Position numbers and translations under genes: made by a program. DNA of 62,888 bases, filler included, from Circinaria calcarea (taxonomy: Eukaryota), in NCBI GenBank assembly GCA_051942165.1. It is 10 parts of 10 records of this genome, joined end to end, with 100 filler letters (N's around TTAATTAATTAA, not from the genome) between each part and the next. Parts side by side here need not be neighbours in the genome. Positions count along the whole stretch, not along the records: positions 37,850 to 44,038 come from JAVECS010001646.1; 9 more parts are not named here. The stretch is one strand, 5' to 3'. Numbering within the stretch: the first letter of the stretch is position 1; each line of letters begins with the position of its first letter. Below the pieces are notes generated by a model that worked only from the letters and a program-made list of their open reading frames with translations, had not been told where the DNA came from and did no database searches. This document shows positions 1 to 62,888 of this stretch, one piece after another.

Positions 1-2907
1 GCCTTCATAGATGCAATTATCTCCTCCATATCGAGTGAGGAACCCTCCAATGTATCAGCAAAAGACAAGCCGTCTTCTACAGCGCCGATTAAGGATCAAA
101 CTCCCTCGACCTTCTCGACTTTCCTGGCCAAGGATCAAACCGATAGTATAGCAGCTTTCACAGTCTATTCTGCCAATGACCAAACCACATCAGTCATTGG
201 GACCTTCGCTGTCCCTACAAAAGATCCACCCAGCTCTTCAATTGCATCTGACAAGGACAATACTCTTCCAGCTAAGGACAGAACATCGTCGAGAATAACT
301 ACAATTCCCCTCAAAGATCAGACGACTGGCTCGGCCGATTCAACGGCAACTCCTGGCAAGGATCTCACCACGTGGAAATTCAGCGTCACCAGCATACCTG
401 ATAAGGATATCCCGAGCTCTTCAAATGTACTAGTAAAGGATTCGACTGTCCCAGCTAAGGATCGTACATCCTCGAGTGCAACTTTGGTTTCATCGATGGA
501 TCAGATTTACCCCGTGATCACCATGACGGTCATACCAATCCAACCAATCCAACCAATCCAAAACCTTACATCGTCAGATGCGGGCTTTGTCACTGCCTTG
601 TCCAAGGATCTGACCACTGTGGCGACTGATTCATCTACTTCGACAAAAGATCTGCCAAATTCCTCAAGTACATTAGGCAAGGATGAGAACACGCATGTTG
701 CAAACTCTAGTACAACTTCTGCTGAACCAAGCTTCAATGGGGCTACGACATTTACAAGCTTGGATACCACTTCCACCGTATATGGAAAGGACCTTACGAG
801 TACAGAAACCGAGTCTACTCCAGCCACGGTCATGAGCAGCACCTCATCAGCAAACGAAGAAACAAGTATCGTCATCGTCTCGGTACAAACCAATCACCCT
901 ATACCAAGCAGGAACGAGACGTCTACAAGTATCGCAGAAACCTTCTCAACCCAAGACCAGTTCACCTTTCTTACCAAAAATGCATCGTCTACCCTAGCAG
1001 TATCGAGCGGGATACCTTCGCAAACTATTTATACTTTCATTACAGTATCAGTGAGCTCTAAATCAACGACATTGGCTGCGACAACCACCGCCCAAGGAGC
1101 ACCAACCATGAATGTTTCCTTCCATATGCCATTGCCGCCTGCCTCGGGATCACAATTCGGATTTAGCCTTACATTCTATCCGCCAGGGTCTGAAATATCG
1201 TCAGACAACAGCCCTCAGTCATCTAATCGATTTGAGACATCTCGATCCTTGGTATTCACTCGAACATCCTATCCAAATACGACTCATGTCGTGTATTCAA
1301 GCGAGGTAGCAGCCACTAATGGCCCAATCTCATCCAGCCAATTTGAAAATATCCCGTCCACAGTACCAACGTTTCCAGAAGTCACATACTATACGACCTC
1401 GCCGGCGTCTTGTATGCCATCGTGCAACAACTCAGGGTCTTCGGTGATCATTCAGACTCTTTCACCTTTATCGACTACTCCTGGTTTGTCATCGGAGACA
1501 GGTGCATTTTCCACTCAAACATCAATACCTTCCTACTCAGGACAAGGTATGGCATCGAGCGATAAACCAGAGTCTTCCACAGAGGTTACGTCGTTCAAGT
1601 CGGTAAGCACCGCTACGAGTCTTGTTTCTAATATCACCTATTCCTTTACTTTATCACCAATAGCCATGTCCTCGAACTCAGAAACCTTACCAAGCGGCAA
1701 GCCTGGATCATCCGTTGATATCGAGGCCTCCGAATCTAGCAACTCCATACCATCGGCTGCCGCAACGAGCACCATTTCTATAGACACATCTTCCCCTTCC
1801 CAAGCCACCGTTTTACCTTTGTCAAGTACCTCAGGATCCACCTCTACCATGAGCTATAGCACTGTACCTGTTTACACACCCGGAATGCTCGGTAACGCTT
1901 ATGGTGGTGGGTACATTATCACCCCTTCATTATTAGCCGTTATATCCAGTACTACCACTGGGTCTGTTACCGGTGTTCCTCCAGGGTATGGCTTCTCAAT
2001 CATACCAGCAGTCTCAACTCCTATCAACGGCCCGATTATCTCGGCAGGCACCACGACCATATCAGGAGTAGATGTGACAAGCGAGGTTAATAATCCCTGG
2101 TCCTTGACGACTCTGGACATCTCGAGTGGACCAGAAGCTGTCTCTGAGACTTCTCAGACCGCATCAACACAGATGGCAGCAAATATTCCAACGACATCCA
2201 TTCTGGGTCAAGATCCAATTCTCGAGACCACCATTCTGCCAGGGAAGGAGAGCCCCAAGGCAAAGTCAACGACTACCTCCATCACGGAAAACTTTCAAAC
2301 TTTGGCCATTACTACGTTGGCTGCATCGGCGAGTACTCCAGAGTCTGTAAGTAGCGTTGCTCAGGTGTCAGTGAATACGCCGGGGTTTGCTGGGAGCTCC
2401 ATTGGCAAGACCTCGATCTCTGCGATGACCATTGTACCAGGGGGGGTCTCGTTGTCAGACGATACAGCTACCTTTACTACCGACTACTTTCAGACTTCAG
2501 TCATCACGACGATGACTACACCGGTAAACACACCAGAGTCGCCTAGTAGCTTTGCCATGGCTGAAACGCAAACTGTGCAAACAGCATCAAGAAACGGGCC
2601 AGCGGATACACCAGAGTCGGCCGGTAACTCTGCGATCGGTGGTGTCTCCATTCTGGAGAGCACTATTGCACCTGGAGAGGGGCCCCACTCAGAGTCTACC
2701 GGTGGTTCAATCCCGGACAACTATCCAACCTTGATGATTACGACGATGGCTACAGGTGTTGGAATGCCCACTCCGTCAAGCAACACCACGTTTACAATCC
2801 CGGCTCAACCCAGCCCACCCGAAGTCTTTCAAGGAATCGGTACGAGTCTAGATGAGGGCGTTCTTACTCTTCTTATCGTTGTGTTGGCAACGGTGGTATA
2901 TCTTTGA
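1..2907 (+). CDS. Ser/Thr-rich mucin-like, probably GPI-anchored cell-wall glycoprotein (5'-partial)
   Basis: Frame 1 is open from base 1 (AFIDAIISS...) to TGA at 2907. Very Ser/Thr/Pro-rich, ending in a GPI-signal-like tail (PEVFQGIGTSLDEGVLTLLIVVLATVVYL). Confidence 0.8.
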   Translation, partial: AFIDAIISSISSEEPSNVSAKDKPSSTAPIKDQTPSTFSTFLAKDQTDSIAAFTVYSANDQTTSVIGTFAVPTKDPPSSSIASDKDNTLPAKDRTSSRITTIPLKDQTTGSADSTATPGKDLTTWKFSVTSIPDKDIPSSSNVLVKDSTVPAKDRTSSSATLVSSMDQIYPVITMTVIPIQPIQPIQNLTSSDAGFVTALSKDLTTVATDSSTSTKDLPNSSSTLGKDENTHVANSSTTSAEPSFNGATTFTSLDTTSTVYGKDLTSTETESTPATVMSSTSSANEETSIVIVSVQTNHPIPSRNETSTSIAETFSTQDQFTFLTKNASSTLAVSSGIPSQTIYTFITVSVSSKSTTLAATTTAQGAPTMNVSFHMPLPPASGSQFGFSLTFYPPGSEISSDNSPQSSNRFETSRSLVFTRTSYPNTTHVVYSSEVAATNGPISSSQFENIPSTVPTFPEVTYYTTSPASCMPSCNNSGSSVIIQTLSPLSTTPGLSSETGAFSTQTSIPSYSGQGMASSDKPESSTEVTSFKSVSTATSLVSNITYSFTLSPIAMSSNSETLPSGKPGSSVDIEASESSNSIPSAAATSTISIDTSSPSQATVLPLSSTSGSTSTMSYSTVPVYTPGMLGNAYGGGYIITPSLLAVISSTTTGSVTGVPPGYGFSIIPAVSTPINGPIISAGTTTISGVDVTSEVNNPWSLTTLDISSGPEAVSETSQTASTQMAANIPTTSILGQDPILETTILPGKESPKAKSTTTSITENFQTLAITTLAASASTPESVSSVAQVSVNTPGFAGSSIGKTSISAMTIVPGGVSLSDDTATFTTDYFQTSVITTMTTPVNTPESPSSFAMAETQTVQTASRNGPADTPESAGNSAIGGVSILESTIAPGEGPHSESTGGSIPDNYPTLMITTMATGVGMPTPSSNTTFTIPAQPSPPEVFQGIGTSLDEGVLTLLIVVLATVVYL

Positions 2908-3511
2908 AGTCATGATGGAGGAGCTCTACAGCGTTGAGACGGTGTTGTCTTGATCAAAGGCCATGTTTGCATTTTCGTTTCTTACACGTGGTAAATATAC
3001 GTGCTCCTTGCTTGACCTTTATTTTAGCACAACAGTAATGTATACCCTTTCTCATAGCTAGATTTAATGCAGAGTCTTGTGGGAAAGTTTGATTCCTTGC
3101 TGCGAGTGGGATCATTGAATGTGCATATAACCCATCGTTCGACCTTTTACCGGACGATATCCGGCATACTGTGCCTCCTAGACATAAGCTGCGGGTGGTT
3201 TAATATTGACAGATGTATAGCTTTTTAACTAAAACTGACCAGCCAAATATCGAGCTCGGTTAAATTAAAAGGTCACATGATATTCAAAGCCCCTATTTAT
3301 TTTTGACACAAGGTCAATCTTATAGTATGAATTTTATGACTTATAAAGAGCATTAAGTTCATCTTAATATATATGTGTTTTAGATCATAGCGATTCTGTG
3401 CTTTACGATATCAGACATCGGGTTATCGGTTACATACGTTGGACATACGACCTCTTCTTCAATTGAAGTAAAAGCCTTTTCCTATCGGCCCCACCCTAAA
3501 CCTGCACCTTG

Positions 3512-4417
3512 ATGGATCCCAAGGCGATTAAACCTGAATGTGAAACAAAGGCCTCTAATGCCCATTCCGATTACATCTTGCTTGTGCAGCTAAACAGGGA
3601 CCACCTCTCCCACCATTATACGCGTTCTTACTGTCCCCCGCATCGTCTACCTTTCATTTGCTTCATCTCGCCGTTCAACTAGTCTTTGACTGAGCGTGCA
3701 TGCATCTCTGCGAGACTGCAGTTGTCAAGTACCCATCCTCTACCATTCCAGATCTCCACTATCGCTCGGTCATTGTTCTGAATCCCACGGATGTGCGAAT
3801 CGCCATCCGGGAAGAAGAGCCCGAGGACCTGGACTTTTCGATTATTCCGGGGATGATGCAGGCATCACCCCGCAGTGCCGTTTAGGCAAAGCAAAACTGC
3901 CGAGATATCGGAAATCTTCGATGATGCTACCGCTATGGTTGTTGGCTCTTTGGTCGGGTATAAATATAACTTCGGGGATAACTGGGTCCATACTGTCTCG
4001 CTCGTCGGGGAGACTTTGACGACATGGCTGGGGAAGGGCATGGAGCAGCGGAAGATGTTGGAGGTAGGTGCTGCAAGTCAGTTCCTCTGACTCTGTTGGG
4101 TCTAGTCTAAATTGTCGAGATTGATGGACTTGCTAGGTCCCCGAGGCTGGAAGGAACTCAAGGAAGCGTATGCGGCAAAGAAGCCGACCGCAGAGCAGAA
4201 GGGAAAGAGGGAGTGGTATGAGGACGATTGCGCTAACGGATACAAGAGCGGCCTCAAATGCTCTAGGCATTGGCTATGGGACAAGGCGGAGGTCATTAGG
4301 AACCTTGCTGCATTGCCGAAGATGTCAGCCAGCCATAATTTTAGCCGTGTGAGTTACTTCGGAATACCTGACGATCGAGATCTGTCCTGGCAGATTGTTT
4401 CCACACTTACGACATAG
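3512..4417 (+). pseudogene. Degraded PRiA4_ORF3/MM3350-like domain gene
   Basis: Fragments in shifting frames with stops: ...IIRVLTVP..., ...FHLLHLAVQLVFD*..., YKYNFGDNWVHTVSLVG (family motif YDFGDxWxH), GPRGWKELKEAY...KREWYE. Confidence 0.6.
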
Positions 4418-5561
4418 CCGTGATAGAACTAGACATCTTCGTAACGGAATGTCCTTTATGAACTCGACCCTTTACTCTACCTGGCAAACATCTTGACCCT
4501 ATGGAGTGCACGCTGGCCTTCATCAGCCATCGGCATTCCCCTGCTTTCAGCAGAATGTTTTTTAAGCCGTGCACACGTGACATAGCCCCTATCTTATAAG
4601 CATGAAAACAACAGCAATTGCAGTGGAAAGTATACAATAGCACCTTCGACGAATCTTCAGCTTTTCTGAGTTGTTATTTTCTTCAATTGAATCTTCTAGG
4701 GAAATATACCGAGAATATAGAGAGCTAAACCGCATGTTCCAGCGGTCAGCCTGCCGGTCGATCGGTATAAATACCCACAAAGAGTTGATTTCAGAGTTCC
4801 ACCCCCTATTTTGGATTGATTAGCATATTCCAACTCTTCAGTATCTTACTATTGTTAGATTCCCATGTTTGGGAAGAAAAGAATTGCCATGTTTGCCTCG
4901 TTTCCCACCGACCGGGGTGTAATGCTAATCCCTGCTTCCGGGTTGGCGTGCAGAAAGCCGCCAAAGCTCCCCGCCACTCTAATTTGATACCCGCCCCACC
5001 CACGACCGAAACAGAAGTCTTCCGTATTGCGACGACGTCACGAAGATGCTCCTACAGGTACAACCACCACTATCACCACCGTCGTTTACGTCGTGTCCAT
5101 CTGGTCATCTTCATTATCTTCACTGTTATTTATTCCTAGCAATCTACAGACCTTGATCTCCGACACATCATCCTCCTCTAGTACCTTGGGAGTTCGAAGC
5201 GCATCTCCTGGACAAGTCATCCATCTAGCCCGCTGCATTGACGCCAGACGACCTATGTATCACGGAGCTTCGTGCCGTTGAAAATCACACCGCTGGGAAA
5301 CAGTTGACAGTGGGAAAGAATATATAACTCCTACCATTCAAAGGGGTGGTCGATTTCTACAGCAGTGATTGGGAAGATACAAGGAGCGGGTGCTTTGCGA
5401 CAGTCGAACTGGGAACTACTGGAGATCAACGCCGAGCCCTAGATAAGTGGATTCCTTCTCGCAGCCTCCCCCCAAAGAGGGAGTGCTACCCATTCGCTCG
5501 TTACCTCGTACGGAATCTCTTCGTCACATCTCAACCCTCATCCCTCTCACAATTATATACA

Positions 5562-6217
5562 ATGGCAACTTCGATACGAGTCGTTGAGCGTCGCCGTCGG
5601 TACCATTGGCCTGATGCCCAACTCAACTTCTGGCTCTTCATTATGCTCGTCGCATCCTCCACTACCCTGGGTATCTTCGCCAACTTTATGAATATACAGT
5701 CCGTCCTGCGATTAGGGATCCCATGGTATGTTCTTGCCCTATCGTCAGGTTTCCCATGATTCTCAATCTCATCTGCGATGCTTTTCCTCCTAATGAAGTT
5801 CTTTCCCTTACGGCCCCTATCGGGAACACCGTCATTTAGACTAACATATCTTCATATTGGCAGGCTCTTCCCCTACGAAGTCACAGTCTCCGCCCTCGCC
5901 CTCGCCTTCATCATCCTGATCCTGATCCTAATTAACCAACGCCAACTGCTCCCTGGAATCGTCATCCTTGGCACCTTTATCCTCTTCGTGCTCTGGCTCA
6001 CCGGCCTGATACAAACCGCCATCCAACTCTTTGGCCCCAGTGGCTCTGTCAATGCAAATTGCAACCTGTATGTCACCAGCATGCCCGTATCGGGGACGGG
6101 GGACCTACAAGCGGTGCTGGCATTCCTGGAGCAAAGAAGTATTTGTCAGAGTTGGCAGGCGGCGTTTTCGTTTGAGGTGGTGGGCACGGTGTTTTTCCTC
6201 TGGATGATGATTATGGC
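5562..6217 (+). CDS. Fungal four-TM (MARVEL-like) membrane protein, 3'-partial
   Basis: ATG 5562 MATSIRVVERRRRYHWPDAQLNFW..., intron 5726-5863 (GTATGT...CTAAC...CAG), then further hydrophobic helices up to the spacer. Confidence 0.7.
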
Positions 6218-6317
6218 NNNNNNNNNNNNNNNNNNNNNNNNNNNNNNNNNNNNNNNNNNNNTTAATTAATTAANNNNNNNNNNNNNNNNNNNNNNNNNNN
6301 NNNNNNNNNNNNNNNNN
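6218..6317. other. Artificial contig-joining spacer (N44 TTAATTAATTAA N44); also at 12533, 18848, 25152, 31453, 37750, 44039, 50326, 56610
   Basis: Identical 100-nt linker with stops in all six frames; the flanking contigs decrease steadily in length (6217 to 6179 nt). Confidence 0.98.
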
Positions 6318-6879
6318 ACCGAGGGAAACGATCTGACTTATCACAGGCACCCGGATACCAGACATTACACGAAGCGCCATCGCACGCACTTGGGGGTTTT
6401 GGTCGGAGAGCGATTTCTGGATGGTGTTGATGGAAAGAAGAGCCAGGTCGGGCTCTGACTCAGCATAATGAAGTAAATATATGTAAACCAGCTTCTTGAT
6501 TTCTATATTTGGGCTTGCAACGTTCTTGACCACCGATGAGAAATAAGGCAGACATGGCTTCGCCCTATATATCATCTACAAAGGTTAATTTCCAAAGTGG
6601 CATCAACCATGACAGTCAAGCCCGCCTACAGAGATGACCTTTCGTAGCCCTTCAAGAATGTCCCGATCATTCCGGCTGTCGAGCAGTTTTTTTATTTGGG
6701 TAAATGGAAGATCTCGAGTTGCAGCCCTCGCACTGAAACCTCGACTTGATCCAGCGGACTGCGCTGCTTCAAGCGTAAGGTCTCGGGCTAAGCCAACTGT
6801 TATGAAATGTCCTCACCGACCAGATGTCAAGGCGCATACCTGTCTCCAGCATGGACGATATCTTGGAGATGGACTCCAT
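6318..6879 (-). CDS. APL6: AP-3 adaptor complex beta subunit, N-terminal part (3'-partial)
   Basis: Spliced MESISKISSMLET / ...IKKLLDSRNDRDILEGLRKVIS / MIYRAKPCLPYFSSVVKNVASPNIEIKKLVYIYLLHYAESEPDLALLSINTIQKSLSDQNPQVRAMALRVMSGIRV, the beta-adaptin N-terminus. Confidence 0.92.
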
Positions 6880-7032
6880 ATTCACACCTATCTTCAACTA
6901 TTCTCTAGTACGATATTTGACCCGGAGTATGTACATGCTTCCACTGGTCAAATAGAGTACCGTGATCGATCTCCTCTGAGGCGAAACCCAACCAACCTTA
7001 AACTAGGATTCCAACACTTTCCAGCAATCTCA

Positions 7033-7315
7033 AAATAATTTACCCGGTAGCGGGAAAATATAAAACTCGAGGTGATATGATTTCTGAGTTGAGCCTTTGC
7101 ATGCGCTGTACATTGTGTTCGACTGACTTGCTTGGGCCGAAATGCGGCATCAATGGTGTGAGATTAATTGCGATATCAAAATTCACATTCACGTCGCAAA
7201 ATAACAAAAACTTATGAAGTTTCACTTATGCACGTAATTCTACATTTTGATTTCACTTCCCAGTAAATTACGTCAATAAAACCGGACGATTCCCCCCGGC
7301 GACTTCCCTCCAGAT
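7033..7315. mobile_element. Degenerate MITE-like element, left end truncated
   Basis: Colinear with 36423-36766 (shared CGGGAAA(A)TATAAAACT, TTGAGCCTTTG, ATGCGCTGTACATT, AAAAC(C/T)GGACGAT...CCCCC...GCGACTTCCC). Confidence 0.7.
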
Positions 7316-7497
7316 ACTCTGCTCTCAAGAAACCCACTTCAATGGCGGCTGGCATTAACTCTTATTTACAGGACTAGGAGAGTACCCGGAGAGGCGTCAT
7401 GAAAGTCCTACAACTCTATCCACTCCTCGAGCAGAGGAAGGATCCGGCAAAAGTATCGAGACCCTTCATCTGAACACTGTCTAGCTTGTTTTCTATC

Positions 7498-8223
7498 ATG
7501 TCGTTTGCATCAACGCCTCTTATTATATCCTGCTCATCGGTTTCAAAGTTCCTTACTCACCTCCTTGAACAGCATGCTTCTCCTTCGATCCTGATTGTCT
7601 GTTCTACACGAGAGCTCTTTCTTCAGCAACTTCTTACCGAAATCCATCGGCAGCCTCACGTGTGTACTTCCTCGAACCCAGAAACTGATGTTCAAGTGTC
7701 GAACTACTCCTTCCTTTCCCCGACGTTACATCTCATAGCCAGGTCGAAGTCCATTGGTCTAGCATTCACGCCTACGCTACCACATCTGAGAGCGTATCTC
7801 GCCACGTACGCGCGCCCCACAACTTCACCGGATGAGCAGGTTATCTATGAGAAGCCCGGCGCGTACATATCTACTTTAGCTATTCTCAATCCACTGACCC
7901 TCCACCGGCCTACAAGCGATTTCAGTGCACAAGGTCTGTCACGGACCTTTGCCTTATTAGTAGACACGGCTGCACGAGAGAGCATGCAACTGCTAGTCAT
8001 GGAATGTGATTTGATCTCTGAAGAGGATGCGATGCCGACTGACGAGGATGGAGTCGCCCAAACGCAAAGGGATCCATGGAGGGAGCAGGTTCCTCTACTG
8101 AACGGGAGTATTCGCTTCGGTGGCGAGGAAAGGTTGTGGGCTGGAAGGACCGTAGAAGTCCACAAGGTCGTCTCTAGATGGTTTCATATTGAGACAATAG
8201 ACAAAGATGGCAATGCAGGATGA
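7498..8223 (+). CDS. Conserved-looking fungal hypothetical protein
   Basis: Uninterrupted ~240-aa ORF of globular composition (LIVCSTRELFL, LAFTPTLPHLRAYL, HRPTSDFSAQGLSRT, WREQVPLLNG); function not identifiable. Confidence 0.7.
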   Translation: MSFASTPLIISCSSVSKFLTHLLEQHASPSILIVCSTRELFLQQLLTEIHRQPHVCTSSNPETDVQVSNYSFLSPTLHLIARSKSIGLAFTPTLPHLRAYLATYARPTTSPDEQVIYEKPGAYISTLAILNPLTLHRPTSDFSAQGLSRTFALLVDTAARESMQLLVMECDLISEEDAMPTDEDGVAQTQRDPWREQVPLLNGSIRFGGEERLWAGRTVEVHKVVSRWFHIETIDKDGNAG

Positions 8224-8734
8224 ATGGGATGAACATGGAACAGAACACCGCAGATCACGTGAGAAAGGTAAGGAACAAACGGCTATTGTTGTAACAGAGC
8301 TTTGGGATCAAGCGGTTTCTGTCGCTATAATACTAAGAGTGAACAGAAACTCAAGCACACAGTAACAATGACATTGGCGTATAACTTCAAGCAAGTTATT
8401 AAATCATTCATCATCTTCCTTAGCAGTCTCATCATCCGCACGTCATCCACACGTTATCCTTCCTTCGCTATTTATCCAATTGTATTACCACCCGCTCCTA
8501 CCATACACCCTTCCTCACTAGGCTCCCCTCCCAGCCTATCACCTCACTGCAGTACCAGTTCCGCCCGTCTACAAAAGAGCAGAACTATCAACTTCTTACC
8601 AACTTCCCCCGCGCACGCTCAAACCACGGCGAGACCCTACCATATTCTCAAGATACCCAGCTTACAACCACAAGCCCATACCTAAGCCATCCTGCACCAT
8701 TCGAAAACCAATTGACATATTCCCAACGCTGCCA

Positions 8735-8977
8735 ATGTGCAACCTCATCATCCTCTACTGGGGCTGTGGCTGCATCTGCGCCACCAATAATGACTACTGT
8801 ACCAGTTTTCCCCTCACGCCATGCAAGGTGACAGAGAAAGCCACCACGGTCAGTCAATACTGCCCGAAACACAAGCAATTCGAACAGAGGTCGGGGCAAT
8901 GGAAAACAAAAAGGGAAACGAGAGTGGAAACGGGGATGAAGATGGGAGATGAGAGCAGGAAGGCAAAGGTTGCCTGA
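8735..8977 (+). CDS. Small Cys-rich protein (MC-x8-CxC-x8-C-x7-C-x12-CPxH)
   Basis: 80-aa ORF; Cys spacing shared with 12059-12499 and a partial DNA duplicate at 10113-10240. Confidence 0.6.
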   Translation: MCNLIILYWGCGCICATNNDYCTSFPLTPCKVTEKATTVSQYCPKHKQFEQRSGQWKTKRETRVETGMKMGDESRKAKVA

Positions 8978-10112
8978 TAACAGGTCAGGGTGCAGGAGGA
9001 GATTTGTTACACCGGCATCTAAAAACGAGATTGGGGAGGAGAACACCAATGGAAACACGGACAAAGCAAATCTAGGGCCATTGGTGGTAGTAACGGGAAA
9101 ACCCAAGGGAGAGAGGCCAAAAAGGTCTTGGGAAATAGGACGAGCAAGTTAGCATGAATGGCCAGCTTGTTGTTTCGTCTATGGATCACAGATGTTGATG
9201 ATTTCGATGGAAAACCCTGATCTTTTATCCCCAATTTTTTTGCAATACAATAACGTTGATATGCTCTGTTCTGGAGTGTTAAGGGGCGGAGACAATGACG
9301 TACCCAATTTCGGAAGGGTTTGGCGGGGTTTTAGCAGGGAGCCCTCTTGGTTTTCCCACTGTTTCCCTCCTCTCCTATTATCACCCTTTCTCAATTGTCC
9401 GATTATCATCGAGTGAAAGTACCCTAAGCCACTTATCGAATCCCTTATATCATTAGAAAATTTAGTGGAGACACTATAATATATACTTTCTGGAACTCGA
9501 GAGCTTTCAGGGGTTACATCTATTTTCCATAATTTTGCGGTATACCATGCCCGCATCTCAAACGCCAGGTACTATTATTTATAGTCATCTTATGTGTGAG
9601 ATGATAGTTAACCTGATCCAGCTTATGGGCCCCTTACCAAGAAACAGCACAAGAGAAATGAAAGGAGGAAGCAACACACGGCCAGAGTTACTGCCGCAAA
9701 CACACAGAAAGCTGCGAAAATTTCGGAGAAATTAGAGGTAGTCGGTTATCTAGAAAATGGCGGTATAAGTGGTGGAATAAACAAGATTATTCTCTTACAC
9801 CTCCTTTAAGCTGACTATCCAGGCGTACTACCTGTCGAAAATGATAATGGACCGCCTTTTTCTAGCACACAAGCCTCCCCTTCGAAATTTTCAACTCTTC
9901 AGCCCCAACTTCCTCTTTCCTCGTTCAGCACCCTATCAGCCTCTGCCAGGATAGAAGAAAAAGGTCCCCTGCCCCAGCTTTCTAGGAGTAAGGGAACAGG
10001 TTTTACCCCGGGTCGCACTCTGCCTCCTCGCCCTCCATGTCCTCGCCTGAACGCTCCGGAACCTTGCTTCATACAGCCGCATACTCCTCTACAGCTACAT
10101 TTGATATGTTCG

Positions 10113-10240
10113 AATCAGTTCTGCCCGGACCACAAGCAATTCGAGCAGAGGTCAGGAAAATGGGAAACAAGAAGGGAAACAAGCGTGGAAGCGGGAAATG
10201 GAGATGAGAGATGAAAGCAGGAAGGTAAGGCCAACTAAGG
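10113..10240 (+). pseudogene. Partial, frameshifted duplicate of the 8735 gene
   Basis: NQFCPDHKQFEQRSGKWETRRETSVEAG vs SQYCPKHKQFEQRSGQWKTKRETRVETG, with clear nucleotide similarity; no homologous 5' part seen. Confidence 0.7.
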
Positions 10241-12058
10241 CATGCTTTTTTAGTCCGAATGGGATGGATAACTTGAGGGAACATAGCGACGAACTGCTAG
10301 GGACAATGGAAGAAGGGAAAGGAGTTAGGAGACTAGGAGCAGGAGGAAATGGTGATTTCTCTCCTGCTTTGAAATGACGAACGGCATGAGGCAAGATCTC
10401 AAGGGACGGCTAGGACTAGGAACAAATATCCGTTGTTCCCACATAGCTCTTGGACCGAAAATAATCCTGTTGCATCATACCAGGAATGAACAAGTCCATT
10501 CATCCGAGGTTAAGGCCATTGTCCTTTTTTAATTGTATTCAACCCCTTTCAACTCTCTCACCGTATCGAGGCCGGTGTGCAAAAGTCGTTGCCGCTGAAG
10601 AACACATCCGGCGACACCACGACTCTCGAATCTTACAATCAGTGTCTGAAGGGTGCTCCGTTCCCACTACCTATAGCGCGAGTCTTTAAAAAGGAACTCT
10701 ATGCATTCAAGGTCTTGTATGAATGAACCATCTATAATGTATACATGAGGGGTCCTCCAGTACCAGAGGCTAGGGCTTAGCTTCACTCTTCATCTCTCAC
10801 TTTAAAATTGAGAACTCGCACCCTTTTGGATCTTTCCAACTTCACTATCATTCTTCAATTGAATTTTTAGAAGGAAAAAGAGCGGATCGATTTCACTTTC
10901 GGTATGTAAATCTCCCTGTGCATTGAGGTCCACTGCCTTAGGTTTAATTCTAGGTGAAGTGAGTCGCTTCTTTTACTACTAACCTCCCAATCCAGGGAAG
11001 TGAGCTTGGTCGTAGGTGATCTGAGCTGGCATTTCGGTTTTTTTCTATTTACGCTTATTATCAAGCAGTTCAGGTGCAGTTCATCAAGACCACATCATTG
11101 CAGCCTCGATTCACCTCCCAAAAGAGCAGAAAAAGAGCAGAAAAAGATCAGAAATACTCACTCACGAAACAGGAGTGAGCTAGTAACAGCCCAATACCCC
11201 TCAGAATCGCTACACACACCGAGACATTTGCAGCCATGTCCTACTTACTTATCTACCCCTGAGCTTGTAATTACCTTTACAACACTGTGGTTGATCGCTG
11301 CGACAATCAGGAGGCCCCCTCGACGCTCTGCTATCTAACAAATGGAGCATACATCCCGCCACGGACGTTAGCCCAGCCACTTCTAGATCGGTCCAAGAGT
11401 GTAGTGAAAACGAAATGGGCGGGAAGCATAGTTCTATGAAATTAGGTCATCAATTAATGTGTTTCTGCTTTGAGCTCAAGATTTCTTTGATTATGTAACC
11501 ATTGCCTACTATAACTTTGTGATTTAGTTACTTCGATCCTTATTTTTATTGTGGTACCTGAGTTGTGATTTGAGTTCGTGCCTAAGTATATGATTTATTT
11601 TAATTTTTTTAATGTGGAGTATACCAACCATACCCATGTGGAACGTCCATTATATTCTACTCGTGGAAGACAAAATAACGGTGATGGATCATCTGCTGAG
11701 AAGTGATGCAAAAGGACTCCTCCAACGAAAACAATGGCATTGTCCCCGTACAATGCCATCGACAAAGTACACAAAGACTTTACCCACCCGAGAAACCCCG
11801 GGCATTGTCCAGGCACCATGCCCATCTCGCCATCCGTCAAACCCCTATAAAAAGGCCCCCCTCTTCGCCTTAGTCCGCTATCCAATGACCCATCACCCTC
11901 ACCATTGACCTTCTCCAGCGTACGCAAAGCAGAAGCAGCCGTCCTGGAAAGAAAAAATACACAAAAACACAAAGCACTAGACCCGGAAAACCAAAAACCC
12001 AAACCATCAAAAAACCCTAATCCCTCACACACGCACACACACAGCAACACGCACAGCC

Positions 12059-12499
12059 ATGTGCCACGCCAACCTCGTCGTCTACCTCTGCGACTGCCTC
12101 GATCGCGGCCTCCTGATCCGCTGCGCCGCCTCCCGCCTCCCGCCCCGACACCGACCCTGCCGCCAGGCCACGGCGACCGTTGGCCAGCTGCACAGCCGGT
12201 GCCCCAGGTGCCTGCAAGCTGAGGAGATGGCAGGGACGCATGGGGCAAATGGGCATGGGACGAATGGGAACGGGCATGCCACGAACGGGACGAACGGGCA
12301 CGTCACGAATGGGACGAACGGGCACGCCACGAATGGGACAAACGGGCACGCCACGAACGGGACGAACGGGCATGCCACGAACGGGACTCCCAGCACAAAC
12401 GGGACTCCCAGCACGAACAGAACCCCCAGCACAAACGGGCACAGAACGTTCTGGCTCAGGATCGATGACGACGAACCGTCATCTGGGGAGGAGAGATAG
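12059..12499 (+). CDS. Small Cys-rich protein with Asn-Gly-His repeat tail
   Basis: MCHANLVVYLCDCLDRGLLIRC...C...CPRC followed by (TNGHATNG)n; TATAAAAA near 11846; GC-rich third codon positions. Confidence 0.7.
   Translation: MCHANLVVYLCDCLDRGLLIRCAASRLPPRHRPCRQATATVGQLHSRCPRCLQAEEMAGTHGANGHGTNGNGHATNGTNGHVTNGTNGHATNGTNGHATNGTNGHATNGTPSTNGTPSTNRTPSTNGHRTFWLRIDDDEPSSGEER
12240..12440 (+). repeat. Coding tandem repeat (24-nt units encoding TNGHATNG, then 18-nt units encoding TNGTPS)
   Basis: Repeated ACGAACGGGCACGCCACGAATGGG-like and ACAAACGGGACTCCCAGC-like units. Confidence 0.85.
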
Positions 12500-12632
12500 A
12501 GAATAGAGGACGGGGTGTAAAAGAAAAGGGGGNNNNNNNNNNNNNNNNNNNNNNNNNNNNNNNNNNNNNNNNNNNNTTAATTAATTAANNNNNNNNNNNN
12601 NNNNNNNNNNNNNNNNNNNNNNNNNNNNNNNN

Positions 12633-13853
12633 CTTGGAAGAGAGCAGAGAAGCAGTTGCGGCAATATCGGACCCGAATACTTCATCGTGCTCGGCGCGGA
12701 CCTTGGAGAGAACATCGGGATGCTGAGCAAGGAGGTGGTATGTAAAGATAGCACCGGCAGAAGTAGTGTCGTGACCGGCGAAAACAAACAGTTTAATCTG
12801 GGCCATTGCGAAGTCTTTAAAAATAGCATTGATGCCTGTGGCGGAGGGATTCTCCGCGAGGTAAGACTTCAAGGCGAGATCAACAACGGATTTATTTCTG
12901 TTTTCGGCTTTGCCCTGAATGGCGCTATAACGGCTATCGAGCTCACGAGCAAGATAGCGATTCATCCAGCGCGTATTATACATATGAACAAATGGGCGGA
13001 ATATGTTGATATATTCGAGAGGATTGATATTCATGCCTGTGGTGCACCACTCCAGTTGCTTGCGTAGTGCCGCAGTTAGATCATTGTATTCGGTCTGGCT
13101 ATGAAAGCTGTGGTCCCTAAAAGTTCAAAATTAGCAAGTGTGTCTTGTACAATATCTTTCGAAGCCTCCTTACATAACAACTTTGCCAATAATGTCTATC
13201 GTAAGGTTCAGACTGGCTTCTTCGAGATATAAAATATCACCATTTTCCGCATGCTTTTCTAGAATTGTCATAAACACCTTAACCTCCTCGACCATTCCCG
13301 GGATCAAGCTTGTTATGTGGTTAGCACTGAAGCCAGGATTGAAGATGGCCCTCCAGCGTTTCCATGCAGCACCTTCCAGCGTCACTAGATCCTCTTTGCC
13401 TGTTAGCGGCTCGAGAAAGTGGCGCAAGCCTCGGTCCTTGGGGATCTGATTTGCCTGAGTTAATTGGTACATCATATCTGGCTTGAGTACCACAAGTATG
13501 GGAAGTGCAAAAGGCCATGTATCTAGATAGAATGCGCTATCGAGATGGGGATACCGTTGCCGAATCTGGTCTCCAATGTAAACCCCATGGGCAAACGGAG
13601 GCATACTCCTGATGATGCTTGCGCTGAGAGGGATGTGACCAAACAGCCAATGATGCGGAGGCATGGGCTTTGAATGCGTTTCAGCTTAGCAGTGGTCAAG
13701 AATCGAGATGATGATTGATTTACTCACAAGGCCATCTTTCTGTAGTTGCCGGATAAACCTACGCACTCTGTAGAGCTTGACGAGAAAGATATTGATTAGC
13801 ACAAAAGCGATCGTGAAAGCTATCTGTGAGATAGGTGGCAGCACGACTGCCAT
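12633..13853 (-). CDS. Cytochrome P450, CYP59/StcS-like (3'-partial)
   Basis: N-terminal TM anchor, Pro-rich PMPPHHWLFGH, WKRWRAIFNPGFS, I-helix FVFAGHDTTS; two introns; heme motif lies beyond the contig end. Confidence 0.85.
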
Positions 13854-14179
13854 TTTGAGAATTGCCAAAAGAAGTACCAAGAGATGGGTATACTATTGAT
13901 ACAAAGTATCAAGTTCTTGGGGATTGTAGATCCTATACCACGGAACCTTTTGTAGAATAGCGATCGTGAAAAAGGAACAACCAGCCAGTTGCTGGGTGCG
14001 GAAACAAACAGAAAACGAACAGAAATCGCGGTGCGCGAGTGAGCCGCGTTAAATCACAAGCAGATGAATAAATGACAAATTTTATGTAGGGCAAGCAGCC
14101 GTGACAGGTTCATCTCTGCTCTTTTTCCGCGCCGCGCTTTTGGCAGCCTATTTTTTTCGCACCCACACATATACTTGTC

Positions 14180-17100
14180 TTGGCTTGCTCCGGGTCACTG
14201 CATTAAGTTTTACCCAGCTTCTAAAATCCTCGGCTCGTACAGCAGGTACAACTGCTATCGTGAACGTTTACCAGGCTTCTCAGGCTATTTACGACGTACG
14301 GATAAGCTGAAAACTTTTCGCTTTGCTCAAATGCTGACAGGATTCTTAGGTGTTTGACAAGGTCACACTTCTATACGAGGGTCGTCAAGCTTACTTCGGC
14401 CCTGCAAACGCTGCCAAACAATTTTTTATCGATTTGGGTTTTGTCTGTGCTGACCGAGCTACAACAGCTGATTTTCTAACATCCTTGACCAGTCCTACGG
14501 AGCGTATCATCAGAGAGGGCTATGAATCCTGTGTTCCCCGCACTCCAGAAGAGTTTGAGCAGGTGTGGAGAGCTAGTGCTGATCGAGTGCGGCTGTTACA
14601 AGATATTGAGGATGCTCGGCTGAAGCATTCAAATGAAGCAGAGGAGATAGTGAGGCTGCAGCAAGCTAGAGATGTTGAGAAGACGACTGGAAAGTGTGTA
14701 GATCACCACGTCTTTCATCTTTACTTGGATACTTATATATCCATCGTTAGGCATTCTCTATATACAGTCTCCTTTCTGAGGCAGCTTACGATTTGCATTA
14801 TTCGAGGCTTCCAAAGACTGCGTAACAACTTGTCAGTTCCGATCTCAGGAATCATTGGGAACGCAGTTATGGGAGTAATTGTCGGCAATGTTTTCTTCAA
14901 TCTGCAACCCGATACTGGCAGCTTCTATAGTCGCGGTGCTTTGATTTTCTTTGCCACGCTACTAAACGCCACTAGTAGTGCCTTTGAGGTCTGTCTAAAC
15001 ATGCTATTCCTCCTGCTTACTGATGTTACCGGTTTTAGGTTTTGACAATGTGGGCACAAAGAACAATTGTGGAAAAACACACTCGTTACGCATTCTATCA
15101 TCCATCCGCAGAAGCAATAGCATCTATGATATGCGATCTACCTAACAAATTCCTTACATCATTGTTCTTCAATTTAATACTTTATTTTATGACTAATCTG
15201 CGCCGAACCCCTAGCGCCTTCTTCACGTTTTATTTGTTTAGCTTTACTTGTCTCTTAACCATGTCTATGTTCTTTCGCATGGTCGGCTTACTATCAAGTA
15301 CACATGCGCAGGCCATGGCTCCTGTTGCCGTATGGCTCGTGAATCTTATTATATCAATCGGATTCGTACTTCTACCCCGTGATATGAAACCGTGGCTGCG
15401 ATGGATTAGGTTTTTAAACCCTATGGGCTATACCTTTGAAAGTTTGATGATAAACGAAGTATGTTTTACAACTGTTTAACGTCAGTTAACGGCGCTGACA
15501 AAATATTATATAGTTTCACGATCGTCAATTTCAATGCTCAATAGTCGTCCCGGCTGGATCAGCCTACACGAACCTTAGCAACGAGAAGCCTATTTGTGCA
15601 ACTATTGGCGCAATACCGGGCCAGACATATGTCGAAGGTGATACGTATCTAGCCAGTAACTACGGCTATCATGACTCTCATCTTTGGAGGTGAGACTTCC
15701 CTGATAAGAGGTGTGCTAAGACTGACTCGAAATAGGAATCTGGGTATTGTCTTTGCGTTTATGGTGCTCTTCTGCTTCATTCACTTAGTTGCTGCAGAGC
15801 TTGTCTCGGCACAGCGTCCAAAAGGAGATGTGTTACTGTTCCGGCGTTCTCGCAGATCCCAGAAGGCTCGAAGGATGGATATTGAGGAAGTGCCTTCTTC
15901 CATAGAATCCGCGGTTCTAAGGGATCCCAAATATGGTAAGAGTAGCGATTGCGGCTATAAGGTACCTCTAGGTATTGAAAAGCAAACTTCTATCCTTACT
16001 TGGGACGGTTTGAGTTACGACGTCAAAATCAACGGTAAAGCGAGAAGACTGCTAAACGAGGTAGACGGCTGGGTAAAGCCAGGTACCTTGACAGCATTGA
16101 TGGTAGGTCCGGAGGCTTATCAGGCTATTCTCTTGGTACACTTCTTTCTGACCTTTTTATCGTGCAGGGAGCAACTGGAGCCGGGAAAACAACTCTCTTG
16201 GATGTGCTGGCAAATCGAGCGTCGGTCGGAATTGTGACAGGGCAAATCTCGGTCAATGGCCATCCCCGCAGCCAGAGCTTCCAGCGCGAAACTGGTTATG
16301 TTCAGCAAGCGGATATACATATATCAATTTCAACCGTTCGGGAGGCATTAAATTTCAGTGCCCAAGCAGACGCCGTTACGAGAGAAACTGAATTATGTCA
16401 ACCAGGTAATCAAAGCTTTGGACATGGAATCGTACGTAGATGCAGTAATCGGAACGCAAGGTGACGGTTAGTGCTGCAAATCATGATCTGAAGAACTGCC
16501 GGCATATAGTCCGACTACTCGATTAGTGCTAATAACTAAAGGCCTCAATTTTGAGCAGCGCAAACGACTCTCAATCGCAATTGAAATGGCCGCAAAGCCC
16601 GCACTACTTCCCTTCTTAGGTAAGACGTATAGAGAATCTCTGGGTGAACCATCTCTTATGTTCGTATTTAGATGAGCCCACCTCGGGCTTGGACAGCCAG
16701 ACCGCATGGTCAATCTGCAAGCTATTGCAAAAACTTGCCAACAGCGGACAGGCTATCCTGTGTACCATCCACCAGCCTTCCGCGATTCTTTTCCAGATGT
16801 TCGACCAACTTCTTTTACTTGAAAGTGGTGGTAAGCCATTGTACTTTGGGGATATAGGCCAAGACGCGGCTACAATAACAGCTTATTTCGAAAACCATGG
16901 AGCTAGACCTTGCCATGAAGATGAAAATCCCGCAGAATGGCTATTAGATGTTACTGGAGCCGCTGTAGGCTCTATTAATACTACAGACTGGTCTGAGATA
17001 TGGAGAAATTCGAGTCAGAAGAAGCAGGTTAAGAAGCTTATATTAAACATGAAGGAAGAGCTGTCGGCCTTACCAACTCAGCAGCATAGAATAGCCAGAG

Positions 17101-18198
17101 GAGAGTACGTCGTTCCATTTCTCACTCAATTATGGACTGTCACAGCCAGGAACTTTGAACAGGATTGGCGAGTGCCATCTTATCTTTACTCGAAGATCCT
17201 ACTAAGCACCGGCACGGTAACTCCACCACACTCTTCCCTCACCACAATAGGTATTAACTACTTAGTAGGCCTTCTTCATTGGCTTCTCCTTCTGGATGTC
17301 GGACAATAGTATTCAAGGCGTGTAGAACCAAATTTTCTCCATCTTCCTTCTCATGATCATTTTTAGCAATCTCACGCAGCTTATCATGGAGAAGTTTGTG
17401 CATAACCGTGCCCTGTTTGAAGCTCGTGAGCGGCCCTCTAAAATATACTCCTGGCGCGTCTTCCTCTCCTCTATCATTATCGCCGAGCTCCCGTCCCAAA
17501 CTGTGATCGCAGTACTGGTCTTCATCTGCTGGTACTATCCGATTGGCATGTTCCGTAACGCAGGTCCGGACCTTAGTGAAAGGGGAGCGTTGATGTTTCT
17601 GCTGATCTGGAGCTACTGCCTGTTCACGTCGACCTTCTCGCACATGATGGTGGCTGGCATTGAGCATATCGGGACCGCTGTCAATCTCGCGCAGTTACTC
17701 TACATGCTCTCTCTCATCTTCTGCGGGTAAGTGTCTCTCTGCCGGCACATCCATTCTCCTCGAGCGTCTTTGAGCCACTAACACTCTTCGCACTTTAGCG
17801 TTCTTGTCCGACCCTCAGCCCTCCCCGGATTCTGGTTATTCATGAACCGCGTCTCCCCTCTCACCTACCTCATCGGCGGCATGGCCGTTACCGGCCTCGC
17901 TAACACTCCTATCAACTGCGCGCCTCTCGAGCTGCTAGTGATCCAAACACCTCTGAATCAAACCTGTGGTCAGTACCTCGCGTCATATATTCGGACCGTC
18001 GGAGGACGGATCTTGGATCCGGACGCGACGGGAGATTGTGAATTCTGCCCGGTGGCGGAGACGAATGATGCGCTGGCGGCGCTGGGGTTTTTCTACGGCC
18101 AGCGTTGGCGCGACGTGGGTTTGATGCTGGTTTATATTACATTCAACGTCGCAGTCGCGTTCGTGTTGTACTGGCTGGCGAGGGGGAGGAATGGGTGA
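14180..18198 (+). pseudogene. PDR/ABCG full-size ABC transporter, 5'-truncated and disrupted
   Basis: Begins inside NBD1 (…VYQASQAIYD/VFDKVTLLYEGRQ). NBD2 has GATGAGKTTLLD, EQRKRLSIAIE, LDEPTSGLD, CTIHQPS. Frameshift near 16362 and in-frame TAG near 17323 (IQGV*NQ). Confidence 0.85.
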
Positions 18199-18949
18199 AG
18201 AAGGCAGGAAGGAGCAGAAGGAGGAGGAAAGAAGGAAGAAAGGAAGGGAACCAGGAGGATGAGCGTGGCTGGGGATGCGCCCTTAAAGGGCCGGCAAGGG
18301 ACGATGGATGCTGCGTTGTGTAGAGATTTGACGACCCGGGCGGAGCGTCAGCGTGTCAACAAACCATGGCCACTCAAAGGTGCTGGTGGCTCAAGCGGCT
18401 TGATCAAGTCAAACCAGAGAGAAGGAAAAGAAGGAGGGAGGGGGCTAGATGAGTCCCTGACCGCGGAGAGATGGATTCTCGAATTGGAAATAAGAAAAGT
18501 TTTTATATTTCATCGGCGAAATTTTGTCTCCATGTCGTCATCTTACAAGATAGAAAATGCCATTCCCCAACGCCAATAGTCTAAATACCCCTATTCGGCT
18601 CTTTTTTAGACTTGCGCTATCCCACTATTTTTCCCTTGGCAAATCGATCGAGCAACCGTCTCGGGGCTGGCGGAGGAAACGACCGGGAATCAGCAAAAAC
18701 ACAAGCACCTGAATCCGAGCAAACTACTCTGCAGACACCGATTCGTCCTGCTCTTCCTCTTCCTCTTCCTCTTCCTCCTCTTCCTCTTCCACACCGTCCA
18801 TTTCCCCCATCCACTCCCTCCACCTGAAACCTTCCACCGCCCTCTCCNNNNNNNNNNNNNNNNNNNNNNNNNNNNNNNNNNNNNNNNNNNNTTAATTAAT
18901 TAANNNNNNNNNNNNNNNNNNNNNNNNNNNNNNNNNNNNNNNNNNNNCC

Positions 18950-19078
18950 TCCCTCCACGCCCTCCTCGACCACTACGCCCTCCCCTTCTGCCCTACCATG
19001 TTCCTGCACGAGAAAAAGGCCCTGTACCTGCGCTTCGTGGGCGCGGGCAGGAGCTTGATGCATCGGGTTTTGGATTGA
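18950..19078 (+). CDS. 3' end of an unidentified protein
   Basis: SLHALLDHYALPFCPTMFLHEKKALYLRFVGAGRSLMHRVLD* with strongly C/G-ending codons, starting at the contig edge. Confidence 0.5.
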   Translation, partial: SLHALLDHYALPFCPTMFLHEKKALYLRFVGAGRSLMHRVLD

Positions 19079-19518
19079 ATTTTCGAAACGAGCGAAAAGA
19101 AAAGAAAAATGGAAAAAGAACAAGGAAAACAAACGACGGTGGAGAGGAGGAGGAGGAAGATCAAGGAGGGAAGGGAAATGGAAGAGGCACAAGGGGGAAT
19201 ATTTATGTCATGTCGCGTGTTGTGTGTGTTTGTATATTTCTTTATTCTATTCATGGAGAGAATGTCGGCGCTATGCTAAGCCAAGCCTAGCTACATGAAA
19301 GACTGCAGGTAAAGGGTACTGGTATCATGAGGTAGGTAAATGAGATATAAAGGCGACAACTCTAGATGCGAGATGCCAAACTGCCAGTTGCCAATTGCCC
19401 ATTGCCAATCCTAGCAAGATTCTAAAGTCCCCTTGGCAAATATTTATACATCCTCACCAGGAAACACCACCCCATGCACACAACGGCCACCATTCCCTTT
19501 CCTCCCCGTCTATTTGAC

Positions 19519-22500
19519 CTACCAAGCCCCTGCATCATTATCGAACCGGCTCAACTCCCTCCCCGCATCCTCGACGTCCTTTTTCGCCTTCATGCGCATG
19601 TAAAAGATGGGGCAATCGCGACTGCTACAAATGACCTCGCAGTGCAGACTGCCCTGGCAGCGCTGACACTGCGTCCACAGCCGGCCAAACCGGACCTCCA
19701 AATCCGAAACCTTGTGCAGCGTCTTCTGGTACAGCTCGCCCATGCGCGGCTGGCAGTTGGCGCAGATGGCGCCGGCGGATTCTTCCTTACCCACCAGGGG
19801 TTTCTTACAGCCCATACAGGTAGCCGTCTTCTTGGCGAATTTCATAAGGCCGCCGAGCGTGGGTGCGGCCACGGAGATGGAGCGTGTGTGTTCGCCCGTG
19901 AGGAGCTGGCCTGCTTTCTTTTCGCCAAGGATGGGTACAAAGATGCGGCCGAGGGGTTTGGCGAGTTGATTTTCGAGGTAGTATTTCGTGTCGATGGGGA
20001 TGTTGTTTTCGAGCACGAAGATGGGGTCTTCGGAGCGTTCATAGTTGGAGGCTCCGCCGGCGCCTTTGATGATCACGTAGGCAACACGGTCGCCGAGGGC
20101 GGGGGCGGAACCCGCGTCTCGCTTTTTCATGCGTTTGGCAAGTTCGACATGAGCTTGCTTACCGGCGTATTCCGTGTCGTCCTTGGACAATGCCTTTGTA
20201 ATGACGAGTTTGGACATGTCGATCTTGTTTTGGAGAAGGTCAGATATGGTTTCTTTGACATAACTAAACCTTGTTAGCAGAAGAAGGCAAGAGCTGTTAA
20301 TGAAAACCTACTCTTGCGCGCCTTGGACGTCCTGATCGATCAGGATCTTTCGCAAGACGGTCTCAATGACATTTTGCACCATTCGACAGTTATCTCTCCG
20401 TACTGTTTCGATGCCTTTACTATCCATCTTGTCATACTTTTCTGGTGAAGTCCAGTACAGGCCTGCATATCTCTTTTTGTTGATTAGTAGGTACGGAAAA
20501 TAGACCTTCTCGAATTCCAACTTGATAGGCTGAATGAACTTCGAAGAGACGAATTTGGCAGCATCTCGACCCAAGTCCATTGCCTTTTCCAACTCTTTCG
20601 GACCGAACTTGACCATGACGGAATCGGTATCACCATAAATGACATGTGCATCGTGGGAATAGCCATTCGCGATCGTGTACCGTGCTTCGACCTCTTCCTT
20701 TGTCCTCTCAATCATCTGCCGGCCATAGGAAGTTGTACTGCTTGCAATAGCCAAACAAGGTAATTTGCCAACCGTAGCTCCGGTAATACCATAGACACTG
20801 TTCGCGCTAATCTTCAAAGCCAATTGCCTACCATTGAGTACGGCTTTCTTGAACGGGTCAGTCTCGATAGCAAGCTCCTTCTTGGCCCGTTTCCTTGCGC
20901 CTAGTAACTCTTCCAAGATTTGTGTCAGAAGACCTTTACGTATCTTTGACGTGCAAAACATATCGCCATTGGGAGTGATAATGTAGTCTTCGTCCTTCTT
21001 CATATTATCCTTTTCAACATTGGCCTTTTTTAGCCAAGTCGTATAGCAAAGATTATGTGCTTGGATAATACTTGGATATAACGATGCAAAATCAAGGGTG
21101 GCGATAGGAACATCGTAATAGCCTCTTGTAGGCTCTATGACTGTGGCTCCTTCATAAGCTTCTTCAGATGCGTCGTTCTGTAGATTGGGAATAACCAGGT
21201 TTTGCTGCAAGGCTTTCCGAAACAATTGACTGATGAACTTCACCTGTTGTCCTCTTGCAAGTAGGTAGTTGAACGGGACACCAGTCACTCTCGCCATTTC
21301 CGTATAGTTGACCAGACACATAAGCTTATCCATCAGTCGCTGAGGGAGATAGGCGTCTTTTAGACAGTATACGGCTAGTCGACGCCTTGATTCTGGTGTG
21401 CCGTTGTATAATTCGGTAATCATAGTGTGGTGGACGTCTTCCTTCTGCTCGCCCAGGAATTGGGCACAGACAGAGTTCAGGGTATAGCTTCGAAGCTGGT
21501 GATCTCGTTGCACAAGTTGAAGAAGATCCAATTGCAGTCGCCCATTGGTGTTTGTCGCTTTGGTATCTCGATTGCCCATCTGCTTGCTGGAGAAATTGGT
21601 CTTCTTGGCTTGGGATTGGATGCTCTTGAGCCGCGACCAATACGGAAACTTGGTACATTTCAGGTGCTTCGCTCGATCAAGAAGATATGGAAAGTCGAAA
21701 TTGGCAATGTTGTAGCCAATGATCACGTCGGGATCGACTTTATCCAGAAAATTTCTCCATGCCATTAACATCTTTTCCTCGGCATCAAACTCGAATATTT
21801 GGGTATTAACAATGAGACTACAAGTATCGAGGACGAAGACATTGCGGACGAAAGGCCTGGCTTCTCCATATTTTGTAACAACATTGGCGATTTGGATGAC
21901 CGGGTCATGATCTGCTTCAGGAAAGACGCCTTTACGTCCAGCGCACTCGATATCGAACGACAGGATACGCAAAGGGGCCATCTTTACCCATTCACCGTCG
22001 TTGTTATGTGCGATCATGTCTCGATAGTTGACAGATGCTTCTATCTGGCAGTTGGAATGACGATCTCGATGCGGTATCATGTGATACTTGGTTGGTGCCA
22101 CTTCTACCCAAGACATGCCTGAGATCTAAGCAGATTAGCAGAAGACAGTTTGAGGACATGTTCTAGACCTACTCCAGTGTCAACCATAAACCGTAGTACG
22201 TATTGTAGACTGTCAAAAGTAAAAATACCGCCATCCACGCCCTTCCACAAGCCCTTGTAATTGGCACTCCCACTTTCAATTGTAGTCCGTAACTTGTTGA
22301 TGTACTTAGGGTCCGTAACTGTGACCTTCAGGTAGGGGCTTTTCTGATTGCCTTGGAAGCCATAGATGTTCTCGCGCAGCACCATTTGCACCGAATATAT
22401 GGCCGGCTGATATTGTGCCAACTGGGTCTCGAGGTATGATTTGAAGCCGTCGCAATCTGACTTTGCAAAGGAGAAGGGTGCAGCGACGTAGAGATAGTGC

Positions 22501-22981
22501 ATAAAATCAGTAACATGTAAGAGTACCGAGTGACCAGTCTGCAGGACGAGTGGAATGAGTTGATTGCCCATACGCTAAGACGAATCTATCAACATACCTC
22601 AGTCACACCAAACAGCTTGACCGTTGTTCTTCCTCCGTTCAAAGTGCCTTCCTCTGCATCGATTTGCTGAAAGCATAGACTGTCTTTGGTTTCATCAAAG
22701 TCCTCCAAACCGGGACGTTCCCACTGCTGATCCCTTTCGGAGTTCTTCTGCTTGAGGCCATTGATGTCTTGGGTTAACTTTTCCAGAACCTCTTCTTCAA
22801 ACTGACTCTTGGGCTGGCTGGAACCAGGTGCGCTGTTTGCGGCCTTGGGTGCTTTCAACTTGATAGCAGATCCACCGTCAAGCTTCCGCCTCTTGGGTGA
22901 CGGGACATGGTTGATATTTCGGTGTGTCTTTGTCGAGTCTCCCAGGACGCGTTTCGCCGGCTGCAGTACGACCGCAGGCAT
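19519..22981 (-). CDS. POL3: DNA polymerase delta catalytic subunit
   Basis: Four exons. Exo I SFDIEC; Pol motifs [26 protein letters not shown]-terminal CysA/CysB (CMGC..CANC, CQRC..C..DCPIFY). Confidence 0.98.
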
Positions 22982-23466
22982 TTTGCGGTGGGAGTCTAAA
23001 TATCGTAGTGGTTCATCCCTATGATTGAGGGTTTCCAGTGTAATTTGCTGGGGATTTCACATTTTAAACAATGACGCGCGTGGAGCGCGACAAATTGAAA
23101 AGCTCTCCGAGCCCTAATCTAATCCGTACTAGTCGCTTCACGACACCCTGGAGTTCGCTCCGATGTAGCTTTTCCGCCGACTATGCAAATAATGTTGCTG
23201 TCAAAGAGCGGTAGTGGGTCATAGGTAAGAAAAGATATCGTCAGCCCTTCGGTGATCTTTGATAGCCGACGGCGTTCGGGCTGATTAGAAAATCTATTAG
23301 ATTGCTGCTTTGTAACGTCGATCCATAAGGTACTACATATGTACTTGGACTCATATGTCGCCTCCGTTGGCATTGCTTATTCCAACTTGACGCGGAATCT
23401 TGATCTACATCTGACTCTCTCACTTCCTATCACTAGTTTCCTACCATCATTTCCCCAAACGTCAGA

Positions 23467-24622
23467 ATGTCGGAAAGAATCAAGGTTATCTACGGAGCCG
23501 CTTTTTTAGGTAGGTTCTCGGACGAAGAGAAAAAGGCCACCTTGGATGTCCTAGAGCAGTACCGGGTCAAGGACCTTGACACTGCTGCCTCATATGTATG
23601 ATACTGCACTTGTTGGATCTGGTCAAAGCAAGTCTAATAATGTTTACGGTTCATGTAGCCAGGCAGTGAGAAGGTACTCGGTGAATTGGGTGCTCCTGCC
23701 AAGTTCGTGATTCATACCAAGGCTCCTGGAAGGGCTCCTGGCTCGTTGAAGAAAGAATCGGTGCTAGCCGCGGCCGAGAAATCTTTTACGAAACTTGGAG
23801 TCAAAACGGTATATTCCTTTATATATCTATGAATACTTTCCGTACCTGAGGGTCATCGCGTGTACAGATCGAAAGCTACTTTCTTCACGCACCTGATACG
23901 GACACGCCAATTGAGGAAACTCTAGATGCCATCCAGGAAGTCTACAAGTCCGGCAAATTCAAGCATGTACGTTATATGTTAATCTAAGTACTTGGTTGTC
24001 GTCAATGATATTCCAGCCCAACAAAAAGTAGGTAACACACTTACGAAGATAACAGTTCGGACTATCAAACTACCAGCCGGAAGATGTCCAGAGGATTTAC
24101 GACTACGCATCCTCCAAAGGCTATGTACTGCCTAGTGTCTACCAAGGCAATTACAATCCCGTGTCCCGCTTGAATGAAGTAGAGCTTTTCCCCCTTCTTC
24201 GAAAGCTCAAGATGTCCTTTTACGCCTATTCACCCCTAGCCGGAGGTTTTCTTGTTAAAACCCCCGAATTTATGGCGGCCGGAAATCAGGGTAGATGGGA
24301 TAAGAGTGTTCCTTACGGGGCACTATATCATAAGCTGTATAATAAGCCATCGATGTTGGAGGCGCTGACGCAGTGGGAAGCTATTTCCAAGCAGTCGGGT
24401 ATCGCCAAGGCCGCATTGGCTTATAGGTGGGTCGCTTTCAACTCGCAACTGACTGCCAAGTACGGCGATGGTATCATTATCGGAGCAAGTCGTCTGGCCC
24501 AGCTCGAGGAGACGCTGAAGTGGCTGGAGGACGGACCGTTGGATTCCAATGTAACACAGCAGATCGAAAAGGTCTGGGATGCCGTCAAAGACGAGGCTCC
24601 ATTCGATAACTATGCCGGTTAG
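23467..24622 (+). CDS. Aldo-keto reductase (aflatoxin aldehyde reductase / AKR7-like)
   Basis: Spliced exons: LDTAALY, IHTKA, YFLHAPD, FGLSNY, VYQGNYN, FYAYSPLAGGFL, IIGASRLAQLE. Confidence 0.9.
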
Positions 24623-24958
24623 CTGTTTCACTTGAAACTAGAGTTTCCACGCTAACGATGCTACTCCGTAGCCATGCAGGAGTCCAAACTGTGACTTGTA
24701 AGGCAAGTAGGCTATGAATTTAATTTTTGTCTTCCCCTGGTGGCTTTTGAAGATGGGATGGACAGCTTGGTATGGTGACTTGTCCGAGATGGCTCCAAGG
24801 TCTTTGGTGTCACTGACGATCCTCAATACAATAAATTCCCAGGCGGAAATGAAAACAAAACATGCTCCTAACTCTACCCTCATCTAGAATCCGTAAGCGC
24901 AATCAAAATGCCCACTCCGTTCCCCCTTCTCCGTTCCCCCTGCATTCCTCATCTCCCA

Positions 24959-25098
24959 CTAATTTGCCTTCCCCGCCATGGGCGGATACTTCACCCCTTC
25001 CTTCTCGACCTTGGGCTCGCAGGTACACCATTCTTCTCTAGTGATGGAGTCCATGACGCCCGGGACGTGGTTTCCGCAGCCCCACCAGGAGGATCTGT
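24959..25098 (-). CDS. Last exon of a small Cys/His-containing protein (WWGCGxH type), 5'-partial
   Basis: After a CTAAC...AAAG acceptor: RSSWWGCGNHVPGVMDSITREEWCTCEPKVEKEGVKYPPMAGKAN*. Confidence 0.75.
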
Positions 25099-28000
25099 CT
25101 TTTGTAGGGCGGTGTTAGTGTGCGGCTTGGGGGAAAGGGGAGATGGGAGATNNNNNNNNNNNNNNNNNNNNNNNNNNNNNNNNNNNNNNNNNNNNTTAAT
25201 TAATTAANNNNNNNNNNNNNNNNNNNNNNNNNNNNNNNNNNNNNNNNNNNNATAATAACAATGAAACATAAACAGCGCATGTAGGAATGAAATCGGTGAC
25301 ACGGCCACGTAAGACCTATGATGGCTTTAGGCTGCAACCCACCAACATATGCCCCTCACAGGGGCTTTCCTAGCTAGCGGTTCTGTAGCCGCTAAGAATC
25401 AACAGACAAGACGAAATAGGAGGGCTGGACGTTGAAAGAATATTACAAGAGTTTTAAAATGTATGCAAGGGTACGTTCTTCTCCTCTTCCCTATGTAACA
25501 TCTCGGGCATCCGAATATATAGCTAAAGCAATGTCGCCCAGGCCAAGAAATCTAGGACGTCACCAAAATTTGACGAGTGGTAAAGGTCTGAAAAGTGACC
25601 ACAGAAAGGATCAAGAAACCATTGGAAGTCATAGGGCTTACCCAGGCATGTGTTGCATAGGAGGTCCATGCTCAACACTTCCACTCACATCATAAAAGCA
25701 CTTTTTTCGCTGCATAGATAGTTACTAAGTTACACACTCGTACATAGCATAAATGCCACCACACATATTGCATGTTCAACATCCTTAACTTCTACAGGTT
25801 TAGCGCTACTTCTAACAACCCCCCACTTATATCTTAGCGGGCAGTGTCTTCCAGTCTCTCGCATGAAAAAGATCAGAATGCTAAATTTTTCTTTAATAAG
25901 AGGATCTTGATACATGGTCCACATGCATTAGTTCTATGGTATCGAAGACGTCAAGAAAATCTGGCAACCGCAAACAGCCAGCCGTACGGGGTATGAGCAG
26001 CGGGGGTGGAAGGAGCTGTGGGGATGGAATGCCAGATGAATACATGACAAGGAGGGCGCTAAAAGAATCCTGGGCGCGGGGGAGAATTAAAAAAGACAAG
26101 TTGAGGAATCCTGTTCGAAACGAACTACCTTCACACACTACTTCACATGTTTGGTTTTCGAGAACGTTCGACAGCTATATTATTACCATACGCCCACCCG
26201 GCGATTGAGCGGGGATGGTAGAGTAGGGTAAACGATACTGTTTCCCGTATTTAACACATTACAAGATGGAGACTTGGTTTAAGAAAGAGTGTTTGTTGCT
26301 ACCACCGGCGGGCAGCTAGCAGCTGGGTGGCTAAGAGGGGGAGGGGAGAAATGAGTCATATATTTAATACGTAAGCGTGGATATTGATGGGACTCGAGTG
26401 AAGAAAGACGACACGGAAGCCCAGGCGTGGGAGGAATAAGTATTCCGACACCGGAAAAAAAAACCCTTCTCAACATATATCTCTCGTATTCCCCGAACCT
26501 CGTTTACGTTTTGAACAAATTCGATATGCTAAACTGGCTGCCTTGTTTCTCACCCCATATACTCGCACAAAGCATGAACACTCAAGCACAGAGTAAACAG
26601 GGACTAAGTGGTATGCTCCCACATGCTGATGCAAGCTATATAAGACATCAACCTTCTAAAAGATCAATATACAAGTAAAAGGAGGCTGCGTTGAATGAAA
26701 GGGAGATGAGATCCAATAGGTCGTGAAGCACGGGTTTCGGGGGTTGTTGGATGAGAACTAAGAGGGAGGTTTTGCAAGGATCCGTCGGCTTTCCGGGGCG
26801 GAGGAAGAGTGGACAGACAGGCAAATAAGTACCATAAATCCCCGCTACTCCGACGTTTAAAAACCCTGCGATGAAGTTGAGAAAAGTGCTAAGCCGGAAA
26901 CGTGGCGAGTGGATCTTGTTCAGGGCCCTAGCATCAAGGAACCACGCAGCTTTTTCGAACGACATCACCAGAAAATAGAGCAGATCCATGTATTCCAACG
27001 GGACCGGATACAAGACCTCCACCGAAAGACCACATGCTCGGTTTAGGAGTTTTCAAATGCATGCTCTGACTATGATATTATGAACGGAGAGAAAAATGGT
27101 TGAGAAAAGGAGGTTAGAAATTAAAACATGCCGATGGCTGCGGCCGGGGTGAAGATGCGTGCATATAATATAGGTTCTAGAGAAAGAAAACCAAGAAGAA
27201 AATTGCTGGAGATAATTGACAAGAAGGATAAAGACGAATCCAGCTACGGGAACCATATCGAAGCCATTTATCGGGAAACCGGCTTGATCAGGACGAGGGA
27301 TGTATAAAGAGATATGTGTAGTAGCGAGGAGAGTGCGATCGTCCATGAGGATAATCGAAAAGTATGATAGGCAGTACCAAATTGACCGTCAAAGAATCAG
27401 AATGACGGATGGGTACAACGGGTGGAAATTGTACCCACGTTGAATATCACCTTCGGACTATCTATCTAGTCGGAGTATCTGTGGAAGAGACTAGAAATAA
27501 TTATGAGGAACAAGGCAAGGGAAGAAAATCAGATCGATTGAAGCAAGTTCTCTCATCTCCCCATTCTTATTATTCTTTTCAGTATTTTCTCGCTCTTCCC
27601 CTCCTCCGACTGGATCCTTGTGACCACCGGTGTCGGTGTCGGTATCGGAGATCTTCACCAAGATCCTTTTACTATGAAGTGGAATATAAAGAACAGGTCA
27701 AGAGTGGATATAGGAAAAATTTCTTATTTAACCTTACTCCGTATTCATCTTAGATATCAATTATGGAATGATGGGATGTATCCGGGATCCAGCTTTTCGA
27801 TGGAGAATAACATCATAAAATCGGCGATGATTGCCGGTAATATCAAGATACCTGGGGATTTCATCGAATAGGTAGCTGGTTTAACTTTATGAATACAGCA
27901 GGGGCTGCTCGAGTGTCCGCGACCTCAAACTCTGTACTTGGGAAAGGGAGCGCATCATATGAAGAAGCCGATTATTATTTTCGTACACCGACCTCCTACG

Positions 28001-29127
28001 ACTACGAGTATTAATGAATAATCCGCCCCCACAACAATGTTCTACGAAGCAGACATGCTCTCTCTCTCTACGGATCGGACCGGTTAGAGATAATAAATCT
28101 CACGTCGTAAGTACGTACGAAGCACATCTCGCCCGCAGACTTGTTGAGGAAGAAAGGAGGGCCTTGGAGAATTAGAATACCTACTGAAAGTAGCTCGATC
28201 AGCCGTCGGGTAAGAACTCGAGGGAAAAGAGAAAGAGGCTTGGGACCGGGAGTCTGGGATTTATTGAGTTTGGGACACCGAGGATTTGTTTGGCCTTTTG
28301 TAAAACCTGTGGCTGCTGGATTGGGAAGGTTTGTATTAAGGAGGTTTCCTTTTCCGTTTTCGTGTCAGTAAATCTGGCTAGGTTTAGGGGGGCTTTTGGA
28401 GCTAGGATGTAAGAAAGGAGAAGTGTTGGCGGGGAAGTTCGGATGCTGGAGATTTAGGCTCCGAAGCTGCCGTTACAGCTAGGGCAGGTTTACAAAGGGG
28501 CTAGGTACTCCTCTGTCTTATGAGTAGATCAGGTGTGGTTTGTGCGGGAAATATCCGATCAAACTGCGAGGGAGGTTGGTGTTTGGTTCCTAGGTCAGAG
28601 GTTTGATAACTAGGATTTCAAGCTTGATGTTGGTGATTGCGTGTCAAATGGCTGATATAAGGGTATTCCATACCTATATATGAGCGTCAGGTATGGAGGA
28701 ATATAACAACAGGGGAAGAAAAGCGGAGGGCACAGGGGATAGGAGTAGGAAATGCCATTTTACTTTATATTTGTGGTGCAGCCGAGAGCAATATTGCTAG
28801 TGTTATGATACTCGTTACCCCTTATTTTTCAACAGGCTAGCCACCAGTTCTTTATAGCCGAGCAGGATGATACCGTGCACTTGTTTCTCGCTTAGTAAAT
28901 ACCTATCGCTTTGTTCAACACCTAGGGCGAAGCGAATGGTGAAGCGAAAGGACGAAGCGAGAACTGTATCACCAATATTTACTATATATTTGACCAAATG
29001 CGTGCAGTTTTTTCAATCTTTGTACAACACCTCATCCAGAACTTCTCTTCACCAAACCACAAAGCAATCCCTTCCCATTCAAATCCCAATTATTAGCACA
29101 CAAACAGTCAACTGACTACATCTCAAG

Positions 29128-30194
29128 ATGGATGACATACCAATCGACCCTCGGCTTCTGGCATGGCAGGCACCTTCAGCAGAGAGCCCCTATATCGGGG
29201 AAGCTGCTTGTAATATCGTGCCAAGCTCCTACCAAGTAAGTGACTTGAAAGTGATTTCCATAGTTATCCAGGGGCATTAGTATTTCCAAAGATGCTGACA
29301 TGCACATCTCTAGCCATCGCCTTTGCCCACTATCCCTGAAGCCAACCCCGGACGAGAAGCCAAGGCCGACGATCCGAGGCAGGAAGGTAGATCTAAGGTG
29401 ACTGTAAGTATACCAAGAAAAGGCCACAACCAAAGAAAGCAGCAAGGTTGACTTGAAGTTTTCAGAAATCCCGTACTCGACGAACTCGGAGGCCTGCACC
29501 ACCACCGCAAGATGCCAGGAAAGCACCTCGCCACGTTGCCGCGACAGCCATGAAGAGATGGGGCGAGAAGCAGCAAGGACCTGAGTACGACGGCACGATC
29601 ATCTCAGCAACAAGGCCCGATCCCGTCAAACCTGCTGCATGCGTCCAACGAGAAGCAAAAGGGATATTCGAACCACATGAGTGTCCCATCTGCCACGCTG
29701 GATTTGAAAGGTGCCATGGAGTCTACACGCACTTCGGTGCATGTGTAAGACGTAATGGCAACCCTTTGGGGTGGAAGTGGAATGATGATCCGAGCTGTGA
29801 AGGTTATAAAGGCCGGAGCCAACAAGGACTTTGGAACACAGACAGAAAAGCATATCACGAGGAGAAGAAGAGGAAAGAGGAAGAGAAGAAGAGGACAGAG
29901 GCGGAAAACAAGGTAGAGGACTCGGGAAAGAGCATGGAGAGAGTGGAAGAAGACGAGTACGACAAATCCTCCTCTTATTGTCCATGTTATATCTACAGTG
30001 CTAACAAGCGTTGCAAATACAGTGGTGTACCGTACATACTAGGTTACAAAGGAGGAGTGCTGCCGAAAGGGAGAACGTGGATGAAGTCCAGCCTCACGTT
30101 GATAGACGCATGTGTGGCAGCTGGGAGCGATATCATATATAGTCGCGATGTGTATGGCTCGAAGGACTTCACATCTCGTGAGCAGGATAGATAG
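29128..30194 (+). CDS. Hypothetical protein with a C2HC-type zinc finger
   Basis: ATG 29128 MDDIPIDPRLL..., introns (e.g. 29236-29313), then HECPICHAGFERCHGVYTHFGACVRRNGNPLGWKWNDDPSC and a Glu/Lys-rich coil; exon structure approximate. Confidence 0.65.
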
Positions 30195-30869
30195 TCGGCT
30201 GGATTAATAGGGATAGTGTTTGATAATAATAAAGCTATGATGAAAGAGTGCTGTTGTTTTGTGGTTTTTCGGTGATAATCATTGGATGCTTGGCGTCGTG
30301 CAACGCTCACGTGACTATTACCATAATAGTCTGCTTTCCTTCACACCTCCCAATGACAGCAAACAACTATGAAGACATCATCACACCCTGGCAACCATCG
30401 GGATACTACTTGCACAGGCACTGAAAAGAAAAAACTATTGCAGTTGAACCAAATGTAGAAGCTGTCCTCCCCAGGCTTTCATTCTTCCAACCCGCGATCC
30501 ATAAGTAGCCATTCTCGCCTCTCAGACCCATGCTTTTACCGGCTCTTCCGTAGAATCATTGTCAACATACGATGCCTTACCATTTCCATGACTCCCCCTG
30601 TTTTCACAATTCCCATACCTCATATATCCTCTTTGCCGTTCCTTCCTCTAAGGGAGCTCTCACCACGCTCAGTCGTGCCATTCTTCCCTTTCTGCATCTC
30701 CCAGGCTACCTGATCTATCTGGCTCAATCCTTGATGGCGTCTGGGACCTGTACATTTAGCAAACTTTGGTGTTCACCCTAAAAACTTCCAGCGCGGGATT
30801 CCGCTCATTGACTTATCTTCTGATCCTCGCCTAGAAGTAATTATGAAGGGTAGATGCCCTTCCTGGTTT

Positions 30870-31040
30870 TTTCTTGGTTTTTCTGACGCAGCTCTGGAAC
30901 TGTGTATACACGCTGTGTGCCCACGAAAAGCTACCTGAGCAGATAAGACAAACATAACAGTGGATGGTTCCCTGGGTTTCATCTTTTGCGACCCCTGCTC
31001 CTTTGATCAGTGTGGTATCTTTGTCGTTGTATTTGGTAGC
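30870..31040 (-). pseudogene. Degenerate paralog of the 29128 zinc-finger gene
   Basis: Minus frame ATKYNDKDTTLIKGAGVAKDETQGTIHCYVCLICSGSFSWAHSVYTQFQSCVRK aligns with ATRPDP...REAKGIFEPHECPICHAGFERCHGVYTHFGACVRR. Confidence 0.55.
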
Positions 31041-31723
31041 TTGACGATGTAGGAACGGTTGAAGGACTTTCCGGGGGAGGAGGAATCTGAAATGCGCAAT
31101 TCATTTCCGCCCCCGTCCTTTATGTTCTATCATGCTGGTTTCATACTCAACAGCGGAACCGGTTGCTGGTTCCATGGTCTGCTGTATGATGTTCACGGCC
31201 TATGGAAAGAAGTTCATGGAGGGAGCGCTCAACACCTATTTAAAGAGCACCAATTACAAGCTAGAACACACAGACAGCTCCTATATGTACCATCATATAT
31301 AACCCAGCTCGCCAACCTTTTCAGAGTCCTATCCTACATGAATTCTCCTGCCTTGTCTCGTCTTTTCTACTCCTCTGATACCTTCGTTGACAAACTCATC
31401 TCCTTGCTTACCCACATTCCCTTGAATTCGCCCATCTCTATACCGGAGGATTNNNNNNNNNNNNNNNNNNNNNNNNNNNNNNNNNNNNNNNNNNNNTTAA
31501 TTAATTAANNNNNNNNNNNNNNNNNNNNNNNNNNNNNNNNNNNNNNNNNNNNTAGGAGACTCCGAGGTCCCACATTGCGTGATAGCTAGCCTCTAGAATC
31601 GCAAATCTGGAGCTTCGATAAAAGGGATTACATTTCGGAAGCGAAACAGGCTTGGTGACCCAGAGGGCCACACTATTACGCCCATGTAAAAACCACCATC
31701 CTTAGCAATTGCAAGACAATATT

Positions 31724-32619
31724 CTACACCTTCATTTCCGTAAGGCCATACTTCCAGATCGTAATATATGGCGTGATGCCGTCTTCGCGGTAATTCAACA
31801 ACACGATCCTGAAGACATGTCAGCGGCAAATCGTCAAAAACACTCCCAAGGAATATATATATACATTCCATCGGTATCCATTGACTCGCCGACATAGAAG
31901 TCGAAGTCCTTAAAATTCGGCGCGATATGTTTGGTGTAGTAATTCTGTGCTCCGGTTTGGAACTTTTTGATCGTGGCCTCGTCGGCGCCACCCTCCTTGA
32001 GTTTCTCAACCACTTTCTTCATATAAGCTGCGTCATGTCAGTGGCTAGCAATTAGACCAGGTATAGACCAGCTGTAGATGAAGCGCTAACTCTTTAGGGC
32101 ACCGAGGTAGTCCTTCTTTGTGGTAAAGAGCCGAGTTCCTGATGGCTCGTCGCCCATGTAGTTTAGTCGAAAGGCATCCACGACATCGATGACCTGCTTC
32201 TGGCCGTCCTCGACACCTTCCTCCGCCTCTTCCGCGGATGGATTGGCTCCAATGTCTGTAAGTCGAAAGCTCTATCAGTCACCAGATCTTGTAAAGTGTA
32301 TGGACTCAACGGGTTGATAGAAGAGCTGGCTCTCGTGGGCTCTCGAGGATGCTGACCAATGTTATCGATGCCTTTCGTGACCCTTTTGCAATCGACTTCA
32401 TATACGGCATCGTCGACCTCTTTCAACTCCCATGTATCGGAGATAATCTCGTCGCCACTAACAATGTCCTTGGGAATGCATCTTGATTAGCCTCGTTTAC
32501 TCCGAGTGTTGTTTTCGACTGAAGTGAGGCAACATATAACTGCAAAACAGAATCGCCAGATTTGCGCCGGAAGCGTAGCCGCGCATCTAATCCGGGATAC
32601 GAACCTTGTAGATGATCAT
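31724..32619 (-). CDS. TMA19: Translationally controlled tumour protein homolog
   Basis: [25 protein letters not shown]...[12 protein letters not shown]...[16 protein letters not shown]...[25 protein letters not shown], multi-exon. Confidence 0.97.
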
Positions 32620-33319
32620 GATGACTTGTGAGGACTGTTTTGAGAGGGATCCAAATGCGAAGAACAACAAGCGACTAAGCAGCAGAACGTCAGGCGGGAC
32701 TTGTGGTGCTTGAGCAAGCAAATGGATTGTGGGGTAATAAAAATATTCGACGGAAATAAAGTCAAAGGTGGGGGATGCCTGGAGAGAGCAAAAGCTAACC
32801 TAGATTAGATTAGCGCGAGTATCGCAGCTCAGAGCCTCAGAGTTCGCATTTCGCAACGCAACGTCTCACGAATATCTCAATGGATCATAACCACCGGCCT
32901 GGTAACTTTCACCAAGACCACTTACTGTCTCTATCGGTGTTTGGGATACATGCTACAGGACCACTTATCTTTCGAAACACCGGAACTGCTCTTCAGCATT
33001 CATGTTACATGGCCATCGGCAGCCGGAGAATTTGGACGCCGGCATTGCGGGCGGTACAGCACGAGAGCACTGACGTTTACCGATCGTTTTCGTCACTGAA
33101 TGCTTACCTTTCCGTCACTCCCTACACCATTCCTTTTGTACAGCAGCTACATTGATCTTAGGGGTGTTACATTTCAGAGAATTCTTGTCGTTATTTCTTT
33201 GAGCAGTAAAAGCCTTCGGACTCATATAGACTGGATCCAGGGCGCAGCTGGTGTGGCCCCTTTCAACTGATCCCCAGTCTTCTGAAAGGACACTCCCTTG
33301 ATTTACTTACCTGCGCGAC

Positions 33320-34906
33320 ATGGCGAATTCTCCGGTTCAGAATGCGCTGCCACCGCTTCCTGCATATCATCTTACTCCCCTCCCTCCTCTAGTCGCGCCG
33401 ATTCCCGACAAGCTCCTCACTCTCCTCCTCCCAATTGCCGCGTACTGGATTCTGTCCATGATGTTCCACTGGATCGACACCAAGGACTACTTTTCCCAGT
33501 ACAGACTTCATACGCCTGCAGAAGTGTTGAAGAGAAATCATGTCTCGAGATGGGAGGTCGCACGCGACGTTGTGATTCAGCAAGTGGTACAGACCATTGT
33601 CGGCACTTTGTTAGGCATGACAGAGCCAGATGACTTCTCCGGAAAGGATGAATATAATGTAGCGGTATGGGCTCGGAGAATTCGGATATCGCAACGGGCA
33701 ATTCCAGGGCTGCTGTCCTTGGTTGGCGTCAATGCACCAGGCTTGGCTAAGAATTTGGCTGGATCATACCCCATGTTAGCCAGCGTAGTGTCTGGGGGAT
33801 CGTATCCATTCCTAACGGAAATGGTCACTTTTGGACGTGGTCAGTCAACTTCAGCGCCAGCCTTCACAGTCTGGGAGATTGTCCTCGCGAAAACCCTTTA
33901 CTGGTATGTAGTACCGGCGCTCCAATTCGGATTGGCCATCTTGATAGTGGATACCTGGCAATACTTTCTGCATCGTGCTATGCATATGAACAAATGGCTT
34001 TACAGTAAGAACGTTACTGCTTTCTGGAAGTGCGAACGGAGTAAAGCTGATTTCATTCACAGCTACCTTCCACTCCCGTCATCATCGACTCTATGTACCA
34101 TATGCTTTCGGCGCTCTGTACAATCATCCATTCGAAGGCTTCCTTCTAGATACCTTAGGTGCAAGTGTTGCATTTAAGTTAGCCGGCCTTAGCACTCGAC
34201 AAGGAATGTGGTTCTTCACGTGCTCAACCATCAAGACCGTCGATGACCATTCTGGATATGCATTGCCTTGGGATCCTTTGCAGCATTTGACGTCAAACAA
34301 TGCTGGTTATCACGATGTTCACCACCAAAGCTGGGGCATAAAGGTAACTACCGTGTGACCTGTTATCTGAGCTGTCTAACCACCTGATAGACAAACTTTT
34401 CTCAACCGTTTTTCACATTTTGGGATCGGATATTAGGGACTGTATGGACTGGGGGAGACGTATCTGTTCGATATGAGCGTGCTCGTCTGACAGCGCAACG
34501 AAGAGTTGACCAGGACAATAAGCAAAGGACAATCACACACTCATCCGCGGCCGATAGTATGACCCAAGACTTTAAACCTTACCAGGATGAGCTTCAAAAT
34601 GCTCTGAAATTACAGCAGGTACCTCCTGAGGAACAGGTGCCGTCGCCGCCGAAAGGAAAGGCTGAGCAGCAGGCAGCTGGCTCGCGTGAACAGGTATTGG
34701 AAGATCACCGTGATGGAGGGCACCAGGTCTTGATTGAAGAGGCGCAAGAGGAGAAAGAAGCCAGAAGTATGATCCGGAAAAGCAACCGACGAAGGGCAGC
34801 AAGTTCGTTAACGCAGAGTGACAGCTTCAGAGGTCTGACGGAGCGGGTCACTGGGAGCATGCACGGGAGGACGGGAGGGATTCTCGGCATGGAGAGCAGC
34901 CGATAA
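33320..34906 (+). CDS. SUR2: Sphinganine C4-hydroxylase
   Basis: His boxes HRAMH, HSRHH, DDH and HDVHH; YVPYAFGALYNHP; KTNFSQPFFTFWD; two introns. Confidence 0.95.
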
Positions 34907-36384
34907 CTGAAGCTGGTCATGTCAATGGATAATACTGATGCCAATGCACTGTATGCTGTCTGTACTACCTAGGATTTCTTTTGGGATTCAATTCTTGTAC
35001 AATTTTTACTCAGGCTGCTAGGACTTCTTGTCTGGCGGTCTTCTGGGGTGACATTACTTTATGACTGAAAGAAGTATCAAATTTTTCTTTCAAACGCCCG
35101 GTTACTGGGATTGTTCTGGTTATCTAGATTAATATAATGTATTGCGACCAGATTGTAATGCACCATTTCTGATATGCAACCGCACTTCCAGACTCTATTT
35201 CCATTGACATAGCAGTTTTCCCGGTATTCTGCAGGAAGAGCAGATTCTGTGCCTGTTTCGAATACTTGAACATGGGGTTTTCGGCTGATAATCCTGAAGG
35301 TTTTCTCCGCATCCAAATCTCCATTAGTTGCGAAGATAACTATGAAAATGTTAAGATGCTTCCAACTTTCCCAAAATGCAGCAACCTCGTCTTTCTTGAT
35401 ACACAGGCCATCTTTTCCCATGATTATCATATCAATCTGACATCCGGGCCTAGTGTTAGATAGGACAACTCATCCAATTTTCCAGTGCTTGGTTCAAAGA
35501 ACCAGAATGCCTTGGTTGGTAATTTTGAATCCGCCGGTCGGCCGTTCCATTGGATATGTGTTACAGGCGAAAGCGGAATATTATACCGAGTGTAATAATC
35601 TGGAACAAAGCTGTCTCGTTCGTGGCCGGCCTATCTAAAGCGCTGTATGCCTAGCGCAATCCTGGGTACTGAGCTTTCCGTGGCGATCTGCCCGGGAACA
35701 TTCGGTGAGGTGATTTGCAGAGGGATTCGTGAAATGTCACCACTGGGTCTATATACGCAGTTACTGCCACTCTGTTTGCATTGAGCACTGTTTGGGTGTT
35801 AGCGGTAAGTTTGATAGGCGATATGTTAACATTACCAGGTCGTTGAGCTCCCCGAGGTCTCTCGATATACTGACACTCTTGATTCCATATCAAACAATAG
35901 CTACTACTCTCAAGTCTAGCGCTTCAATCTTGATATTAGAATATTATAATTACCATTTTGGGTATGCTTTCGAACATCTATTCTCATTCAAGGCACAAGA
36001 ATTACCTTTCCTTCTTTGATGAGGTAAAAGTATCGATAGGTCGGATTCTGGAGGTTCTGGATCTTCCAAAGCTGACTTTACAGATTCTTCGTCATCTTTC
36101 ACTTTGGAGACTGACCAGTCATCTCCTAGAAGTCCCTCCTTACCCGATACAATGGTGGATTCGGAGATTCCTAAAGCACTTTGCTTCATGCACCTGCCTC
36201 CTTAGTTTGTGGTTCCCGAATGTATCTGTACACATCCTGCGTCTTGAGAGTTCGGTAGAGATTTGATAGCCACAAGAACCACACTGGATTCAGGCACCCC
36301 GGAAAGATGTACGCCCCCTGTTATCATCGGCCGTAGAGGTAGAAGAGTAGGGACGAAACCGAGAGAAAGCAGGATCAATCTACC

Positions 36385-36766
36385 TGAGGGGAGTTGCCGG
36401 GGGGAAGTCGTCCGGTTTTCTAGAGTAGTTTACCTACCGGCGGGAAATATAAAACTAACATGATTTTGAATTGAGCCTTTGTACGGAGTACGTGCAGAGT
36501 ATGTAGTTTGCGGCTGATGCGCTGTACATTTTTTATGCGATGCTCACCAACAATATATATAGACCGCAAATATCGAGTGATTTACTTGGCTCGAAATACG
36601 CATATGTCGTAAACTTAATCGTCATATCAGAATTCAAATCCAAGTCGTAAAGTAATAAAGAACTTACAAAGTTCCACTATACATGTAATTCTATATTTTT
36701 GATTTCACTAGCGGGTAGATTACTTCAAGAAAACTGGACGATATCCCCCCTGCGACTTCCCCAGAT
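36385..36766. mobile_element. MITE-like non-autonomous element (~380 nt, ~70-nt imperfect TIRs)
   Basis: Left GGGGAGTTGCCGGGGGGAAGTCGTCCGGTTTTCTAGAGTAGTTTACC is the imperfect reverse complement of right GGTAGATTACTTCAAGAAAACTGGACGATATCCCCCCTGCGACTTCCCC; AT-rich non-coding core; second copy at 7033. Confidence 0.75.
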
Positions 36767-37656
36767 CGATGGATCATACCATGGGTTGGGCTGAAGTTCT
36801 GAGCGGGAGAGATGGTTTGCTGGACGCAATATCAAAACCAGCAATGGAACATGAGAGTTAACTGTAATCGTTCATCATGAGGAGCGCAGGATGATTGCTA
36901 GTCTCAGTACTATATTCGAAACAGATGACTCTTGCTGGTGGAGACGCAGTCATTGATTTAGACTCTCTCTGCCTGCAATACTGGTTGGAAGACTCAAACA
37001 TGCTTGATCAATCTATTACCTTGATCATGGGAACCAACGGCATAGAACTGTAGGACTAAGGGACGTATTGCTGGCACGTACATTATCACATGGTTTGGAT
37101 GCTGTGTTCTACATATATCTAGAAGCCTCATCTCGCCTTTACTCGACGTTTCACCCGACGCTTCACACCGAGATGAGTACTTCCTACATGCTTCTGGAAA
37201 CTTAACATCATATGACAAGGCTGTGACTCTGTCAGTAAGGAAAGCTTCACCTGCACCTACTCACTGGCCCGTCACACCGCCCTTCCGCTGGGCTACTACT
37301 TCCACATTCGATACCCCGCAAGCAACGCGTATCGTTACACACACAAATGCTAAACCATAAATACCCCACCTCACTTCCCATTCCTTTCTTTCTTGACTCT
37401 ACTCCGAATTATGAAGATAGTTGCATGACATTATTCTGCTTAGAATAGTATTAAGCTTTGCATCCTTCATCCTGCATCGAGCTTGAAAGCATTTTTTCAT
37501 CCTCGCATCTACACAAACTTGTTGGAGTACCGCTCTTGCAAATCAGTCGTTCGCCTATCTCTGTCACCTCTCCCTCTTTGACTGCACTACTGCATTCAGG
37601 ATCTCCAGGGTCTCACTCAGCCGTTCAAATTGCAACATCTGGATATATAGTCCAAG

Positions 37657-37749
37657 ATGGATCGTGGAGGCGGCTATCGCGGCCGTGGCGGTGACCGTGG
37701 AAGAGGACAAGATGGTGGTGGCCGTGGCAGGGGCCGCGGTGGTGGACAA
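37657..37749 (+). CDS. N-terminus of an RGG-rich RNA-binding protein (3'-partial)
   Basis: MDRGGGYRGRGGDRGRGQDGGGRGRGRGGGQ running into the spacer. Confidence 0.65.
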
Positions 37750-40423
37750 NNNNNNNNNNNNNNNNNNNNNNNNNNNNNNNNNNNNNNNNNNNNTTAATTA
37801 ATTAANNNNNNNNNNNNNNNNNNNNNNNNNNNNNNNNNNNNNNNNNNNNGGGGAGGAAGAAGTGGGATTATGAGTAATATTGAGAGGATGGGGAGGGGAA
37901 GGGGTATGGAATGAAGAAGGTCCGAACAGGAGGGACGGGAATTGGGAGTGCGAGGACTCCTCCATGTGACTTGGAGGTTGGCTGTTTCCCAAGCATTGAG
38001 TCTGTTGTATTCTTTTTGCTCAGTTGAATACCATTCTGTTTGCCGGTCTCACGCATCTGTATTCCTAGGCAAAGCACCACGCCTCTAGGCACGGTGGTGT
38101 CTGCGGTGGTGCTTGGGTTAATGTCGAGATGATCATTTGATAGGACTGCTGATGTCCAACTTGATTCGTAAATCTAGCTTCCAGCCCGACTCGGCAAACG
38201 TGCAAGCCTTCTATTCATCATGTTGTGCAAACGAAGGGCGGAAACCCCTGGCGTAGAATATGTATACTTGTTATCTCATCTTGCTATGATCTGCAGCTCA
38301 AGGGACGACGAGACGCCATCAGTAAAGAAAGAGCAGGCGGTTCTTCGCTCTCTCCATTCTTACTACCTTATCCCGACTTTTTCGGCATGTGGATCCTCTC
38401 GCTCTGTAATGAGGATCGCTGTTCGGGTTTCCTTTCCTTTCGGCATTTTCTTGCATAGGGAGGGGCGTTGGTTGAAACGGGTTTCGTTGATCAATCCCTT
38501 TCGGTCTCCTCTTCCAGCACAGGAAAGGTTTGTTGATAGAATGTGCTTCCAATCTAGAGGCTATTCTGGTATGCGAGCAGACATTTGCGAATACAGCCGC
38601 TCCCTTTACCTGGGAGCAAGAAGCTTGGGGGCGTACGGAGGTCTGTGAATTGAGATTGATACTGTCACCCCTGGTTTCTTTTGATTCCGGAACAACCATC
38701 CTTTCGAGCGCTACGGAAGGGGGCGAAATGGGACTGTAGAAAAACTCCACCTGGTATGGAGGAAGCATTCCTCCGTATATTGAATGTCGATAAGGAGTGC
38801 AGACTCTGAGCTGATTTTATAAAGGGAGACTGTTAGTGCACCCAGAGATGCTATTTATATACGTGAATAGGAATGAGTCGGTGGTCTACTGCCGTCAAGG
38901 AAATGTAGAAAGATCAAGCTTAAACTAAAGTAATTAGAGAAGGGGGCGTGAGCCTCAGGGGAGGTGCCCTTGAGGGACCGGCATTAAGTGAAAGTGCACT
39001 GGGGGTTTTGAGATGCAATCAGTGGAAGCCTTGAGTCGGTCACAGTCGGTAGAACTTTAGGAAATTCCAGACCACCTGATAAAGGTGTGGTCCAAACATT
39101 CCAGGGCCATCTGACCTTGTTAATGATTGCTAGAGCTCCTAAAATGTACAATAGTCCTCTAGGCTCGACCAATGAAGTAACTTAGCTGATAGGATGGCAT
39201 AGTTATGTAATCCTCTGGTGGATCAGCGGCCTTCCTACTTTTAGCAATTCCAAACTGAGAGGTCGGCTGGCTTTAAATCCACAGACATCACGGCCAAGAT
39301 ATGTGATAGTGATCTCGGTTCCTCTATCAGGTATCGATGGCCGTTAAGGCAGCGAGGCGAGCTGATGTATTTGAACATGTGAGGGACGAGTTGTTAGAGT
39401 GTTCCGATAGGATGTTCGGAAGGCTTATGTCGTTCCATGCACGTGCTAGAAACGGCCGATCTCAAGTTGCATGATGCATTAAGGGACGGCTACGGGTGGG
39501 GGTTCAGTCGTTGTTTGAATGGGTGTATTGCCATTGGGGGAGACTGCTCTCAACATTGATTGAGCCAAGTGATGCCCAGGGGCGGAATCGGCCGATGACT
39601 TCTATATGGATGTCAATGCAATCGATCGACGTCAGCACAAACGGGCGGGTTAGATGCTCTCTCAATCTCCTCGGACAACGGGCAGCCATGATAGTAAGAC
39701 AGAAGGGAGCGGGAGGAGCTCAAGTGGCGCTCATGCGCAGTAGCTTCCCTGGAATCGACGTTCATGCTTTATCTGGCGTGACCAGTTGGGGGCGATGGGG
39801 GACCGTGCCAAACCTGAGCAAGTATTACAGGCATGCTGACGAATGGCATCCACACCAGACGACGCGCGGTGGCTCGAATGCAGGAGGACGGATTCCGGGG
39901 TATTGCAAAGGGAGGGGTGGATGGTTCAGCCTGCTGTCTTGGATGGATAAGGGATAGACGAGGACCATTGCCCGGACAATGGGATTCCGGCCAAAGAGCC
40001 ATCGAGGAGATCGCCTTCGAGACCAGAAAAGCTATCGGCCATCCGTCCCAACTCATCCCGTGCATCTACTGGGTACTTGGACTTCACTTCGTGAAAGATC
40101 GGGCGGTAGCGCATTTTGGGCCTGAAGCTGGTGGTGCCTGGCTGCCTGGCTGTGGGGATGGAAGGCCGACGATTACTGCTACTACTGCTTGGACTAAGCG
40201 CCCCCCTTCCCCGGTGATCGCCGTTCCCCCTCCGCCAAAGGACTTACCCTCGATCTGGCTTCCCTTAAAAGGGCTGGCTCATCTCCAATTCCCCCCTTCC
40301 ACTCCCATCTCTCTCAACCTCAATCCGCTATCCAAACCACAATTAACAACGTCCGACTTGGTATTCCCACACTCAATCTCTTGAACTTCCCCTTGACCTT
40401 TGCTTGATTTACCTTCATCCATA

Positions 40424-40602
40424 ATGGGTAAGGTCCTTCCCAGCTATTTGGAGTCGAACTGTGATTGACTCAAGGCCGCATTAGGTCCTGAATGTACTTG
40501 CAGCTGCGGCGCCAGCTGTGGATGCCCCAGCGGTCAATGCGCTTGCAAATGTAAGTTTCCGGACCTCCGCCCTCGAACCCACGAGTCTAACGTGAGCTAG
40601 AA
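40424..40602 (+). CDS. Metallothionein A, 23 aa (MGPECTCSCGASCGCPSGQCACK)
   Basis: Exons 40424-40427, 40485-40550, 40601-40602; introns GTAAGG...TAG and GTAAGT...CTAAC...TAG; 7 Cys, no aromatic residues. Confidence 0.85.
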
Positions 40603-41258
40603 AGGACTGTGTGGGACGTGAATTTCCCTGAGGCAGCAGAGGTGGCGGAATGGCTTGCATCGAGGAGAGTGGGGTTGGGGGAAGGGTGGGAATCGGGGAT
40701 TTATGGAAGGTGGATGCTTAAGCAGGCCGTGGGGTATTATGATGGAATAACGATGTGAGCAATACCGTAGCGTTTGCTTTAGCACTTCGTCTACACGAAC
40801 AAATATGGTAGCCCCTGACTCCACCTGCAAAGTGAATGATATGACCATTTTCCATTCACGCCTCCCATGTCCGCAAGGAGAGACAGAGATTTCCCTTGCA
40901 CAGTCCGTCTTTTTTCCATGCCGCTTTGTGCTTTTTCTCGCGGGGAACCATCGGATCATCCCTCAAGGCGGCAACGCATCCACCCATCTCTAGCTGGCAC
41001 AATCCTGGACCCCACCTGACCTACTCATTCGCCCACGGGGTTCAGCCTGACTAGGGCACCTGACACCATCATCATGTCCACCAGCTTCCGCAACCGGTAT
41101 GAGGATAATATATAAAAGGGCCACCGCACTCCCTTTCCTTACCTCTCCATACCAACGCTCGATCACTTTTGATTCATCCAACCACATCCGCCCCCGATCA
41201 ATTCTTGACCTCAAAGCCATCCCCGCAGCACCTCTTCATACAGTCATCCGCCATCAAG

Positions 41259-41390
41259 ATGGGTCCCTGCGCATGCACCTCCTGCTCCTGCAAAGGCGAA
41301 TGTTCCGGATGCTCATGCTCGGATTGCAGCGTGAGTGAACAGCCCTCGCGGTAATTCTATTCTGGCTAGTTGACATGCACCTAGCATTAA
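41259..41390 (+). CDS. Metallothionein B, 25 aa (MGPCACTSCSCKGECSGCSCSDCSH)
   Basis: Exon 41259-41330, intron GTGAGT...TAG 41331-41384, exon CAT TAA; 8 Cys; TATATAAAA about 150 nt upstream. Confidence 0.88.
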
Positions 41391-41856
41391 ATCGATCTTG
41401 CTCCCGAACCAACCGAGTGGGTTGGTGATATTGGCGGAGACGTGGTTAGCGATGGTCAACAAGCGGATATGAAGCACACGTTTTGCGGTGTCGTCGACTG
41501 AGGATGTATATGTGGATGGCAGTCAGATTGGCGTGGTAGCTTCCTTGCATTTCTCTCGACACCGCTGATATACGAGTTATTCGAATTGTTATCTCCGGGG
41601 TGATGGTACACGTGTGGCAATCGGTGTTCTTACAGCATCTTTTCAGCTCAAGTCTATCTCTAAGCAGTAAATTCGTATAGCCCAATTCATTCTCATATAC
41701 CCTATGTCATACTACAAGCCAAACCATTGGCAGATGCGGAGTGATCATGTTAATATGGGACAATGGTCGATGTTTGACTGCTCAACGGTGTCTAAGCGTA
41801 GCATATATCGTTAAGCTGAACTTGACAAGTATCAATGTAGATAGCAAGGCTGACCA

Positions 41857-43538
41857 TCATCCGAGCCCCATTTTCATGTCGTCGCCAATCCCCCAGTCCT
41901 CGTCACGTTCTGGACGTGGTTGTAATTTACGATAGTCAACTTCATCGTCACTTCCGGCAACGATTTTACTTGAGTAGTCACTACTCTTTGCACTCGTGGT
42001 ACTCCCTCTTCTGCGATGACCTCGACGTCTGGCTTGACTGCTGCTGCTACTGCCGGTGCTTGATTTGGGGCTCTGGAAAGTATTCGATGAAGCATCGATG
42101 GGGACTGCTTTCTTTTTGGTGGGAGGGTTCTGGGTGGTAGAATTGCTAGGAGGTGACTTTGTTGGAGTAATAGTCGTATTACGGGTGACCTCGACTAGCT
42201 CAGCGTCTCGATACCATTTACGCCTGCGGGTGTAACGACCCCAGCCATCTTGACGACGTCCGTCATTCCACTAAAATCGAGATTAACAGTGTGACTGCAG
42301 TCGGTATCGTTGCGTAATCGTACCTTGTTGTCATAGTAAATCCATCCTTCATTCACCGCTTTACCTGCTGGGCCACTTGCCGTCTTTCCAGCACTGTCAA
42401 TACGCCATTCGCTATTAGCGGCCCACTGCCAAGCTGCATCCTCGTTGTCAACAATGGGTAATTCAAAGTCATCCTTCGGTGGGGACGGATTCAAATGTTC
42501 GTCAGTCCACGCTGCACGCTCGTACGCGAACATCGAAGTGGTCCAACCGAGTCCAAGCCAACGTCGCTGGTTCTCGTAGATGACAAAGGTAAAACGCAAT
42601 CCCACCGAGGTTGTCTTCTCATCAGTAGCGAGTGAATTTGCAATATCGTTCTGACTCGTATGGCGTGGCGGTAGAGGCGGCGCCGCTTGTTTCCGAGGGG
42701 GTAAGGGTGGAACTTCCATGAAAGTAAGCCCCGTGGCGAATGAAAGAAGCTTCCGGACTGTAAGTGATCGCCATAGTATTGTTCGTGAAACTCGTGCGGG
42801 CCGAGAATGCCAACTTAACATGAATGTTCCGGATGTAAGGATTATACGCCGAGTCGTAATGACATGAAATGGAGGAAATTCAAGTATAGCCCACACCGGA
42901 GTAAGCAAAAGTATACGAAGAAACAAGGTTGTAAGAGCAGGCCGAGTCGTCGCTGAGGTTGCTGTCCTTTGAGTGGACAAAAAGTCCGTCAATTGAAGAA
43001 GAGGATCTAGTAATATATTGCAACGCGAGGTAAAGATATTCAGGGTCTCTACGATCTCATCCAGGCTTTTTGAATGCCTCATGCTTCCCTCTGAATCTTG
43101 TTTCTTATGCCCCTTTACCTTTTCTCCTGTCCAGCCAGTCGAGGACAGAGGAGAGTACCTCCGTGAGTACATTCCGAGTATGAGCACCATAACAACAACG
43201 GGTGGACCTGCCCATTTAATTATGACGTCGCCGTAAAGCACAACTGCCCAGAATCCAGCAACCAGAAGGAAGCTCTCCCATGGATCCCCACTCGACCACG
43301 ACACCAGCCCGGCAAGCTTGTTTAGTGGGAGTATAAAAGGATGAGAGAAAGCAAGGGCGCGAGTTATTTGAGGCGGAGTGGCAACGAGAAGGGGCGACTT
43401 CTGCTGCATCAGAATGGTAGATCGCTGTCGGTTTGCGAGCGAGGCCTTTGAAGGGGAGAATGACGCGGTGGTTGGAGGATTTGGGTCGTTGCTGCTCTTT
43501 TGCGAGCCAGTTTCGGGAGCTTTCCCTGGAGAGGACAT
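41857..43538 (-). CDS. Pex23/Pex30-family peroxin (Pex24p domain)
   Basis: FTFVIYENQRRWLGLGWT, GWIYYDNK / WNDGRRQDGWGRYTRRRKWYRDAELVE dysferlin motifs; one intron near 42270-42322; ends WGIGDDMKMGLG*. Confidence 0.92.
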
Positions 43539-45023
43539 TGCGCTGAGCCAGGGAGTTTCTGTTTCGTGTTAGCGATGTGACAGCACAGCAGAACATATAT
43601 ATGTGCTGGAGAGCGTCCAAATACCAAATGCGGCCATGTAATATCATGCAGTGTTCCTCTGGCCGTCATCCTGAACCGTCCACAAGCTTTGTAGAGGCCA
43701 GAATGGGCTCGAGGAGCAAGGACCGTGAGGAGGTGACTTTCAGTTTAATAGGACCGACTCATCCTAAGCAAGAACTATAACTACCTGCCATACCTGCCTT
43801 GCTTTATCATTCACGAACCAGTACCTACGTAGTAAACCCTGGCGGAGGCAGCATGACCATTAAAGTAGCCGCGGGATAACATGTGATCAACGATGGCAAA
43901 GCCGCTCGCCTAATCTGCCTTTTGCGGAAGATCCCTGGCTTTCATCATTCTGAAAATTAAACCAATATCATTCCTCTCCGCCCTACCGATTGAGGGAGTT
44001 GTAGACCTTGATATCCTTACATGGTAAGATGATTGTGANNNNNNNNNNNNNNNNNNNNNNNNNNNNNNNNNNNNNNNNNNNNTTAATTAATTAANNNNNN
44101 NNNNNNNNNNNNNNNNNNNNNNNNNNNNNNNNNNNNNNGACATATTGAAGACCTGCTGTGAGGGGTGGATGCAAAGTCCCAGATACCCGGGTTAAGGTAT
44201 ATCGACAAAAATCGGAAGGACAGTGAGGATCAAGGGGATGCTACATAGTATATCATCCTCGAGCCTTAAAATAGTACACGTTGGAACGTGCTGAGCTAGA
44301 TCAGAATCTGCAGGGGCAGGTAGGATGCAAAAGAAAAAGTCGGGGCGCCTGCAGCAGTACCATCCAGCCAATGCTTAGACGGAGACGCAGGTAGCCTATG
44401 CTTACGGTGCATCCCTTGCCCGGAGTATTAATTTTAAAAGATGGGGTAGGTAGGTAATTCCATTCATGGAGGATCTAATAATGCAAGGTGTACATTAATA
44501 TATATGCATCAAGGTGGCGTATGGGTGTGAAATGCTGGACCACGTGAGGTAGGCCGACGGCTACCACCCTACATTATGTGCCTCCTGGCCCGGACGCTAG
44601 CCGAAAGCTCGGTATTCCAAATTCGTCGAGTATCTGCGGACTGCCACCCTACCTTAAGGTAGTTGACCATCTGCAAAAAAAGTCCCCGATATGAAAAAAC
44701 GGGGGAGCCGAGCAGCGGTATCAGATGCAGCGGTGGACAATATTAATGTGAAGAAATAATACATTCGTCGCGTCGGTATGTAAGTATCTACATAGGAAGT
44801 TGATCTTGGGATGGCTGCTTACGGATGCGTACAGGGTCACCCTTTTCATGTATATAGCCGAGGCTGAGCCTTATCCTTCCGAAATCAATCGTCGTCCGTT
44901 CACAAAACCTGACAATCTCTGCCAACTCAACCACCTTCTTCATCCTCTCATATTTCCTACATCCCACCTTCTTTCAAGCCTGACGATCCACGAGCGGTCC
45001 AAGATTTTCTTCTTACCGCAACT

Positions 45024-46508
45024 ATGGAGACAATGATAGAGTATGTTACCTCGATGGCCAAGTCAGCAGATGAGGCCGGCCGAAAAACTATCATCGACAG
45101 TCTGCGTAATCTGGCCATTTCTCTCGAAACGCCATGGGACTCGATGCAGCGTATCATGTATCTAGTATGATCAGTCCCTTTGCTTGCCCTGAGCACCTGT
45201 TGTCTTGCCAGTGATACCATCAGCAATTTCAATTCCTTGTACCAATAGCCCTGCCCTATCTCACTCCGCAGTCAAGAAATCACCGTTGCCAAGTAATCTA
45301 ATGTTGATCTAGAATTTCCAAATGACTGGGGCTCGTCTTGCTATTGATCTAAAACTGTTTGACACCCTTCAAGCTAGCGAATCGCCCTTGACCACGGAGC
45401 AGCTCGCTGCTAAGACAAGCTCAGATCCGATTTTCTTAGGTTGGTAGTGCTTCCTGGGTCAGCCTTGGTCATATCTAACAATGCTATAGGCCGACTTCTC
45501 CGATATTTAGCATCGGTTAGAATGATCAAAGAGACGGGAAAGGACAAGTTTGAAGCAAACAAAGTGACCTCGGCTTTGGCAAATCCTGGTTTTCAAGGCG
45601 GTCTCTGCCATTAGTCGGTCCCACCCTCAACGCTACTGGAGCGGCTATCCCCGCGGCATTAGCATTTGTTCAGACGCCAATACTGACCTACTTGCTATTT
45701 AGCTTCGATCTTTTTGGGCCCATCCTACAGCAAACCCCTTCATTCTTTGCTGAGACCAAATATCGAAACCCGGACAATCCCACCCGCGCGCCCTTTCAGA
45801 AAGGATGGAATACAGAGCTCCCTGCCTTCCTGTGGTTCGGGGAGCATCCAGAGTTGGCCGGTTACTTCAACGCCTTCATGGTAGCTCAGCGCGGAGAAAT
45901 GCCTGGATGGCTGACGACGTACCCAATTCAAGAGGAAACTAAAGGCTGGAACCCGCAAGAGCCAGTGTTCGTGGACATTGGTGGTGGGATGGGCCATCAA
46001 TGTGTAGACTTGAAGTCAAAGTACCCCGACCTTCCTGGACGTGTCATCTTGCAGGACCTCCCTCACGCCATTGAGGCTGCCCCAGCTAGACCCGGCATAG
46101 AGACTCAGGCGCACGACTTCTTCGCTCCGCAACTTGTCAAAGGTATGTGACGGCGAGTTTGGGATGGAAGAGATACCGAACTGATACCTTCTAGGAGCAA
46201 AATATTACTACATGCGCAATATCCTCCACGACTGGCCCGATGCCAAATGCCGTGAAATCCTCCAGAATATCATGAGTGCAATGGGCCCGGACTCTGTTAT
46301 TTTGATCGATGATATGGTTCTTCCCACTACCAATATCAGCTGGCAAGCGACACAGATTGATTTTGCCATGATGACGGCGCTTGCATCAATGGAGCGAACG
46401 GAGGAGCAGTGGCATGCTCTTCTCGACTCGGTTGGGCTCAAGGCCAAGAAAATACACACCTACACAATGTCGCTCCGGGACAGCATCATTGTTGCCGTAC
46501 CCAAATAA
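45024..46508 (+). CDS. SAM-dependent O-methyltransferase (secondary-metabolism type)
   Basis: METMIEY...SLETPWDSMQRIMYL; VFVDIGGGMGH, ILQDLP, HDFFAPQ, YYMRNILHDWPD, MERTEEQW; multi-exon. Confidence 0.92.
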
Positions 46509-47949
46509 AGCCGTTTGACCGATCAGATAACGTCTCATCTTATACGAAACGGCCTGGGGTGTTAGCTACCTTAGCTCGAGCTACACTGTTTACAATACAG
46601 TCATCATACTGTACTGTGTGTTTTTCCTGTGAATCGTAAACCCGCGTTACGGCCATCTCCAGCACCCATGACACGTTCAAATCTCGCATTTTTCCCCCAG
46701 CGGGCAAATTCCTCAGAAATGAAGCCCTCGGCTGCTCTGTCCGACCATCTCCGCCTCTCACGTTCCCTCCCCCTTGCTCTCAGCCCCAACCCGCCGCTTA
46801 CGGTTATATTCCCGGGACCCCATTATGCAGACATTCTCATACAAAGTACAGACAAATCCGGCTAGAATCCATCACCAATAGAAGGCTTTCGCAACCTTAC
46901 AAATACTCATGTCCTAGATACATGTATACTACATTCGGTTAGTGCAGGATTTATGCTAGACCTGATCGAGTCCTGACCTTCCGAAGCTGCAACGTAAGCG
47001 CAGAAAATAAGGACTGCGAGCTATTGGCCTTACACATATATACTATATATATATTTAGATCTAAAGCTAGATACCCCTCCACCGCGGCCCTTATTTATCA
47101 CGGCCTCCGCAGTATCCATCACGACTTGCGTAGCGTTTAGGAACTTTCGATAAACCAAATCAAACATCGTACACATGTCATCAACTAGCTAATTATAGTG
47201 AAGCCCTCTTCTACAGGAATCCCCTATTCTCACGCGGAAGAAAACCGTATTCTGTATGAAGTATCATAATATTGGGCTATACGCATAGAATATTAAGAAT
47301 TTCAAGAATAATATAGCTTAATAAAGACTAGAACCACACTATTACTAAAGAGGTAGGTACGTGCATATAAGGTTCATGGGTACATGCAGGGCTGCGCAAA
47401 CTCTCCAATGCAGCGCTAGTCACGAGTGGTACCAGGCGGCCAAAGTATGTAGTTAGAATACCTACATGCCGCTATGAATTCCGAGACAGGCGCTAAGGCT
47501 ATCCAACTCGTCATACGGAGGTAATCACGTCATATCTAAGATGTTGGTGAAACGAGTGCACATCGGCCACCCCTGTCCATGTTCCTTCCACGATCCAGAA
47601 CTGCGAAATGAGAGGCTCATTCCCTAGTAGTTTATTCTCTAGTAGTTCGCTAAGGATTGCGCCAAGAATCTCTAGTCTAGCCCGAGTTGTCCGTCCTCTG
47701 TCCTCTGGTACATATTCTTCTTCTGGACTCTGTAGATTCTCCCGCTGCGGACCGTTCCATTTCCAACGACCAACGAACAACAAACGTCACTCGACGGCCG
47801 CAGTCGTGCACGTCATGCCGAGAGGGGCCTAGGTACCTGCTACGCGGTCCAACGTCACACGTGAGAGGCTGGTGGGGGCTGAGTTGTGAGTGAGTGTTGG
47901 AGTAAATAGGGGCTGTGGGAGAGGGAAAGTGTTACGATTGATCGCCATA

Positions 47950-48700
47950 CTCCGTAATCGTAGAAAGAGAGGTGGAAATACGGCCTGGATATAGTAGCAA
48001 GAGCCTACATACGTCCACCCCCCTTGTCCCTATACGTTACCTACATACTATCAGGCCATAGTGACACTTTCCAGCACTCCCCTGAGGGCTATGACCTGCG
48101 GTATATACTCTCGAACCCCCATAACCTCCTATACCCAAACCTCGACCATAGCTCAAGCACCGAAGGCATCGAAACCAAAACCAAAGGCATCGAAACCAGA
48201 ACCGAAACCATAACCTAAGCCCCAAGGCCTTTTATACCCTACACATAGCCCATGACCCGTGCAACGCGCTTCCAAATTCAGACGGACCTTCCCAACCACC
48301 ATATTCCCAGCTCTTCTTCGAAACTCTTCGAAGCAGCGAAAGGAAAAGACGACGAACAACGAAAGGATTACCCTAAAACAAAAAACTCCCACGTGACCCA
48401 GACGCGCTGGGATCAGCTTCAATGGGCCTACCGCGTAGGCTACCGCGTAGGAGCTTTCGTAGTTCCACAATGGGCTTATTGTAGTCACTGACGGAAGATA
48501 AAATATAACAGAAATGCGACGATGGAAATACTGCCGCGCTCATATTCCGGTATAATTGGATGAGTTGACTGCTTTGATCGTAGGAAGAGGAGAGAAGTGG
48601 AAGTGCGGCCGGGATATAGCAGGAATTGTCTGCATACGTTCACCCCCCTTATCCCTATACGTTACTTGCATACTAGAAGGGCATAGTCACACTTTCCAAC
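47950..48700 (+). repeat. Diverged ~130-nt direct repeat pair (about 47950-48077 and 48575-48700)
   Basis: GGATATAG..CATACGT(C/T)CACCCCCCTT(G/A)TCCCTATACGTTAC..CATACTA..CATAGT(G/C)ACACTTTCCA in both copies. Confidence 0.8.
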
Positions 48701-48915
48701 CGAAAGCGCGAAGCTCGTGGAGCGTGGTGCGAGCGTGCCAGCAAGGTACTCCGTATTATACGCCAAGTATTATGGCTCGAGACTCGAGCAGGGGCATCAT
48801 GGAAGACTAGGGATGGAATGCTTTATGCTTCAATTAGCTATTATGTTTGCTACGCCACCTCCATTTATACACGATCATGCCTCCCTAGTGCTGTATGCTG
48901 CAGTCCTAAATCGAT

Positions 48916-49745
48916 CTATTCGACAAAGTGGTGTCCTATATAGCCCCTCCAATCCCGGCATGTCTGGGCCATGATACCAGGTACATCTCGTTTGGCGATA
49001 ACGGCCGGGCTTTCCATGACATCCATAAACAAGCCCGTATTGTCCGTCTCAAATTCCATCACCAAGAAGCTCTGGTTGTCTGCCGTTCCAGTACGCAGCA
49101 TTTGCACGTCTCGCCGGACTGGATTGGGTGCGTTCACTATGTTTCCATCCCAAGTGCCATAACCCTCGGCGACGATCCCTAGAACATTCCCATATAGGTG
49201 CATCGGATGTACTGCAGGAGCATAATTGTTCAGAATGACTCGAATGAAAGAATTCGAGCCAAAGGTATAGATATTTCACTGCGGGTCTTGAGGACAAGAG
49301 GTGTCGCCAACATGCGAAAGGAGAAGCACGGGTTCGTTGTAGACGGCAAGAAAAGTCGAATTGTTCATAGTGAATTACACGTGACCAGTAGCGTTGGGGC
49401 GGAAATATATCTCAACTAAAAGTGTTGTGACTGGAGTTGGCGGAGGAACCAAAGGATATACCGGGACGCTGCTGGTTAACGGTTCCTGGGTATTATTAGG
49501 AAACTTCTCGGACAACCAGACGACAGTAAACCTTACACCAGTCTCCACGTAAGACCATGCGTTGGTAGTTGGCGTCGCATCGGGGTTTGCAGCTTCATAG
49601 TAGATGACCGCCTTAGCAAACGGCTGGGTTGGTAGAGAACAGCCGATCTGGCTGATGGTAGAGCGCATGTATATAATATCGGTAGGAGCTCCCATGGCAG
49701 TCACTACAACATCCATGCGCTGCCCGACACCCAGGCTCACAATAT
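48916..49745 (-). pseudogene. Laccase / multicopper oxidase fragment
   Basis: LGVGQRMDVVV, HPMHLYG (for HPMHLHG), GTWDG, NPVRRDVQM, ETDNTGLFMDVME with the HCHIxWH motif missing; no N-terminal domains found. Confidence 0.8.
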
Positions 49746-50990
49746 GGCCAAAGTGGCCAAAGTGGCCCAAACGACTAGTAGGCGGAAAAGCAAGATTCTA
49801 GACATAATGGCCATTTCCCTGTGCAACGCGAGAAACGAAAACAACCTACTCAAGAAGACCGGAAAAAGAGGCGTGGAAGAAGTGCGGAAACAGAACCTCT
49901 TATACCATTGTAGCACACGCCTCTCAAGTGGGCGAACTAGAGGTTCCACGATTTCCCTGAAACAACATCAAACCATCCAATCTTGTCTTTTTGATCATAG
50001 CTTCGAAATCGATCGCCATCATGTCGACGGCCAAGTTCGCTGGAATTTCAATGAGGCGTGGCATAATAGAATAGTGCGGTGCATTCGAGCATGGCGATCA
50101 GAGATTCTGCCACTCATAACCAGACGAACATCATCTCAGAGCAAAGCAAGGGACCCAAACGGTCTGTAGGACCACATGGAAGTCACACGAGGCTATGTTC
50201 CGAATGTTCCGAATAGCCAACTGGAATCGACCGATATTCTAGATGTTATCCGGACAGAGCAGCCTAATAACTGTGCGAGGGCTGTGAACCTGCAGTGCGA
50301 ACCTCGTCTGACAGGCTGTGTCCTTNNNNNNNNNNNNNNNNNNNNNNNNNNNNNNNNNNNNNNNNNNNNTTAATTAATTAANNNNNNNNNNNNNNNNNNN
50401 NNNNNNNNNNNNNNNNNNNNNNNNNGACCTCTCACTACTTGTCTGGAGCTGGAAACTTCAGCAGGTCTAGAAGTGGAGGTCGTGGGGGTAGAGCAGAGGC
50501 GGTGGATTATCGCTCAGATGGGCCGCTTTCGACGGCTGTACGGACTGAAAGATTCGATTTCTGGAACAGTCTCTGGATTGGAAGAGACACCTCCAGCTAG
50601 TCTAAAGCTACCTAAACTTTAGCCAGTCTGGTGCCTGGCAAAGTTGATTTGGTTAAAAGTTCGGTCACCCTAGACTTTTGTAACCATAGTATTAGCGCAT
50701 CTAAGCTCCAGAGATTGAACTGCATATAACATATATATACACGGTTGAGATATGCTATCATTTTGTGTATATGCTAGTGTACCCATCTCAATCAAATTAG
50801 CATCATCCAATCGAATTACCGTAATGACTTGGCGTTTGGGCCTGGCTACTAAACCTAAGGACGACCGGATACCAATCGGACATCAAACCCTCCCGTCTTT
50901 CCTTCTGTACAATTTACACCCTCAAATCCAGGTATCACCGCCGTTGGTAACCCCTACCGGTTTCATCTTGAGAAGTTGTATCCGAATGCA

Positions 50991-52397
50991 ATGAGCTCTT
51001 CTCAATCCAATCGTGGTGGACGACGTATCCCTCTATGGCTTGATTGTGATCCAGGCAGGTTCGGCCGTGCCACAGCTTCTATTCCGCACCCGTTCGCTTC
51101 TGACAATACCAGGCCATGATGTATGACCTCTGACTTTTTCTGTACAAGATTGTACTAAAGTATACCCCAAAGGACGCTTTCGCCATCCTTCTCGCCGCCC
51201 ACCATCCCCGTCTTCATCTCCTAGGCATCAGCACCGTCCACGGCAATGCCTCCCTTCAACGTACCACCGCAAACGCGGGAAGCGTCCTAACCGCTATTGG
51301 CAGGTCTGATATTCCCGTTTACCCTGGAGCTGCAAAGCCCTATTGCAGAAAAGCCGTCCACGCCCCTGATATCCATGGTCAGTCTCCCCGCACGCTTCAA
51401 TGTAGTTGTTCCAAGCTCCTGCTAACCCATCTTCAGGCCTTTCCGGTCTCGATGGCACCGCCCTTCTCCCAAACCCATCATCCCCACCGATCACCTCCGT
51501 CAATGCCATCCTCGCCATGCGGGAAGCCCTGCTCTCCCAGCCCATGGATTCAGCGTACCTAGTTGCAACGGGCGCTCTTACGAATATCGCACTTCTATTC
51601 GCTACATTCCCAGAAGTAGCATGCCATATCAAGGGTCTAAGTATAATGGGCGGGGCCATTGGCGGAGGTTTTACGTCTGCGCCCTTGGGAACCGTGAAAG
51701 GTGAAGAGGGTAGGGAAAGAGTGGGAAATGTAACCCGGTGGGCAGAATTTAATATCTATGTAAGCTAACACAAATCCATCCCCCGATCTCATCCAATCCC
51801 CATATTGCCGTCAGCGCAGCCAGTAGCATTAGAGCTAATGACATAGTGACATAGTGCGATCCCGAAGCCGCCCATTCCCTCTTTTCCAACGCTCCCCTCG
51901 CCTCCAAAACCACCCTCATACCCTTGGACCTTACGCACCAAGTCCTCGCCACTTCCCCCGTTCAGCAACATATCCTGCACGGCTCCTCCCCTTCGCCCTC
52001 CCTTCACCTAGCACCTTCAACCCTCCGTCAGATGTTTTACGAACTCCTCATCTTCTTCGCGCACACCTACGCTCATGTTTTTAACATCACCGCTGGCCCA
52101 CCGTTGCATGATCCCCTCGCTATAGCGGTACTGCTGTTTGATCAGGGGATTGGGAAATTGGCATTCGTGGACGGGGAGGAGGATGGAGAGAGGTGGGTAG
52201 TTGATGTTGTTATGGAAGGGTTGCATAGCAGTAATGAAGCAGAGAGGGGGCAGGTAGGGAGGACGGTGGTGCAGGTGGTAGAGAAGGGTACGGATGGAGG
52301 AGTGAGAATCATGAGGAGGTTGGACGTACAGAGGTTCTGGGTGGTGCTGGAGGAGTGTGTCGTAAGAGCGGAAGCGTGGGTAGGCCAGGCGGGATAG
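50991..52397 (+). CDS. URH1: Inosine/uridine-preferring nucleoside hydrolase
   Basis: WLDCDPGHDDAFAILLAAH, IHG, TGALTNIA, IMGG, AEFNIYCDPEAA, PLDLTHQ, PPLHDPLAIA; four introns. Confidence 0.92.
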
Positions 52398-53760
52398 GGC
52401 AGCTGGGAATGGAGGTCCGACCGTGTTCTCAAGTGTTCTTTGATTTCCCACTTTGGTCGCGGTCCGAGCCTCTTTTGAGGAAGGAAACATAGGACAACGA
52501 CGACTTGAGGAGATTGAAAGCAAGGAGGCTTCGGGAACTGGAGACCAGGGTAAGAAGTGGGGACTTAAACGTGAGGATATAGAAGGGGTTGGGTCTGCCT
52601 TATTTTATTAAGCACAGCCGTGATCCTATTCCGATTCCCCATTTGCTGTTAATGGCAGACAAATAAATCAGTGCAAGTCACAGACCAAGAGATTATTCTC
52701 CGGCGAGTTGCAATTACTCCAATCCGAACTTTTGGCTTTCAAGCTGCGCTAGAACTAAAAGGGATATTCCAAAGTTCCCTGTATGAAGCAAGCAGCGACA
52801 AAAACAACTTCATACAATGATTATTGATCCTAATTGCAATTTATCTTGAGGAGTTGAGCAGTGCATACGCAGGCGCCTGATGTCGCTGCAGCCTTGTGTG
52901 TCGCTATTCCGTAATGCTGGAAGCCGTCGCTACAGAAAGAATCGTTATCAATGGCCTTTCCGTTTGTACCGCTTCAAAGTGCCGTATGTCCTCGCAGTAT
53001 ACATGCGGTCTCGTCTCATGGAGTTTATATCATGTCGAGTGCGTTTGCCATGCTCTTGTCTTCTTCGCTCCTGTGCATGAACAAATCTCTTGCGGGAATG
53101 TTTTTATCTCCCATGCCGTGAATTTGATTTCTTTCACAAGGAGCGCGGTTGTAAGTTTCTGCCAATACACCAGGCCTTTCTTACGCCGGGACTAAAAATC
53201 GCCCGGTTTGTACTATCAAATGCGCCTTGGGATCCATATCTTAGGGTCGCGTGTGAATCCAATTTCAAGTCAAAAGATGCAACCCCCGAATAAGGACATA
53301 AAAGCATGCCAATTACGATAGAAGCGTCCTCTGATTTCTCAAGCCCATTTGAAACGCGAATGACATACGCTCAGAAGACTGGGCAATCTGAGACAAATAG
53401 AGTAGGTCATAACGTCTATACATATTCTATAAAGGGTGCTGATTCTTCACCAATAAATGTGCATTACACTTACATTAGCAGACGGCTGTAATCTCGGCAC
53501 TGAGAATCTGGTTTATCAGAGAGTAGAGCTACATTTCTCACAACCTCGATGGTCACTAAATATATTCGGTTTCTATACTATCTTGTCCTGACCCTTCCAG
53601 TCAAAGGTTTCCTCGTCGACTATACATATAAAAAATATCAACAACTGAGGCCAGGAAGAACCACTCAGCTCTAAACGAAAGAGGGGGCTTGCTGAGTCGT
53701 TTTCGTTTGACTTATCTTACTCTTCGAACAGCCTCCCTATTGTTCTATACTTCGCAACTT

Positions 53761-55660
53761 ATGACTCTGCACTATCTTAGCACTGACTGGTGGCTGTGGG
53801 AGCTGCTTGGTTGATTAACAAGTGTGGCCTCGATCACTACTCTTGTCTTCGTCCTTAGTATACATAATGGCCGACCTCTGCCACAATGGCCACTTGGTAT
53901 TACGCTCAACACCTTCGTTTCCCTCATTGCAACCCTGGCTAAGGCATCGGCGATTGTTCCTGTTGCGGAAAGTACCTGTCAGCTCAAGTGGCTCTGATTT
54001 AAACAGAAGGAAAAAACTCTTTGACTTCCAAGCACTCGATGACGCCAGCCGGGGGCCATGGGGAAGTTCACAACTATTAAAGAAGCACAAAAGGAAGGTA
54101 TGTCTAGTCCCACAAATCGCCCTGAAAGGCTGTGATCTTATAAGTGTAAACTAGGCACTTGGCGTCTTTCGGAGCAATCATCACCGTTATGGCTCTTGCA
54201 TTGGAGCCCTCTTTACAGCAGATTATTACATATGCGACTCGACTAACTTCTGTGGGGCGTGCTTCGATTGTCTGGAATAAACGGTACAAATTGGTTGCTG
54301 GTCCCGTCGATGGAAGTAGGCTATACATTTCTCTATTTTCACTAATCCGTACGCCCAATGTATTTTCTTAAAGCACCGCTGGTCTCTTTCCAGACTATAC
54401 AACAGATCTGAATATAGTAGCAGCTATATCTGACATAATCCTAGGACGGCCGACCTCATCTGTTATTGTTCCAGATTGTACCACTGGAAATTGCATGTGG
54501 CCGCCGTTTCAGTCGCTCGGAGTATGTAGTACATGCCATAACTTATCACTCAGTCTTAATGCCAATTGCCAGCTGGACGATTGAAAACACGGGTATTGCA
54601 TGTACTTGCTTCCAAATGGTGCATTTTTAAACGCCAGCATTACCGGTCTTACCGGAAATTTATGTTGCACATGCAGTGATGTGCGGTGGCATTCATGCTA
54701 TGTGAGTGTGTAACTATCTAAGCTATTTACGCAGAGAAAAGTGCTTTTATGGTGTGTAGGGAGTGTTGAGCATGGACCTCCTATGCAACATATGCTTCGG
54801 TAAGCCCTCTGACTTCCAGCAATTTAGGCATGAATGTAACAAACACAATTTGTTCCGGTTTTAACACCTCTGCTTTCGCCAACATTCAGTCCCCTTGAAT
54901 CAATACTTTCTCTATATCTGTCCCGGAGGGATCCGGTCCACACTCCGTTGCTGTCGCATCAGAATGCGTTCTGTACTATTGCGTGCAAACGTTAAAGTTT
55001 TCGGTTGCTGGTGGTCAGCTCGCCGAGAAAGCCGTAGCGGTTGCTCGTAACGATTCCGCCTCAGCAGGATGGGAGCAACGTGGCGGTCAAGCGGTACGAA
55101 TACACAGTGATCCCTTTGGCGCAGCTCGCTTCAACGGAACACGTCCTGAAAAAGGTTTCACGATCGTGCCTCCTGATCCGGAAACCTTGCTTCAGGTGAA
55201 TATTGAAAGCCAAGTGGCCTTGATACGGTTTCTAGCAACAAGCGTTCAAGGGTATGCAGTTCGAGATACCCCAGGCTGCGATGCCATACGAGAGAACTGT
55301 TAGGTATTATCTGTTAACTCCCTCGGACTCTATAACGTTTTGAGCATCCCACTATACACTCTGGACGACCTCATGAACAAAATTGCCACGGCCATAGCGA
55401 ACCAAATGGGATCATCTCGAGCCGGATCTTCACCGTCGCCACCATCGTCCAGAGCCAGCGGCGAAAGGCGGTGGTCTGGAAATCCTCGACCTTAGCAACG
55501 TTGCTCCATGGATTGAAGGCCGAAAGTCGAAACGGCTTGTGGCGCGCTCTACTACGCGACGGACACGGAGGTCGAGGCGAAGAAGATCATGGTGGAAATG
55601 GTGTTGGGCGAGGAGGGGTTGAGGCTGGAGAGGAAAAACCGAAATGGGGGGACCCGGAAT
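53761..55660 (+). pseudogene. DUF3176-like membrane protein pseudogene
   Basis: WWLWELLG*, PLPQWPLGITLNT, QLKWL*F, DFQALDDASRGPWGS, CTTGNCMWPPFQSLGVCSTC, WKSSTLATLLHGL, with several stops and frameshifts. Confidence 0.8.
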
Positions 55661-56709
55661 CTCAACTCGCGCGCATTGGCATGAACTTTAGAGATAGTTC
55701 TCGCTGGAAAAGCTCAACTTGTTCCAATTTCTTTTTTTCAATAAGCAGCCAGAGTTGACGCTATGTCAATGCCAACTAAACTACCCTTTTCGAACATCCC
55801 TTGAGCCTCGAGGTCCAGCAGCGGCTCAACGTCCTCCGGTTCGAAGCGTTGAAGCTTATATTTGGATTTCTTTTGGAATTTATTTATTTATTTTGGATGG
55901 CTCTCTCCACTCCTCTACCCCCGTCACAGAGGCAAGAAAGGAAGCGAGATCGATTGGAAAGTATAGGGGCTTACCGAAGCTACGTGTTGGACGAGCTCGA
56001 TGCAACCCCTCCTTACACACTTCTCTAAAAAAAGCCTATTTCGCTGCCATAGCTAGTTTAGAATAGTCACCTACATGGCAAATTAATGCATGCCCCAACC
56101 ATATATGAATGGAAATCTCTCGCCCGGATGTTTGAAACCTCCAATCCAAATTAAATCTCTGCCATCCCTCTTCCCTGTTTCAGGCATTCGTGCCGCAACT
56201 TAATATAACTACCTGCCCCAAAGATGGCGACCATACCATTGTGATACACCACACTCCCTCCTCCCATAAAGTAACGCTGGCCTCCCCCCATCCCCCAGTT
56301 GGGAATCACGGAGGCGTGGTCGTCCGGGGCTGGTGGTCTGTCTGAGGAGTTCAAGTGATTTGGCACATTTCGCGTAAGGCGCGCTACTAGCTGCAGTAAT
56401 AAGCTGGTGATAAAATTTCAAGCACGGGATGCTGGAGAAAAAAGAGTCACCGTAGGTAGCTAGGGACTATATATATGTTTCATTCGATCACTTTTTGCTC
56501 AGCCTAACTCAGTTGACACGATCGATGCTTATACCCCTGGGGTCACCATGAGTACGCGTAATATAATCCCCTTTTTCTATATCCATCGTATCTTGATACA
56601 CCAATACCGNNNNNNNNNNNNNNNNNNNNNNNNNNNNNNNNNNNNNNNNNNNNTTAATTAATTAANNNNNNNNNNNNNNNNNNNNNNNNNNNNNNNNNNN
56701 NNNNNNNNN

Positions 56710-58578
56710 TGAGCGACGGCGAGAACTCGAGTCGGGCGACGACCTTGAAGAACTTGAAGAACTCTCAGCTCCCAGCAATCTCTCCGAGGCACGTCGGAGC
56801 TCTTCTTCAAGGCTGCGTGCTGGTTTGACCTTCTTCGACGACGGAGGTTCTGTGGTTGGGGAAGCATTTACTTTCTTTGAGACGTTGATTGAAAAATAAA
56901 CAATGTGCTTGTTGTCACTGGATTCCGTTTCAGGCGTGAGTTGATGGCTGTTTACCTTCGCGGCTGTATGGAATTTCCCTGATTCACCCTCCGCCAAGTC
57001 CTTAGACGAGTCTTCAGACAAAGTTCCTTTCGCTTGCGGACTAGATTCTTCATTTGCTTTGGAATCGAGCTTCTCATCTCCTTTCAACTTGTCTTCCTCG
57101 TCGGCTTCGGAGTACTCCCACATAGTCTTCAAGTCTCCTTTGAAAAGGGCCGTTCCCCACAGTGAGCCCAGCACAGCTGGTACGAGGTATAAAAGCGCTG
57201 GCTGCCCATGCTGGTAGACCTGCATGACACCGAGCGTACATAACATGCCCAAGACATATCCAACAACACTAGCGTGAAAATAGGTCTTTGGGAAAACGCC
57301 ACCATCAATCCGGTCATAGTCCTGAGTGCGAAGCCAGAAGCGTTCTCCCCATCCTCCTGTAGCAGATTGATATTGCGCCTTCAACATCTCGTGGCTTCTT
57401 TTTTTCATTTTGTCCGTCGAACTCTCCTCTTTCTCAATGTTTCCAACTAGAACGTTGTCCTGGAAATCCTTTTGACATTTTTGTTTTCTTAGGTAGAACA
57501 GGTAAAGATCGAAGCGTAATGCAAAACCGATCATCATCCCGGGTATCACAACATCCCCAAGCCCCAGCATAGATAGCGCCTTTTTGTTAGGCTTGTCGTT
57601 TACACCAGGTGGTCTGGGAAAGAGTAGCTTGACAGGGATATCTAGCGATGTAGCTACGGTGATCATCAGTGGCGTGAAAAAGACAAAGTAGATGTCATAG
57701 AAGAAGAGAGCAGTCAAGACAAGAGTACCGGTCCAGCATGTTGTTGGTGACATGAGCTGGAGAGCGCTGTAGCTGAAGCTGAAACCAACGAGATTCGTTA
57801 GCCACCAGGGCTTGTCAACGAGGTTGAAATAAAGTATCGCAAGCACAGCTAAAGAGAACCCGATGCGGTCTTGTGTATTAATAGAGACCCTGACTCCGGA
57901 TAGTCCGCGCATATATGCCTCTAGCATGTAAACTCCTTGCGTAGGAAAGTCTCGTAACGCCCATAGAGCTTTATTCAATCTATGGGGTAACGTGATCCGT
58001 GATAATGGCCCCGGAAGAGGAGAGAACCTGTGCCCTGGGGTTTTCCGACTGGGATCTTGCACGGCCTTAGGGACTGCCAGCCTCTGTTTCCGCTTAATCT
58101 CCCAAATAAGTCCATTATCGCTGTATCTAGCAGGAAAGATGAAAGACGTGACGATGGTCATGGAATCTGTAAGGAGTTTGGTAATTGCTAGTACTCCAAA
58201 TATAGAAAGGTACCAGTTGAGGATCTTATTTAGAATAGCGGGATCCTTTAGCCATTTGATCAGGAAGTAAAGAGCTCCGAGCGTGCAGCCAGTAAGAACG
58301 GGGTAAAGTATGGCATCAGTGGGAGATAATCCTTGCATTTGTTGATCACTCTCTGCCATAACATCTTCATCTTCTTCCGCGTTATTCGTTGTGTTCTTCG
58401 TTTCCTTTGTAGCATCGGCAGCAGATTTGGGCCGTGATAGGGAGGCATGAGCGCCTGTGTAGATTGGAAATAGGGCTGCTACCAGTAGGTGCAGATATGT
58501 TGGAATGTAGGGCTGGATGAGAGCTAACTCATAGGCTATACGTCCAAGTATCTCAGCTGTTGGACCTGGTGTTGACAT
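56710..58578 (-). CDS. Signal peptide peptidase (A22B aspartic protease), 3'-partial
   Basis: Catalytic FFYDIYFVF and LGLGDVVIPG, QPALLYLVP, multiple TM helices. Confidence 0.95.
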
Positions 58579-58817
58579 CTTCGCGCATAAGGAGCAGGAG
58601 ACGCTTTCAGCTGGTCAGTGGTGTATCTATTAAGATGAAGGGATCCAGAGCATGCACCTACCTGTACAAAGGAATTGGCTAGGCGCGTAGGAGGACACTT
58701 AATACAAACAAAACTTTAAGCGAATCGGGATCTACAGATTCCGCCTTTTTTAGATACAAGGCGAAGGTCTCCCACCTGATCTAAGGTCCCTATGACCGTC
58801 AAATCTTTTACTCCACA

Positions 58818-59468
58818 ATGGCCACAAATGTTGCACTGGATACGACAATGGTAAGGGTTGGGTAGACAGTAGCTAGCCCGGACACAAACTGAATATCTAA
58901 ATAGGGATCGATTGTCGTAGAGCTTTATAACGATCACGCTCCAAGGGTACGCAAGAGACCCTCCATACTGGGAACCTGGTTACCAGCTTATCGATCTAGA
59001 CTTGCATAAACTTTGCAACGCTCGCCCAACGGGGCTACTACAACAATCAGATATTTCATCGTATCATCCCCAACTTTATGCTACAGACTGGCGATCCTAC
59101 GGGCACTGGACGAGGTGGAAGCTCCATCTATGGTGAAAAATTCGAGGATGAGATTCATCCGTCACTGAAACATACTGGCGCTGGAATCTTGAGCATGGCC
59201 AATAGTGGCCCCAACACCAATGGAAGTCAGGTATTAACTAAATGGGCTGACAATGATGAACGACTGCTGATCTTGAATCGAGTTCTTCATTACTCTCAGC
59301 CCAACTCCTTGGCTTGACGGCAAGCATACAATCTTTGGTCGTGTCAAAAGTGGTCTTCGAGTTGTCCAGAGGATGGGTCTGGTCAAAACAGGAGCAGACG
59401 ACAGGCCCGTAGATCAAGTGAAAATTCTAAAGGCACGGGTCATTGAGGAAGGAGAGGATGATACATAA
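58818..59468 (+). CDS. cyp1: Cyclophilin-type PPIase, PPIL1-like
   Basis: [11 protein letters not shown] / [13 protein letters not shown] / [27 protein letters not shown]...[13 protein letters not shown] / [17 protein letters not shown]; three introns. Confidence 0.93.
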
Positions 59469-60175
59469 CGAATGCCTTGGATGTTTGACAGAATAGACTT
59501 TGTACGCTACTATGCAGACTCAGACAATGGTTTGCGATGATTGCACTGGATCAGGAGGTGCCACTATGGCTGGGGCAGAAGTCGCTTAAGGTACGTTGGT
59601 ATCAAATCTATCCGCAATATTGACAATAATGTAAGGGTTGTACTGTCAACAGGCAAATTTGAGGACGCTTTAGAGACCCGCAGACGATCTCAGGGATGGA
59701 GGGATGTCCACGGGACATTATGAACGTAACATTTTATCCAGTACTTATTGAGCGCCGCAAGAACGATCTCCAGCTTTGTATAGTCCGTGATTAGGTTAAA
59801 GGCATGTTGAAAAGATAGATTCATAGGCGGAGTACTGCTCATAGCTTCCTGATTTCCTGTAACGGACAAGAGAAGTAAAAGGAACCAAGATTGTACCATC
59901 ACAAAACGAACCGCTTCTTTCAGTGGTCATCCAGAGCAGCAGATACAGGATGGCATTCACATGAATCAATCTGCCACATTCGAACTTGAAGATCAACGAA
60001 GACTCAAAAGCCTACAGTCTCACAGAATACGTATGGACTGCTTGCAAATGTGTGTAGTTAAGTAGTCCGAGAAGGAGCCAGCAAACTCAGGTATCCCAAA
60101 CTTCTAGCTTAGTCAGCCCCCATCCATGATCAGTGCCGGATCACAACTCTTAGTACACATGCAAAACTCATAGCT

Positions 60176-62120
60176 ATGGAGACTCTTTCGGAGACTTCCT
60201 GGGATATCGTACTCGCTGGTACTGGTATCTCACAGTCTCTGCTTGCCTTGTAGGTAGACATCTAATTGCATGGCGGACCAGGATCGACAAACTGACTGAC
60301 AAAGCTCATGAGGAAGAGCTTTATCACGGTCTGGCAAAAAGGTGCTTCACCTTGATTCAAATGAATATTATGGCGGAGCAGATGCTGCTCTTAGCTTACA
60401 GGATGCGGAAACCTGGGTGATGGAAGTCAATGAATGTAAGATTCACGCTTCGAATTCTTCTTTAATGCTCACAGTCTGCTAGCAACGAAACTATCGCCCT
60501 TCCGAGATGCTTCCATCAGTAGGCATTCGTCTGATAACGGCGCTTCCTCCGCAGAGCAAAGTAGCGTCTCAAAGCTGGGGTTCTCTCGTGCCTACAGTCT
60601 GGCATTGTCGCCGCAGCTGATATATTCTCGTTCTGCATTGTTACCAACACTGGTCGCTTCCAAGGTCTATCGACAACTAGAGTTTTTAGCTGTGGGAAGT
60701 TGGTGGGTGTACGAATCAGAGGACTACGCGCAAAGCCATATAGGAGATCCACCAAGCCACGGTGCTTCCAGTCGCATCAGGAGAATCCCAGGTAGCAAAG
60801 AAGATGTCTTTGCTGATAAAACCCTCAGTCTCAAGTCGAAGCGAGCCTTGATGAACTTCCTAAGACTTGCTGTAAACACCGAGCTTCAGGCACCGGTGCT
60901 AAAAGAGTGGGGAGAGCGGCCGTTCGAAGATTTCCTCGGCTTGTATTGCAGCATCGCTCCGCAACTGCAATCGGTACTGCATGCTTTGACGCTCTCACCT
61001 TCTCCATCAAGCAAGACACAAACATCATATGCGTTAGCACGTATAAATCGTCACCTTACGTCGATTGGTGTCTTGGGTCCAGGATTTGGCGCTGTCATAC
61101 CGAAATGGGGCGGAATCGCGGAAATCGCGCAGGTCGCCTGTCGTGCTGGAGCTGTTGGGGGCGGGGTGTATGTGCTCAATAAAGGTGTCGAAGAAATCAA
61201 ATTCAAACAAAGCGACGGCCTTCCCGGTGACGATGAGAATGGAGGCCATGAACCATATATGCCAACCTTACAGTTGCAGGGCGGTGAAGCGATAAAGACG
61301 AACTGGCTTGCTGGTCGCCACCAGGACCTACCCTCCTATGCACCATCTTCGCCTGATTTCGGCAATTCCTTTATCACGCGTATGATCTCGATCGTGTCGT
61401 CGCCGCTGGTAAAGTTATTCCCAAATATTGCTGATGCGACACCCTCACCCTCCGGGACTGTCGTGGTGTTTCCACCGGGTACAGTTAGTAATGTCTCGGC
61501 GGGCCCTATAACAGAGGTACCTCCAGTCCATATGATCATTCATTCAAGTGATACCGGAGAATGTCCCATGGGTCAATGTAAGTAGACAATTTTCCTTACC
61601 TTAAGCTACCTTTGTGATGACCCAACACATATGAATACTTATCTACATTGTCTGTAACTTTATTGAAGATAACATACCTCTGACAGTCTGAATCATACCT
61701 ACTCTAAATAACAATTTGTTTTTCTAATGGCTATCGAGCATGGCTAAGCGGAATGCGAGAATAGGTGTTATTTACTCGAGTGTATATCTCCCTCTTGCGT
61801 CAGGGCAATCTATACTTGAGTCCGCGATACAAGGACTACTTGGTGCTATCGGTGAGGAACCACGGCCTAGTGTTTTGTGGAGCCTGCGGTACTCGCAGCA
61901 AAAGTCTAGTGTAGAAGACAATGTACCAAATCCGATGGAATCCGAAGCTTCCGTCCCAGGCAAGGTCCTTCTCCTTTCCGACCCGAACACTGACTTAGTC
62001 TTCGATGACCGTATCTTAGAGCGTGTCCGGACAACATGGCAAACGGTGACCGGTGAATCAGATGGCTTTATGCAGTTTGAAGATCGCGAGATAGGTGTAT
62101 ATGATGATGACCAACCTTAA
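60176..62120 (+). CDS. MRS6: Rab escort protein (Rab geranylgeranyltransferase component A)
   Basis: METLSETSWDIVLAGTGISQSLLAL / ALSRSGKKVLHLDSNEYYGG, QLEFLAVG, KWGGIAEIAQVACRAGAVGGGVYVL, HSSDTGECP; three introns. Confidence 0.92.
61612..61696 (+). ncRNA. Intronic box C/D snoRNA with two rRNA guide elements
   Basis: Inside the last MRS6 intron: box C GTGATGA (61614), guide CTTATCTACATT before a D'-like CTGT, C'-like TGAAGA, guide ACCTCTGACAG before box D CTGA (61688), short terminal stem. Confidence 0.8.
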
Positions 62121-62888
62121 TAATATGTGCCGTCTTCTTTCTGAGACCCGACTAATGATCCGCTTGCGGTAACAACAAAACCCATGAGGTACAGAATTGT
62201 CTTCTGCCGCTCAGACATAGCAAGAGTTCCGTTTCCGAGATTGATATAGTTACGTGGTCCTGGATATTTATGTAGTTAACTCAACAGAGTTGTCAGTTTT
62301 TACACCTTTACAACCTAGCTGAACTTCACACTATGGCTTTCTGGGAGTCGGATCTTTAAGCGCAGTGAGCTGATCTTACCACTTTGAAGCTCCTCACGCT
62401 ACGATGACCCGATGTCTACGTGTCGGATTTCATGGGGTATCAGATAAGAGTTGGCTTCAGAGGCTCATGTGTACAGTACAACGGGGCTTATTCGGAGGTT
62501 GATCTGGTCAAAGCAGAACCGTGGTAGCAGCATGTTGACGAAAATAATTCACATTACTGTAAGGAGTACTCTCATAGTCTGCGTGGGAGGAGAAGAATGA
62601 AGTGCGTTCTCTAAATGACATTTGTCTTCATGTGCATGCTTGATCGTGTCTGTCACCCTGATGTCGCATCGTCGTGTCAGTTGTATTCCCTTGGTGTATT
62701 CTCCCTGCAATGGCACGGACGTGATAATAAATGCACCATGACAAGTCCAAGGCTGCAGTCAGTATAGGAGTTCGAGCATGGTATGAAACTACTACCGCAT
62801 ACTCGTTGGCTTGATCTTATGCGCTACTAGGAGGCTCTTTGCCATCCTGCACATCGTCCCTCTGAAAATGAAAACGGAAACACACCTC

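What the first reader, a model, noticed from the sequence alone, without database searches (positions are those of the whole stretch)
40424..41390. Tandem pair of spliced metallothionein micro-genes with different Cys patterns
Seen: two same-strand micro-genes about 0.65 kb apart with canonical splice signals, encoding MGPECTCSCGASCGCPSGQCACK (7 Cys) and MGPCACTSCSCKGECSGCSCSDCSH (8 Cys plus a terminal His). The first is absent from the ORF track; the second appears only inside an unspliced ORF. Known: 22-26-aa Cys-rich peptides are the fungal metallothionein type (Neurospora crassa Cu-MT, Magnaporthe Mmt1). Inference: the two differ in Cys spacing and intron number, so this may be a compact metal-handling locus with different metal preference or regulation, and one that gene predictors would probably miss.
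Basis: partly seen in the sequence, partly recalled or inferred. Interest (0 to 1): 0.72.

Follow-up and report, generated by a model that had tools for sequence, protein, structure and literature searches.

The report
Conserved two-type metallothionein micro-gene pair
Two tiny intron-split genes sit one behind the other in this fungus and in several lichen-type relatives; they encode two differently built metal-binding-type peptides of 23 and 25 amino acids, which could be an overlooked metal-buffering kit, though no metal binding has been tested.

Summary
Confirmed. Both genes translate at the stated junctions and are single-copy. A metagenome scan for gene 2's Cys spacing gave 75 hits, 29 of them true homologues. 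All 29 end in His-stop: 26 through the same intron, 3 without it. Gene 1 was not searched for, yet lies about 0.7-1.0 kb upstream in 21 of those 26, in six lineages. Four have too little upstream DNA and one lacks it. Its 7 Cys are invariant and changes fall mostly on third codon positions (36/36/191). The Pex24p-domain neighbour recurs in 13 of 29. A Pex tree groups the window with Agyrium/Xylographa and the relatives with Pseudevernia or Heterodermia/Seirophora. Gene 1 shares a six-Cys core with basidiomycete metallothioneins. Gene 2 matches, from recall, the 8-Cys+His cadmium metallothionein of Heliscus. Neither has Neurospora spacing. TTTGTGC marks 6 of 9 gene-2 and 0 of 7 gene-1 promoters. 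No metal transporter or regulator lies nearby. Expression and metal binding are untested. The scan noted another fungal micro-metallothionein pair before (e1-7567741). Known class; the conserved two-type pairing looks new.

The parts
40265..40271 (+). TATA-like box of gene 1 (inferred)
   Evidence: TATA-like words 107-180 nt before the ATG in 6 of 7 gene-1 promoters
40424..40427 (+). gene 1 exon 1 (start codon plus one base)
   Evidence: same ATG-G|GT start in 20 of 21 homologues, the other cut by the contig end
40428..40484 (+). gene 1 intron 1, 57 nt, phase 1
   Evidence: same position, 56-133 nt, in relatives
40485..40550 (+). gene 1 exon 2: all 7 Cys, terminal Lys, first base of the stop codon
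   Evidence: 7 Cys invariant in 7 of 7 lineage representatives
40551..40600 (+). gene 1 intron 2, 50 nt, splitting the stop codon
   Evidence: relatives complete TAA, TGA or TAG across it; L142 has it moved 4 nt, L167 has an intact stop just before it
40601..40602 (+). gene 1 exon 3, last two bases of the stop codon, then 3' UTR
40925..40931 (+). TTTGTGC candidate regulatory element of gene 2
   Evidence: 6 of 9 gene-2 promoters, 0 of 100 null sets as strong; background 15 of 327 tiles; held-out L180 has it, L159 not
41109..41117 (+). TATA box of gene 2
   Evidence: TATA-like word 125-212 nt before the ATG in 9 of 9 gene-2 promoters
41259..41330 (+). gene 2 exon 1: 24 codons, 8 Cys
   Evidence: Gly13, not part of the search pattern, is invariant in 12 of 12 representatives
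41331..41384 (+). gene 2 intron, 54 nt, phase 0 after codon 24
   Evidence: same position in 26 of 29 homologues
41385..41390 (+). gene 2 exon 2: His plus stop
   Evidence: His-stop in 29 of 29 homologues, in frame without intron in L159, L169, L180
42195..43538 (-). main ORF of the convergent Pex24p-domain (PF06398) peroxin gene; syntenic neighbour, not part of the system
   Evidence: E 1.6e-95; downstream on the opposite strand in 13 of 29 loci

Best explanation
SHOWN: two separate, conserved protein-coding micro-genes in tandem, each with its own TATA-like box, kept together across distant lichen-type ascomycete lineages (about 0.97). INFERRED from composition (30-32% Cys in C-x-C and C-x-x-C motifs, no aromatic residue, no signal peptide, small spacer residues): both are cytosolic metallothioneins that wrap d10 metal ions in thiolate clusters (about 0.88). 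INFERRED from spacing: they divide the work. The 7-Cys peptide carries the C-x-C-x3-C-x-C-P-x-G-x-C-x-C core of the Tremella Cu-thionein repeat and would hold about 5-6 Cu(I), probably as a standing buffer. The 8-Cys peptide with its invariant terminal His is of the Heliscus type and would bind Cd(II)/Zn(II), switched on through a TTTGTGC-binding factor that is not identified. The two did not arise by a recent duplication of one another.
For: Exact gene models. 29 homologues of gene 2 with His-stop. Gene 1 upstream in 21 of 26 intron-bearing loci without being searched for. Codon-position changes 36/36/191 for gene 1. Three intron-2 layouts all give the same Cys-x-Cys-Lys-stop end. The promoters of the lineages no longer align (one 33-nt match), so the conservation is selective. 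Profile comparison of the two families gives 15% probability over 4 columns. PMC4755600 passages: Tremella unit CXCX3CSCPPGXCXC, Cu-thionein, about Cu5 per 7-Cys box. PMC12508003 passages: agaricomycete heptaCys motif shares the last six Cys. The Heliscus MT has eight Cys (PMC13107397 passage); reference titles call it cadmium-specific with a His of metal-dependent behaviour. ESM Atlas nearest named clusters are metallothioneins at 0.76-0.82, a lead only. Promoter motif.
Against: No transcript or metal data for this organism. No Pfam or PDB match for either family. Ace1-like sites occur in 0 of 7 gene-1 promoters and 5 of 9 gene-2 promoters (consensus recalled; I estimate about one promoter in three by chance), which does not fit copper induction of gene 1. 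Agaricomycete heptaCys MTs with the same core bind Cd in vivo (PMC12508003 abstract), so spacing does not fix the metal. The exact Heliscus spacing is recalled, not seen. Four of the six motif-bearing promoters come from one clade; L141, L142 and L151 lack the motif, and one copy lies 790 nt upstream of gene 1. L208 has gene 2 without gene 1 in 10 kb, so the pairing is not obligatory. Aspergillus metallothionein-like genes are largely dispensable for copper resistance.
Confidence: 0.55

Rival explanations
1. Both are metallothioneins with the same or broad metal range, and they differ only in when or where they are expressed (constitutive versus induced, mycelium versus thallus).
For: Agaricus crocodilinus has one constitutive and one inducible MT (PMC12508003). 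Most characterised fungal MTs are Cu-thioneins (PMC13107397). Ace1-like sites are on gene 2's side, not gene 1's.
Against: The two have unrelated Cys spacing, and the terminal His is kept in 29 of 29 gene-2 homologues, which suggests different chemistry.
Confidence: 0.22
2. Their main job is redox buffering or cell-wall and developmental chemistry (desiccation, light stress), with metal binding secondary, as for Magnaporthe Mmt1.
For: Mmt1 acts as an antioxidant in the appressorial wall (PMC9036806 passage). An Hsp20 gene lies upstream in three lineages and no metal transporter is nearby. Aspergillus CmtA/CrdA deletions are not metal-sensitive.
Against: Strict Cys spacing of cluster-forming type and a conserved His ligand; the closest characterised peptides are metal chelators.
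Confidence: 0.18
3. They are disulfide-bonded small peptides (secreted or structural), not metal binders.
For: Small Cys-rich proteins are common in fungi (own knowledge); no family match for either.
Against: No room for a signal peptide in 23-25 aa, an odd Cys number in peptide 1, and no hydrophobic core residues.
Confidence: 0.04
4. Chance Cys-rich frames with fortuitous splice signals.
For: Loose Cys patterns match repeats often (46 of 75 hits).
Against: Conserved order, intron phases, split stop and synonymous bias in six other lineages.
Confidence: 0.01

Closest known systems
Heliscus (Neonectria) lugdunensis cadmium metallothionein Neclu_MT1, and Colletotrichum gloeosporioides CAP5 (for gene 2)
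   Same: Eight Cys (PMC13107397 passage) and a functionally studied His (title of Perinelli et al. 2020 in a reference list). From recall only: about 24 aa, the same Cys spacing and a C-terminal His; CAP5 is recalled as a slightly longer His-terminal peptide.
   Different: Here it lies in tandem with a second MT type in lichen-type fungi, and the His is on a 6-nt exon. The primary papers were not seen (Perinelli 2020 is not held), so the spacing could not be compared, and Cd specificity is untested.
Basidiomycete 7-Cys metallothioneins: Tremella mesenterica TmMT repeat unit and the agaricomycete heptaCys motif (for gene 1)
   Same: Last six Cys spaced C-x-C-x3-C-x-C-x4-C-x-C, with Pro after the second pair and Gly before the last pair as in the Tremella unit; 7 Cys in all.
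   Different: The seventh Cys is at the front, giving C-x-C-x-C, instead of four residues ahead (agaricomycetes) or after the core (Tremella). It is a free 23-aa peptide in an ascomycete. Homology versus convergence is open: the bacterial CopY tail also has CxCxxxxCxC (PMC12648655).
Neurospora crassa / Agaricus bisporus Cu-MT (Binz-Kagi family 8)
   Same: Size of about 25 aa, 7 Cys for peptide 1, small spacer residues; peptide 2 ends in a similar C-x-C-x2-C.
   Different: Family-8 spacing is CXC-X5-CXC-X3-CXC-X2-C; neither peptide fits it.
Clustered fungal MT genes: Yarrowia MT1/MT2 and MT3/MT4 pairs, yeast CUP1 arrays, Agaricus crocodilinus AcMT1/AcMT2
   Same: Two or more MT genes per genome, adjacent in Yarrowia and yeast, with different regulation in Agaricus.
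   Different: Those are paralogues of one Cys pattern. Here two unlike patterns are kept side by side across distant lineages.

Membership tests
Metallothionein superfamily | Low mass, high Cys in C-x-C / C-x-x-C motifs, no aromatic residues | tested here: met
   23 aa with 7 Cys and 25 aa with 8 Cys, no F/W/Y
Metallothionein superfamily | Cys positions conserved under selection | tested here: met
   Gene 1, not selected by the search: 7 of 7 Cys invariant, changes 36/36/191 by codon position. Gene 2: Cys fixed by the pattern, but Gly13 and His-stop are independently invariant
Metallothionein superfamily | Binds d10 metal ions in thiolate clusters | not testable with these tools
   needs recombinant peptide, ICP and ESI-MS
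Metallothionein superfamily | Expressed, often metal-induced | tested here: inconclusive
   no run could be laid on the locus; intron-free His-stop forms exist in three other contigs, one fused to what looks like an mRNA
Metallothionein superfamily | Match to a curated MT profile | tested here: not met
   0 Pfam families for 2 window peptides and 16 alignment members; short Cys-biased peptides score poorly, so this is weak
Binz-Kagi family 8 (Neurospora Cu-MT) | Spacing CXC-X5-CXC-X3-CXC-X2-C | tested here: not met
   pattern from PMC4755600 against gaps 1,1,3,1,4,1 and 1,2,1,3,2,1,2
Agaricomycete heptaCys MTs (gene 1) | C-x4-C-x-C-x2,3-C-x-C-x4-C-x-C | tested here: not met
   last six Cys fit; first gap is 1, not 4
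Heliscus Neclu_MT1 type (gene 2) | Eight Cys plus a His | tested here: met
   against the passage and title
Heliscus Neclu_MT1 type (gene 2) | Same Cys spacing and terminal position of the His | not testable with these tools
   reference sequence not in the texts seen; agreement is recalled
Heliscus Neclu_MT1 type (gene 2) | Cadmium induction and Cd detoxification | not testable with these tools
   needs culture and expression data
Aspergillus CmtA/CrdA (Crd2-like) | About 109 aa, 16 Cys, no His | tested here: not met
   PMC5447758 and PMC6762210 passages

The most novel reading that the evidence does not exclude
Lichen-type Lecanoromycetes carry an old, unannotated two-gene metallothionein cassette: a Cu(I)-thionein of a basidiomycete-like build not described in ascomycetes, and a His-terminal Cd/Zn-thionein under a separate, unidentified regulator that binds TTTGTGC. 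Together they would be a fungal-partner basis for the metal tolerance of lichens.
Probability: 0.3. Interest if true: 0.68.

Novelty: new variant of a known kind. Interest (0 to 1): 0.5.

Why it matters
Lichen metal tolerance is usually put down to oxalates, lichen substances, wall binding and algal phytochelatins (own knowledge). Searches of the held library for metallothionein with lichen and Lecanoromycetes, or with lichen-forming fungi and heavy metal, returned 0 papers; a third search gave 3 papers, none on lichen metallothioneins by title or abstract opening. Most subscription journals are not held, so this is not proof of absence. A conserved pair of 23- and 25-aa genes that ORF callers cannot see gives two direct, cheap targets for testing an intracellular metal buffer in the fungal partner. 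It is also a natural side-by-side test of whether Cys spacing and one terminal His set Cu versus Cd/Zn preference in minimal metallothioneins. The class is well known, so the gain is a new locus and a new Cys pattern, not a new principle.

Tried and rejected
No RNA holder was listed for 40200-41700, so no reads were laid. Protein-collection searches found nothing: gene 2 within a 40-codon window frame, its 31-aa read-through against 1.84 billion representatives, and the gene-1 alignment (1 candidate, none scored). Peptides this short may be absent from those collections, so this shows neither novelty nor absence. Pfam and PDB sequence searches gave nothing meaningful (three chance hits to a glucosidase at E 6.8). 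A loose five-Cys pattern in the own genome returned mostly trinucleotide repeats (143 matches). The bare gene-1 pattern is unspecific in prokaryotes. The gene-1 pattern found 0 in viral contigs. Rfam found nothing on the contig. Rejected: recent tandem duplication of one gene (different intron positions). Rejected: retention of gene-1 intron 2 as the main product; it adds an eighth Cys but an unconserved tail, and L142 and L167 give the Lys-stop end by other layouts. Rejected: Aspergillus CmtA as the model for gene 2, my first guess; it is the orthologue of a 109-aa protein. Rejected: a wider metal cluster. Not supported: Ace1, animal MRE or CreA-type sites (consensus recalled) as shared elements; the best gene-1 7-mer (4 of 7, 4 of 100 null sets) is absent from the window. 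No structure prediction was run, since a metal-free model of a 23-25-aa peptide would say nothing.

Full report
Setting. The window is a string of separate contigs joined by N spacers. The finding lies on G000:C1646, window 37850-44038, and the 1-kb stretch occurs once in the 31.5-Mb assembly. Protein searches with each main exon find only this place. The neighbour on the minus strand is a Pex24p-domain peroxin. Its named homologues among the 120 listed are filamentous ascomycetes, mostly lichen-type, at 62-69% identity. In a tree of 26 Pex sequences (the window, 5 loci, 14 named and 6 unnamed proteins chosen from those 120) the window falls in a 10-row clade with Agyrium and Xylographa (97/96). 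L148, L167, L170 and L208 fall with Pseudevernia (100/99). L176 sits in an open 8-row fork with those and with Heterodermia and Seirophora. From own knowledge these are two subclasses of Lecanoromycetes. This is one gene with midpoint rooting, and whether this fungus itself forms a lichen is not shown.

Observation. Gene 1 has 23 aa and 7 Cys, two GT-AG introns of 57 and 50 nt, and a stop codon split by the second intron. Gene 2 has 25 aa, 8 Cys and a terminal His on a 6-nt second exon after a 54-nt intron. Each has a TATA-like box about 150-160 nt upstream, so they are two transcription units. A six-frame scan of the whole window for 22-residue stretches with six or more Cys gave four places, two of them these genes.

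Conservation. A DNA pattern for Met-x-Pro and the eight Cys of gene 2 matched nothing in 596 Gb of prokaryote genomes and 75 places in metagenome contigs. I dropped 46 that were poly-Cys repeats or had stops, keeping the 29 with exactly eight Cys in 24 open codons. All 29 end in His-stop, which the pattern did not ask for: 26 through an intron at the same position, and 3 (L159, L169, L180) in frame without an intron. L169 looks like a chimeric transcript contig, and L159 carries a poly-A run. Gene 1 was not in the pattern, yet a 7-Cys homologue lies on the same strand, its first Cys 719-1038 nt before the gene-2 ATG, in 21 of the 26 intron-bearing loci. Four others hold only 200-784 nt upstream. 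L208 has 10 kb upstream and lacks it, as do the three intron-free contigs within their 460-1089 nt. The 21 collapse to six lineages (L176 group, L141 group, L142, L148 group, L167, L170 group); many are near-identical resamplings. Their promoters no longer align with each other or with the window, apart from 33 nt between L141 and L176. Across seven representatives gene 1 keeps all seven Cys plus seven other residues of 20, and differences by codon position are 36, 36 and 191. The first intron always follows ATG-G. The second splits TAA, TGA or TAG depending on lineage; in L142 it has moved four bases so that Lys-stop is on exon 3, and in L167 the stop is intact just before it. All give the same C-terminus, which argues strongly for real splicing. 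The Pex gene follows, convergent, in 13 of 29 loci, at 1-9 kb. L142 lacks it in 6 kb but has the aldo-keto reductase gene, and the gene after it, that follow Pex in other lineages.

What they are. Composition and selection on Cys make both metallothionein-like. No profile or structure library recognises them, and the ESM Atlas gives metallothionein clusters only at lead level. The two families do not align with each other (15%) and have different intron positions, so this is not a recent tandem duplication. Gene 1's last six Cys, with the Pro and Gly between them, repeat the unit of the Tremella Cu-thionein, whose 7-Cys boxes are suggested to hold about five Cu(I) like those of Cryptococcus (PMC4755600, passages). 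They also fit the agaricomycete heptaCys motif (PMC12508003, first eighth of the text and passages). The front C-x-C-x-C differs from both, and convergence is possible because the bacterial CopY tail has the same last four Cys (PMC12648655, abstract opening and passages). Gene 2 has eight Cys and a His like the Heliscus metallothionein (PMC13107397, passages; titles of Perinelli 2020 and Loebus 2013 seen only in reference lists). That the spacing is identical and the His terminal is my recall; Perinelli 2020 is not held and I did not try to fetch Loebus 2013. Aspergillus CmtA is a different, longer protein (PMC6762210, PMC5447758, passages).

Regulation. In the 360 nt from -480 to -120, TTTGTGC occurs in 6 of 9 gene-2 promoters, and none of 100 simulated sets gave a 7-mer as strong. 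Its core TGTGC is absent from 600 nt of all 7 gene-1 promoters. Background is 15 of 327 tiles in the loci and 10 of 174 in the window. Of two held-out promoters one has it (L180) and one does not (L159). Against it: four of the six come from one clade, three lineages lack it, and a copy lies 790 nt upstream of gene 1 in the window. It resembles, from recall, the cores bound by Ndt80-like and Mac1-like factors but fits neither fully. Ace1-like sites are in 0 of 7 gene-1 and 5 of 9 gene-2 promoters, near what I estimate for chance, so copper induction of gene 1 has no support. The genome has two copper-fist domain matches elsewhere. Twenty-two neighbouring ORFs from seven loci gave Hsp20, RING, IBR, GFA, poly(A) polymerase, aldo-keto reductase, TACC, Pam16 and similar families, with no metal transporter or regulator.

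Mechanism. Shown: two conserved, separately promoted, intron-split micro-genes. Inferred: cytosolic peptides that bind d10 metals through thiolates. Most likely (0.55) peptide 1 is a Cu(I) buffer and peptide 2 a Cd/Zn chelator with its own switch. The rivals are the same metals with different timing (0.22) and a mainly redox role as for Mmt1 (0.18; PMC9036806, passages). Agaricus heptaCys peptides bind Cd, and Aspergillus metallothionein-like genes add little to copper resistance (PMC6514546, passages), so neither metal identity nor importance can be read from sequence.

Novelty. Fungal metallothioneins, and adjacent paralogous pairs in Yarrowia and yeast, are known. In ten searches of the held library I saw no description of metallothioneins of lichen-forming fungi or of a conserved pair of two unlike types. 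The library lacks most subscription journals, and no supplements were opened; those of PMC12508003 may list further fungal sequences. PMC8307709, PMC5812535, PMC2873923, PMC7796288 and PMC13593802 were read as passages only and added little beyond what is cited. The scan's own notes hold a convergent pair of 25- and 20-aa spliced metallothionein genes in another fungus (e1-7567741, not checked by me), so micro-metallothionein pairs may be commoner than annotation suggests; no look-alike of this DNA was on record. Verdict: real, a new variant of a known kind, interest 0.5.

Noticed in passing
window 6218-6317 and eight more places about every 6.3 kb: Spacers of 44 N, 12 bases and 44 N join separate contigs. 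ORFs and gene order across them are artefacts; only 37850-44038 is context for this finding.
   Followed up: yes
L208:1-15630: A relative within the Pseudevernia clade has gene 2 and the Pex gene but no gene-1-like pattern in 10 kb upstream; probably a loss or relocation of gene 1.
   Followed up: partly
L169:1-1061 (minus strand): An intron-free coding sequence that looks like elongation factor 1-beta (recognised by eye, not tested) is joined to an intron-free gene-2 homologue with UTRs; probably a chimeric transcript contig.
   Followed up: partly
L142:7088-7147 and L167:10799-10861: Natural intron-boundary shifts at gene-1 intron 2: moved four bases upstream in L142, left in the 3' UTR behind an intact stop in L167; the protein end is unchanged.
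   Followed up: yes
L176:14625-15602, L148:14343-15269, L167:19377-20069; G000:C1330:6187-7158: An Hsp20 gene lies 4-10 kb upstream of the pair, divergent, in three lineages. The own genome's closest match is on another contig, so linkage there is unknown.
   Followed up: partly
G000:C860:441-524 and G000:C2422:2382-2465: Two copper-fist (PF00649) matches, candidates for AceA- and MacA-like regulators.
   Followed up: no
window 38319-38768 (minus strand): A 149-aa ORF upstream of gene 1 with no Pfam family over its cut-off; the ORFs of nine relatives' loci hit only the Pex gene on this contig. Gene status unclear.
   Followed up: partly
window 12059-12499: A 146-aa ORF with a Cys-rich start followed by tandem Thr-Asn-Gly-His-type repeats.
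   Followed up: no
window 19519-22981 (minus), 33320-34177, 56662-58578 (minus): Ordinary-looking genes recognised by eye only: DNA polymerase delta catalytic subunit, a sphingolipid hydroxylase-like gene and a signal peptide peptidase-like gene.
   Followed up: no
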